A stretch of DNA of 64,000 nucleotides from Octopus sinensis (taxonomy: Eukaryota). The DNA is taken from NCBI RefSeq assembly GCF_006345805.1, contig NC_043001.1, positions 3,348,001 to 3,412,000 of the forward strand. The letters run 5' to 3'. This document shows, piece by piece, positions 1 to 64,000 of this stretch (within the stretch, counting starts at the first letter, position 1; every line of letters starts with the position of its first letter). The translations under genes were made by a program, and so were the position numbers. Below the pieces are notes generated by a model. It was not told where the DNA came from. It saw only the letters and a program-made list of their open reading frames with translations, and did not search any database.

Positions 1-6
1 TATATA

Positions 7-37
<31 letters not shown>

Positions 38-85
38 CTAATATATATATATATATATATACACGTATATATATATATATATATA

Positions 86-116
<31 letters not shown>

Positions 117-221
117 TATATAATATGTATATACATATGATATATGTATATATATAATATATTATATATATATTTATACATACACATCTATATATATATA
201 TATATATACACACACACATGC

Positions 222-255
<34 letters not shown>

Positions 256-358
256 TACATATATTATATAATATATATATATATATCTACATATATATAT
301 ATATATACACATATATATACATATATATTATATACACATATATAGACATATATATATA

Positions 359-410
<52 letters not shown>
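1..410. repeat. (TA)n-dominated microsatellite
   Basis: Alternating TA with CA interruptions; explains the YI-repeat ORF 144..359. Confidence 0.95.
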
Positions 411-413
<3 letters not shown>

Positions 414-538
414 GCACACATACTTGCACATACAGATACATTGTTTGTTTCAGGTAAGCCACCTCAGTGACCCCAGTGAATACGTTCACCTCCTCCCACC
501 CCACCTGACTACTATCTTCTACTCTCATCAAAGAAACC

Positions 539-870
539 TCATCATCATCATCATCAACATCATCGTCGTCGTCGTCATCATTGATAGTATTATTAGTAGC
601 AGCAGCAGCAGCAGTTGTAATTTCAGTAATAGTATCATCATCATTAACATCATCTTCATTGTCACTGTCATCGATATTGTTGTCATCATTGTTGTCGTCA
701 TCATCATCATCACTACCACCACCACCACCACCACAATCACCACCACCACCACAATCACCACCACCACCACCACCAACCACCACCACCACCACCATCATAA
801 TCATCATCACCACCACCAGCGTCACCACCGCCACAATCATCATTTGTATTTTTATTATTGTTGTTGTTTG
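539..870. repeat. compound trinucleotide microsatellite (CAT/CAC/CAG/GTT)
   Basis: Runs of catcat, caccac, agcagc; overlapping low-complexity ORFs in several frames. Confidence 0.9.
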
Positions 871-1272
871 TGATGTTGGATTCATAGATTCCTTAAATCA
901 TCAAAGTACCTTGTTGTATTTATTGAAGCCGTGTATGTTTTAAGTTCAAATCCCAGCAAGTCCAGTGTTTCTCTTTTCCTCTTTCTGATCCCGTTAAAAT
1001 AAAATACCAGTCTAATACCAAGGTTGACTGTAAATTCTAAATGCACCCCTCCCCACTTAAACCTTTTCTCCCTCAGCCTAAGTAAGAACCAACAAAGATG
1101 TGTTGGTTTCACAGAAAAAGTACCTACAGCTGTCACGAGTTCAAATTCTGCCAAAGTCTTGTTGAGACAGCAATAGAAAAAAGTACCTCTGCAATAATCG
1201 TGTGGCCCTGCGACTGTGCGAGAAATTATTATTGGTTGTGGTGGGGTGTATCATTATTGTTATTATTATTAT

Positions 1273-1749
1273 GAAGGCAATGAGCTGACAGAATAGTTAT
1301 CATGCAGGATGTAATGCTTACCGGTATTTTGTCTGCCAAAACACCGGTATTAAGGCGGTCAGCTGGCAGACTCGTTAGCACGCCGGGCGAAATGCTTAGC
1401 GGTATTTCGGCTGCCGTTACATTGTGAGTTCAAATTCCGCCGAGGTCGACTTTGCCTTTCATCCTTTCGGGGTCGATAAATTAAGTACCAGTTACGCACT
1501 GGGGTCGATGTAATCGACTTAATACCTATGTCTGTCCTTGTTTGTCCCCTCTATGTTTAGCCCCTTGTGGGTAATAAAGAAATAGGTATTTTGTCTGCCA
1601 CTACGTTCTGAGTTCAAATTCTGCTGAGGTTGACGTTGCCTTTCATCTTTTTGGAGTCAATTACATAAGTACCAGTTGCACGCTGGGTTCGATGTAATCG
1701 ACTTAATCCCTTCCCTCAAATTTGAGACTTAGTGCTTCCAAGAGAAAGG

Positions 1750-1750
<1 letters not shown>
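1273..1750 (+). mobile_element. SINE family A cluster (tRNA-like head, Nin/Deu-domain-like body), tandem/nested units
   Basis: ggcggtcagctggcagactcgttagcacgccgggcgaaatg head, gagttcaaattcc B-box-like motif, gcctttcatcctttcggggtcgataaattaagtaccag body; second unit restarts at ~1585; ATT tail. Confidence 0.85.
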
Positions 1751-1785
<35 letters not shown>

Positions 1786-1837
1786 TTATTATTATTATTA
1801 TGATAATTATCATTATTATTATTATTATTATTATCAT

Positions 1838-2268
1838 TTAGTGAGAGAGCAGAGTACGCCATCAAAGTGACGCTGGGGTAAAATATATGAAGCCCAGTAT
1901 ACCCATCATGACTACCTGGCTTTTTAGGGTACACCGGGCACATGCATCACAACCATATGTGCATGACACGGGGATCTCATGTCAAGATAAACAGCGCAAG
2001 ACCTTGAAGGTGGGGCCCAGTTAGAATTTTCTTCTGGTCGAGTAACCCATCCCGCTCAAAAGATCCCTAATTAAGGATTGTTCAACATCCTTAAACAAAC
2101 CTTATTCATGCGGTGTTTATCTTGATATAAGATCACCATGTCGTGCACATATGGTCGTGATGCATGTGCCTAGTGTACCCTTATGAGACAGGTAGTCTTG
2201 ATGGGTATACTGGGTTTTGTACATTTTACCCTAGTATCACTGTGATGGCATACACTGGTCCCTCACTC

Positions 2269-2270
<2 letters not shown>
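1838..2270. mobile_element. palindromic MITE-like element with ~160-bp inverted arms
   Basis: 1838-1998 is an imperfect reverse complement of 2109-2270 (e.g. cccagtatacccatca / tgatgggtatactggg); flanked by (TTA)n and (TAA)n. Confidence 0.85.
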
Positions 2271-2315
<45 letters not shown>

Positions 2316-2317
<2 letters not shown>

Positions 2318-2404
2318 GTCTCAAATTCTAGCATAAGGCCAGCCATTTTAATGGGAGGATGGGATTAGTGAATCACATTGAACCTAGGAGTTGACTGGTA
2401 CTTA
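2316..2404 (-). mobile_element. degenerate SINE family A 3' end
   Basis: Reverse complement reads taagtaccagtc...aatttgagacc followed by an ATT tail, like the 3' end at 1665-1750. Confidence 0.6.
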
Positions 2405-2635
2405 TCATCATCATCATCATCATCATCGTCATCATCAGATGCATCACCATCATTGTCATCGTCATAATCATCATCACTATCATCATCATCATCATCGTCA
2501 TCATCATTGTTATCGTCATCATAATCATCATCATTGTCATCATTATCACCTTCACCATCACATTAACCACCATTGTCATCATCATCAACATCACCACCAC
2601 CACCACCACCACCGCCACCACCAGCATCACCACCA
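2403..2635. repeat. (CAT)n/(CAC)n microsatellite
   Basis: Direct inspection. Confidence 0.9.
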
Positions 2636-3129
2636 TTCCCGTGTCTGTTGTTAAGATAGTCGTATCGATTGGAAATCTATTTCATTGGTATGTTTAACAT
2701 GAACCATTTGTTTGCCGTCTGTCCTCAAGTGGGGAATGCACTCACGGCAAAACAATATTCATAGCATTCCCTCATCCCACGCCACACACACACACACACA
2801 CGTACACACACACCCACACACAGACACACACCCACTTTTATACCTTAACAAACCATTTAATTGATTTTTGCCTCCGACTCATTGTTGCTCTCTTTGTGCT
2901 CCACTCCACTTTCTCTGCTTTCCTTGTGTATTTTAAGGATTGGTAACATTTGTAGGTTGAGTTTTAAAGAGCTATTATTTATACAAAGGCCAAGGTATTG
3001 TGTATTAATCTTGTGTCTGTGGATGAGGAGAATAAACGAAGCAGAGCCAATGAATGAACAGGTAAAAGGAAAATCAATTGAGGAAGTAGGCTCTTTAACC
3101 TTACAGATATTGATCTAACCACTCACAAA

Positions 3130-3181
3130 TACATACATATGCGTCTGTGCACATGTATACACACACATATATGTATATAAC

Positions 3182-3219
<38 letters not shown>

Positions 3220-3267
3220 CATATATCTCTCTATATATATATGTATATAGCTGTATAAATATATATA

Positions 3268-3300
<33 letters not shown>

Positions 3301-3625
3301 ATATGTATGTATGTATGTATATATATATGTATGTATGTATGTATGAATGTATATATATGTATGTATGCATGTATGTATGTATGTATGTATGTATATGTAT
3401 ATATATAGATAGATAGGTAGATAGGTAGATACAGATATGGATGTAGATATATGCCACAAAACTGAAAAAGTGTAAAGACCAGAAAAAAAAATCAAGCAAA
3501 CAGAGTGTATTAGGTTTATGCACACACACAACACACACACACACACACACACACACATGCACACACACACACACACACACATGCATGTACACATGCATGC
3601 ATACATACATACGTACGTACGTACA
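3130..3625. repeat. compound (TA)n/(TATG)n/(CA)n/(CATA)n microsatellite
   Basis: Direct inspection. Confidence 0.9.
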
Positions 3626-4870
3626 TCATCGATCCAAACTGCCTTTCAATGTCTTATCATATCTCTCCGGCAACATCTTTTAACCACCGAGTGTGGGAGT
3701 GCATCCCTTGACCAAGTTTCCATACATGAAGCTGGTGACATTATAAGACTTGGAAAGCAGATCCTTGAGCAGCATTCCTTGTCTGATAACATTAAATCCA
3801 TGCCCAAAGGAGTCGCACAACTCTACTGCAACATATCATCAGATGAAAAGATGAGTCTATATGAGCAGAAGACCATGCATGGATATGTTAGTAGAAAGCT
3901 CCGAGATGATAGTAACATCAATCACCAAAGCAATCTATCATGGACCAATAGCCGGATTACTGCCTCTCGCTTTCAAGGGTTTGCATTTGAAATCCAGGAA
4001 CAGGAGATATCAGCCAAATACCTGATGCACAAAAGGGATAGAGATGCAAGAAAAGCAGTAAAATGTGACAACTGATTCAGACTTTGTGGAGTTTACAATG
4101 AAGATATCACCCACATCATAAGCAGTTGTCCGAAAATTCATCACGGTATTATCTACCGATGAGACATAATTTTGTAACTAGGACATTCTATAATAAAATC
4201 CATCAGAAGGATAACCCTGCGGACAAAGAAATACAAAGAAATAAGAACCCACAATATGGCAGAAGCCATAGCCACTCATAATAAAAAGGAATACTGGTGA
4301 AATGTTCCAGTGAACACCTCAATAAAATGTAAACACAAGAGACCTGATATAAGGATTTGGGACAGAAAAGTGCACAGTTGTGGAAATTAGCTGCCCAGCA
4401 GATGTTAGCATAAAGCTGAAGATCAGTGAAAAAGAGAATCCCCTATACTGAATTATTGAGAAATCTGCAGTTACTTTATCCAGATTACAAGTTCAGGTTT
4501 ATACCTGTAATTATTGGAGCCCTGGGATATGTAACACACTGTCTAAATACAAGTCTTAAAAAGTTAGGCTTCTCAAAAACAGAAAGGAGAAAGCTAATTC
4601 GAAGACTACAGATCCAATCCATCACTGGAACTGTAAAAATCTGTAAAACTTTCCAGAAGTTTATCATTTAAATATATATGGGCTTGTCTAGATATGCAAC
4701 AATATATATGAGAGTACATAAAACAAAATACACAAATCTGCACACATACATACAAACAAAAATACCCTGTTGTTGAAGTTGAAATTCCAATGAAGGAGGC
4801 TTGGATCTAAGTTAGAAACCGGTTCTTTCTCTATTGGCAAGAAATCTTGAAATAAAACTGAACAATATCA
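3626..4870 (+). pseudogene. 5'-truncated, decayed R4/Dong-like non-LTR retrotransposon (C-terminal zinc knuckle + restriction-like endonuclease, 3' UTR)
   Basis: KTMHGY, QEQEISAKY, broken C-x2-C...HIISSC knuckle, RHN, RPDI, VVEISCP, FIPVIIGALG; several stops and frameshifts; ORF end at 4671; (CATA)n on both sides. Confidence 0.85.
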
Positions 4871-4909
4871 TACATACATACATATATACATACATACATA
4901 CATACAAAT

Positions 4910-5072
4910 ATGATGGGATTCTTTCAGTTTCTGTCTATGAAATTAACTCAGAAAGCTTTGGTTGATCCAAGATTAAAGTAGAAGACACTTGCCAAAGCTG
5001 CCATGCAGTGTGACTGAACCCAGAAGCCTGTGGTTGGGAAACAAGCTTCTTACCACACAACCATGCCTGCAG
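4910..5072 (-). mobile_element. SINE family B, 5' half
   Basis: ctttcagttt...gaagacacttgcc...actgaaccc...cttcttaccacaca matches the family B head on the minus strand. Confidence 0.8.
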
Positions 5073-6699
5073 TTATGTTGAAATTCTTCAAGCAGACTTT
5101 GTTCTATCAACTTAATAGTCTGCCCATGTGAACATCCTTCTCTGACCCTTGCATACCTTTACCAAAAACCCCTCTACTGGAAGCATACGGTCCATATCTG
5201 GTGGCTGAGGACAACTCCATATCTTGAAATGGTTATTCCTACAAGAACTAAACTTGAGTCGGGGTTAATTTTCCTCTCTGCTCCACCTCTGCCCCATTCA
5301 AATCTCAGAAGCTTTGCTTTCGGCCATGTTTGCTGCCCTCACACTTTTCATTAAGACGTAAAACAAAATGAAAATAGAAAAAAATCACAATAAAATGCTT
5401 CAACTTCAGAAGATTAAGATTTGGAATGAGTATATTGCAAGGGATGGAGTACGATGATGCAGTCTTCTGGCTTATCAGATCCTATCATTCTGACCCCCAG
5501 CAGATGCCAACATGGAAGACAGATCTCTGGGATGATGATTGCTACTAACATGATGGTGATCATGATGATGGTGATGATGATAAATGTAGTGATGTTAGTG
5601 GTAGTGATGATGATGATGATTAGTTAGTGTTTTGGAAAAATTACTGAGGAAAATTCTTTAAAACTATATTCTTTGATATTTTCTCCTCAATTCCGAGACA
5701 CTCAGAGTACCTGCATGATTCTGGTTTTACTGAACAAAGTGCATGGGAAATAAATTCTTCCACCTGGATGAAACGTTGGTTTGTCACAAATAACTTTCCC
5801 AGGTATCTGTCTGCGAGATGAATAGGGACAAAGTAGTATAATTAATGTTCTACTGTTAATGAACAAAATGTAATTAGGGAAGTCAATATAATTAATATTG
5901 TTTTACTCATTAACGTAATATAATTAGTGAAGCTTATACAATTAGTGTTGTTATGCTAATTAACACAATATAATTAGTGTTATTCCTCTTGTTAGAACGA
6001 CATAATTTTAAAGTCTGTGTAACTATTGTCCTGCTCAGCATTAGCGGTCATAGCTTGGGGGAATGTACAGTAATTGTGAGTCACTGTATCCACATTTTTT
6101 TGGTGATTTTCTGCTAGACCTGGCTGATAATTCCTCTGCCCCACTCAACCAAAAACCTTCCAACCCATGGCTGTTTTGGTATTTGTTGCTGGTGAGGGTT
6201 TAATGAGTGCAAATCTTCCTTCAACCACTTTTATGACAGAGGTCTATTCTTTGACATGCCAGTCCTACCACAGTCCATTAATAGAACATAATTTATGAGA
6301 ATTGTATATTTAGTTTTCCTCTGCCCAGGACCAAAACAAAATAAATTAGAGCCATTTTGATCTCTGGCCTAATGGAACTAAAAGTACAAGACTTTGTCCA
6401 CTCATTGCAGTCCACTTAACTTCCTAATTCTAGAACTATAACATTTGAAGGTCAACAATGCCAGCCAACTTCCAAAAAAATTTTTGTCTTTTGTTTTGTT
6501 TTGGGAAAAATTTTTATATATTAACACCATTTAAAACTTGTTAATCTTGGTAATCTGCTCACCTTGTTTGTCAGTCATCAAATGACTTTGGCAAAATATT
6601 CTTTTAGTCTTTTAGTCTTTTATTTGTTTCAGTCATTAAACTTAGTAGAGACTATAATATATATACTGAAGATGAGCACAGAAGCACCTCAGTTCAACG

Positions 6700-7430
6700 A
6701 AGGCTAAGTAAACCAAAAACCTTCAAAGTCACTGGCAACACTATTCTTGAATTTTGTTTCTATACACTGAAGCAACAAATTAGTTGCCTCAATATTGGCT
6801 TGTGAGGTAAAGAAACCTGAATATAAGCAAGTGAAATATATTGACCAGTCGTTAAATATCTTAAACACAGCCAGACAAAGCAAAACAACAACAGGAAGAG
6901 AACAACTAAACGTGTGGCCAACAGCCAGCATCTCTTAGCTGAAGTATCTGTGGCCTACATTTCCTATTGAACAGGAGACACAGCTTTCAATGGTGTTAAT
7001 CGGTATTGATTGGTATTGTGATGTGGCTTCGGAGATTGTTAAGTGTCACAGATGAGTGTATTGAGTTTTATGAGCACTTCAAGTTGAGTGGATATTGATC
7101 TGTGATACCAAATAAAGTGTGAAACATTCAAGATACGCAGATTCATTCTTTCACTGGTCTGGACTAAAAAAATTGATTTCTATATAAATGGATTTGGTTA
7201 CTTGTTTCTCTGGGATTGGTCTTGAGTGATGTAGACAGTTCAGATGAGACCCTAATAAGGGTTGAAAATTGATTAAGGCTGTTTATCTTTTTTGAATTTA
7301 CGGAGAAATATTTAAATGTATCAGGCTTTCTGTGTTGTTTATCATCTATATTTATATACTTTGAGAGTATACCCCATCACCATTTCTGTTTTAATATTTA
7401 CTTTTCAATGCTTCTGTGGCTTGGATCGCT
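6700..7430 (+). mobile_element. decayed Penelope-like element remnant (possible GIY-YIG fragment + pLTR with HHR motif)
   Basis: PEYKQVKYIDQS resembles a decayed YIGQT motif; HHR-like motif at 7232-7285; 7185-7290 is homologous to 17303-17405. Confidence 0.45.
7232..7285 (+). ncRNA. hammerhead-like motif (one core substitution)
   Basis: tagacagtt-CAGATGA-gaccct-aata-agggtt-GAAA-attgat-ta-a-ggctgttta: 9-bp stem I (with GU pairs), 6-bp stem II. Confidence 0.6.
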
Positions 7431-7589
7431 GTTTAGGGGCAGGTTTTCTGTAGCTAGATGCTCCTCCTATCACAAACACACACCTCCTTTGAAGAAAGGT
7501 AATATTTCCCTATGGCTAGACATGTTTTCGCAGGATATTGGAAATGAATGATATTCATTTACAACAGTCACGCATGCCAAGAGGAGACA

Positions 7590-7651
7590 CAAACACACAG
7601 ACACACACATGCATGCACACACATATACATGTGTGTATATATATATATGTA

Positions 7652-7682
<31 letters not shown>

Positions 7683-7697
7683 GTATATATATATATG

Positions 7698-7762
<65 letters not shown>

Positions 7763-7925
7763 CATACATCTATATATATACATACATATATATATATATA
7801 CATATATATATATGTATGTATATGTATATATATATATGTATATATATATATATGTATATATATAGATGTATGTATATATATATAATGTATGTATATGTAT
7901 ATATATATATATATATAGTATATAT
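7590..7925. repeat. (CA)n/(TA)n microsatellite
   Basis: Direct inspection. Confidence 0.9.
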
Positions 7926-7968
7926 TTGTTTTGCAAAATCTTTGATGTGAAATCGTGAGTTGAAACAG

Positions 7969-8267
7969 ATATTGTTCTATTTAGGAATGGTCATTTTGCC
8001 AGTTTAGCCAATAAAAGGACACGCACTATATATTTGGTGTTACTTTGCTTTGGCTGACAGTTAGTAAGGAGAGACACTCAAATAAGAAAAAAGAAAGCAA
8101 AGGACCACTGATGCGGTCACAGGAGTGTGATGGAAGAACTCTGTCCGAAATAAGATTAAGATTAATGTAAAAAATAAATAACGCTGAAGCAAAGTAACAC
8201 CAAATATATAGTGCGTGTGTTTTAATTGGCTAAACTGGCAAAATGACCATTCCTAAATACAACAATA

Positions 8268-8268
<1 letters not shown>
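7969..8268. mobile_element. MITE-like element with ~85-bp terminal inverted repeats next to TA tracts
   Basis: atattgtt...tttaggaatggtcattttgccagtttagccaat (7969-8055) vs attggctaaactggcaaaatgaccattcctaaa...aacaatat (8182-8268). Confidence 0.85.
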
Positions 8269-8299
<31 letters not shown>

Positions 8300-8750
8300 G
8301 ATATTTGAGCAGTTGAATGAATTATCTTATTATGGATAATTTGAATTAACCGATACCTGGGTAGCAAATTCACATCAGAAAAAACACGGTTGAAGTTACG
8401 TGCCTAGGGCATAGATTACGTGCTTTCGTGTGGAAATTTGTATGTTTATTTTAAAAATATAAATATATGAAAGAATGGAGCTGAACGACGAATTAACAAA
8501 ATTCCCTTATTTTCGACATATGTTTCAAAGGCTGCATATTCCTAATTGCGAAGGAATAAGGAGTACATTATGCCGCTTTCTCATCAGGAAAAGCAAGGAA
8601 CTTATGTCAACATAAAAATGCACAAAAACTTTTAAATGATTGCTCACACGGAGCCCATAGCGATAATGAGTGTCTCTTTAAAATATTCCTTTATAAGGAG
8701 TGACGTCAAAGTGGTTGAAAGTAGAAGAATCTAGAAGGTTCTAAAGGTTT
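8300..8750 (-). mobile_element. Penelope-like pseudo-LTR ending in (TA)n
   Basis: Homologous to 11640-11940 (ttaaccgatacc.ggtagcaaa.tcaca.cagaa; tggag.tgaacga); carries a canonical minimal HHR. Confidence 0.7.
8509..8592 (-). ncRNA. minimal type I hammerhead ribozyme
   Basis: Minus strand: ttttc-CTGATGA-gaaagcggcata...tatgcagccttt-GAAA-CATATG-TC-gaaaa; intact core, palindromic stem III, GUC site, 5-bp stem I. Confidence 0.8.
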
Positions 8751-9699
8751 AAGGGTTCAAACGAAGTTGGGGGAGAGAGGCATAAGAATAGGAAGGTGAA
8801 AGGGTGCAGGTCATATGAATGGTGAATTTTGTTAATTTCTTTAGTGAGTGAGTGCCTGTGTGTGTGACTGTATATAACTGCATTAATGTGTGTGTATGTG
8901 TATGTGTGTGCATGATTGTGTATGTGGATGGGTAGATGTCAGAAAACTGACAGTGGTGAGGTGACAGGTTTGTGTCTATATACATATACATATTTATATA
9001 TATGTATACCCATATATATATATAATTCAGAGCTTGCGTATTGAATGACAAGAATCCAGATAATCATGTAGCTATTCCTTTTTAGTGAACGTGAATATCC
9101 GATTGCTGTTGTTGCTTGCTATTAGAGAACCTCTCTTCCATTGAATCAACATGTTTTCCTAACAGATGTAATTCACCTGTGTAAGGGGACTTTGCTACAC
9201 CCTTGTGTTTTGACCTTGTTGCCAGAATGTCCTGAGAATAAAAAGATATGTTATTCTTAGGACTCTTTCTGCTATTTGCACTCCCCATGAATTGCTCTTA
9301 GTTTGGCCAAAATCTGTACCCATTGGAGAATAGTTGGCAGGTTCCTGTAAGTAAGATCTCAATTTCTTTTAAGGTTAATTGGTCCGAGGTTGCTTCAACT
9401 AGAGAGATGCACAATGAGATCGAAACAGTGTTGTGTATTGAAATCTATGCTGGTGAGTCACGGGTGTTGTGAACACGTTTAGGTTTAAGAGAGCAGATGT
9501 TCTCTACACATAGATAACAACAACGATCAGAGATTCAGGCTCAAATTTGCCAAGAGATATCAAAAATGAATAGACATCCTCCGTGTACATCCACCACACA
9601 TGCACACACACGGTTCTATGTATGCATGTATATATGTACATATGTATGTGTATGTATGTTTACATACATATATATATATATACATATATATATATACAC

Positions 9700-9800
9700 A
9701 GATTGGGGGTCTGGTGCATCCTCCTGGCTTCCCAGACCCCAATCGAACCGTCCAACCCTTGCCAGCATGGAAAACGGATGTTAAACGATGATGATGATGA
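9700..9800 (+). mobile_element. SINE family C 3' end with (GAT)n tail
   Basis: ctggcttcccagacccc...gcatggaaaacggatgttaaacgatgatgatg. Confidence 0.8.
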
Positions 9801-9860
9801 TATATGTGTATGTATGTATGTGTATATATGTATGTAAGTATGTGCGTGTGCATATGTATG

Positions 9861-9894
<34 letters not shown>

Positions 9895-11466
9895 ATATAT
9901 ATATGTGTATGTATGTATGTACCTAAATATGCATGTATGTATATTCATATATATATTTATATACATAATACATACATACACACACATGCATATACATTTA
10001 ATCATAAATTCATGGATGCACTTGCTGTATTTTCTAGACCATGTTGTTTATTGAAGCATGAGTGTGCGTGTTTGTATGTTTGTGTGTGTGTGTGTATGCG
10101 TGTGTGTACGTGCGTATGTTGTAATCTTCGAAAGGATTTTGAAAAAAATGTTGCACAAATAGGGAGAAACAAGAAATCCAGTGATGAATTGATAAATCCC
10201 AGAGGTGGAAAAGGTGGTGGTGTCTTACTTCCATGGTGAAAAAGTCAGCATCAAAATGCAGGGATGAAAAGCAGCAGCAAAAGAGAAGTGGACCGCATGC
10301 TGTTTCACTGTGGTATCTCCCTGTGCTGATGGTAGAAGAGAGACAAGTAATGGTGGAGGTGTGTGAAGAACAACAGACGAGGATATATTAAGGTGAGTGT
10401 GTGTTAGTGTGTATGTGTGTTTGCAGGTCTACACCTGTGTGTGTTTTGTATAGTTGCGTGAGCGTTTATGAGTGTGAGAATGTTGAAGGTTAACTGCTGC
10501 ATTGGACAGAGCACAGAACAAGGCAGACCAGTTGTTAAGTAAGGTGGGAGTGATGTATAGAAGGGAGATGTGTGGGTGTGTGACAGTGGGCAGGTGTGTG
10601 GGTCAGTGCGTGATTATATGTTTGTGTGTGAGGTAGACTGTTAATATAAGTTCAGAAGTATAAGTATGTGTGTGTTTCTGTGGGGGTATATGTGCAGGGA
10701 GTAGAGGTATGTGGGTATTTGCCTCTTGGTGAGGTGGTATAAGATGGTATACGTGTATCTGAAGGGGGAGTGTTAATTGGGTAAAAGGGTGGAGAAAAGG
10801 GTGGATGTGTATGAAAGAAGAGATGTGAATTGGCAGGGATGGAGTGTTGGTGGAAAAGCGTGGCTGTAGGTATATAGAGGGTATGTGCTGGGTGGGGGAA
10901 GAGAAGAGGAGGCAGGGAAGGTGCGTGTTTGAGGGGGTGTTGATGTGGGGAAGATTAGGTGAGGGCTTGAGTGGACAAAGAAGGTTAGAAGGACAGAGAA
11001 GGAGAATTGAGGTCATAAAGAATTTAAGGTTTGGAGATAAATGAGTTACTTTTTTCCTCTCGAGAGAATTGATGGAGAGCCAGAAATGGCAGCAACACTG
11101 GAGACAAAGAAGTGCTGACCAGGGGCTTTAGTAGAAGGCACCTGCAGAAGGTGTCACTCAGTGACATTGAAACCAAGATCATATGGTTTGGATGCAAGCA
11201 TCTCAAGCACACAACCACACCTGTGTCTATAGCCACACCTGCACCTGTAAGCCAACCTTCTGCCAATAGCCACACCCAAGCCTAAATATATACATGTTAA
11301 GTATGTATGTATGAATATATATAAGTCACAAAAATGGCGAATGGGATTTGGGATGTGCTGGCTCACCTGTCCATGGTTCTCAGGTGTTTAAGCATCCAGC
11401 ACTTTGGAAGAATATTCACCACCATTCCAAATCGCAGCCGACCAGCAGAACAGGCAAAGCACAAAC

Positions 11467-11503
<37 letters not shown>

Positions 11504-11594
11504 GTGTGCATGGGTGATAATGGTTATTACAGTAGGACTGTATCTAATTCATATTTGAACATGTGTGTGTGTGTATGTATGTATAGACATATAT

Positions 11595-11636
<42 letters not shown>

Positions 11637-11850
11637 TTGTGAAATAGAAAGATGAATAATCTTGTTGCAGATTAATCAAAAGTTTAACCGATACCTTGGT
11701 AGCAAAAATCACAGCAGAAGACAGCACGGTTGGAGGTACAACCATATGGTGTTGCAACCATGCGTTGGTGCGGATAATTGAATTTTAATATTATTAGTGA
11801 ATTGAAGAAATGGAGTTGAACGAAGATTGAACAGAAATCGTTTTATTGCA

Positions 11851-11930
11851 TTCTACACGTGTTTCGAAAGCCACAATTTACCAAATTCCGATTGAATAAG
11901 GAGACCATATTGTGTCTTTCTCTTCAGGAA
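11851..11930 (-). ncRNA. minimal hammerhead ribozyme (left arm)
   Basis: Reverse complement of the 12320-12399 motif. Confidence 0.75.
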
Positions 11931-12319
11931 GAAAAAGGAAATCCGTTGGAAAAAACAAAAACAGAACAGAGGCGGAGCAAAACAAATCGAACGAGGCTCC
12001 TAAGAGCCCATGGCCAAACTGTTTATCAATGTATGTTGAAATCGGGTGGTGGGTGCATTGAAGATTTTAACAGGTCAGGCAGCGGTCATTCCGGTGGGTG
12101 AGAGCACGGGGTGCTTAGATGTTCTTTGTGACCGAGACTAAAGTTCTGACTATTTAAAGAATGACCGCTGCCTGACCTGTTAAAATCTTCAACGCACCCA
12201 CCACCTGATTTCAACATACATTGATAAACAGTTTGGCCATGGGCTCTTAGGAGCCTCGTTCGATTTGTTTTGCTCCGCCTCTGTTCTGTTTTTGTTTTTT
12301 CCAACGGATTTCCTATTTC

Positions 12320-12399
12320 TTCCTGAAGAGAAAGACACAATATGGTCTCCTTATTCAATCGGAATTTGGTAAATTGTGGCTTTCGAAACACGTGTAGAA
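12320..12399 (+). ncRNA. minimal hammerhead ribozyme (right arm)
   Basis: ttc-CTGAAGA-gaaagacacaat...attgtggctttc-GAAA-CACGTG-TA-gaa; intact core, 11/12-bp stem II, palindromic stem III, GUA site. Confidence 0.78.
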
Positions 12400-12458
12400 T
12401 GCAATAAAACGATTTCTGTTCAATCTTCGTTCAACTTCATTTCTTCAATTCACTAATA

Positions 12459-12491
<33 letters not shown>

Positions 12492-12631
12492 ATATATATA
12501 CATACATATATACATATATATATATATACATATATACATATATACATATATCTATATATATACATATACATATACATATATATATATATATATATATACA
12601 AGCACACACACACACAAACACACACACACAA

Positions 12632-12662
<31 letters not shown>

Positions 12663-12734
12663 CAAACGCACACATATATGTATGTAAGTATATATATATC
12701 TATATATATATACATATATTTATATATATATATT

Positions 12735-13134
12735 CTTTCTTTGTTTCTATTCTTTTATTTGCTTCAGTCATTTGACTGTGGCCATGCTTGAGTACCACCT
12801 TTTAGCTGAGCAAAGTGACCCCAGAATTTATCCCTTGTAATCCTAGTACTTATTCTATTGTTCTGTTTTTGCTGAACTGCTAAGTTATGAGCATGTAAAC
12901 ACACCGCCATAGGTTGTCAAGTGATGTTGGGAGGACAAACACACACACATGCACACATTTATATATATATATATATACGATGGGGTTCAGTTTCCGTCCA
13001 CTAAATCCACTCACAAGTCTTTGGTTGGCCCTAGGCTATTCTAGAAGACAGATGCTGAAGGTGCCATGCAGTGGCACTGAACTTAGAACCATGTGGTTGG
13101 TATGCAAACTACTTACTACATAGCTATTCCTGCA

Positions 13135-13137
<3 letters not shown>
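12735..13137 (-). mobile_element. SINE family B (full length, internal CA/TA microsatellite)
   Basis: ttcagtcatttgactgtggccatgc...ctaagtta...aaccatgtggttgg; same layout as 18322-18690. Confidence 0.85.
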
Positions 13138-13200
<63 letters not shown>

Positions 13201-14164
13201 TTATGCATATATACACACACGTGTGTGTGTGTGTGTGTGTAATGCTTAGGTAGCCCAACTACCAACTGTAAACTCATTTAACCTGACAGTTTAACAGAAA
13301 CCAATTAGTATTAATGTTGTTTCTGCTGTTGTTGCTGCTGCTTCAAGTGTTGTTGCTGCTGGTGGTAGTGTTGTTGTTGTTGTTGCTGCTGCTGTCTGTG
13401 CTTCTGTTGCAGCTGACTATGTTTGTATTGTTATTAATGTTGTTTTGTTTGTCACCAATAATGTTGTGGAGTTCAGTGATAAATCGAGATAAAGATTCCA
13501 GCTTAAAGACATCTGTCAGATTCTTGGAGCCTCGAACATCTGAAACAAATAACTCATATATGCTTTGTAAATAATGCAAAAGTAAATTTCTGAGTGTTAT
13601 GGATGAAGAAATAATGTTTGAAGAACCAACGATGAAGATGGTTACAGAACTGGCGGCGAAAATGGCTGGGAAATTGGAAATGGAAATCGTTAGGCAAAAA
13701 ATAGCAGTAAATATTGTTGGAGAGAGGTGAAGGTAAACATGATTGGATGACTGAAAGAATATAGTATTAAAAAAAAGGAGATAAAAACAAAGAAATGGAA
13801 TAATTGAGGTTGTCCCTATTTGGATACCTATCATTACGATTTGCCTTTACCCTCCGTCTTTCAGTATTCCATGTTGGCATGCGGGGTTGGAAATGGTTCA
13901 AGAATAAGCAGTAAAAACCATTGGACAATTGGACATGAAAATGTTTGGAGTTCCAAGATAAAAGAGTTGACTTGAATAAAGGAGATGAGGATTGAAGAAC
14001 TGGAAGCAAAAACCCTTTGTTATTATCTTCATTGTAACAGCCTTTATTTTCATGCCTGCAAGGGTCAGATGGTATATGAGTAGCATATTGGAACCGGTAT
14101 TAAAGAAGGATAGGAAAATATTAGATTTATAAACCCTAGAATTCACTCAATAATTGCCCACGTT

Positions 14165-14232
14165 CATATGGCGTAGTGGTTAAGAGTGCGGGCTACTAAC
14201 CCCAAGATTCCAAGTTTAATTCCAGGCAGTGA
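14165..14232 (+). mobile_element. tRNA-derived head of composite HHR-tailed element
   Basis: tggcgtagtggtt (A box), gggctactaaccc anticodon-like arm, agtttaattcc (degenerate B box), followed by (TAA)n; same head at 58695-58770 on the minus strand. Confidence 0.75.
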
Positions 14233-14249
14233 CAATAATAATAGTAATG

Positions 14250-14307
<58 letters not shown>

Positions 14308-14320
14308 CAACAACAACAAC

Positions 14321-14353
<33 letters not shown>
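14233..14353. repeat. (TAA)n/(CAA)n microsatellite, LINE insertion site
   Basis: The tract resumes at 16543 after the LINE. Confidence 0.9.
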
Positions 14354-14354
<1 letters not shown>

Positions 14355-16543
14355 TGCATTCATGGAGAAGAACGATATTTTCCCCATTGAACAAAAAGGG
14401 TGCCGCCGAGGCTCTTACGGATGCAAAGATCAACTGCTAATCAATCGTATGATCCTTGAGAACTGTCACAACAAGCGCAGAAATCTCAGCACCGCATGGA
14501 TTCACTATAAAAAGGCCTTCGACAGTATACCGCATCCATGGATCTTGAGATCGCTGGACATCTTCAAAATTTTCCCTGTGATTTCAAACTTCCTGAAGCA
14601 CAATATGTCGTTGTGGAATACGAATCTCCAATTATACCACTCTAATGGAGTACTTGCCTCAGAAAATATAAACATCAACTGTGGAATTTTCCAAGGTGAC
14701 TCACTTTCACCTTTAATATTCTGCATAGCCCTAATACCCCTTACAAGTGAATTAAACAGAACAGGGTATGGGTATAAACTTGCCAATAAAAAAATAAGCC
14801 ATCTATTTTATATGGATGACTTAAAACTTTATGGTAAAGACAATAATGAACTTGAAGGCCTATTGCGCACCGTGAAAGCATTCAGCGATGACATCGGGAT
14901 GGAGTTTGGACTTGAGAAGTGTGCCAAGGCCACTTTCCAGAAAGGGAAAGTGAAGACCACAAATTCAGTTGTGTTAGATGTTGACACAGTCATAAGAGAG
15001 CTTGAGCAAGAACAAACATACAAATATTTAGGGATAAATGAAGGCTCTGGTATTCAGCATGCAAGCATGAAAGAGAAGATCAGGAAGGAATGTTATAGGA
15101 GAGTTCGTGCAGTCCTGAAATCTGAACTAAATGCACGTTACAAGGTGTTAGCTATAAATTCCTTAGCAGTTCCAGTTGTTACTTATAGCTACAATGTGTT
15201 GAACTGGAATATGAGTGAAGTAAAGAATATAGATAGAAAAATACGCAAGCTGCTGAGTTGTAATAGGATGCACCACCCAAAGGCAGACGTAGATCGCCTT
15301 TACCTTCCCAGAGCCCAAGGAGGTCGAGGCCTGATCCAATTTGAACTAGCTTACAAAACAACCACAATTGGACTGGCCAAATATCTCGAAATATCGAATG
15401 ACTGGATGCTAAAGCTCGTGGAAAATCACGAGAGACGAAAGAAGCTTCATTCTATTATAAAGGAAAGCAAAAAATTTGCTATTGATCTCGTGCAGGATTC
15501 CCAAACTGAACAACCTGAGGGAAGTACGGCAACTATTGTTGCAAAGAAGGTGAAAATGATGGCAATGAAAAAAGCGCACGAGCAATTGGCTGATAGGTAT
15601 GAGGAGAAACCTCTGCACGGCAAATATGTGACCCGCAGCAAACAAGCTGATGTTGACCAGAAGCAAACCCATCAGTGGCTGCGGAGCTCAGGGCTAAAAG
15701 CAGAGAGCGAAGGTTTCATCCTGGCTGCTCAAGACCAAAGCCTATTAACCCGGAACTACCAGGCCAATGTGATGAAAAATGGAGCAGACCCAAAATGCCG
15801 ATTCTGCAACGACATGATTGAAACAGTGGACCACCTTATCTCTGGATGTAAAGTCTTAGCACCAGTGGAGTATAAATTAAGACATGACAGAGTTGGCCAA
15901 TATCTCCACTGGCTAATAAGTCGGCATTACAATATCAAAACTGCCGACAAGTGGTATAATCACCACCCTGAGGCTGTAACTGAAGGAGAAAATGTAACCA
16001 TTCTGTGGGACTTTCCAGTACATACAGACTGAACCATCAAGGCCAATAAACCAGATATTGTTGTGAAAGACCAAAACAATAAAGTTTGCTTATTGATCGA
16101 CATGAGCATCCCCTGTGATCATAATATCTCAGCGAAAGAGTTTGACAAGCTCAGAAAATATAAAGACCTACTCATTGAAATTGAGAAAAATGGCATCTCA
16201 AGGCGGTTACAATACCAGTGATCGTAGGAGCACTAGGAATGATCAAGAAGGGAACCGAAAATTATATGAGAATGATCCCTGGCTTACCATCCCTGCAAGA
16301 AGTGCAAAAGATTGTCTTAACTGGTACATCACACGTATTGAGAAGAGCATTGTCGATGTGAGAACTGTTGCTGCTCATGTATTTTAATTTAACTTTAAAA
16401 AAAAAATTAAAAAAATATGAACGAAATACTGAGTTTGGTTTAATGGCCTACCAATATACACTATGAGTTTCTTTGCCCTAGGAGTCGGGAAGACACTCGG
16501 CAAGAAATGGAAGAAAATTTGAAAGAAGAAAAAAAAAAAAAAA
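14354..16543 (+). mobile_element. 5'-truncated R4/Dong-like non-LTR retrotransposon (RT + CCHC + RLE) with poly(A), inserted in (TAA)n
   Basis: EQKG, KAFDS, GIFQGDSLSP, FYMDD, YKYLG, GGRGL, LHGKY, AAQDQ, CRFC...HLISGC, RHD, KPDIVV, IDMSIP, PVIVGALG; poly(A) at 16529-16543. Confidence 0.95.
14362..16361 (+). pseudogene. reverse transcriptase-RLE ORF of the R4/Dong-like LINE (open 14362-16032; premature TGA at 16030, frameshift near 16190)
   Basis: The frame continues after the TGA (probably from CGA) as TIKANKPDIVVKD...KYKDL, then shifts to WHLKAVTIPVIVGALG...RRALSM*; the N-terminus is missing. Confidence 0.9.
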
Positions 16544-16571
16544 TAATAATAATAATAACAACAACAACAAC

Positions 16572-16720
16572 ATCGAAAAATACCTTACAAATGAGAACCC
16601 TGATTCAAAATTTCTCCAAGACACCTGATGAAGGCTGGAGGGTATATCAGCTGAAATGTTGTTAACAGCAAACAAGATGAGGACAAATATCCATCAAATG
16701 TAAATAATGTAAATAAGGTA
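16572..16720 (+). mobile_element. HHR-bearing 3' module of the composite element
   Basis: atcgaaaaatacctta...gacac-CTGATGA-aggctg-gagggtatat-cagct-GAAA-tgtt...gaggacaaatatcc.tcaaatgtaaataatgtaaataa; homologues at 24535-24720 and 58125-58250. Confidence 0.75.
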
Positions 16721-17302
16721 TACATGTCTGTCCTGTCCCCCTTAGGGGAATTTAATCCATTATGTTTTCCAAGATTGAAAACCCATAAAAACATTTTCAT
16801 CCTTTTCCAAAGAAATTAGCAAATTTGACAGGTTTAAGTTTACATAAATTATATCTTGATACTGCATCGACTAGGTTAGCCCTTGACATGTGTTTGGTGT
16901 TTAAATGCTAAACACCTGTAAGTATTAGTAGCAGTATGGGTTGCATTGCTATTGGTGTTCCTTACTACACCTGGCAGATGTCTCCTCTGCACCACTCAGG
17001 TAAAAACCCTCCAACCCACGGATCTGTCTGTGTAGTCGTTGCTGATGAGGGTTTATCAAGGTCAGCATGCAAATCCTACCCCAACCACTTTTAGCTGACG
17101 TTTACAACTTTCAGAAGAAACGATGGGTTTATAGTTTCCCATGCAGGTCCCCACACAGCCCTAGTGCAACATGAAATAAAGTGTTTTGCTAAAGAGCACA
17201 ACACATTACCTAGAGTGGGAATTGAACTCATAGTGTGGTGATCATGAGAATAGCACCCTAATCACTAGGCCATGCTTTGTAGCAACCAGATTTAATGTCT
17301 AT

Positions 17303-17460
17303 CTAAATGGATTGGCTATTTGTTTCTCTGGGATTTATTAAATTATGTAGACACTCTGATGAAACCCTAAAAATGGTAAAAAAAATTCGATTAAAACTGT
17401 TCATATTTTCAATTTTCATAGAAATAGGTAAATTTGAAATATATTTGAATGTATATTGCA
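17303..17460 (+). mobile_element. second copy of the 7185-7330 pLTR-like repeat with decayed HHR
   Basis: aaatggatt...ttgtttctctgggatt...tgtagaca-CTGATGA-aaccct...; GAAA box eroded. Confidence 0.55.
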
Positions 17461-17879
17461 TAGATTTCACAGACACACGCATATATTTATAGACATATAT
17501 ACACACATATACATATACATGTTCACATACGTGCATACACACACATACATGTGGAAGAGATTAACATGTGGAAGAGATTAAGCAGAATTCCCAGTTCAAT
17601 CAGTTGGTGATGGCATTGGTTCAATGTAGCGCTGACCAAATTAAATATAGACTCAATTAGTTAACCTTTGACTCACAGAAATTTCCTCAAAAAAAAAATA
17701 CCAGAAATAAATACATAGAATATAATAAATAAAAATAGAAGTAAGCAGCAGACAAACCAAACCAAACCAAACCAAACCAAACCCAAACCAAACCAAATCT
17801 CAAAAATAAAGAAGATATAAAAAACAAAATAGATAAAAGATAAACAAACTGTATAAAATAATCAAATTAATACATACAA

Positions 17880-18300
17880 ATCATCATCATCATCATCATC
17901 ATCGTCGTTTAACGTCCGTTCTCCATGCTAGCATGGGTTGGACGGTTCGACCGGGGTTCTGGGAAGCCAGAAGGCTGCACCAGGCTCCAGTCTAATTTGG
18001 CAATGTTTCTACAGCTGGATGCCCTTCCTAACGCCAACCACTCCGTGAGTGTAGTGGGTGCTTTTTACGTGCCACCTGCACAGGTGCCAGGCGGGGCTGG
18101 CAACGGCCACGGTCAGATTGTGTATTTTATGTGCCACCGGCACGGAAGCCAGTCGAGGCGGTGCTGGCGTCGGCCACGAGTCGGATAGTGCTTTTTACGT
18201 ACCACCAGACCAGGGATCCTGGCTGGTTCAATTCGATTTCGATTTCGCTGCCCCAACATGTCTTCACAAGCAAAGGGGGTTGGCAAGGGTGCCCGTCGTA
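17880..18300 (-). mobile_element. SINE family C (internal gtgctttttacgtgccacc repeats, GAT tail)
   Basis: catcgtcgtttaacgtccg...ggatgcccttcctaacgccaacc...gtgctttttacgtgccacc. Confidence 0.85.
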
Positions 18301-18321
18301 CATAATATGCTATATAAGTAG

Positions 18322-19085
18322 TGGTGTGGCTGTGTGGTAAAAAGATTGCTAACCAACCACATGGTTCTGGGTTCAGTTCCACTGCGTATCACCTTGGTCA
18401 TATGTCTTCTACTAAAGCATCGAACTGACTAAAGACTTGTGAGTGGATTTGGAAGATGGAAACTGAAAGAAGCCCGTTGTATATGTGTGTGTGTGTCTGT
18501 GTTTCTTTCCCTACTATTGCTTGACAACCGATGTTGGTGTGTTTACATCCATGAAACTTAGCAGTTCAGCAAATTGAATAAGTACTAGGCTTATAAAGAA
18601 TAAGTCCTGGGGTTGATTTGTTCGACTAAAGGTGGTGCTCAAGCATGGCCTCATTCAAGTGACTGAAACAAGTAAAAGAATAATAGAATAAAAGGCAAGG
18701 CACAAGTGTGGCTGTGTGGTAAGAAGTTTGCTTCCAAGCCACATGGTTTTGGGTTCAGTCCCATTGTGTAGCACCTTGAGCATATCTCTTCTATTATAGC
18801 TGTGGTCCCATCAAAACCTTTGTAAGTGGATGAGGTAAACTGAAACTGAAAGGAACCCATTGTATGTATATAGGTGAGAAGGGGTTTGACCCTGCTGCTG
18901 CTGCTTGACAACTGGTGTCGGTTTGTTTACGTCCCTGTAACTTGTCAGTTCAGCAAAAGAAACCGAAAGAATAAGTACAAGGTTTGAAAGAATATAGAAA
19001 CTCTGTGGTTGACTGAATCAGCTGAAAACTGAAAGCCGTGCCCCAGTATGGGCTTGGTCTAATGAGTGATACAAGTAAAAGATGA
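18322..19085 (+). mobile_element. two tandem SINE family B copies (18322-18690, 18700-19085)
   Basis: Each begins gtggctgtgtggtaa, has an ggttcagt.cc B box and ends acaagtaaaaga. Confidence 0.85.
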
Positions 19086-19689
19086 AGATGAAAGATCAAT
19101 CCATATTGGTGTCTGTTAAAATGATTGCATTTCTTCTTTTATTTGCCGTTGTTCGTTTTTGTTCCTCTTCGGCACCGTTTGGCAAATTTGTACAGTGCAT
19201 TCTAAGCAATTTCTTTAAGACTATCAGGTTAAAAGTAGTCTATATTTATAGTTATTTGTTAGGTGAGTCAATTTTCTTTATTTTACACCTATATATCATA
19301 AACAGGTAAATGCTATTGATTTGAATGTTTTGTTTATGGGTATTTTTTCTTTCTTTACTATATTTGCTGGTTTCTTCATTTTTATCGTTTTTTTATCATA
19401 TCATTTATTTTATTTTGCTTTTTATTCTCCATTTTACCAAATGAATAAGAAGAATTTATTTACTCAATAAATGACTTCAGCATATAAACGAGCCAGCCAA
19501 ACATATATTTTCTTCCAAAATACATCAAAATGAACACTTTTTGCTCCATTTTTTTGCATATGTTGTTTGTATGTTTGTTCATTTTTTCTTCTTTCTGTTT
19601 GTTGTTTGCTGATGTTGTTGTTGTGTTGTTGTTATGTTTGCAATCTGTTTTAAATTTAATTTTCAAATTTGTTCTCGTAGCAGACACAT

Positions 19690-20028
19690 TTATACACATA
19701 CACTCACAACGCGTAGATGCACACATATGAAGATGTGCACACGGCCAAATGCACACAATATAAACACACACACACACATAAATATGCGTGTGTGTGTGTA
19801 TGAACAAATATACATATAATTCTATGTCAATATACATGTATGTATATAAATATGTATATGTATATATGTATGTGTGTATTTGTAAATATATATGTATATA
19901 TGTATGTGTGTATTTGTAAATATATGTATGTAATGCATACATATATATGTGTGTGTATATATATATATGAATATATATACGTATATATATATGTATATAT
20001 ATATGTATATATATATACATATATATAT

Positions 20029-20110
<82 letters not shown>

Positions 20111-20468
20111 TATATATATATATATTCATACACGCACTTATATACATAAATACTTATATGTATAGACACACCATCTTACCCTTGTTCATATACAGAGACA
20201 AAAGCAATTGCAAATATTTACACCAAGACAACTACACACACAAACCTACACATGCAGACAGACATTATCATATTTAATAGCACACACCACGGCTCAGGGT
20301 ACATGAGAGGGTACATACACACCTATATATTTATGTAAACGTATGCAAATATACTGCATATGTAAATATAAACATACACAAACAAAAAAGAGCAGATTCA
20401 CCTCATATTTTATATACATAAACACAGTTTCACTGACATGCAAATACATGTATATACTCATGGACGTG

Positions 20469-20504
<36 letters not shown>

Positions 20505-20562
20505 ATCATCATCATCATCATCATCGTTTAGCGTCCGTTTTCCATGCTAGCATGGGTTGGAC

Positions 20563-20639
<77 letters not shown>

Positions 20640-20926
20640 AATATACAGAGAGAAAGAAAGAGAGAGAGAGAGAGAGAGAAAGAGAAAGATATATATATAT
20701 ATATATATACGTAGATACATGCACATATATATTTGCATATAGAAATATATATATGCATATATATATAAATATATATAAATATGTATGTATGTATGTATAT
20801 ATGTGTGTGTCTATATGTATTTTTATATATATATATGTCGATATATATATAGATATATATATGTCGATATATATATATATATATGTCTATATATAAATAT
20901 ATATATATTTACTCATACATTTATGC

Positions 20927-20957
<31 letters not shown>

Positions 20958-21060
20958 TACACACACATATATAAATGTATATAAGTAGGTGTGTCTGTGT
21001 CTGTGTGTATGCATGCATGTATGTGTGTAGGACCATATATCATATTTCTATATCATATGC
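19690..21060. repeat. large compound microsatellite field (TA, CA, TATG, GA) with a SINE C tail at 20503-20562
   Basis: Direct inspection. Confidence 0.9.
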
Positions 21061-21789
21061 GTATACACATGTGTAATCACACTTCAAACACAAACCAATT
21101 GAGACATTGAAACAGACTCATACTGCACATTGCATATCCATGCAATTACATGCATAAATACATAGCAATTTTCTGCAAAAATTATGAATAAATACGAATA
21201 CAAAATAATGACAAACATTAAAATCTATTTTATTCTTTTTAATAGATTTTTAATATTTATTAAGAAACTCGATGCAATATTGCAAAAGGAAAATAAATTT
21301 GAAATAGAGAAAAGTTTTGAGGAGGAAGAAAATTTAGAATGAAATACTTATTTGTTTCAAGATACCAACTTTACCATCTGCTGCCAGTATTCTTCATGCA
21401 GAACACCAGAACAAGAAGCAAAAATGAGTCGGCATTGTATGTATTCATCATTGTTACCATTTTAATGTCTACTTCTCCATAGTTGAATGCATCAGAAGGA
21501 ATTCATTGGAACCAATTTTCTATGACTTGAGATCCTGACTAACACAAATCCTTTCCGATTTTGAATCACTGTAAGATTTCCCCATGGGTGGACATGTTTC
21601 CAAGCAAGACTGGAATTGTAGGACCCTGCTTGTTTACAACTATCATGTAAGAACAAACCAAGGAGACACGGACCATTCTCCTGCCCATCTATATAGATAT
21701 CCACCAATCACCTCCATTCTGTGCCATCTCTGCCCTCCATCATCAACTCCTCACTTACCTCCTATCACCCTCAATGCTCCCCATCCTCA

Positions 21790-22182
21790 GGGTGGCAAAC
21801 TGGCAAAATCGTTAGCACTCCATACAAAATGCTGAGCGGTAATTCGTCTGCCGCTATGTTCTGAGTTCAAATTCTGCCGAGGTCGACTTTGCATTTCATC
21901 CTTTCAGGGTCAATTAAATAAGTAGAAGTTACGCAACGGGGTCGATATAATCGATGTAATCTGTTTGCCTGTCCTTGTTTGTCCTCTCTGTGTTTCGCCC
22001 CTTCTGGGTAGTAAAGAAATAGGTATTTCGTCTGCTGTTACATTCTGAGTTCAAATTCCTCTGAGGTCAACTTTGCCTTTCATCCATTCAGGGTCAATTA
22101 AATAAGTACTGGTTAAGCACTGGCTCTATGTAATCGACTTAATCCCTTTGTCTGTCCTTGTTTGTCCCCTCTATTTTTGAGT
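21790..22182 (+). mobile_element. SINE family A tandem dimer
   Basis: The second unit begins after gtaaagaaata at 22022 with ggtatttcgtctgc. Confidence 0.85.
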
Positions 22183-22909
22183 CCCCTCAATAAAGAAATA
22201 AATACTCTTCATCCTCAATGTCCTCACACATCTTCGGTTACTCTTGTCCCCCCCCAACCTCTCTTATATTTCCTTCCATCATTTATTACGGTCACCCCCA
22301 TCCTGTCCACTCACCCCACACAAGCCTCCCTGTCCTCTCACATATTCTCACCATCCCCAACGACCCTGGAGTGCGTGTCCCACTATATTTCCATCAGCTC
22401 TCTCATTACCATTCCCTTTATCTTACTATCCAACTCCTGTTTTCAAACTGTGAATCCTTGTATCTACTCTACAGTAAGACACCCAATCTCTCCCCTCTAT
22501 ATCTTAAATGTCTCAACTGGCTCAATACTACCCCAACAGGATTAAACACCAACTTTAAAATTAAACTACAACAAAGAAACACATATATCTATGTACATCT
22601 GTATCAGTATTAATAGTAAACCTACAATAACTAAATTATATGCTAAATAGCAACCAATATTTAAATTCATAGAAATAACAATCCCACCAGTCTTCCATAG
22701 TTTCTACTATATTAACAGAAAGTGAAAGCTTTATTTCAATTCTATACATTTACCAAATCCATCTTTAAGGCTTTCATCAGACAAGGTGTGTGGAATAAAG
22801 GAAACTTGTCTTCAGTGGCATTCAAAGAGACTCTACTTGAAAGCTCATGGTTGGGAAACAAATTCCTTAACATTGTCCCAGCAAAGGAAGGAGAAAATTT
22901 GAGACATGC

Positions 22910-23170
22910 TTTGGACATATTCTGCCCTCATCACAGGGATGTAGACTTCCTTATCTTTATTGTTTTTTTGTATTTGGTTTATTCAAAAAGCTGCTGCGTG
23001 CTTGGCCATTGCAGACACACAGACAATAGCGATGCTGTTAGAAAGTGAGATTTCGCTTGAATTTGAATAAATGTGTGGTTGTAGGAGAACCACAACTATG
23101 ATGAAAGCATGGAGGAATTGCTTGGCATTTGTGCAATAATGTGCATACACTGCTTCATTAGGAAGGCCAT
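22910..23170 (+). pseudogene. possible highly decayed mariner transposase C-terminal fragment
   Basis: FGLFKKLLR and ESMEELL resemble the LFG.LK..L.G and GI..L..RW region; heavily frameshifted. Confidence 0.3.
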
Positions 23171-23554
23171 AATTTTGTAATGAAACAATTAAAAAAATTC
23201 TCTTGAGATCTAAAACAATAAACTAATTAAGTTTGTCTATTCAAAGTATTGGAGATCATTAATGAATGATATTAATGAATGAATAATATTCTTTATATCT
23301 TTTTTCTACTATTACAACTGATAATGACCAAGGACATGTTCCAGACATATTCTGACCTCATCAATTGTCAATAGTTTTTATCAAAACTATGAATATATAA
23401 TTTGTATTCTGTTTTATGCCATCCTCAGTGGAAAGGTTATTTAAGTGATTATCTTAAATGTGATTGGGTTTCTATCTACCCTTACGTCCCATCGAGGGAC
23501 AGTTGCATAAAATTATGTTAATATGCATGATGTATATTACTATGGTGTGTGTGT

Positions 23555-23712
23555 GTGCTTGGCCTAGGTGTTAGGATGTTGCACTCACAATTGCTAGATC
23601 ATGGGGTCTATTCCCAGACTGAGCTGCACGTTGTGCTTTTGAGTAAAACGCTTCTTTTCCCATTGTTACAATCTGCTCGGCTGTAAATGGCTCACCCTGC
23701 AAAGGATTCCTG
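23555..23712 (+). mobile_element. SINE family D (tRNA head, gttgtg.tcttgag.aaaac core)
   Basis: tggcctaggtgttagg...ttgcactcac...; related copies at 45680-45870 (+), 17150-17272 (-), 29015-29125 (-). Confidence 0.65.
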
Positions 23713-23713
23713 T

Positions 23714-23794
<81 letters not shown>

Positions 23795-23879
23795 AACACA
23801 TATAATTACATACAGAAAGTTGTATGTACACATGAATGTATAACCTAACACAACTTGCTGCATGGCTGTGTCATCAGTA

Positions 23880-24230
23880 ATCATCACCATCATCATCATC
23901 ATCATCGTTTGACGTCCGTTTTCCATGCTGGCATGAGTTGGACAGTTCGATTGAGGAAGCCAGGAGGCTGCAGCAGGCCCCAGTCTGATCTGGCAATGTT
24001 TCTACAGCTGGATGCCCTTCCTAACGACAACCACTCTGATAGTGTAGTGGGTGTTTTTTATGTGCCACCAGCACAGAATCGGGAGGGAGCTGGCATTGAC
24101 TGCGATTGGATGGTGCTTTTACATGCCATTGGCATGGAAGCCAGTCAAGGCACTGCTCACATCAGCCTCGTTCGGATGGTGTTTTTTACATACCACCAGC
24201 ACGGAGACCACAACTACAATTACCGAAACC
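23880..24230 (-). mobile_element. SINE family C
   Basis: Same sequence as 17880-18300. Confidence 0.85.
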
Positions 24231-24467
24231 AGCAATCCTAGGAAGTTTGCTTCATAAGAAGAGAGGTTTTCAGTGGAGACCCAACAAGATTTGAAAACAA
24301 AGCTTTTCAAATCGTTGATGAAGTTGAGAGCCATCCAACCGCAGGAAGTGAGAAATTCCAAGTGTTTGTTTAGACATCTCCTTGATGGATGGAAAACTTA
24401 GATGTTACACCTATCACTATGCTTGCATCCCATGATATAGACTAGGTCTTATTTTGGTCTTTGATGT

Positions 24468-24720
24468 TAAGCAGGGACTTGAGAAATAATATCAACAGCA
24501 GCAACAAAAACAAAATAACATCAGCAAAAACAGAATATCTTAGGAATGAGAACAGAGAAGCCCATTAGTCAAATATGGAGCTGGGTTCAAAATTCCAGCA
24601 GAACACTTGATGAAGGCTGGAGAGCAAATTAGTAGAAACGTTGTGGTAACAACAAACAAGGAGAAGATATCCATTCATTGTAAATAAGGTTCATAATTCC
24701 TAATCTCCAAAATATAGAAT
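24468..24720 (+). mobile_element. old copy of the composite HHR-tailed element
   Basis: aagcagggacttga + degenerate AAC/AAT tract + cttaggaatgagaac...aacac-TTGATGA-aggctgg...GAAACGTT-gtgg-taacaacaaacaag. Confidence 0.65.
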
Positions 24721-25694
24721 AGCATTCCTACCTTCTCTTCAAAAATGGGAGGAATTGTCATGTAGCTCCTCAATTGTAATAAACCTATTCTCCTCTGGCC
24801 CCTTCTCTAATGCTTTTACCTCTCATTTCCTTGCATAAATCTACTCTCTATGGTGTTCACAGTCATCCACACAACCAGGTGTCATCATTTGTAATGGTGA
24901 TGCAGAATAAAAAAGGGCGCTCAGTGCATGCAGTAGAGTGGTTGTCATTAGGAAGGGCATCTGGTCAGAGTAACCATGCCAAAGCAGAAACAAAAGAATG
25001 ATGTGGTTCTTGGAACCTTCAGATCTTCTCAAACCATTCAGACCATGGCTATTATGGAATGTAGATGTTTTCCATCTTCTAAATCCACTCACCGTCATTG
25101 AGGTTGTTGTCGTCATCCTCCTCCTCATCTATCATCATCATCTCCACCACCACGACCATGACCACCACCATCATCATCATCATCACCACCACCACCACCA
25201 TCCTCTCGAACACCACGACCACTACGACCACCATCATCATCAGCATCAGCAGCAGCAGCAGCACTACCACCACCGTCATCGTCGTCCTCCTCCTCATCAT
25301 TTAAAGTTGAATGGTTTGTCAGGATCCTTTAAGTTACCGAACTGCACCGGGTTCCAGAATATGTGATGGTTCTCTGCAGCTGGTTGCCCTTCTTAATGCC
25401 AACTAAGTTACAGTAGGAACTAAGCGCTTTTGTTTCCATGATGCCAGGACCAGTCTGGTCCCCAAGGAATTCGCAAAACAAAAACGGCAAAGGGAAAAAC
25501 CGGCCTTCACTGAGTGAGTGTGAATTTGAGAAAGTGGGGAGTGACCTCACGTTAGGTGTTGAGAAGCTAAAGTGTAACAAAAACACAAGCAAAGAGGTCT
25601 TGGTTGAAAGAATATGCATGACTCTGCCATATTATATAATTTGTGGATGTGTGTATCTGGAAAGAAGATTAAAATGCAACAGACAACGTGCAAG

Positions 25695-25697
<3 letters not shown>

Positions 25698-25727
<30 letters not shown>

Positions 25728-25970
25728 TTAACGTCTGTTTTCCGTGCTAGCATGGGTTGGATGGTTCAACTGGGGTCTCGAAAACCAGGAGGCTGCACCA
25801 GGCTCAAGTCTGATCTGGCAGTGTTTCTACAGCTGGATGCCCTTCCTAACGCCAACCACTCTGAGAGTGTAGTGGGTGCTTTTTATGTGCCATCGGCACA
25901 GGGGCCAGAGGAACTGGCATCGACCATAATCGGATGGTGCCTTTTGCATGCCACCAGCATGGAAGCCCGT
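25698..25970 (-). mobile_element. SINE family C
   Basis: Same sequence as 17880-18300. Confidence 0.85.
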
Positions 25971-26814
25971 CAAAGAATGAATTTTCAAATTAAAGGAATG
26001 TGAGTGTAAGATCTTTGAAAGTTCCCATCAATTTGTACCATGCATATTCACTCGGTTGCAGTGGTACGGTGGTGTATGATGGATGCTAGCCTGTTCTTTC
26101 TAGCGGGTCGAGCAGACGTCATAAAGACACTCTCAATTCTATATTTTTGTCAGTTCTTTACAAGTGTTAACCATACAGACACTAAAAGAGAGAAAAAAAA
26201 AAATCATTTTCTCATAATTGTTGGATTTTTAAGAATCAATATTTTTAATATTTTCTTCTTTTTCGATAAGCTGGGGAAAAAAATAATAATACTAGAATAA
26301 TTCCTTAATATTCGAAACAACTATAATAATATTCTGGAAGTTAAGAAAAAGAAGCAAAAAAGCAATATTTTTTTCCTATTTTCTATTTTGTTGGAAGTCA
26401 TTCAGATATGAAATGTCCATTAAAATATATTTTTTCTGTGTCTGTTGCATGGAGTGAGAATTGGCAATATTGAAAATATTAGCGGAAAAAACACAAACAT
26501 ATAAAACAATTAAACAATAAAACAGAAGGTCAATAAGAAAATAAATAAAATTGAAGAAATAAAATTACTTCAGAATATGCACCAAAGCTTATAATTATAT
26601 GTGGATGTGTGTGTGTGTGTGTGTATGTGTGTGTGTATGTGTGTGTGTGTGTTCTTGTGTGATTTTATTCTACGCGTCAGTCTGTTAGTGTCTGTCTGAC
26701 TATTTTTATCTGCATATCATTATATTTTTACAAGAGACATTGTAGATGTGTATGTATGAATGCTTACATATATGTACATATGTATGAAGGTATGCATGTA
26801 TGTATGTGTGTGTA

Positions 26815-27445
26815 TTGTGGTTGTGCGGTAAGAAGGCGGCGAGTTGGTAGAAACGTTAGCACACTGGGTGAAATGCTTGGCGGTATTTCATCTGCCGTTA
26901 CGTTCTGAGTTCAAACTCCGCCGAGGTCGACTTTACCTTTCATCCTTTCAGGGCCGATAAATTAAGTACCAGTTACGCACTGGGGTCGACATAATGGACT
27001 TAATACCTTTCTTTGTCCTTGTTTTTCCCCTCTATGTTTAGCCCCTTGTGTGTAGTAAAGAAATAAGAAACTTACTTCCCAACCACATTGTTCTGGGTTC
27101 AGTCCCACAACATGGCACCTTAGGCAAGTGTTTTGTATTAAAGCCTCAGGCAAACTAACTCATTGCGAGTGGATCTGGTTGGCAGAAACGGAAAGAAGCC
27201 CATTGTATATACATATATGTGTGTGTGCCTTTGTGTCTGGGCTTGACCCCACCCCCACCTCACAGTGGATTGACAACTGGTGTTGCTGTGTTTAAGTCCC
27301 CGTAACTTAGCTGTTCGTCAAAAGACAGCATAAGAATAAGTATTAGGCTTAAAACAAGATAAGGACAAGGGCCAATACATGACTTAGAATTCTTGAAATG
27401 GTGCCCCAGTGTGGCCACAGTCTAATGACTGAAACTAGGAAAGAT
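26815..27445 (+). mobile_element. SINE family B interrupted by a SINE family A copy (26835-27063, TSD taagaa)
   Basis: B head gtggttgtgcggtaagaa resumes as taagaaacttacttcccaaccac after the A copy. Confidence 0.85.
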
Positions 27446-29611
27446 AATTTTATATATATATATACACAAAACTATACACAAAACGGTATGCACATCAATA
27501 AAATTAAAATAAAGGAGAATAAACATAAGGCAAAAGCGATAACAGATGGAATTCGATATAAAATAGATGAGAATAATTTAAGAATAACCACCAAGAAACA
27601 TATAGAAGGCATAAATAAACCAAGAACAAATAACAAGGATAGAAACATTGAGGAAATGATAAAATTAAAAGATAATAGAATAGAATGAAGGCCAAAAACA
27701 AAACACAATAATAATGAAAATTTGTGACTACTGAAATAAAAAAGAATAAATAGGATAAGAAATAACAAAAAAGGTAGTAATTGAGAGCCTAAATGTTATT
27801 TTGCATAACAATTCTGTAAAACATTAGACTCCATGTATAAAAGTAATTACCCTCCAGAAAAATTACTCTGAAAGGAATTACTATGAAAATAATATAGCTT
27901 GGTTCATAATACCATTTGCAAAACAAATTAGAACCAATATAGTGAAATTATTAAGTCAAACACTTTTCAATGGAAAAAAAATATCACAAAATAATAAACA
28001 CACAAAAAATAAGGGCTGGTTTCTGCGTCTGGAAAAACATTGTACAAATTATATCTGCACTAAATACTAAAAAGTCAGATGATTTTTAAAATAACAGGAG
28101 TCAGGAAAATGCAAATGATTTACGTAACAGCCAAAATGGCGAAGATCTGTTTCAAGAAGAGTCAGTTGTAAGGCTGTGAGTTCTCGGCAGCACGTTGTGT
28201 CCTGGCAAAAAGGAGTTGTACGTGTATTTCAAAGGGCCAGACTTGTTACATTCTGTGCGGCACTGAATGTCCCCAAGAACTTCATTAATAGTATGCATGT
28301 CTTCGGAACACTCAGCCACTTGCTTGCTAATTTCACAAGAGGCTGTTCCTTTAATTGGATCAAATGGGATACTGTCTTCGTAACTGACAGAGTGCTAGTT
28401 GTTATTTTGAACCTTATAGAAGGGTGTTGAGAAGAAAGAGGTTTTAACTGGAAAAATTGGTAAGGGACGATATTAAGAAAGCAGTTGGTGAGAAGGGATA
28501 AGGTTTTAAGAAGATGGAGAAATGATTGCCAAAATATGCAGTTCTGCTCCAATAAAACTGCTGCAGCCAAAGAGGAAGTTTCATTGTTAGAAGAAGGATA
28601 GAGGAACCTGAATTAGAAACAAAAGTTGTAGAGAAGATCTGAGATCTGCAGGTTGGGTGCAGAAGCATAAATATTAACATTATGCTTGTAGGACTCATTG
28701 CTGTTATTGCTGAGTCTCGGATTGGCTCCACCTTAGAAGTTGTATGATGAAAGGTTATGAGAATCCACACGTGACCTTCTCTGATATTGTATATCTGGAA
28801 CAACAATGTCCAGATTTCTCTTTTCTGGGGAGTAGTAGGTTGGTTACATTATATCCGTTCCAGTTGATCTGATCAACGGAACAACCTGTTTATGAAATTG
28901 ACATGCAAGTGGCTGAGTACTCCACGGACATGTATAACCTTAAAATAGTCTTGAGAAAGATTCAGCATGACATAGACAGTGACAAGGTACGCCGTATTTT
29001 TGCTTGCTAAAAGGAGCAATGTAAAATAAAGTGTCTCGCTCAAAGATACAGCACCCCACCAGTAATGGATCTCACAACCTTATGATCATGAGTCAAATAC
29101 CCCATAACCACTGAGCCACACACATTCGCTTAGCATAATCTATAGAGGAAGAGTGATTAAGTAGTTTGTTTCATAATCATGTGGTCTTGGGTTCAGTCCC
29201 ACTGTGTGGCAACATTGTCAAGTGTCCGCTACTGACCAAAGCCTTGTCAGTGGATTTGTGAGACAGAAACTAAAAGAAGCCTGTCATATGTATATGTGCA
29301 TGTGTGTGTGTGTGTGTGTGTGTGTATTTGTGTCTCCTGTCATTATATTTCAGCACAAGTGTCACCATCATATAAGTTGTGACCTTGTTTTTCAGTATTC
29401 TGTGGAAGAAAGTTTAGCTAAGAGGAAATGTCACATTTCTTCGAAACAGGTGAGAGTTGGTGAAAGGAAAGGCATCCGGCTGGAGAAAATCTGCCTCTAC
29501 GAATTCCATTTGACCAATGCAAGCATGGATATATAAACATTAAAACAATGATGACAATGATGATGATGATGATCACAATGATGATCATGATGCTACAGAC
29601 ACACACACACG

Positions 29612-29650
<39 letters not shown>

Positions 29651-31310
29651 ACTCTCACACACATAAATTAACTCTGAAATAAAACTTCTCAGAATATCAG
29701 ACCAATAAGAAATATTCCATGTGTAAATGATTTATAGATCCTTTGCACATGGAATAATTCTTGTTGTTCTGGGAATAACGCAATGAAACAGACAATAAAT
29801 ATTGTCTCGATCAGAGAGTATTGATATATGAAATATCACCTGCTTATGACTACTTAGGACACTAAAATATGGCTTTCATTTTACACAGCAAAATATTTAT
29901 AGCCGACCATTAAATTACTGGGCCCAGTTCATGTGTGTTTCTGGTTGATACATAATGGCAAAACAAAGTTGTGTGGTTGACGTCATCAAAGCTGACCACA
30001 GACACAGGGTCAATATGTATACCATTTCAATTGATATGTCCAAAATATAACAATATTGTGGAAGGTCACGAGAAAATGTGTATTTCGTAGTCTTGCTCCG
30101 ACTGTGCAGGAGATAATTTTACACAAAGACCAGAAAACATAAAAGTTGACGGCAAAAGACTTTCTAATCTAATTCCATTGCCAGTATGATAAAATTAACA
30201 TTAAACTAGACTTCTGATATTTAAATATATAAACATATTCAATTGCTTGTGCTTAAAGAAGAAATAACTCTATGTACAAAAGAAAAAAATATCGATGAAC
30301 AAAAAAGAGAAAAAAGAGAATAGTAATTCTTTTCTATTAAGTGAAAGTGTGTGTGTGTGTATATATATGTATATATGTATATGTATCAATAAATAAATAA
30401 ATATACAACATAAAATGTCTGGAGGTATGAGAGATAAATATATTTATTTTATCGGTTGATTTCTGGAGAGTGTTGGCTATTTTGCAGCCGTCCTCATGCA
30501 ATAATAATTTTCATTTTTGTGTATAATAAATTATAATACATGTCTTCTCTAATAAGCACGCTGTATATTGCATAATACTATGATACATTTACAGATCAAT
30601 AGCGATATAGAAGGCTAGCTCTTCAGATCAAATGTACATCTTGGTGGCATATATATACAGGCATATTATGGTTCACCAACTCCCAGAAACAGCTGTTGGA
30701 CTCGTAAAACTTTTATTCAACTCCTTTAATTCCTGATATCATTTCTGTTCTGTATAAGTGGGGCTTTCATATATGTAAACGTAACTACATTTTTTTTGTA
30801 TTAAATGTGTTTAATATTTTTTGTATCTCGACTTGCTTAACTTACTTATCCTTACCTTTATTCCTCTACCTGCTCAAGTTTGAATCTCTTGAGCACTACG
30901 AACTGTATACTGTAGGAGAATCTCTGCCTCTCATCTATAAACTATATATATATATATATATACGTATATATATATACACATACATACATACATACATACA
31001 TACATACATACATACATACATACATACATACATACATACATACATACATACATACATACATACATTCAACAACCTCGAAGCTACAAGAGTAAATAGGAGA
31101 GACAGAGACAGGCAGCAACAAGGAAAATACCCCTTGTATTTGAATACTATGCAAATATTCTTTTAAAAAACGTTCCATTCAATTTTTCCAAAATTTTATT
31201 TTTTTCCATACTTACAGTTGAAAAAGTCTCAGTGACCGAAACCGGTGCTGAAATGCTTTTTTAAAAATTATTTTAGCCTTTTCTACCTTGACGTTTTCCA
31301 TATATTCAAA

Positions 31311-31347
<37 letters not shown>

Positions 31348-31364
31348 GCGTGCACACACAAATA

Positions 31365-32850
31365 AGGGAAGCCCCTGGCCATCTGGAATCGCTGCAGAGA
31401 AGCTCAAATTTTCTAGTAAGGTAGGATACACGCTGGTCATGCACATAGTTAATCAAATTATTCAGTGGGACATAAAACCCAGTGACTGCAATGGTAAGGA
31501 GATTCCTTATATAGAAGCAATTATAGAGGCATCGACCTCCTGGACCATGAAATGAAAATTACGGAGAGAGTTATAGCCTAATTAATTAAGAGCAGAATTA
31601 GGCTAGACAAAAGGCAATTTGTCTTTGTCTGAAGAAGAAGCACTACCAACTCTATTGTCATAGTCAGGCAACTGCAAGAGAAATACTTAGCTGAGAATAA
31701 GCTGTTATACTTGGCATTCGTTGATGTGGAGAAGGCATTCGATAGAGGACCCTGCTATGTGATATCGTCGGCTTTAAGGAGGCTAGGGATAGATGAATTG
31801 CTAGGGATAGATGAAGTTGTAAAAGCCCTGTACAGAGGTGCTGAGAGTTAGGTGACAATTAGCTACGAGTACAGTGAAGAATTTGGAGTACAGGTAAATA
31901 TTCATCAAGACTCAGTCAGTTGTCCACTCCTTTTCATCATTGTCCTCCAGGCTATAACAGAGGAATTCAAGACCAGTAGTCCCTGGGAGCTACTATATGC
32001 TGATTATCTTGCCCTCAAAGAAGTTGCGGAAGCAAAAACTGCAATCTAAGGACCCTATACACTTCAGTTAAGTGGTCTTCCTCGATTGGTAGGAAAAGTT
32101 TAGGCAAGAATTCCATACAATGTGCCAAGTATAGGCTATAGACACACAAGTGGTGCAGTGGAATAATAGGAAGGCTATTAGAGGATGTAGTATTCGTATG
32201 GGGAAGATTGCAACAACCATTAAAAAAAAACAGGAAATGGATTCTCTCAAATGCTTCGGAGGCTCATTAGAAGTAGTAGATTATTTCTGCCACCCGGGGC
32301 AGAAAATTAGTAGTGGTGGAGGTCATATGGAGAGTATAATAACTGGAATATGAATAGGATGGAGAACTGTCAGTGAGCTTTTACTTCAGTTGGCAACCAA
32401 AGGTTTCTCTTTATGGGTGAACGGAAAATTGGATGATGCGTGTATAAAAACAGATGTTCTACATTGTAGTGAGACGTGGGCCCTGGATTCAGAGGATATG
32501 TGAAGGTTAGAAAAGAATGAGAGTAGTAATCTTTGCTGCATGTGTAATGTAAATGCTTGGGTATTGATAGAGAAGTTAGGCATAAGAGGAACTGGAGGTT
32601 GTGTGAAACTGAGAAGATTGCGCTGGTTTGGTCATGTGATGTGGATAGATGCCAACAGCTCTATAAAAATGTGCCGATCTCTCAAAGTAGATGGAATACG
32701 TGGAAGTGGGTGAGTCAGGATGTCATGTGACAAAGTACTGAAGGACGCCCTGGGAACGCTGAACATTTCAGATGAGATGACAAAGGAGTGAGATACCTGG
32801 CACATCGCTGTACTCAAGAATATCCGTCCTCCACAGCAGAAGTATTAAGG
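31365..32850 (+). pseudogene. decayed RTE-clade LINE (RT to 3' end)
   Basis: KAPG.SGIAAE, NYRGI, RQLQEKY, AFVDVEKAFDR, PLLFIIVLQAITEEF...PWELLYAD, LRWFGHV; many stops and frameshifts. Confidence 0.9.
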
Positions 32851-32899
32851 CTCTCCTCCTTGTGAAGAGGGACGGCCTGAAAGAGTCTTGTTCTGGCGT

Positions 32900-33145
32900 C
32901 ACTTAAAAAAAACACTTGTGTCGGTTTCACGTAAAGGCACTCGTGCCAGTGCCACGTTAAAAGCACCTGGCACATGCTATGAACTAGTTGGCATTAGGAA
33001 GGGCATCACTCTGTAAAAAACAAGCCAAATCAGACTGGAACCTGGTGCAACTTGCCAGCTCTGGTCGAATACTCTAACCCATGCTAGCATGGAAAACAGA
33101 CGTTAAAGGGCGATGCTGCTGCCACTGTTGCTGCTGATAATGATG
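32900..33145 (+). mobile_element. SINE family C
   Basis: gttggcattaggaagggcatc...catgctagcatggaaaacagacgttaaa. Confidence 0.75.
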
Positions 33146-33539
33146 TACACACAGGAAGATTTTAAATCAACAGGCACCATATAAAGCTAAGATCAACTTC
33201 AATGCATCACAGTTCGACGATGGCTCAAATGGCCAAAAGTGTGTCGTCACTGTCAATATTATTCATGTTTAAGAATAATAAAATTGTGCACCATAAAAAG
33301 TAATCACTCGGATAAATGTAAAATTACCCGTAAGTGAACATAAAAACAAAAACATTTTTATATACATGTGTGTGTGTGTAAACATGTCTATATACATAAT
33401 GTAATACATGTATATATACATATACATACCTATATATGAACACATATAAACACATATATACATGTACATATATATATATGTATATACACACACATATGTT
33501 TATATGTATGTATATGTATGATGGATTCTCTCGTTGTGA

Positions 33540-33700
33540 ACAACAAATGAGGGTTCAGAAATAAAGCAATAATCATGTTCTATGGACAGAAATGTGTCTC
33601 GTGAGGTCTGCCGGTGCCTTGCAAACCTTTTGGAAAATGGAACAAGTGGAGGAATCAGTTTGCTCAAGTGCTTGTTGATCATTCACTATGTGTTTCTTTG
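33540..33700 (+). pseudogene. possible decayed mariner transposase N-terminal (HTH) fragment
   Basis: YGQKCVSR and ENGTS resemble the mariner YG..C.SR...F.NG.TS motif. Confidence 0.3.
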
Positions 33701-33765
33701 GGTGGACGGCATGGACAGCAAGGTTTATAGTGCTTCGTGCTATAAAACCACAGTGACAGGTAAGG

Positions 33766-34183
33766 TTTCCTTATTTCTTTATTGCCCACAAGGGGCTAAA
33801 CATAGAAGGGACAAACAAGGACAGACAAAGGGATTAAGTCGATTACATCGACCTCAGTGCATAACAGGTACTTTATTTATTGACCCCTAAAGGATGAACG
33901 GCAAAGTCGACCTCGGCAGAGTTTGAACTCAGAATGTAACAGCAGACGAAATACCTATTTCTTTTCTACTCACAAGGGGCTAAACACAGAGAGGACTAAC
34001 AAGGACAGACAAACGGATTAAGTCGTTTACATCGACCCCAGTGCGTAACTGGTACTTATTTAATCGACCCCGAAAGGATGAAAGGCAAAGTCGACCGCGG
34101 CGGAATTTGAACTGAAAACGTAGCAGCAGACGAAATACCGATAAGCATTTCGCCCGGCGTGCTAACGTTTCTGCCAGCTCGCC
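33766..34183 (-). mobile_element. SINE family A tandem dimer with target-site duplication
   Basis: ccacagtgacaggtaagg at 33748-33765 and 34182-34199; internal junction near 33955. Confidence 0.9.
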
Positions 34184-34319
34184 ACAGTGACAGGTAAGGA
34201 TTTTACTTAGAGGAACAGTGTTTTGCCAGCGTGTCTTCATGATTGCACGAAGTTGGTTCCAATGCTGGAGTCGACTTTGCTCAAATCTATTGTGTATATA
34301 TCTATATGTGTATCAAAAG

Positions 34320-34570
34320 CATCGTTTAACTTCCTTTTTCCATTCTGGCATGGGTTGGACGATTTGACATAAGCTGGATAACTAGAAAGCTGTCCAGACT
34401 ACAAATGTTTGCTTTGGCATGATTTCTACAACTGGACGCCTTTCCTAACGCCAGGCACTTTACAGAGTGTACTGGGTGTCTTTTTACGAGCCATTGGAAT
34501 GGAAATGTTAATATAGCACCAGCACGAGAGTGATGGTGTTGCATTTTACATGGCACCGGAACCTGCAAAA
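34320..34570 (-). mobile_element. degenerate SINE family C
   Basis: catcgtttaac...ggcatgggttggac...ttcctaacgcca. Confidence 0.7.
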
Positions 34571-35393
34571 CAAAGACCTCTCAGGTGGGAGAGGAAGAAA
34601 TGTGGGTAGGCCCTTAGTTATCAGCAAAGGTAGAAACTCTCTGAACTTTTACCAGCCTGTTCTTATTCTAGCAACTGTTTTCAGAACTTCCACCTCCACT
34701 GCAAACTTGGTTGCCTAGGTAGCAGTACTTATCTGCTACTTTTAAGGATCCCCTGAGTAGTTGAGCAAAGCAGTTCTCTGTGCGTTTTTACTGCTCAGTG
34801 ACAAAACAAGGAAATAAAAGAGAAAATGAAGATAAAAGTGACAGAAACCCCAACCTTAACATTAATTATTTAAAACAAAAGTAATAAAAAGCATTGTAAA
34901 TTGTGTTTTTCTTCCTAAAACCTTAGAAATTGATCCAAACATCTTGCGATGAAACACAACAGTAGGTGAATAGAAAATGAATAATTAAAGAGAAACCAAA
35001 GCTGAAAATGTGAGATAGTCAAAACCGTTCTGCTGTGAATACATTTTTGCTGACTCTGCACTAAGAAGATTGTATATCAGCCCTTTTCCTTTGTGTAAAC
35101 AAGTCGTTAGGATGTCATTACGTGACTTTAAGTTGTTCTTGTCCTGCTGTAAAATTAATTGTCTTCTTTTACGTAAAGATGACACACGGCTTCTTTTTAC
35201 TGTTGCTGTAAATGGAAGAAGAGACAAAAACAGGCATAGAGTCTTTCATAAAAGTACTGTTTCTTTAAAAATAATGCTTTTAGGTAAAAAGTACTATTTT
35301 GTCTGAATCCCCAAATGTATTTGAAGAGTTGGGTGGCAAATTTCCTATTTAGTCAGATAAATATTTTTATACAGGTAACAATGTATCTTTGAT

Positions 35394-35463
35394 ACGTTGG
35401 AACAGAATATTAAGAAACGTTGGAACAGAATATTAAGAAACGTTGGAACAGAATATTAAGAAA
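35394..35463. repeat. 23-bp tandem repeat x3
   Basis: acgttggaacagaatattaagaa, three perfect copies. Confidence 0.9.
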
Positions 35464-35659
35464 CTGGCAAGATAATAACTGTCACGTGTGCAGCTCTGAA
35501 CCAACACAAACTTTGTAGACAAATAAAGCAATTTGTTTGCGGGTTAAAACCTGGGTGCGTGAGAAAAATATAAAAACGTGCAATGAATATTTTCTGGTCT
35601 TAACTTTAGTATCCGTTTTTGTCACCGAATAATAGCTATAATTGTTGTTTTCTTTTTAC

Positions 35660-36150
35660 AGGTTTCAGTCATTAGACTGTGGCCATGCTGGGGCACCACG
35701 TTGAAGAATTTTAGTCGAATCAATTTACCCCAGCACTTCGTTTGTTTAAGCTTAGCACTTTCTTTAGTGGTCTGTTTGCTGAGCCATTAAGTTAGAGGAC
35801 CAAAGCACGCCAATACCAGTTGTCAAGCGGGGGGACAAAAAGCACACACATACACGCACATACACACATACACACATACACACACAAATGTACGTATACA
35901 TATATTCTTTTATTCTTTTACTTGTTTCAGTCATTTGACTGTGGCCATGCTGGAGTATCGCCTTTAGTAAAACCAAATTGACCCCAGGACATATTCTTCG
36001 TAAGTCTAGTACTTATTCTATCAGTCTTTTTTGCTGAACTGCTAAGTTACAGGGGAGTATGCACACTAACATCGGTTGTCCAGTGATGTTCGGGGGACAA
36101 ACACAAATAACACAAATAACAAACACTCACACACACACACACACACACAC

Positions 36151-36197
<47 letters not shown>

Positions 36198-36520
36198 GAT
36201 GGGCTTCTTTCCGTGTCCGTCTACGAAATCAACTCACAAGGCTTTTTGTCGGCCCGAGGCTATAATAGAAGACACTTGCACAAGGTGCTAGGCAGTGGTA
36301 CTGAACCCGGAACCATGTGGTTGGTAAGCAAGCTTCTTACTACACAACCACTCCTGCACCTACACACACAGGCACTCACGATATGCTTCTCTCAGTGTCT
36401 GTCTACCAAATCCAGTCACAGTGCTTTGGCTAGCTTGAGTAGAGGATGCTTGTCCAAGGTTTCATACCGAAGGACTGAACCCGGAAACATGTGGTCGTGA
36501 AGCAAACGTCCTACCAACGG
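35660..36520 (-). mobile_element. cluster of three SINE family B copies/fragments
   Basis: 3' half 35660-35850, full copy 35905-36360, 5' half 36380-36520. Confidence 0.8.
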
Positions 36521-37619
36521 CCATTAGAAGAAAATTTAATCGTCACAAGCTGCAGCATTGATATAATATTGAACATAATATATTATAATTAGCAAGCCAT
36601 GGCCATAATTGGCAAACAGTTATTCAGGATCATTTATCGTAGGCCTAACCGAAGGGGCTCAATACTTTGGAACTAGCCATGGGATGTTTACTAAAGTTCC
36701 AAAAATTACACCTGCTCCCCATTTTGGTAAAGTTATTGTTTAACATATGTTTTTGTATGAAGTGAATTAATAAAGGTGTCAAAATTTTGCAGCAAAAATA
36801 AGAAACTTTAATAGAATTTCTATTAAAGTTTTTACGATACACATATGTATGCATATACATACATATATACACATATATATACATATGTAAATTCTGAAAA
36901 TGTTGGATAAATTAATGTCAGTTTGCTGATTCAGTAATGGATTTTACTTTTGAAATTGTTAATATTGCTCTGTCTTTGAATCTTGAAACACCCCCACACA
37001 CACACCCACACTCACACACAAACACACACACTCACACACACACACACACACACACACAAAGAGTCAACTGTTATCGTGAGAAATATATTTGTAATATTTT
37101 TGGTAAGGGACATGTGATCAAAGAGCTTTTGCTGTGTAATATGAAAAATATATCAGATTTTTCTTAAGAATTATTTTACAAAAAACTAAGCTTAATCGCA
37201 TTTTTTCTATTTTTATGTTATTTAATGAAATTTATGACAAAAAAAAGAGAAAGAAACAGGAAAGAAAGAAGAATATGAAAGCATGTCTGCCTGAATTGAT
37301 TTTCGTATACTTTTGTCTAAATTTAGAATCAATTGTGTTTTTATTAATAAATTATTCTTTCTTTTCAATATATATATTATAGTTTCAAAGAAATATACTA
37401 TTGATAAATTTAACCGAGTTTACATTTTTGGAATCTAGAAACATGGTGAGTACAAGATAAAGATTTTGATATATTGACTATATAATCCTTATACACACAC
37501 ATGCATGTACTATATACTCACTGATATTTGTCAAATACATTAAATATATATTTTCATGGAAAATATGTGAATCGTACTCAATAGATGTAAAGTGAGGATG
37601 GAGCTATAATTCTTCCTTA

Positions 37620-37970
37620 GATGCCATGTCCAGAATGTTGGACATAGGGGATCATGTCCTGTCACAATTCCATGTTCTTTCTTTTCTGTAACAGTTCCAC
37701 TTCCTGATGTTTAATGCTTATTTCTTCCAACCAATTCGTCAAGCTTGACCTCCATATCATCTTTCTCTTTCCTCTGCTTCTTTTCCCTTCAGCCTTTCTG
37801 GCCATCTCTAAATTCTCCAGGTCCTCTTTCCGCATCACATGACCAGAAATCTCAGTTGCTTGGCCCTTATGTCACAAAGCAATTTCCTATTTTCCACAAC
37901 CCAGGGGTCATCACTTTTTCCTTAGACATATTCTCCATGCAATATTCACAGCACTCCAAGCATCTTCCGA
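37620..37970 (-). pseudogene. RTE-clade LINE 3' end remnant
   Basis: Minus strand with one frameshift: IRAKQLRF/GHVMRKEDLENL...EGKRSRGKR. Confidence 0.7.
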
Positions 37971-37971
37971 T

Positions 37972-38195
37972 CGTGGCAGCTTTCTGGCAGAATCGTTAGC
38001 ACATCGGGAAAAATACTTGGTGGAATTATGCCTGTGTTTGTGTTCTGAGTTCAAATTCTGGTGAGATTGACTTTGCCTCTCATCTTTTCTGGGTCAACAA
38101 AATGTGTACCAGTTATGGTACACATTGGTGGGTTTGATGTAATTGATGCCATGTCCTGGCATTGCTAGCCGAGTGCTTAATTTTGAAACCAGCGT
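37972..38195 (+). mobile_element. degenerate SINE family A
   Basis: ctggcagaatcgttagcac...gttctgagttcaaattc...gactttgcct. Confidence 0.75.
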
Positions 38196-38869
38196 TTTGG
38201 TTTGGTGTAAAAGTGATGTTATTTTAATAAATCAGTGGATGTTGGCCTTGGTTTGTATTGAGGCAATCCTAGAAGTTCCAGTTTTCAACGATTCTTTTAA
38301 CAATGTCAGGAAGATGAGGAATAAATTACCTTTGCGAAAGGACATAGGTTTCCACATGTAATATTTGCTGTAGGAAGGAATTGAACTTGGCTCTTCAACT
38401 TAGTAATGCAGTTAGCAATCATTTGTGAGTGAGTTTAGGCTCACTCGCAGATAGCATGCATTGGCTCACTGTTCTGGTGTCTACGTGGTTGCGATCGGAT
38501 GCAGATGTGCTCTCAGCCCTGTCAGCCCTGCAGAATGTGGTAGCTGGAAGGAGGAAGAGAAAGGAGAAAAAGAGTGAGAGAGTAAGAGGGTGAACGAGAG
38601 GGTGAGTGAGAGGGAGCTGCACCAGAATCTGGATGGTACATGTTTACAGCCGAACAGACTGGAGCAACATGGAATGAAATATGTTGTGCAAAGACACAAC
38701 TTGCTGCCAAATGAACTCAATAAATCGCTAATTCCAGTCAATTCTTACTACCTGTCATAAGCAATGAGCTAGGAAAAAGGCCTATTTATTCCCGATCTGC
38801 TAGAAATTGCTTTCAAACTTCTCACAAATTCTAATGTATTGTCATATATATACGTGCATGTCTGTGTGA

Positions 38870-38930
<61 letters not shown>

Positions 38931-39100
38931 CATAAAAATGTGTAAAATATGTGTGTATGTGTGTGAAAAGGTTGAATTATATTTCCTCCTTTACTTTGGA
39001 GGGTCCCAAAATGGCGATTCCTAACAAAGATTCATCATATTTTTCTGGTAGCTTAGTGGCGTAAGATTTTTGCGAATATGAAATTATTGCATGTAAATGA

Positions 39101-39270
39101 TGTGTGATGAGAACTTATGGAAAGGAATCCCATAGAAACTCAACAAGTTTGTTAAAAAATGGAGAAGAGAATATGCTAAATTCTTTAAAATTTCAACATC
39201 TCTTCTCCACTTTTTAACATACTTGTTAAGTTTCTATGGGTTACATTTCCATAATTGTCATAACACACAC
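39101..39270. repeat. fold-back inverted repeat, ~70-bp arms
   Basis: cccatagaaact.aacaagt.tgttaaaaa.tggagaagaga vs tctcttctccactttttaacatacttgttaagtttctatggg. Confidence 0.8.
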
Positions 39271-39500
39271 ACTATATATATATATATACATAGATAGATA
39301 TGTATGTATATGTAAATGTGTGTGTATGTATACATATATACATACATGTGTGTGTGTGCATGTATGTGTGTGCATACGTGTATGTATATGTGTACATGTG
39401 TGCATCTGTAGATTCTATGAACGATGTTTTACCTTCTCAATGCCTATTGAATAATTTCCCTTTATTCAACGGGTTTTTTTCCATAGTATTTTTGTTTGTC

Positions 39501-39565
39501 TTAATAACTGATGAGATGTCGGAACAGACTTCAGCCCCGGTATCTGAAACTCTAAGTCTCATTAT
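39501..39565 (+). ncRNA. hammerhead ribozyme motif
   Basis: taataa-CTGATGA-gatgtcgg...ccggtatct-GAAA-ct-cta-ag-TC-tcatta; intact core, GUC site; lies in a ~160-bp unit between microsatellites. Confidence 0.7.
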
Positions 39566-39590
39566 ATATATATGTACGTATGTGTGTATA

Positions 39591-39626
<36 letters not shown>

Positions 39627-39726
39627 TGTATGTATGTATGTATGTATGTATGTATGTATGTATGTATGTGTGTGTGTGTTTGTATGTATGTATGTATGTA
39701 TGTTTGTGTGTATGTATGTATGTATG

Positions 39727-39760
<34 letters not shown>

Positions 39761-41574
39761 TGTATGTATGTATGTATGTATGTATGGATGGATGGATGGA
39801 TGTATATATCTTTGGTCTTCTCAGGAACAACTTTGGAGTAAATTACAAAAGAAAATTACTTGTGATAGTGACATTGAGTCAGGTGAGAAACGAAATGCTT
39901 TGGTTCCTCCGCCGACTCGGTTCTATCACCATTTCGCTGATGTCTTGATTTACAACACATCATTAGCAAAAGGTAGAAATATTGAAACCTATTGTAAACG
40001 ATTTCTAAAAATTTAGAAGAAATCGCCTGATCATACAACTGACCAATTATTTTTGTAAATTAGGATTTACCAGAAATAATAGAATAGCAATGAATTGGTT
40101 TCTACGTAAATTATTTGTATATACGACTAATTACTTTTCTTGTTTAAATTTGCTTGTTTGTTTACACCAAATTTACAAATTGCTTGCTTTATAACCGAAA
40201 ACTAGATTTTTAAACCATAAATTAAGACTTGTTTTATTCCCCACCACACCAGTCTCGCCATCGTTATCGTTATTAGAAATTAGAAACTTTGCTTTCCTTT
40301 CATTGTCTTCTTTATTATAATCAACTAAATTCAAGTTTTTTTCGCTGTTTATAGAAGTGCTGATGGTGCATGGCTTAATGGATTGGTTATTGAACTAGTC
40401 ACATGGGTGCAGTTGTTTTTGGTTGCTGTGGTGACTGGTTGAAGAGATGAATTAAAATATGTTTCTTGGGCTGCATCAAGTAACTGAACAGCGCTCGTGA
40501 ACATTTAACAAAAGAATTTGCTATCATACATAAAAATCAACAGCGTCGGTCTATTATAGAAAACAATAGCAATAATTACTAACTGGGAGAGAGATACTGC
40601 TTGGAGTTTACAGCAAGCCATTGAAATGGCAACATGCAGCTTACTCACCATAGCTGGAAACGGTTGCGCTATATTTGAGGTGATGGAGCTTCCTGTCATC
40701 TATGTGTGCCATCTGTCCAAGCTGCCTTCCTGAGTCATGTGGCTGGTAAAAAGGCAAGCTGAACGGTGTTTATAGTCAAATCCTACAATATTTGGGAAAA
40801 CCTCTCCATGCCATCGCTTCACATTGATTGGTCAGTTAAACTATTGATTGGTCAGATAAAACTATGGCGGTTTGATCATAATGCCTGACTGCATATCCAG
40901 GGTTCAGTTTCAAATCCCTGCTACACACTCATGTTGGCATGACTGTGGTTTCGATTCCCAGAATGGTAATGCTTTGTTTTCTTGAGAGAAAAACACTTTT
41001 GTTGCATCAGTTCATTGAAGTGTAATGAGTAACCCGACCGTAGACTTGCATCTCGTTCAGCAGCAGCAGCAGCAGTAGCAGGAGCAGCAGCAGCAGCAGT
41101 AGCAGGAGCAGCAGCAACAGCAGGGAGGTTCTGCTCTCATTCCCTTATGCACAATGGAATCTCGGTAATTGGCCCTAATGAGCCAGTGGAATTGAGATAT
41201 TATTTTACTAACTAAAATTGCATGAAATCTGATGTAATATTAAACTTACTTATCATCATCATCATCATCCTCATCGTCGTCGTGGTCGTCGTGGTCGTCG
41301 TCCTCATCCTCATCATCATCATCATCATCGTCTCAGACAAGTTACCGCAGTGTCTCAAGTGTTGCAATTTGAATGAAAGTGGTAGAATAGTTTCAGCATT
41401 GACCAAATTAAAATTCAAAACTTTGGGGTGACAACTTGCCATTATGATGATGATTTAGACGAGCAAAACGCACCCTCCCATCCAATGGACGGTGCTAAGT
41501 TGTCAAACATTTAAACCAAACTTTCTCAAAACAACTTGTCCGACCGTCCCATAGGCCTCCCCTTTGAGAAACAC

Positions 41575-41832
41575 TGATTTAACCTAAATTTGAGACACCA
41601 GCAAAAGAAGAAATAAAGATGGACTTTTTTCTATTCCAAAGAAAAACGATTTCCCACGGCTTTATCGATTGCATTCTCACCTGGAATTGATTTTTGTCAT
41701 TTTTGCAAGACTTATACACTCCCTGATACCGTCGGTATCTACATATCAAATTTGAGTGCAATCGGATGGAGGATGCCCGAGACCCTAGAAGACACACACA
41801 GAGACAGACAGAACGGATTTTATATAATAGAT
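41575..41832 (+). mobile_element. non-autonomous Helitron/Helentron-like (DINE-type) 3' end
   Basis: caaatttgagtgcaatcgg...(acag)n...ttttatataatagat terminus, resembling DINE-1/HINE-like elements. Confidence 0.55.
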
Positions 41833-42529
41833 TAGGTTTTGGTGGAACAATTTGCATTCCATTTAGTACAGAGTTCCAAGAGTAAGCACCTCTCTAATAA
41901 GCACCAACCTTATATTCAACCATTCTCAAATTTATCGACATTCACATCATCTCACCACCCTAACAACTGAGCCATTTCACTACTGTATGTCTACTCAATG
42001 AATGCTGATCACAAATTAAACGCAAACATCAATTTGGTTTGATTGGGTTTCGGTTTAATGCAATGATAATGAGATTTCAATTCTATCAGAAGATGATGGC
42101 TTATGTAAATGAAAAGTTGGAACTCGTATGTTGTTTTTGTTTCGTTTTTGCTTTCCTTTTCTGGTTTGATGGCCTTCTTAATTACATCCCCAAGATCAAA
42201 GGTTTCCAAGTTGTGTGACAGGACACTTTTCTGTATTAAGAAGAGTATTTAGTTGTATTAGGAAATTTGGTGGAATTCAATCAATTTGTCAAGAATATAT
42301 GGCGTAAATTACATTTAGAACTTGGCAATTCTGTGTAAAGTTAAACAAGTGATTAGTGAATAGGATAACTAATTAATCAGAAAACTTATGCATCACAAAA
42401 ATATTTATTTTTGTAAAAACTTGTAAAAATATGAAGTTTTGGTTTAGAGTGTGAATGTAAATTGAAGTGAAAATTTCAATTGAGCAATAAAATTTAAAAT
42501 TTAAAATTCTTTTCCAGACATTTATTATT

Positions 42530-43060
42530 TTATTCTCTTATTTGTTTCAGTCATTTAACTGCGGCCATGCTGGAGCACCGCTTTCAGTCAATCAAATCGA
42601 CCACAGCACTTATTCTTTGTAAGCCTAGTGTTTATACTATCGACTCTCTGCCGAACCGCTAAGTTACAGGGGCGTAAACACACCAGCATCGGTTGTCAAG
42701 AGATGTTGGGGGGACAAACACAGACACACATACATATATATGTATATACGTATTTCAAAATAGAAAATTACCCTTTAACAGGTAATTTTCTATTTTGAAA
42801 TACGAATATGTTGTCTGTTGACTTTTTATACATGCTAGGCCACTGGTGGTGATATTTATAATGAGTATTCGCCACCCTATATATATATATATACGACAGA
42901 CTTCTTTCAGTTTCCGTGTACCAAATCCACTCACAATACTTTCGTTTGCCCGAGGCTATAGTAGAAGGCGCTTGCCCAAGATGCCACGCAGTAGGACTGA
43001 ACCCGGAACCATGTGGTTGGTAAGCAAGCTACTTACCACACAGCCACACCTGCACCTATA
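42530..43060 (-). mobile_element. SINE family B with a ~130-bp insert (42749-42877) in its internal TA tract
   Basis: B halves at 42530-42730 and 42890-43060; the insert starts with a perfect 24-bp hairpin. Confidence 0.85.
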
Positions 43061-43070
43061 AATGTGAGAC

Positions 43071-43188
43071 TCCTACAGCACCTAGGTTTCCCAAGCGGTC
43101 ACCCATCTAAGTACCCGCTAGGCTCGATGTTATATAACTTCGGTGATCGGACGAGAACCGATGCTCTCAACGTGATATGGCTGTAACC
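43071..43188 (-). rRNA. dispersed 5S rRNA copy, probably a pseudogene
   Basis: Minus strand: ccatatcacgttgagagcatcggttctcgtccgatcaccgaagtt...gtacttagatgggtgaccgcttgggaaacctaggtgctgtag; ~118 nt; substitutions in box A/C; no T4 terminator; not in an array. Confidence 0.92.
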
Positions 43189-43619
43189 GTTTAATAATAT
43201 TAATTTTATGATTCAGTCTTACATTGAACATACCAGCATGACAACCTCCACATCTTTTTACCAATTAATAATGCATCTACTGGAAGGTGTCATTGTACCA
43301 CAATACACTTTGAAAAAATGTGTAGCTAAATAAATATTTGTTGGAATCTCAACTCTTTCATGTGGAATTGAAAAGAAAACATTCTTGAACAGCAGACGCA
43401 GAGGCTCTATTATTAGCAAAGTATAACAAAAATATCAAAATACAGACAGTGTATTCTTGTAACAATTAACACCAAATATGATAGCCAAACTATTTTCTGA
43501 TTCTTGAAAGAAATCTCATACCATCTGTCAAAAACATTTAACGTCCAACAATAGCTAATGAGAAACAAACACAAAATATTTGTCTAAGTTTCAAACATAA
43601 AGGATAATAATTCTACACT

Positions 43620-44152
43620 TATATATGGAAATTGTAGTTATGATACCTGTGCCGGCGGCACGTAAAAAGCACCATCCGAACGTGGCCGAAGCCAGCGCCG
43701 CCTTGACTGGCTTCTGTGCCTATGGCACATGACCTACTATGCTTGAGGAGACTTATTGAATCAAATACATCAACATCAACATCAAAATAAATATCAAATG
43801 GAAATTGTAGTTGTGATACCTGTGCAGGCGGCACGTAAAAAGCACCATCCGAACGTGGCCGGTGCCAGCGCCGCCTTGACTAGCTTCTGTGTCGGTGGCA
43901 CGTAAAAAGCACCAACCGATTATGGCCGCTGCCAACCTCCCCTGGCACCTATGCCAGTGGCACGTAAAAAGCACCTACTACACTCACGGAAAGGTTGGCG
44001 TTAGGAAGGGCGTCCAGCTGTAGAAACACTGCCAGATCAGACTGGAGCCTGGTGTAGCCTCCTGGATTCCCAGACCCCAGTCGAACCGTCCAACCCGTGC
44101 TAGCACGGAAAACGGACGTTAAACGATGATGATGATGTTGATGATGATGATA
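43620..44152 (+). mobile_element. SINE family C, long copy with internal tandem duplications
   Basis: Repeated ggcacgtaaaaagcacc units, gttggcgttaggaagggc, aaacggacgttaaacgatgatg tail. Confidence 0.9.
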
Positions 44153-44459
44153 TGTTGAGTAATGTCCTCAACTTAATTGTTAGAGCCACAAAGCTTTCGG
44201 CTCTTGTGCCACAAAGCTTTCGGCTCTTGTGCCACCCAGCTTTCCTCTTAAGCTTATCATAGGCTGCATGGTTAAAGTATCTGCTTCCTAAAAATATGGT
44301 ATTGAGTTCAGTCCCCTTGAAAGGTTCCTGGGGAGAGAGTTTTCTGCTTTAGCCGGGGTGTGGCCATAATCTTGTGAGTAATTTTGGTTAACGGAAATTG
44401 AAAGAACAACGATGTGTACAAGTATAATAATACATATATACAAACATACATCAGTGTCT

Positions 44460-44925
44460 GTGATTATGTATGCGTGCATGCATGTACGCATGTGTGTGTG
44501 TGTGTGTGCGTATTTATGTATGCATGTGTGAGTATGTGTATGTATGTATGCGTGCTATTATGTATGTACGCATGTGTGTGTATGTGCGTATGTATGCATG
44601 TGTGTGTGTGTATGTGTATGAATCTGTGTGTATGTGCATATGTATGTATGCATATAGCTATGTATTTATGTATGTATCTGTTTATTTGTGTGTATGTGTA
44701 TGTATATATGTATGTATGTGTGTATGCATGTGTGTGTGCATGTGTGTGTATGTATATGTATGTATTTATGTGTGTGTGTATGTGCATATGTATGTATGCA
44801 TATATGTATATATGTATGTATATATTTGTGTATATGTGTATGTATATATGTATGTGTGTATGTATGTATGTAGTATGTATGTATGTATGTATGTGTGTAT
44901 GTATGTATGTATGTGTGTGTGTTGT
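44460..44925. repeat. (TG)n/(TATG)n microsatellite
   Basis: Direct inspection. Confidence 0.9.
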
Positions 44926-46186
44926 ACCTTGCAACTTTTGCCTATGAAATCACACTTGTTACATTCTACTTTCTATTGATTACCCCCTTAACTATTCAAC
45001 TAATTAACTGATCAATTGTTTGATCGCTCAGTCAATCAGACTCCTCGCCGAGCTCTTTCAATCACAGACTGTGACCACCTTCTTCTTTATGACATACCCG
45101 CACCCCACCCGCATCTGCTCTTCTCCCTGCTAATGTGCATCTCCTGTAATTTTCCTAAGCTGATTATTTTGTCTTTGCTTCAGCAACCATTGTTTATAAT
45201 ATCTGGGTTTTCTCTGTGTTTATGATATTTTAATCAGGGCAGGGGTACTTTGCGCACTCTCCTGCTTCACGGTCGGTGTGCAGTGTGTGACTGAGCGTGG
45301 CAGTTCATGGGTCTTGTGTGTGTGTAAGTGTGTGAGTATGTCTACTTATGATTAACCATGTATGTTAGTACTTAGTTGCTAATTAGCAGCGATTTCTGGA
45401 TGGCAGATGTTGGAAGGTGGGTCTTTCGAGCTTTTCAACTTTTGGATTTTGTTTTAACAGAAATATTAGAAATACATCCGCACGCATATATATTTACATA
45501 CTTTGCACACCCTTATTCTTATGGGGGTAGATACACTCACACATACACACACATATGCTTATAAGCAAAACACAGTGCGTGGTGGAGAGCTTGCTATTGC
45601 CTTCACACACACACACATACACACATTTATAGACTTATCTATCTATATTTGTGTATCAACGTGCGGGTTTGTGTGTGAGGGCACATGGCCTAGTGAATAG
45701 CGTGTTGCATTCGTGATCACAAGATCGGTATTTCAAATCTTGGACAGGAATGTGTGTTGTGTTCTTGAGCAAAATACTTCATGTCAGGTTGCTAATCAAT
45801 CACTTCGACACAAGACATGTAGTACACTGTGCACTTTTCCAGGCAGCATCATTTTAAAGGAAAGTGTATGGAAGGTGTCAGCTGATGCATATATATGTAT
45901 ATATGTATGTATTTGTGTGAAAGATGTCCACTGGTCACGTGTGAGCAACGAGAGAGTTAAGTAGGAAGAGAGAGGGAAAGATAGAGAGCGGTGAAAAGAG
46001 GAGAACAGAGAAAGAATGGGAGAGAAAAAGAGGGGAGATACGAAATAAAATAAAGGAGAGACAAAAAGAGATAGTGATATAATAGTGTCGCATCAGAATT
46101 ATAAGATAAAACTTACTTAGACGAATCATTTGAGTAGAGTGCAGCAAGGAACGTCCGTACCATCTTTCTTGGATCGCAAAAGACTA

Positions 46187-46224
<38 letters not shown>

Positions 46225-46249
46225 ATACATATAAATATGTATATATACA

Positions 46250-46445
46250 CATTATGTAGGGAGAATTCACAAATAAAAGCAAAAGACGAAGACAGGTGGT
46301 GTAAACGACACAAAGATGTATTAGTATAACGCTTGGGAAGTGAAAAAGTCTGTAGCGTTTCGAGCTTACGCTCTTCCACAGAAAGGAACGAGGAGAGAAA
46401 CAAGGAGAGAAAATGAAGAATGTGTAGTGGCTAGTGATCTATAAT
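46250..46445 (-). mobile_element. short TA-embedded repeat with hammerhead-like motif (46347-46386)
   Basis: Minus strand: cttt-CTGTGGA-agagc-gtaa-gctc-GAAA-cg-cta; core deviates from CUGANGA. Confidence 0.5.
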
Positions 46446-46462
46446 ACATTATGTATATACAT

Positions 46463-46522
<60 letters not shown>

Positions 46523-46539
46523 TTATGTTGTTATAGGCG

Positions 46540-46930
46540 TAGGCGTGGCTGTGTGGTAAGTAGCTTGCTTAATAACCACATGGTTCGGGGTTCAGTCCTA
46601 CTGCGTAGCAACTTGGGCAAGGGTCTTCTACTATAGCTTCAAACTGACCAAAGCCTTGTGAGTGGATTTGGTAGACGGAAACTGAAAGAAGCCCGTTATA
46701 TATATGTATATATATATATATATATGTATACGTCTGTTTATCTGTATTTGTCCCCACCTCCTTCACTTGAAAACCGGTGTTTGTATGTTTACGTTCCGTG
46801 ACTGAGGGGTTCGGCCAAAAGAACTTATACAATAAGTACTAGACTTACAAAGAATAACTCCTGGGTTAGATTTGTTCGACTAAAGGCGGTGCTCCAGCAT
46901 GACCACAGTCAAATAACTAAAATAAGTGAA
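46540..46930 (+). mobile_element. SINE family B
   Basis: gcgtggctgtgtggtaag...aaggcggtgctccagcatg. Confidence 0.85.
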
Positions 46931-46979
46931 AGTATATATATGTATATATATGTATACGTGTGTATATTATTTACATTAT

Positions 46980-47656
46980 TATATGATTGAACGCCACGCA
47001 TGTATTCCCAAGTAAGTTTTATCTTGATAATTCTGATCTGACACTATTATATCAGTATCTGTTTTTGTCTCTCCTTCTTTATTTTATTTTTTATCTCCCC
47101 TCTTTTTCTCTCCCATTCTTTCTCTGTTCTCCTCCTTTCACCGCTCTCTATCTTTCCCTCTCTCTTCCTACGTAACACTCTCGCTGCTCACACGTGACCA
47201 TTGGACATCTTTCTTTCTTTCTTCTTCTTATTCAGCTACAGGGATAGCACGTCAAAGCTTATTTCTCCAGCGTCTACCACTTCACCTCCTTATGGCTTAA
47301 CAGCTCTTACCGTTTGTTTTCACTGTCCTGTGTTTGTTACCAACTTTGACCCACTGCAAATCCGAAACTTTACTTAATTTGCCTTGCGGGAGCAACTGTT
47401 TTGACGAAGACGCATCTTGTCCTAGTGCTCGTTTTGCGGAGTAGATGAAACAGTGGACAACAGATGAAGGAATTGTTCTTTATGTTGCCTGCCTAGCTTT
47501 CCTATTTGTTTCTTTCATTGTTCGCAAAAGAAATGTTCGTTTCCCATGTTGTGGCAATTCATGTTCCCGTTTTTCATGTTGCTTACGTTTTTTGACATCC
47601 TGTACCCATATACACATGTGTATGTAAGTATGTACATGTATGTATATAGGCATATG

Positions 47657-47720
<64 letters not shown>

Positions 47721-47792
47721 CACACAACACACACACACATATATATATTATATGATTGAACGCAATGCATACATTCCCAATTAAGTTTTATC
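46980..47792 (+). mobile_element. pLTR-like unit with degenerate HHR (47396-47463) and a repeated 5' segment
   Basis: ctgtt-TTGACGA-agac...GAAA-cagtg-gac-aacag; 46980-47025 is repeated at 47749-47792. Confidence 0.5.
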
Positions 47793-47883
47793 TATCTATC
47801 TATTTATATCTATATCTCTCTCTCTCTATATATATATATAATCATAGACAGACACATGCACACACACACCACACACACACACA

Positions 47884-47918
<35 letters not shown>

Positions 47919-48197
47919 CACACGTATAAAGTTTAAAAGTGCACACATTAAAAAGAATACTGATTAGCATAACTACTATGATTAAAATTCAAATCAAAGT
48001 GAAAACGTTTTTAGGCATGTAACGCAAGAAACGAGTTAAAAGATGTAGCGGATCGTATCCTTTAGTTTTTGCTTTGCAATATCAATTGTGTCAGATTAAG
48101 CTAAGCAAGATCTGTTATTCTTTTGTAACAGAATCTAAATTTTCAAAGAACCTTATGGTTGCAATTAATAATTATCTAATTTCATTTTTAAGAAATC

Positions 48198-48428
48198 TAT
48201 TTCTTTACTACCCACAAGGGGCTAAACACAGAGGGGACAAGCAAGAACAGATAAAGGGATTAAGTCGATTACATCGACCCCAGTGCGTAACTGGTACTTA
48301 ATTTATCGACCCCGAAAGGATGAAAGGCAAAGTCGACCTCAGCGGAATTTGAACTCACAACGTAACGGCAGCCGAAATACCGCAAAGCATTTCGCCCGAC
48401 GTGCTAACGATTCTGCCAGCTCGCCGCC
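48198..48428 (-). mobile_element. SINE family A monomer with TSD
   Basis: tttttaagaaatc at 48185-48197 and 48434-48446. Confidence 0.9.
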
Positions 48429-49179
48429 TTTTTTTTTTAAGAAATCATGTGTCGGACAGTACCATTAGAATTGCTTCCTGTCCGCATAATCGACATGCTT
48501 TTTTTTTCTCGTTTATGCGGTTGAAACTATTACTGCGCTCCATTTTAAGGTTTAGTGGGTGTTTAAACTTTTACGGTATCATATGCACAGGCCTGATGAA
48601 GTTGAATGAACCAATTTGAGGGTTCTTGAATGAATGCACATGCATGAAAGCGTCTCTGGAAGTTATTTGTAGTAGCTCCTATGTGTCCCCTAGTATCTGC
48701 AGGTGTAATTGCTTGATACTGATAGATGATGTTTTTGGTAAAACATTTTCCATTTAATGGGCAATTGTAGGTGTTTTTACAATTACAGGTTTTAGTAGTA
48801 GGAGCTTTGTGCTAATAGTAATGAATATTTTGATATTTGGTATCTGCTCGAAGTTTAGATGATCAGTTATAGCTGAGATGTATTGGGTAAACGCCAAAGA
48901 ATTATTGTTGTGCTGCCGACTAAAACAATGGTTAACGTTGAGTTCTGTTGACGATCATGCTTTAAGAATTAGAGCCCTTCGTTGGACGAATAATGCTGTG
49001 ATCAGGACCATTTAGTGATTGGTTATAATGTATTGTGGGACTTATATGTGTAAATAGTTTAGTATTATTTGCTTTGAAGTTATTAGTCCTAGCAATGTCA
49101 AAGCAAGGTTTGGCTTGCAGAGTAAGACAACTGAACAGTGTACTTATTAAGTATTTGGTAATATGTGTGGTGTAGTAAG

Positions 49180-49390
49180 TCAGCGAGCCGGCAGGATCCT
49201 TAATGCACAGACCAAAACGCTTACTGGCATTTCATCTTTACCTTCTGAGTTCAAATTCCACCGAGATCGACTTTGTCATTCATTCTTTCGGTGTCGATAA
49301 AATAGATTCCAGTTGAGCACTGGAACAATGTAATCTACTTGACTTAACTCCTGAAATTTCTGGCTTTGTGCCAAAATTTAAAACCAGTGT
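49180..49390 (+). mobile_element. degenerate SINE family A
   Basis: ttctgagttcaaattccaccgagatcgactttg...gtcgataaaata. Confidence 0.75.
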
Positions 49391-49711
49391 TTGAGGTAAG
49401 CTGCGAAATTGGTTTTAAGAAGAGAGAAGAATATTTCTTCCAAGAGATTATGTGGATGGTAATTCCATATAACTTTCCTATTCCTATTCTTTCTCTTGGT
49501 GTGAATTATGCTGGAAGTGCAGCTGCTGTTATTGTAAATAGAATTTCTAATAAGCAGGAATTTATTAGTTTCTATCTTAGAGTTTGAACATTTAGAGCTG
49601 ACTGAGTCCCTAAAGACAGACTCTGCGTATCGAGGTGCAAAATATTTTAATGTTTATTTATTTGCGTTTTTAAATTATGAAAACTTAATGTCACTTTATG
49701 GCCATGGGTTT

Positions 49712-49756
<45 letters not shown>

Positions 49757-50304
49757 TATATATATATTATATATATAATCTCTTCTTTATTAATACTTCT
49801 GTTGAGAGCCTCAGTATAATAGTTGGTTATATTATTAAAAATTTCCCTATTTGTGGTTAACTTAGATACTCAGGTCATTCACAAGTGCTCAGCTCTAAGT
49901 TCAATGCAACTTGTAGCAGAAACAGCTGTAAGCTCATGAAGAGGATTACCGAATTCTGGTTCCATCGTCACTTATACAATTTAATATTACCCCCTATAGT
50001 TGGCGAACATCTTATTGTGAAGCAAATTACATTGCGTTTTAAAGCCAGGTTATTAGTATCGTTGTACATAAATGAAATCTTGATATATACACGTATGTGT
50101 ATGTATCTATGTATGTCTATATACACACATGCTATATATGAGAGTGCGTGCTTGTCGGTCTGTGTGGGGTTTGGTCGACAAGAATGTAAGTGTTCAATAC
50201 CTACAATGATGATTATTTGTTCAGAAACTGGTGATAAATCATCCAGATTTTACTGCATCACTTAATTGTCAATTCAACAATACAGCGATGAATATATCAT
50301 CATT

Positions 50305-50343
<39 letters not shown>

Positions 50344-51769
50344 GTCATCACCACCGCTACCAGCCACCACAATCACCACAACTACCACCACCACCACCAT
50401 CATCATCATCCTCATAGATTTTCTATCAACTTTCCATGCTACGATGGGTTGGACAAGACATTTTTCAGTCAGTGTTTTCATAGCTAGACGTCCTAGAAGG
50501 CAAGGCCTTCCTTTCTCTTAAGTAGGTATCTCAAATATTCCTTGGGGAGAAATGAAAGTCAGTTTTTATTTTATGATTTTCCTCAAACTGATTAATAAAA
50601 AATAATGTCTAATTTTCATAGCCGTAAACTTTAGCAAAATAGTTGCTAAGCAGTTTTCCTCTCTGGACATGTGTGTGTGTGTGCTTATACTTGTGTGTAT
50701 GTGTGTGTGTGTGTGTGCTTATACTTGTGTGTATGTATGTGTGTGTGTGAACTAGCACTCGTGCGTATGTGTCTATACATACTTCTTTATCTGGATATGG
50801 CTTGGTCTAATAGGAGAGAAGTGTATTTGACAACGATGAGGCTTTAGGTTTAATCCCATAGCAGAACATTTCAGCTGTGTTTTAGCGTAAACTCAGAAAC
50901 TGTTTGGAATGGATCCTTTAAGAGCAGAGTCTGAAGGAAAAGAATTCTTCTACAGCCTTATTTGGGATTTTCCCAGTCATGCACCTAAAGTTTCTGAACA
51001 ACCGGCATTCTGTAAGGATGGAACTTGAGATTAATTTTTAAAATTCTTTAGAAAGTTCGATCAATCAAGCACAAAGAAGAATCATTTATACAGGCTGTAG
51101 ACTTAGGTGACTGGAAAACAGACCTACCCTCTGCTTAAATAGCTTTCCAGAATCCAAATGTCTCATGATCCTCCAGGTAATTTTCTTTCCAGCGTTGGAC
51201 CTGCGACCTGAAATTTTCAGTTTGTACTTATATGGATTTTCATTCAAGAACTGCATTCTACCCATTTAGTCTAAAACGAATACGCAAACGTCTACGAAAC
51301 TTAATAAAAACGTTGCCATTCTTCAATGTTATTGAAAAGGTTGCAAGACGCAACGAACATTTTAGGAACAAAAAAATAAGAAACAAGTGGAAATTTTACC
51401 GGTGAGTGTGTTACATAACAAAGGCACAAAAAAAAAACGACTCTCCCCAGACACAACAGAATATGCTTCAACACACGAACTCAAATAAAGAATCTTGCAA
51501 GCCAAATCCAAAAACGAAATATTCTTGATATACATTTCAACAGAAAACTTGCCGTGTGCAGTGATCTAGAACAACATAGTAATACTAACTGCAAGAAGAT
51601 ACTATTTCCACCATCCTAACATTACTAGCACCACGCGAATGGCCGGCTTAAATGTGAGAAATTTTTTCTTTTTTTTTTGCAGCCTGTAATTGAAATTCTA
51701 TCGAAGTTACTCTGTGCCATGATAAATCCACATGACAACTATATTTGGGTTATAAATATACACACAAGC

Positions 51770-51923
51770 ATGGCTGTGGTAAGAAATGTGTTTCCAAACC
51801 ACACGGTTCTGGGTTCAGTTCCGGTGTGTTGCACTGTGTTCTACTATAGTCTCAATCCAAACAAACGGAAATTGAAAGAAGCCCGTCGTATGTATGTACG
51901 CATGTATATATGTGTGTGTGCAC

Positions 51924-51968
<45 letters not shown>

Positions 51969-52018
51969 ATATATATTTATATATATGTATATATATATGT
52001 GTATATATATATGTATCC

Positions 52019-52060
<42 letters not shown>

Positions 52061-52310
52061 GTATATATATATGTGTGTATATATGTACGTGTGTGTGCGT
52101 GTGCACGTGTGTGTTTGTGCATGTGTGCTTATGTGTGTGTTCCCCACTACTGATTCGCACCCAGCGTTGGTGTGTTCATGTCCTCATAGCTTAGCAATTC
52201 GGCAAAATTAGACCGATAGAATAAGGACGAGACCTTAAAAAAACCCTGGAACCGATTCGTTGGACAAAACGTTCTTCGAGGCGGTACCCCAGCATGGTTG
52301 CAGTTCAATC
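51770..52310 (+). mobile_element. SINE family B with expanded internal microsatellite
   Basis: Head 51770-51890, TA/TG tract, 3' half 52140-52310. Confidence 0.8.
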
Positions 52311-52619
52311 CTTTATATTTCTACTTACACCATTAGCCAATCAGCAAGCTGCGGTTCATGTGATCAAACAATTGAGATATTCATCGTGCAACTGGTGGAG
52401 ATCCATCGCGTTTCTTTAAAGTGCTAATAATTTTTTTTTCTTAATATTTTGTATCGGATTAACTAAAATTTAAGATTTGTGTTTTCCGAAATAACTGAAA
52501 TATCAATGAATCTTTATAACAGGAATATTTTTTTTTTACACATTTTATTAAAAAATATTGTAAACCTATGTTTATGAATATAAATGTGAGTGTAAACATC
52601 AACAAACACACCGTTACTA

Positions 52620-52648
52620 TGATCATCGTCGCCATCACCATCATCATC

Positions 52649-52707
<59 letters not shown>

Positions 52708-52726
52708 CACCATCATCATCACCAAC

Positions 52727-52802
<76 letters not shown>

Positions 52803-52815
52803 CCATCATCATTAC

Positions 52816-52851
<36 letters not shown>

Positions 52852-53120
52852 CATCATCATCATCACCATCCTCCTCCTCCTCCTCCTCATCATCATCATC
52901 ATCGTCATCATCATCATCATCGTCATTGTCGTCGTCGTTGTCGTCACTATCATCATCGTCGTCAACATTATCATCATCGTCTTCGCTGCTATCGTCATCT
53001 CCGTCTTCGCCAACATGACCCTCATCATCACCACGACCAACACTACCGACAACATCGTCGTTGTCACGGTTGTCGCTGCCTCCCCCCTCATCACCCATAA
53101 CATCAAGACTACCCCCATCA
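52620..53120. repeat. long (CAT)n-type trinucleotide repeat
   Basis: Gives poly-D, poly-M and poly-I ORFs in several frames. Confidence 0.9.
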
Positions 53121-53655
53121 TTACCTCACCATTACCAATATCATTACAATCAGGCAAGAAACCCAATACGGAGCCTGCTAGAAGTTCACTTAACCCACTA
53201 GAAATAACAACCAAATCTTTGAATTGCATTTTACCATCTTAACTATCAAAGACGTACATTGTAGAATGCATTCCTAGACAAACCCATAATCTGCAGAATG
53301 GTCATGGCCGGAATAACTTACAAGACAGGCTTGATTCGTCCGAGTTGACCAAACAACAACAGACCGTCAGAATTTCATCCCTTTCTTTAGAGACAAGCCA
53401 TCACTGTCAATCTCATTATCATCAAACATCCTTATAATCGGTGTCATCGTAAAACTCCCACCCTCCTCCTCCTCCTCCTCCTCCTCCTCCTCCTCCTTAT
53501 CATCATCATCGTTTTCAACATTCATGTTTCCATGTTTGCATAGGTCAAAACGGAATTCGATGTAGCAGATTTTCTATGACCAGATGCCCTTTTTGTCATC
53601 AACTTTTTCCTGTTTGTTAGTATACATATATGTGCGTATGTATGTATATATATAA

Positions 53656-53688
<33 letters not shown>

Positions 53689-54660
53689 ATATGTATGTAT
53701 ATAATATATATATACATATGGAGTGAAGGCGAGTGAGATATGCAATAATATACATCTGGATATTCATGGAAAGGATTGTCCCAATTTTTGGCATTGAAAG
53801 GTACCCAAATGCCAGAAGAGGTCGCCACTGTGCAGTGCCAAAAACCCCAACAACGCCGTCGCACTTTTTAATATTCTCCCAAAGGGTCTGGGAAACCTAA
53901 ACAAAGTGGATTACGCATGTGAACCACTGGTAATAGATTAGTCTTATTTTTACGCTTATGATTTACACAGTATATATATATATATCATAATAATGATGAC
54001 ATATATACTTATATCTGTATAAATCACCCTCCTTATATATGTGTACGTATCTGCATGAGTGTGTGCATGCATGTGTGTGTATTTGTGTACACATGACAGT
54101 CTTTTACCATGCATCTCCCAAATCTACTCGCAAAGATTTTGTTGGTCTCGGTTTATAGTTGAAGACACTTGTCCTAGGTGAGGACATTGCATCGGGACTG
54201 AACCCGAATCCATGGCGGTTGGAAAGCAACCCTATCGGTAAATCACATTTATATTGCATACCTTCAGATACGTTTTGTTCTAGTCTAGAATTTGCTAGAT
54301 GTGTGCTGGATAAACCATTCTTGTGTTTTGGGGTATTAATATTTAATCTGCCACCTGTAATATTCATCGTGGAAACTGGGGGAGATCCATTTGCTCCTAT
54401 TTATTAAAAGTGTTAAAAAGGTTTGCGAATATTTTCTATGAAACGAACTAAAATTTAAGATTTGTGTTCCTAAAATATCAATGAATCTTTATAGCATAAA
54501 TAATCTTTTCTTTCATTAAAAAAGAAAAATGAATATATACTAATTTATGTTTATGAATACAAATGTTTGTGCAAACGTAAACAAACTTACCAACTAGAAT
54601 ATCATCATCATCATTATCATCATCATCATCGACGTCGTCGTCACCACCACCACCACCACC

Positions 54661-54694
<34 letters not shown>

Positions 54695-54816
54695 CGTTTG
54701 TCGTTATCACCATTATCATCATCATTAGATTATGCTCATTTTTCATCTCATAGTTGTAGCAAGTATCATCCTTTTAAAAACACCTCTGCAAACATCACCA
54801 TCAATGCTGTCGTTTT

Positions 54817-55090
54817 ATCATCGCCACCATAATAATCATTATCATCATCATCGCCACCATAATAATCATTATCATCATCATCGCCACCATAATAATCATT
54901 ATCATCATCATCGCCACCATAATAATCATTATCCTCATCATCGCCACCATAATAATCATTATCATCATCATCGCCACCATAATAATCATTATCATCATCA
55001 TCGCCACCATAATAATCATTATCATCATCATCGCCACCATAATAATCATTATCATCATCATCGCCACCATAATCATCAATATCATCATTT
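54817..55090. repeat. 30-bp minisatellite, ~9 copies
   Basis: Unit atcatcatcatcgccaccataataatcatt, nearly perfect. Confidence 0.95.
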
Positions 55091-56988
55091 CCAGTAGCAG
55101 CACATTTGATGTTGTTTCTTCTCAGATTCGTTCTGATTCTGTAAACTTACGATAAATAGGATCCTTTCGGTTTATCCCAAAATTTCTACACAGATATCGA
55201 ATAACGAACGTATATGTATGTGTATGTGCGTGTGTGTATATATACATATTTATAAATATATATATGTGTGTGTATGTGTGTATTATATATATATACTGAT
55301 GTACATATATAAGCATGTATAGGCAACGTTGCAGTTGAGTAACGGATACAATTAGAAATAAAGCGAAATGGTGACAAACAAAACTGCTGCTTGGTGTCAG
55401 ACAAACCAAAGCACCTCCCCAGAAAATGTGGAAATATAAAGCAAAGGCAACAATCAAAGAAGTGTTCAATGAAGTTTTTTTATGATAACAAAACAAACGA
55501 GATTCCGATGTTTCGGTTGATTCTTTTTATCAATGAGAATAGAAAAGATTAGGCAAAAAAAATCCAATTGCTTTTGTTCAATTTTCTCTTTCCCTGATTT
55601 CTAAATTATTTTCTATATATACTTTTTTCTTCCTTTTGATGAAGGACGTCTCTCCAAACTCATATTCTCGTCTATTTCCTTCTTTGGCATATCACTTTCA
55701 TTCTACATTTATTTGTATGTTGATTTTTCGTTTGTATTCCTACATTTTCCACGCATGCGCTTTCGTCTGTCCGATTCCTTGCAGTACTTTTTGTTTGTTT
55801 GTTTCTTTGTTTCCTCTTTGCCTCAAATTTTTCTCGTATCATTTGTATGATTTTTATCTTTTTATATCCTCACATCTACGCAGAATTATTTATTTACCGC
55901 TATTTCACGGATAAACCACAACGTATAAAGGACACACACACATACACGCAAGCACACACACACACACACAAACACATTGAAGTAAATAAGAACAGATGGA
56001 AATTGGTTTATTCCCTACAGTTGTTTCAAACGTGATTTCTTATTGATGAATAGCGTTGTTACACCATGCGAAAAAAATTCGTTTTCTTTCGGTGAATATA
56101 CACCAATTCAACATTAATAAGAACATTCCAAAAGTCAACATTAAGTGCGTCTTCATGATTCTTGGCTAGCTTCAGCCAAAGGATATATATATATATATAC
56201 ACACACATGTGCCAATGTATTTATCTATATACATGCACAAATCATAAAATATTGCATTATTTTGCTTTGTACTTTCAATCAATGAGATCCATTAATTCTT
56301 CCCATGCTGAAGTAGTGTTTCAGAAAGTCTTTGTCTTTTAGATTTTCCATATTACTATGTAACAAAATTCACAAAGAATTTTTAACGTTTGAGGAATTAA
56401 TAATAAAAATATATGTAAAACTGAAAATACTTGCTGCAAAAAAAGTAAAGAAAACAAAACAAATTAACGTCTGCAATGATGCCCTTTTGGATGCAGTACA
56501 AACTCTGACCATAAGCACTAAGCTGAACCCTAAAATTATCTTTAAACCCTAAATGCAAATACCAAAATGTTTTATTTGTGATGGAATCAGTTAAAATGGC
56601 ACCGTCCGTCATGAAGAGATTTATCTGACTGGCTAAAATAAGAAAAGATTTCCATCTTTGTAACTTTTTATCGTAAAATTATCTTTAGAATGGTTGTAAT
56701 TTTCATAATAGTTATGAAGAAATTAAATGTGTGGAGATTTTTAAGGAAATAAGAAAGGATCTGTGAATCTGGAAAGATCCATAAAAGACATTCCTGTCAT
56801 GGTCATCAAATACATTTTTCCGATAACGGTCATAAAAAACAAACAAACAAAACAAAACAAAAGACCAGCTACATCCTCGAATATATTCATTTTTAAGATG
56901 GTGTAATTTCAGGGACATTTGTCAGCTGTTTCTAGCAGGTTGGGCATCCATGCAGAGGAATTTGCCAATGGATTAAGGTTCTTCCAAC

Positions 56989-57312
56989 CATAGGTTCTCA
57001 AAGTGGGCGCTACCGCCCCCCCCACCCCCGATGGGCGTTGCAGGAGTCCAGGTGGGATCTGGTGTCTAAGAGAGTGGTGCGGGGGGCGGTAGAGAAAAAG
57101 GAGGCGTTGGGAGGAAGGCAGTGAACAGGGGGAAGCTATGAATTTATCATAATATTATTATAGTATTGTATACAAATTATATAATATTATATTAAATAGC
57201 AAATGATTGTGTATATAAATTAGTACAGTATTTATACATAGAAATAGGGCTGTGGGTGGTGAGGGTATTATGTGCCAGTGGGGGTGGCCCCCCAAATGTT
57301 TCAGAACCTCTG
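56989..57312. mobile_element. hAT-superfamily MITE
   Basis: TIRs cataggttctcaaa / tttcagaacctctg; 8-bp TSD cttccaac / tttccaac. Confidence 0.85.
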
Positions 57313-58124
57313 TTTCCAACTGTTGTCATCATTATTTTGGCTACGGTTGCAATCAAAAACACCAAAACACAACTATAACCCTCACCATCACTATTACCCC
57401 CCCCCCACTAAAGCCACTGCCAACATGACCATCACTTCTACTAATGATTCCACCATCACCACCACTGCCATCACCATCACCACAACCACCATCATCATCA
57501 CCATTACCAAAAGCAACGAGAAGCATAACAACAACATCAACCCCACTTCCACCGACACCACCACCATCATCAAGGAGATTACCTTTATGTAGTCATGCAA
57601 TTATCTAGAAATAGCAGCCAAATCTCCATATAAACCTATATTGTGAAATGTGCCCATAGATGCATTATGTTTTGGAAACAAAACTGTCTGGATGGTCATG
57701 GATGGAATGTATTGGATAAAATGTCATCTAAGAGATTAACTGAGGCTAAACAAGGATAACATACACAAAAGCAAGAGTCAATACAATCATTGGTCTGCGA
57801 GAAACAACAGTCTACTTGCCCTCAGATCAGAAGGATATCAATTTATAAAAGGACTGAGATGAGAGCGTCAGGGCTGGAGGGCTTTTGATCAAAAGTCTGT
57901 TCATACACAATTGACCTGGCTCTGAGCACTACCACCACCAACAACATCACAACAACAACAAGTACCTTAATATTAATAAGCACCGCCACCACTACCACCA
58001 CAACCACGACCACGACCACCAACAACAACAACCAGCAAAAACCAACACTATCACCAAAACTGCAATCTCCACCATCACTACCACTACCACCACCACACTC
58101 TCAACATCAGCTACAACTTAACAC

Positions 58125-58268
58125 ATTATTTAGATTATTTACGTTATTTACATTTGACGGATATTTGTCCTCATCTTGCTTGTTGTTAACAGGTGCCTTG
58201 GGGAAATTTCGAACCTGCGTTCTCATTCCTAAGGTATTTTTCGATGTCATTATTATTATTATTTTTAC

Positions 58269-58312
<44 letters not shown>

Positions 58313-58605
58313 GAAAATTAGTATTTTCTAATCTCACAATGAGAGATATTCAGCAACAGAACTTTGTAGTAAACATTGTTTGTCAACACAATATGGTAGT
58401 CCTGGTTTAGGATTAATGTTGCTGTAATTTAGCCCCAGGAGACATCGTGTCCAGCTGGCTATACGACACGGTCTGTGTCGTGTCCTTATTCGAAAATGTA
58501 AGGACACAGATCGTGTATAGCCAGCTGGAGACGATGTCTTCTGGGGCTAAATTACAGTAACATTAGTCCTACACCAGGACTGCCATATTATGTTGGCAAA
58601 CAATC

Positions 58606-58699
<94 letters not shown>

Positions 58700-58800
58700 T
58701 CACTGCTTGGAAGCGAACTCGGAATCTTGGGGATAATAGCCCGCGCTCATAATCGCTACGCCATATGGCGTAGTGGTTAAGAGCGCGGGCTACTAACCAG
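58125..58800 (-). mobile_element. composite element: tRNA-like head (58695-58770) + (TAA)n + 3' module (58125-58250) lacking the HHR core; inverted head stub 58765-58800
   Basis: Same head and tail as 14165-14232 and 16572-16720, in the same order on the minus strand. Confidence 0.8.
58371..58610. mobile_element. near-complete palindromic MITE-like element at a (TTA)n tract
   Basis: ~95-bp arms (ctgtaatttagcccca...ccagctggctatac / gtatagccagctgg...tggggctaaattacag) plus an inner gtgtcctta/taaggacac stem. Confidence 0.85.
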
Positions 58801-59356
58801 CAGAATTACCACCTCCACCACCAGCACCATTAGCAATACCTCACCACCACTACCTCATCCCCTTAATCTGCTGCTGTTTTTGTTGTTGTTTAAATTTATG
58901 ATCTTCAAAATTATAAGAAAGTAAAAGCTTATTTCTCCGACTTACAAGCAGACAAATTATTTACTCATAGATTTATATTCAGTCTTACGTGCATTTCTCA
59001 AAGACATATTTCATGTTTATATGTTTATCATTATAGTAGAAGGTTTTTAAGAACCTTACCAATAAAAGAAGTGTCAGCCGTTGTCATAAATATTTATGTA
59101 AGTCTGTCTGGGTCAACATATTTTCATTTTTATTTTTATTCATACTACAGCAGACAAAGAAGTTTTGTTTTTCACCTCCAGTCTCTTGAAACCAATTATT
59201 TCATGGTTACGTATGGAGGAGGCTGGATGTTGATATATTTCTGTTTTGTTTATAATATATTGCATACCATATTTTATTCTATACCATTATATCAAGCATT
59301 GCATTAGGATTTCAAATATATACATACATGCACATATACACATATGAATCTATACA

Positions 59357-59745
59357 GGAGTGGCTGTGTGGTTAGTAGCTTGCTTACCAACCACATAGTT
59401 CCGGGTTCAGTCTCACTGCGTGGCATCTTGGACAAGTGATTTCTACTATAGCTCAGGCAGACCAAAGCCTTGTGAGTGGATTTGGTGGACGGAAGCTGAA
59501 AGAAGCCCGTCGTATATATATATAAATATATATGTTTGTGTGTGTGTGCTTGTTCCCCCACCAACGCTTGACAATCGATGTTGGTGAGTTTACGTCCCCG
59601 TAATTTAGCGGTTTGGTAAAAGAGACCGATAGAATAAGTACTAGGCTTACAAAGAATAAGTCCTGTCGTCGATTTGTTCGAATAAAGGCGGTGCTCCAGC
59701 ATGGCTGCAGTCAAATAACTGACATAAATAAAAGAATAAAGAATA
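59357..59745 (+). mobile_element. SINE family B
   Basis: Full head and 3' half present. Confidence 0.85.
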
Positions 59746-60369
59746 CACACACTCACACACACATATATGTGTGTGCATATATACATATACACAGACATAG
59801 ATATATACTTATGTAATATGTGTGTGTATGTAACGATATATATATGTATTTCTGCACACATACACACACACACACACGTGTGTATATGTATATCCTTATG
59901 TATATCTATCTAATTTATGATTCTTAAACAAGAATGTTGCTGACATATGAAACACGATTAAGGCAGGTGGTTATCGCTAACGACATACTCGTTTTAATAA
60001 ATATTAAAAATAAATATTTCAGTATAGGAGAAATCCTTTAAATAGAAAATAAAGGTTTTTAACCAGTTCATAGCTGAAACATTCTCAACTAATCTCTACG
60101 TAAGCGCCTTGAACAATTCAGCAGTTCTGATCTTTTGTTTAAAACTAAATATGTCTTTAATAAAAGGCGCCAGTTACTCTCCGCAGTACATAGATTGTAA
60201 CATCTATCACCATTAGTTTTGAAAATATTCGCGCTATAACGCTACTTATAGTCTCAGCCAGTTTTAATAAGCGTTTAAATTCCAGATATATTTGGACAAT
60301 TATATTCTAAGCTGGCTTACTGTATCAATACGAGAATATTTTTAAAGGAAATATTAGAAAAAACACATT

Positions 60370-60715
60370 TTACTTGTTTCAGGTCATTAGACTGCGGCCA
60401 TACTGGGACAGCACTTTGAGGAATTTTAGCCAAATGAATCAACCCGTGTTTTTTTTTTTTTTAAGGCTGGTACTTATTATATCGGAACCTTTTGCCGAAC
60501 CGCTAAGCTACGAGGACGAAAACATTCACATCACTAGTTGTCCAGAGATGGTAGCGGACAAACACAGGCTTAAACACACACCAAGTTCATCAACACGAGG
60601 CTTTGCTTGACTTGAGTTTAAAGTAGAAGACACTTGCTCAAGATGACCACGCAGTGGGACTGAACCCGGAACCATGTAGATGGGAAGCAAGTTTTTACCA
60701 TACAGCCATGCCTTG
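60370..60715 (-). mobile_element. SINE family B
   Basis: ttagactgcggccat...gccgaaccgctaag...gggactgaacccggaaccatg. Confidence 0.8.
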
Positions 60716-61084
60716 CCTACATAGCATTTTGTTTTCGTAATCCTTCAAGTAATACTTAGAACAAAGTATGGTTTCAGAAGACTACATAAGAACGGGAAAG
60801 AGCAAATATTAGGGTTGTGGTATTTACATGGAGGAAGAATCGGTGTTCTTGCTGGAAAGGTTTCTCTTGTTTATACTGGTAACGGAAGTAACAACACTCT
60901 TGGTATAACAATAGCGTATTCTAACAGAGATTTTATTAGTCAGCATATTGTCTATGGGTGACTTATACATGTAGCTTAGCAATTTAAGATGTAGAGGATA
61001 CTATACCAGGTCAGAGTAGGTATGGGTGTCGTTGCATATTGTCGCTGTATTTTTGGTATTTTCTTGGATAGTGTATGAAACCTT

Positions 61085-61330
61085 TCAAACACTGTTCCAG
61101 TCTGTCCTCATCTCTATGAGACACTCTCTAATCAGCTGTGACAATGTGACATGGTGCTGATCAACACATGCTGTCAGCCCAGCCGGAATCTCAGGGAAGA
61201 GAGCACAATACGCATAATGCAACTCGGAAAATCGAGCAGCATGACTAAAGAATCTGAACTGACGTTCCCGAATCATATACGAGTAACAGGACACATCTTA
61301 TTTTCTGAGTATAGTCGTTGGCAGGATACA
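61085..61330 (-). pseudogene. RTE-like LINE 3' end remnant
   Basis: IRERQFRFFSHAARFSE resembles the IR.RQLR.FGHVAR C-terminal motif of RTE-clade ORFs. Confidence 0.6.
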
Positions 61331-62262
61331 AATTGCAGCCAAAGGCAACCTTGTGTCTTGTGTATGCAATGTGTTCCATCTTTGATACATTTGTCGTAGT
61401 AACGTATACCAAGGTTACATAATTTGTTGTCAATGTATAAGTTAGGTATGCGGCGCTTACTAATATCATAAATTATAGTTTTAAGGATTATTGGAAGATG
61501 GCTGCAATTGATATTATATATTCCGATTTCTTGTAAAATGTATTATATAGCAGTAGTTGATATAGACTAAATCTACAGTTATAGAAATTACAAAGAGTCA
61601 GATTTTTAACCTTCTGTGATATTTAACTTTACTATTTTCAACATAAGAGCATCAATTGTATGCCCATTCATATTCCTCAAAATATGCAGCCCATCATCTC
61701 TATAAAAACCGAAATCAGAAGTGAAATAGTTTCAGTAGTAAGTTCAATATGCACAATATTATTAATTCTCATGTTTCAGCACCTTTCTACCTTAAACACT
61801 TTCTGGCCGATGTGTTTAATCCAAAATGATATTAAAATTTATGAGCATGCCTAGCCATATTAATCTATGTATTGTTAATTTGAATAACGTCTCTCGTGAA
61901 TATTGAAGATAAAGAAGAGAGTAGTTAAGGACATCTACTATATGGATATCTACTATATCGAACTGTTTAAATTTACAAATGTACTTATAACTGATTCCAT
62001 GAGGGCAGAAAACTCCTGCTTCTTACGTCATGGATTTAACATAACTAAAACATGGTCCTGCAATTAAATACAAAAGACATCAATTTACTTGTGAACACTA
62101 AATCTTGAATAACAATAGCAGTGTTCTGTCTAACGCTAACTCTATTTATGTTACTTGCATTTTATACACATGACACGGAAAACACGAAAATATCAGATGT
62201 ATTTGCATATAATAAGTGAAAATATTTCGTTTAGCTGACAACAAATCTAGAAATGAATGTGT

Positions 62263-62307
<45 letters not shown>

Positions 62308-63814
62308 TGTCTGGTTTCTTTTCTATTTCAGTCGATTGAGTAACTGGTCACCTGAAACTGGAAGTCTCCAACGCCTCAAGTACACGGGATGCGAGACACT
62401 GTACCTTTCCTTTTCTTTGATCCCTGTAAAATTTATTTGGAAAAAGGGCTCAGTCCGAAACTTCGTATTTTCCACTCTCCTCGGCAATTTCACTGCACAC
62501 TTTCTGTCAACACACACACACATGTATAGATGTATGTATGTATATACATTTATATGTGTATATATATATGTGTGCGTGCGCCTGTGTGTATGCATATATG
62601 CATATATATATACATGTACATATACATGCATATCTGTGTATATGTATATATATACATGTATATATATGTATGTGTGTATGTGTGTATATATGCATGTATG
62701 CATATGCGTGCACAAATTTATGCTTGCCAATACACGCACGTACGAACACGTGCACACATACCATGACAGTGAATGCACGAAGTTCTTGAAGAAAAGTATT
62801 TTCCCCTCTTTATATTTCTCAGACATTTTATATTTTTTATGAGTGTCATGAATTCCATTACCATACTTAACGTTTCGTTAGTCTTTTGTGAATTGTGCAC
62901 TCATCAAAACGCAGCTATTCCTGATGGATCGCCAAAAAAAAACAAACAAACAAACAAAAAAACCCCAGTTAACTTAATAATATTTTAAGTTGGAAAATTG
63001 AAAACTAAACAAACAAACGTATAAATGAATAAATAAACTTTGTCAGAACAGTTAATAAATGTTCATATTTTATTAAAATATTTTTAAAATGCGTCAGTTA
63101 TTAACGAACAAAGTTTTAAAAAATTTATATAATACAACAATAACTTAAGTTTTATATAAAAAATAAAGAAAACAAACACTAGACTAAAATGCTGTGCATT
63201 CACCTAAAATTAAAGTTTAAATGATAAGTTACATTATTGACTCTGAAAGTGAAAGTATTAAAATCACAGAATGACTAATATTTCATTTGAATATATCGAT
63301 TATTGTTAATACAGGAGTATGGCTAAAAAGTGTGAAAGTAGTCAAAACTGGTGCTAATATATTTGACAAACAAGCTAATCTCTAAACTCTCTCTACTAGT
63401 AAAAAACGTATGCAACAAATATATAGTTAACATTGGCCTTAATGTCCATATCCCTCAGTGTAGAGATGCTGGAAGCGTTGAAACAAAGATTTAGTTGAAG
63501 ATTGAATCTTCGTCATCAGCATCACTATAAACATCGTTTAAAGTTCATGTTCCCTGATGGTATGGGTTGGACGGCTTGATTGCATCCGATGGCTCTGAAC
63601 ACTGCATTGTCCACCACTGTCTGCTTTGGTATGCTTTCTACGGCTGGATGCCTTCCATAACGTTAAGCATTTGTGAGAGTGCCATGAACACCCGGCAAAG
63701 CCAAGACACCCTTCGCCTCTGGAGAGAGTAGGCTACAGCAGAAAGGGAGACGAATTTATTCTGACATAAAAGTAAATATCGATACAATATTGTGCATTAA
63801 TATTGCAGTATGGT

Positions 63815-63995
63815 AAGGCAGCGAGCTGGCTTCGCGCTATTTCACCCGTCGCTCCGTTCTGAGTTCAAAATACGCCGAGGTCGACTTTGCTTTTCATCCT
63901 TTCTGGGTTGCCCAACTGCCACATAGTAGGACTGAACCCAGAACCATGTGGCTAGGAACGAAACCTCTTACCACACAACCACTGCTGCACCTTTA
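63815..63995. mobile_element. truncated SINE A (+, 63815-63910) fused to a SINE B head (-, 63910-63995)
   Basis: gttctgagttcaaaa...gaggtcgactttgc, then ggactgaacccagaaccatgtgg...ttaccacaca. Confidence 0.75.
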
Positions 63996-64000
63996 TGCTT

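What the first reader, a model, noticed from the sequence alone, without database searches (positions are those of the whole stretch)
14165..16720. Composite tRNA-head / (TAA)n / hammerhead-tail element whose internal microsatellite takes in other transposons
Seen: removing the R4/Dong LINE (14354-16543) leaves tRNA-like head (14165-14232) + (TAA/CAA)n + a ~150-bp tail containing CTGATGA-stem II-GAAA. The same three parts occur in the same order on the minus strand at 58125-58770, there interrupted by a palindromic MITE, and in eroded form at 24468-24720. Known: tRNA heads supply Pol III promoters to SINEs; minimal HHRs mark Penelope-like pLTRs and retrozymes; Dong elements target TAA repeats. 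Inference: this is a Pol III-transcribed, ribozyme-terminated non-autonomous retroelement, possibly mobilised by a Penelope RT rather than a LINE, that spreads target sites for other elements. I do not know of a described family with this layout, but I cannot search the databases.
Basis: partly seen in the sequence, partly recalled or inferred. Interest (0 to 1): 0.85.

Follow-up and report, generated by a model that had tools for sequence, protein, structure and literature searches.

The report
Penelope retrotransposon end with tRNA-like promoter

Summary
The three-part layout is real and genome-wide: 28 of 29 heads have the tail and 23 of 29 tails have the head, roughly 20,000 insertions. 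It is not a stand-alone SINE. It is the pseudo-LTR of an autonomous Penelope/Poseidon-clade element. The GIY-YIG stop codon lies about 29 nt before the head, and the 'tail' is the first ~52 codons of the ORF, with the hammerhead inside them. Copies show Penelope insertion signatures: a 5'-inverted partner in 41 of 58 loci, target duplications around the whole unit, and a ~25-35 nt extension on exactly one arm in 35 of 38 pairs. The unusual part is the tRNA-like A/B-box segment at the promoter position. 5' ends pile up at its start in short copies (26 of 29) and in all 4 ORF-bearing copies that reach it. Pol III transcription is inferred, not shown. The ribozyme is internal, not terminal, and is decayed or deleted in all three window copies. 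The landing-pad role is modest (3-4 of 29 Dong-like copies).

The parts
14074..14132 (+). Last 18 codons and stop of the PLE GIY-YIG ORF; the focal insertion is a 5'-truncated PLE copy
   Evidence: 93% identical to ORF end of L213; translation of 14076-14132 open to the stop; ORF context
14133..14161 (+). 29-nt 3' UTR spacer between stop codon and tRNA-like segment; its last ~7 nt are where most 5' ends fall
14162..14233 (+). tRNA-like segment: A box 14169-14179, B box ~14214-14222 (B box decayed in this copy); likely internal Pol III promoter
   Evidence: family profile aligns to 20 of 20 genomic tRNAs tested, z 2.5-7.1; A box in 38 of 48 and B box in 28 of 48 copies; not called by ARAGORN or Rfam
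14234..14353 (+). (TAA/CAA)n tract, 5' part
   Evidence: median spacer 37 nt in 51 copies
14354..16543 (+). Nested 5'-truncated LINE (RT, CCHC, REL-type motifs), Dong/R4-like by recalled features; young family (97-99% between copies) that inserts in TAA repeats
16544..16570 (+). (TAA/CAA)n tract, 3' part
16571..16716 (+). 'Tail' = 20-nt leader plus start of the PLE ORF (ATG at 16591); ends at the short (position ~148) 3' end
   Evidence: L242-L244 run from this sequence in frame towards the RT
16620..16663 (+). Minimal type I hammerhead motif inside the ORF start: stem I 16620-16624, CTGATGA 16625-16631, bulged A, 5-bp stem II, GAAA 16653-16656, loop-less palindromic stem III; decayed here (two C-to-T changes, 2-nt deletion)
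   Evidence: features as in PMC4209133
58134..58768 (-). Second copy (solo pseudo-LTR): head 58768-58697, TAA tract, tail 58245-58134 with the hammerhead core deleted
58761..58799 (+). Inverted partial head abutting the 5' end of the second copy (PLE-type 5' inversion)
58367..58612 (.). Palindromic MITE-like insert in the TAA tract of the second copy
24534..24719 (+). Eroded third copy, tail only, reaching the long (position ~171) 3' end

Best explanation
The head-(TAA)n-tail unit is the pseudo-LTR of an autonomous Penelope/Poseidon-clade retrotransposon, and its tRNA-like segment likely serves as an internal RNA polymerase III promoter that sets the 5' end of the element's RNA, from which the Penelope reverse transcriptase likely makes both long copies and the abundant ~270-nt solo repeats. 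Shown by sequence: order GIY-YIG stop, 29 nt, tRNA-like segment, (TAA)n, 20 nt, ATG, hammerhead motif, ORF; two discrete 3' ends; 5' inversions; target duplications; pile-up of 5' ends at the tRNA-like start. Inferred: the enzyme nicks both strands of AT-rich DNA and starts cDNA at two internal sites ~130 and ~155 nt into the ORF, as shown in vitro for Anolis Poseidon. Starting in the 3' repeat gives ORF-bearing copies. Starting at the same sites near the RNA's 5' end, or on transcripts of solo repeats, gives the short SINE-like copies. One cDNA from each site, joined head to head, would give the inverted pairs with a one-sided extension. The hammerhead could cleave only as a dimer and is probably not needed for insertion. 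The tRNA-like segment probably entered as a tRNA-derived SINE with a TAA tail.
For: ORF end upstream of the head: 20 of 20 copies picked by the 79 nt upstream of the head continue into shared GIY-YIG coding DNA, and 6 of 6 long copies carry the head after the stop. Tail as ORF start: L242, L243 and L244 read in frame from the tail towards the RT, and homolog P0015 shows the translated hammerhead at its N-terminus; 13 of 14 further ORF-start copies continue into the tail. Clade: 36% identity over 553 aa to an 836-aa Anolis protein; homologs carry PF00078/PF28514/PF26215; the quick tree groups it with these, away from the genome's Neptune-type element. PLE signatures: inverted 5' partner at 41 of 58 loci; 93 of 96 3' ends in two clusters; extension on exactly one arm in 35 of 38 pairs, Fisher p 1.5e-7, and 28 of 30 without the shortest arms; duplication of 7 bp or more around 25 of 48 units against 1.8 in shuffled pairings. 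Promoter: 26 of 29 head-selected copies end at the head start, against a truncation rate of 14 per 6,180 nt in the ORF end, P 2e-32; 54 of 80 heads end within -10..+5; 4 of 4 ORF-start copies that reach the head stop at -7..+4; at most one ancestral run of 4 T in ~2.8 kb against about 4 expected.
Against: No direct Pol III evidence. RNA-seq from a related organism shows equal depth for both read directions, 84-86% of reads run on into unlike flanks, and no pile-up of ends, which looks like read-through. T-run depletion is not significant in single copies (P 0.05-0.68), and a PLE without a tRNA-like segment also has none in 1,419 nt (L278). Only 4 long copies test the full-length 5' end. A short palindrome spans the head start and could by itself cause fold-back there. 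An uncapped 2.8-kb Pol III RNA would need an unusual route to translation (own knowledge), and PMC10886601 argues autonomous partners must use Pol II. No single intact full-length copy was seen; the ORF is known from overlapping decayed copies. The hammerhead core is no more conserved than the rest (96.1% vs 96.5%), and monomers do not fold better than shuffles.
Confidence: 0.6

Rival explanations
1. Same PLE pseudo-LTR, but the tRNA-like segment is a passive SINE relic. The 5' wall comes from a Pol II start at the same place, or from cDNA fold-back at the small palindrome spanning the head start.
For: Many inverted junctions are near-perfect palindromes centred there. Penelope has an internal promoter overlapping its 5' UTR intron (PMC8557442 passage; that it is Pol II is recalled). 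The RNA data show no discrete Pol III product.
Against: A and B boxes and a tRNA-like leader distance are kept in the family. Inverted partners also begin at many other positions, so fold-back is not tied to this hairpin. A distant PLE has an A/B-box segment at the same position (moderate support, z 2.9).
Confidence: 0.2
2. Pol III makes only short SINE-like transcripts from solo repeats, which the PLE protein mobilises in trans as a self-propagating family, while the autonomous element is transcribed by Pol II from elsewhere. This is closest to the first reader's idea.
For: Short copies dominate the copies found by head or tail (about 6 of 80 heads extend into the ORF). No run of 4 T in the unit's tail profile. 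A shared 3-nt deletion marks 17 of 73 classifiable tails, suggesting a sub-lineage.
Against: The 4 ORF-start copies that reach the head stop at the same place. Internal RT start sites near the RNA 5' end explain short copies without a separate master. The deletion variant also appears in the inverted arm beside one ORF-bearing copy (L216).
Confidence: 0.18
3. An ordinary LINE-mobilised tRNA SINE, or chance stacking of separate repeats in TAA tracts.
For: TAA tracts collect other elements.
Against: Near-complete linkage, in-frame continuity with a PLE ORF on both sides, no A-rich or repeat 3' tail, and PLE-type inversions and extensions.
Confidence: 0.02

Closest known systems
Poseidon from Anolis carolinensis (PAc; PMC11167929) and Penelope/Poseidon PLEs generally (PMC8557442, PMC4209133)
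   Same: Single RT plus C-terminal GIY-YIG ORF; pseudo-LTR overlapping the ORF start; minimal hammerhead at the ORF start; two 3' ends defining an optional extension; inverted 5'-truncated partner; many solo hammerhead-bearing fragments.
   Different: tRNA-like A/B-box segment and (TAA)n tract between stop codon and ATG, with 5' ends fixed there. No such segment in 7 other Poseidon-type 3' regions with a hammerhead that were scored; one distant family has a candidate.
TRIMp3 elements: Cassandra, Helenus, Ajax (PMC10886601)
   Same: Small-RNA-derived Pol III promoter inside a terminal repeat, proposed to arise by SINE insertion.
   Different: Those are non-autonomous LTR elements with PBS/PPT whose autonomous partners lack the promoter. 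Here the protein-coding PLE itself carries it.
Schistosome Sm-alpha / Sj-alpha SINE-like repeats (as reviewed in PMC6765202, PMC8490949; original papers not held)
   Same: Pol III-type promoter plus hammerhead in one short repeat.
   Different: Tandem repeats released by an active hammerhead. Here copies are dispersed or head-to-head, the motif is the minimal PLE type, and the unit is part of a coding PLE.
Non-LTR retrozymes (PMC7229834; bioRxiv 10.64898/2026.07.22.740005) and non-autonomous Chlamys/MRC1 (PMC8557442)
   Same: Short non-coding units related to PLE pseudo-LTRs and thought to use PLE enzymes.
   Different: Head-to-tail tandems with one hammerhead per unit and circular RNAs; no tRNA-like promoter in the passages read. 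No head-to-tail arrays of the short unit were noted in the 58 loci examined.
tRNA-derived SINEs, including octopus OK/OR1/OR2 (Ohshima and Okada 1994; seen only as a citation)
   Same: tRNA-like 5' start with A/B boxes, ~270 nt, high copy number.
   Different: 3' end is a PLE ORF start, not a LINE tail. Whether this family was catalogued as one of those SINEs or in Repbase/Dfam could not be checked.

Membership tests
Penelope/Poseidon-clade PLE | Single ORF with PLE-type RT and C-terminal GIY-YIG | tested here: met
   L233 551-aa open frame, 36% to Anolis 836-aa protein over RT and EN; homolog domains. Pfam scan of these decayed copies itself gave no hit.
Penelope/Poseidon-clade PLE | Pseudo-LTR found both after the stop and before/overlapping the ORF start | tested here: met
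Penelope/Poseidon-clade PLE | Inverted 5'-truncated partner and optional ~30-40 bp extension at one end | tested here: met
   41 of 58 loci; 35 of 38 pairs one-sided; extension ~25-35 nt
Penelope/Poseidon-clade PLE | Phylogenetic placement with Poseidon rather than Neptune | tested here: met
   36% to the Anolis protein vs 25% to the genome's Neptune-type ORF; quick tree only, careful search unfinished
PLE minimal hammerhead (type I) | CUGANGA/GAAA core, bulged base after A9, G10.1-C11.1, palindromic 15.2-16.2, 4-5 bp stem I | tested here: met
   family majority against PMC4209133; full motif in 23 of 91 tails; no Rfam hammerhead hit
PLE minimal hammerhead (type I) | Self-cleavage (as a dimer or protein-assisted) | not testable with these tools
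   no pile-up of read ends, which is uninformative for fragmented cDNA libraries
tRNA-derived SINE | tRNA-related 5' part with A and B boxes | tested here: met
   source tRNA not identified (only 6 isotypes among 20 genes)
tRNA-derived SINE | Pol III transcription | tested here: inconclusive
   5'-end pile-up and few T runs against uninformative RNA-seq
tRNA-derived SINE | LINE-derived or A-rich/repeat 3' tail; mobilised by a LINE | tested here: not met
   3' end is the PLE ORF start
Non-LTR retrozyme | Head-to-tail tandem units, each with a hammerhead | tested here: not met
   partners are inverted, head to head
TRIMp3 (Cassandra/Helenus/Ajax) | Two LTRs with PBS and PPT, 4-5 bp TSD, non-autonomous | tested here: not met
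   duplications of 7-15 bp; coding PLE context
Dong/R4 LINE (nested insert) | RT plus CCHC plus REL endonuclease, insertion in TAA repeats | tested here: inconclusive
   motifs read, RT, TAA-type repeats follow 29 of 29 other copies; clade not tested by tree, name recalled

The most novel reading that the evidence does not exclude
An autonomous, protein-coding Penelope-like retrotransposon whose whole RNA is made by RNA polymerase III from a tRNA-derived promoter in its pseudo-LTR. It sheds tens of thousands of SINE-like solo repeats through internal priming, and each inverted insertion records two cDNAs primed from the two target nicks at two different internal sites. A distant Poseidon family (L265) may use the same promoter trick.
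Probability: 0.35. Interest if true: 0.88.

Novelty: new variant of a known kind. Interest (0 to 1): 0.7.

Why it matters
SINEs are taken to be partners of LINEs, and protein-coding retrotransposons to use Pol II (or Pol I co-transcription); this is own knowledge, with PMC10886601 for the Pol II argument. Here a tRNA-headed, SINE-looking family of about 20,000 insertions is the terminal repeat of a Penelope element. That shows a route by which a SINE-like family arises with no LINE, and it would be mis-filed as a SINE by annotation pipelines. If Pol III makes the full RNA, it raises a testable question about translating an uncapped retrotransposon RNA. The short copies are also a large natural dataset on the unresolved PLE insertion mechanism. 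The one-sided extension in 35 of 38 inverted pairs, within one target duplication, fits two-site, two-strand priming as seen in vitro.

Tried and rejected
Rfam and ARAGORN: no tRNA or hammerhead call. First partner search through Pfam GIY-YIG and a second PLE family: none of 80 loci shared the tail; these are other PLE families with variant hammerheads. The partner appeared only on walking upstream of the head. Selection on the ribozyme: core not more conserved than flanks, monomer folding z -1.3 to +0.4. T-run depletion: only suggestive. Expression: no RNA holder listed in the index; raw reads of a related organism gave 505-612 reads per million records, equal in both directions and mostly running into flanks, which neither shows nor excludes Pol III transcripts or cleavage. 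Source tRNA not identified. The L265 segment is a lead only: 1 of 60 shuffles scored higher, and the tree cannot tell shared from independent origin. 'Ribozyme-terminated' and 'LINE-mobilised' were rejected. Earlier findings of the scan: three look-ups, nothing returned. Literature: ten searches listed no paper describing a tRNA-like promoter in a PLE pseudo-LTR or a PLE-mobilised tRNA SINE. Repbase, Dfam, SINEBase, Lunse 2017, Ferbeyre 1998, Ohshima and Okada 1994 and the bioRxiv supplements were not seen and could bear on novelty. Rows dropped: the window's own copy was left out of the 29+29 and the 29 Dong counts; 18 of 91 tails were unclassifiable for the deletion.

Full report
Observation. 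The genome is 2.72 Gb; an octopus-like host is my guess from the repeat landscape, not a tool result. Linkage is genome-wide: leaving out the window copy, 28 of 29 best head matches have the tail downstream and 23 of 29 best tail matches have the head upstream. These are best hits, not a random draw. Forty 10-kb stretches at arbitrarily chosen round coordinates held 3 insertion loci, about 20,000 per genome (95% range 4,200-60,000). Rfam and ARAGORN call neither tRNA nor hammerhead.

What it is. The focal copy shares sequence upstream of the head with other copies. All 20 copies fetched through that upstream stretch continue into common coding DNA that ends a GIY-YIG domain; in the window this is 14074-14132. 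Six longer copies carry RT and endonuclease sequence, and all 6 have the head about 29 nt after the stop. At the other end of the ORF, L242, L243 and L244 read in frame from an ATG at tail position 21, through the hammerhead, towards the RT, and 13 of 14 further ORF-start copies continue into the tail. Homolog P0015 has the same translated hammerhead at its N-terminus. The ORF is 36% identical over 553 aa to an 836-aa Anolis protein, which I infer is the Poseidon element PAc. Homologs carry PF00078, PF28514 and PF26215, and a quick tree places it among them (careful search unfinished). Pfam scans of the decayed copies themselves gave nothing, and no single intact full-length copy was seen. So head + (TAA)n + tail is the pseudo-LTR of an autonomous Penelope/Poseidon element, and most copies are solo pseudo-LTRs.

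Insertion signatures. 41 of 58 loci have an inverted partner at the 5' end. 93 of 96 3' ends fall at tail positions 138-151 or 168-174, and the long end stops within 7 nt of position 174. In 35 of 38 inverted pairs exactly one arm has the long end (Fisher p 1.5e-7; 28 of 30 without the shortest arms). 25 of 48 units are flanked by a duplication of 7 bp or more, against 1.8 expected from shuffled pairings, so each inverted pair is one event. These match the inverted 5'-truncated copy and the one-sided 30-40 bp extension described for PLEs (PMC8557442, passages). They also match the two internal RT start sites and two-strand cleavage shown for PAc (PMC11167929, parts 1-2 of 4). I infer that each target nick primes a cDNA at one of the two sites and the two cDNAs are joined head to head; fold-back followed by resolution is the alternative.

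The hammerhead. The family majority has a 5-bp stem I, CTGATGA, a bulged A, a 5-bp stem II with G10.1-C11.1, GAAA and a loop-less palindromic stem III. These are the features of PLE minimal hammerheads, which cleave weakly and only as dimers (PMC4209133, parts 1-2 of 4). It lies inside the ORF, 55-85 nt before the 3' ends, so the element is not ribozyme-terminated. The full motif survives in 23 of 91 tails, the core is no more conserved than its flanks, and 17 of 73 classifiable tails share a 3-nt deletion at the cleavage site. Cleavage is therefore probably dispensable for spread, as for PAc in vitro. All three window copies are damaged.

The unusual part. The head aligns end to end with all 20 genomic tRNAs tested (z 2.5-7.1), with an A box in 38 and a B box in 28 of 48 copies. 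It sits where a PLE promoter is expected, just before the ATG. 5' ends pile up at its start: 26 of 29 head-selected copies, against 14 truncations in 6,180 nt of the adjacent ORF (P 2e-32), and 54 of 80 heads end within -10..+5. Of 22 copies examined at the ORF start, 4 reach the head, and all 4 stop at -7..+4. Runs of 4 T, the Pol III stop signal, are copy-specific; at most one is ancestral in ~2.8 kb against about 4 expected. This is suggestive only: single-copy tests are not significant, and a PLE without the segment also lacks T runs. RNA-seq of a related organism shows abundant reads, equal in both directions and mostly read-through, with no discrete ends. Pol III use is thus inferred. 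A Pol II start or cDNA fold-back at the small palindrome spanning the head start remains possible. A distant Poseidon element from a metagenome contig (L265/L266) has A/B-box-like motifs and a short TAA-type tract at the same position. Its support is moderate (z 2.9), and 7 other families with a hammerhead show no such segment.

Landing pad. 4 of 51 spacers hold foreign insertions, besides the two in the window. All 29 other copies of the nested LINE lie in TAA-type repeats, but only 3-4 lie in this element's tract. The tract is one TAA source among many.

Comparison and novelty. It is a member of the Penelope/Poseidon clade and works like PAc. It fails membership of LINE-dependent SINEs, retrozymes and TRIMp3. 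Nearest analogues for the promoter are TRIMp3 (PMC10886601: abstract, discussion, passages) and schistosome Sm-alpha (review passages). Other papers seen: PMC7229834, PMC4758252 and PMC8967140 as passages; PMC13282606 part 1 of 3 plus a supplement search; the 2026 retrozyme preprint part 1 of 5 plus passages.

Verdict. A real feature, re-identified: new variant of a known kind, interest 0.7. Confidence is about 0.97 that it is a Poseidon pseudo-LTR, about 0.6 that the tRNA-like segment is the working promoter that sets the RNA start for both forms, and about 0.35 for the boldest reading, full Pol III transcription of a protein-coding retrotransposon.

Noticed in passing
L265/L266 (L266 ~2570-2760): Distant Poseidon-type PLE (40% identity to homolog P0001) in a perfect 2,791-bp repeat unit, with A/B-box-like motifs and a short TAA-type tract between stop codon and hammerhead; 2 runs of 4 T and none of 5 T in 2.7 kb.
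   Followed up: partly
L035-L060 (e.g. L038, L047): Abundant Neptune-type PLE family with a variant hammerhead core (TTGATAA ... GAAAC), ending in TA repeats.
   Followed up: partly
L183-L209: Another GIY-YIG PLE family with a variant core (TTGAAAA ... GAAA) about 90 nt before its 3' end and a long CA-rich 3' UTR.
   Followed up: partly
window 43070-43188 (-): 5S rRNA-like sequence (80 bits) overlapping a repeat family; possibly a 5S gene copy or a 5S-derived repeat head.
   Followed up: no
window 39508 (+): Second CTGATGA-stem-GAAA motif in an unrelated context; possibly another PLE hammerhead.
   Followed up: no
L161, L163, L167, L172, L178: Five of 29 Dong-like copies are followed, after the TAA tract, by one other shared repeat, a further TAA-bearing family used as a landing site.
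   Followed up: no
L239 ~390-560: ORF 3' end joined directly to tail position 149 and then the ORF start, skipping the head; looks like a template switch at the short RT start site.
   Followed up: no
L099 6469-6728, L103 335-742: ORF fragments of this PLE without a pseudo-LTR in the 400-kb sample.
   Followed up: partly
tail position 59 in L002-L090: The one free core position (N7) is the most variable non-CpG core base (T in 79, A in 7 of 91), a weak hint of selection in source elements.
   Followed up: partly
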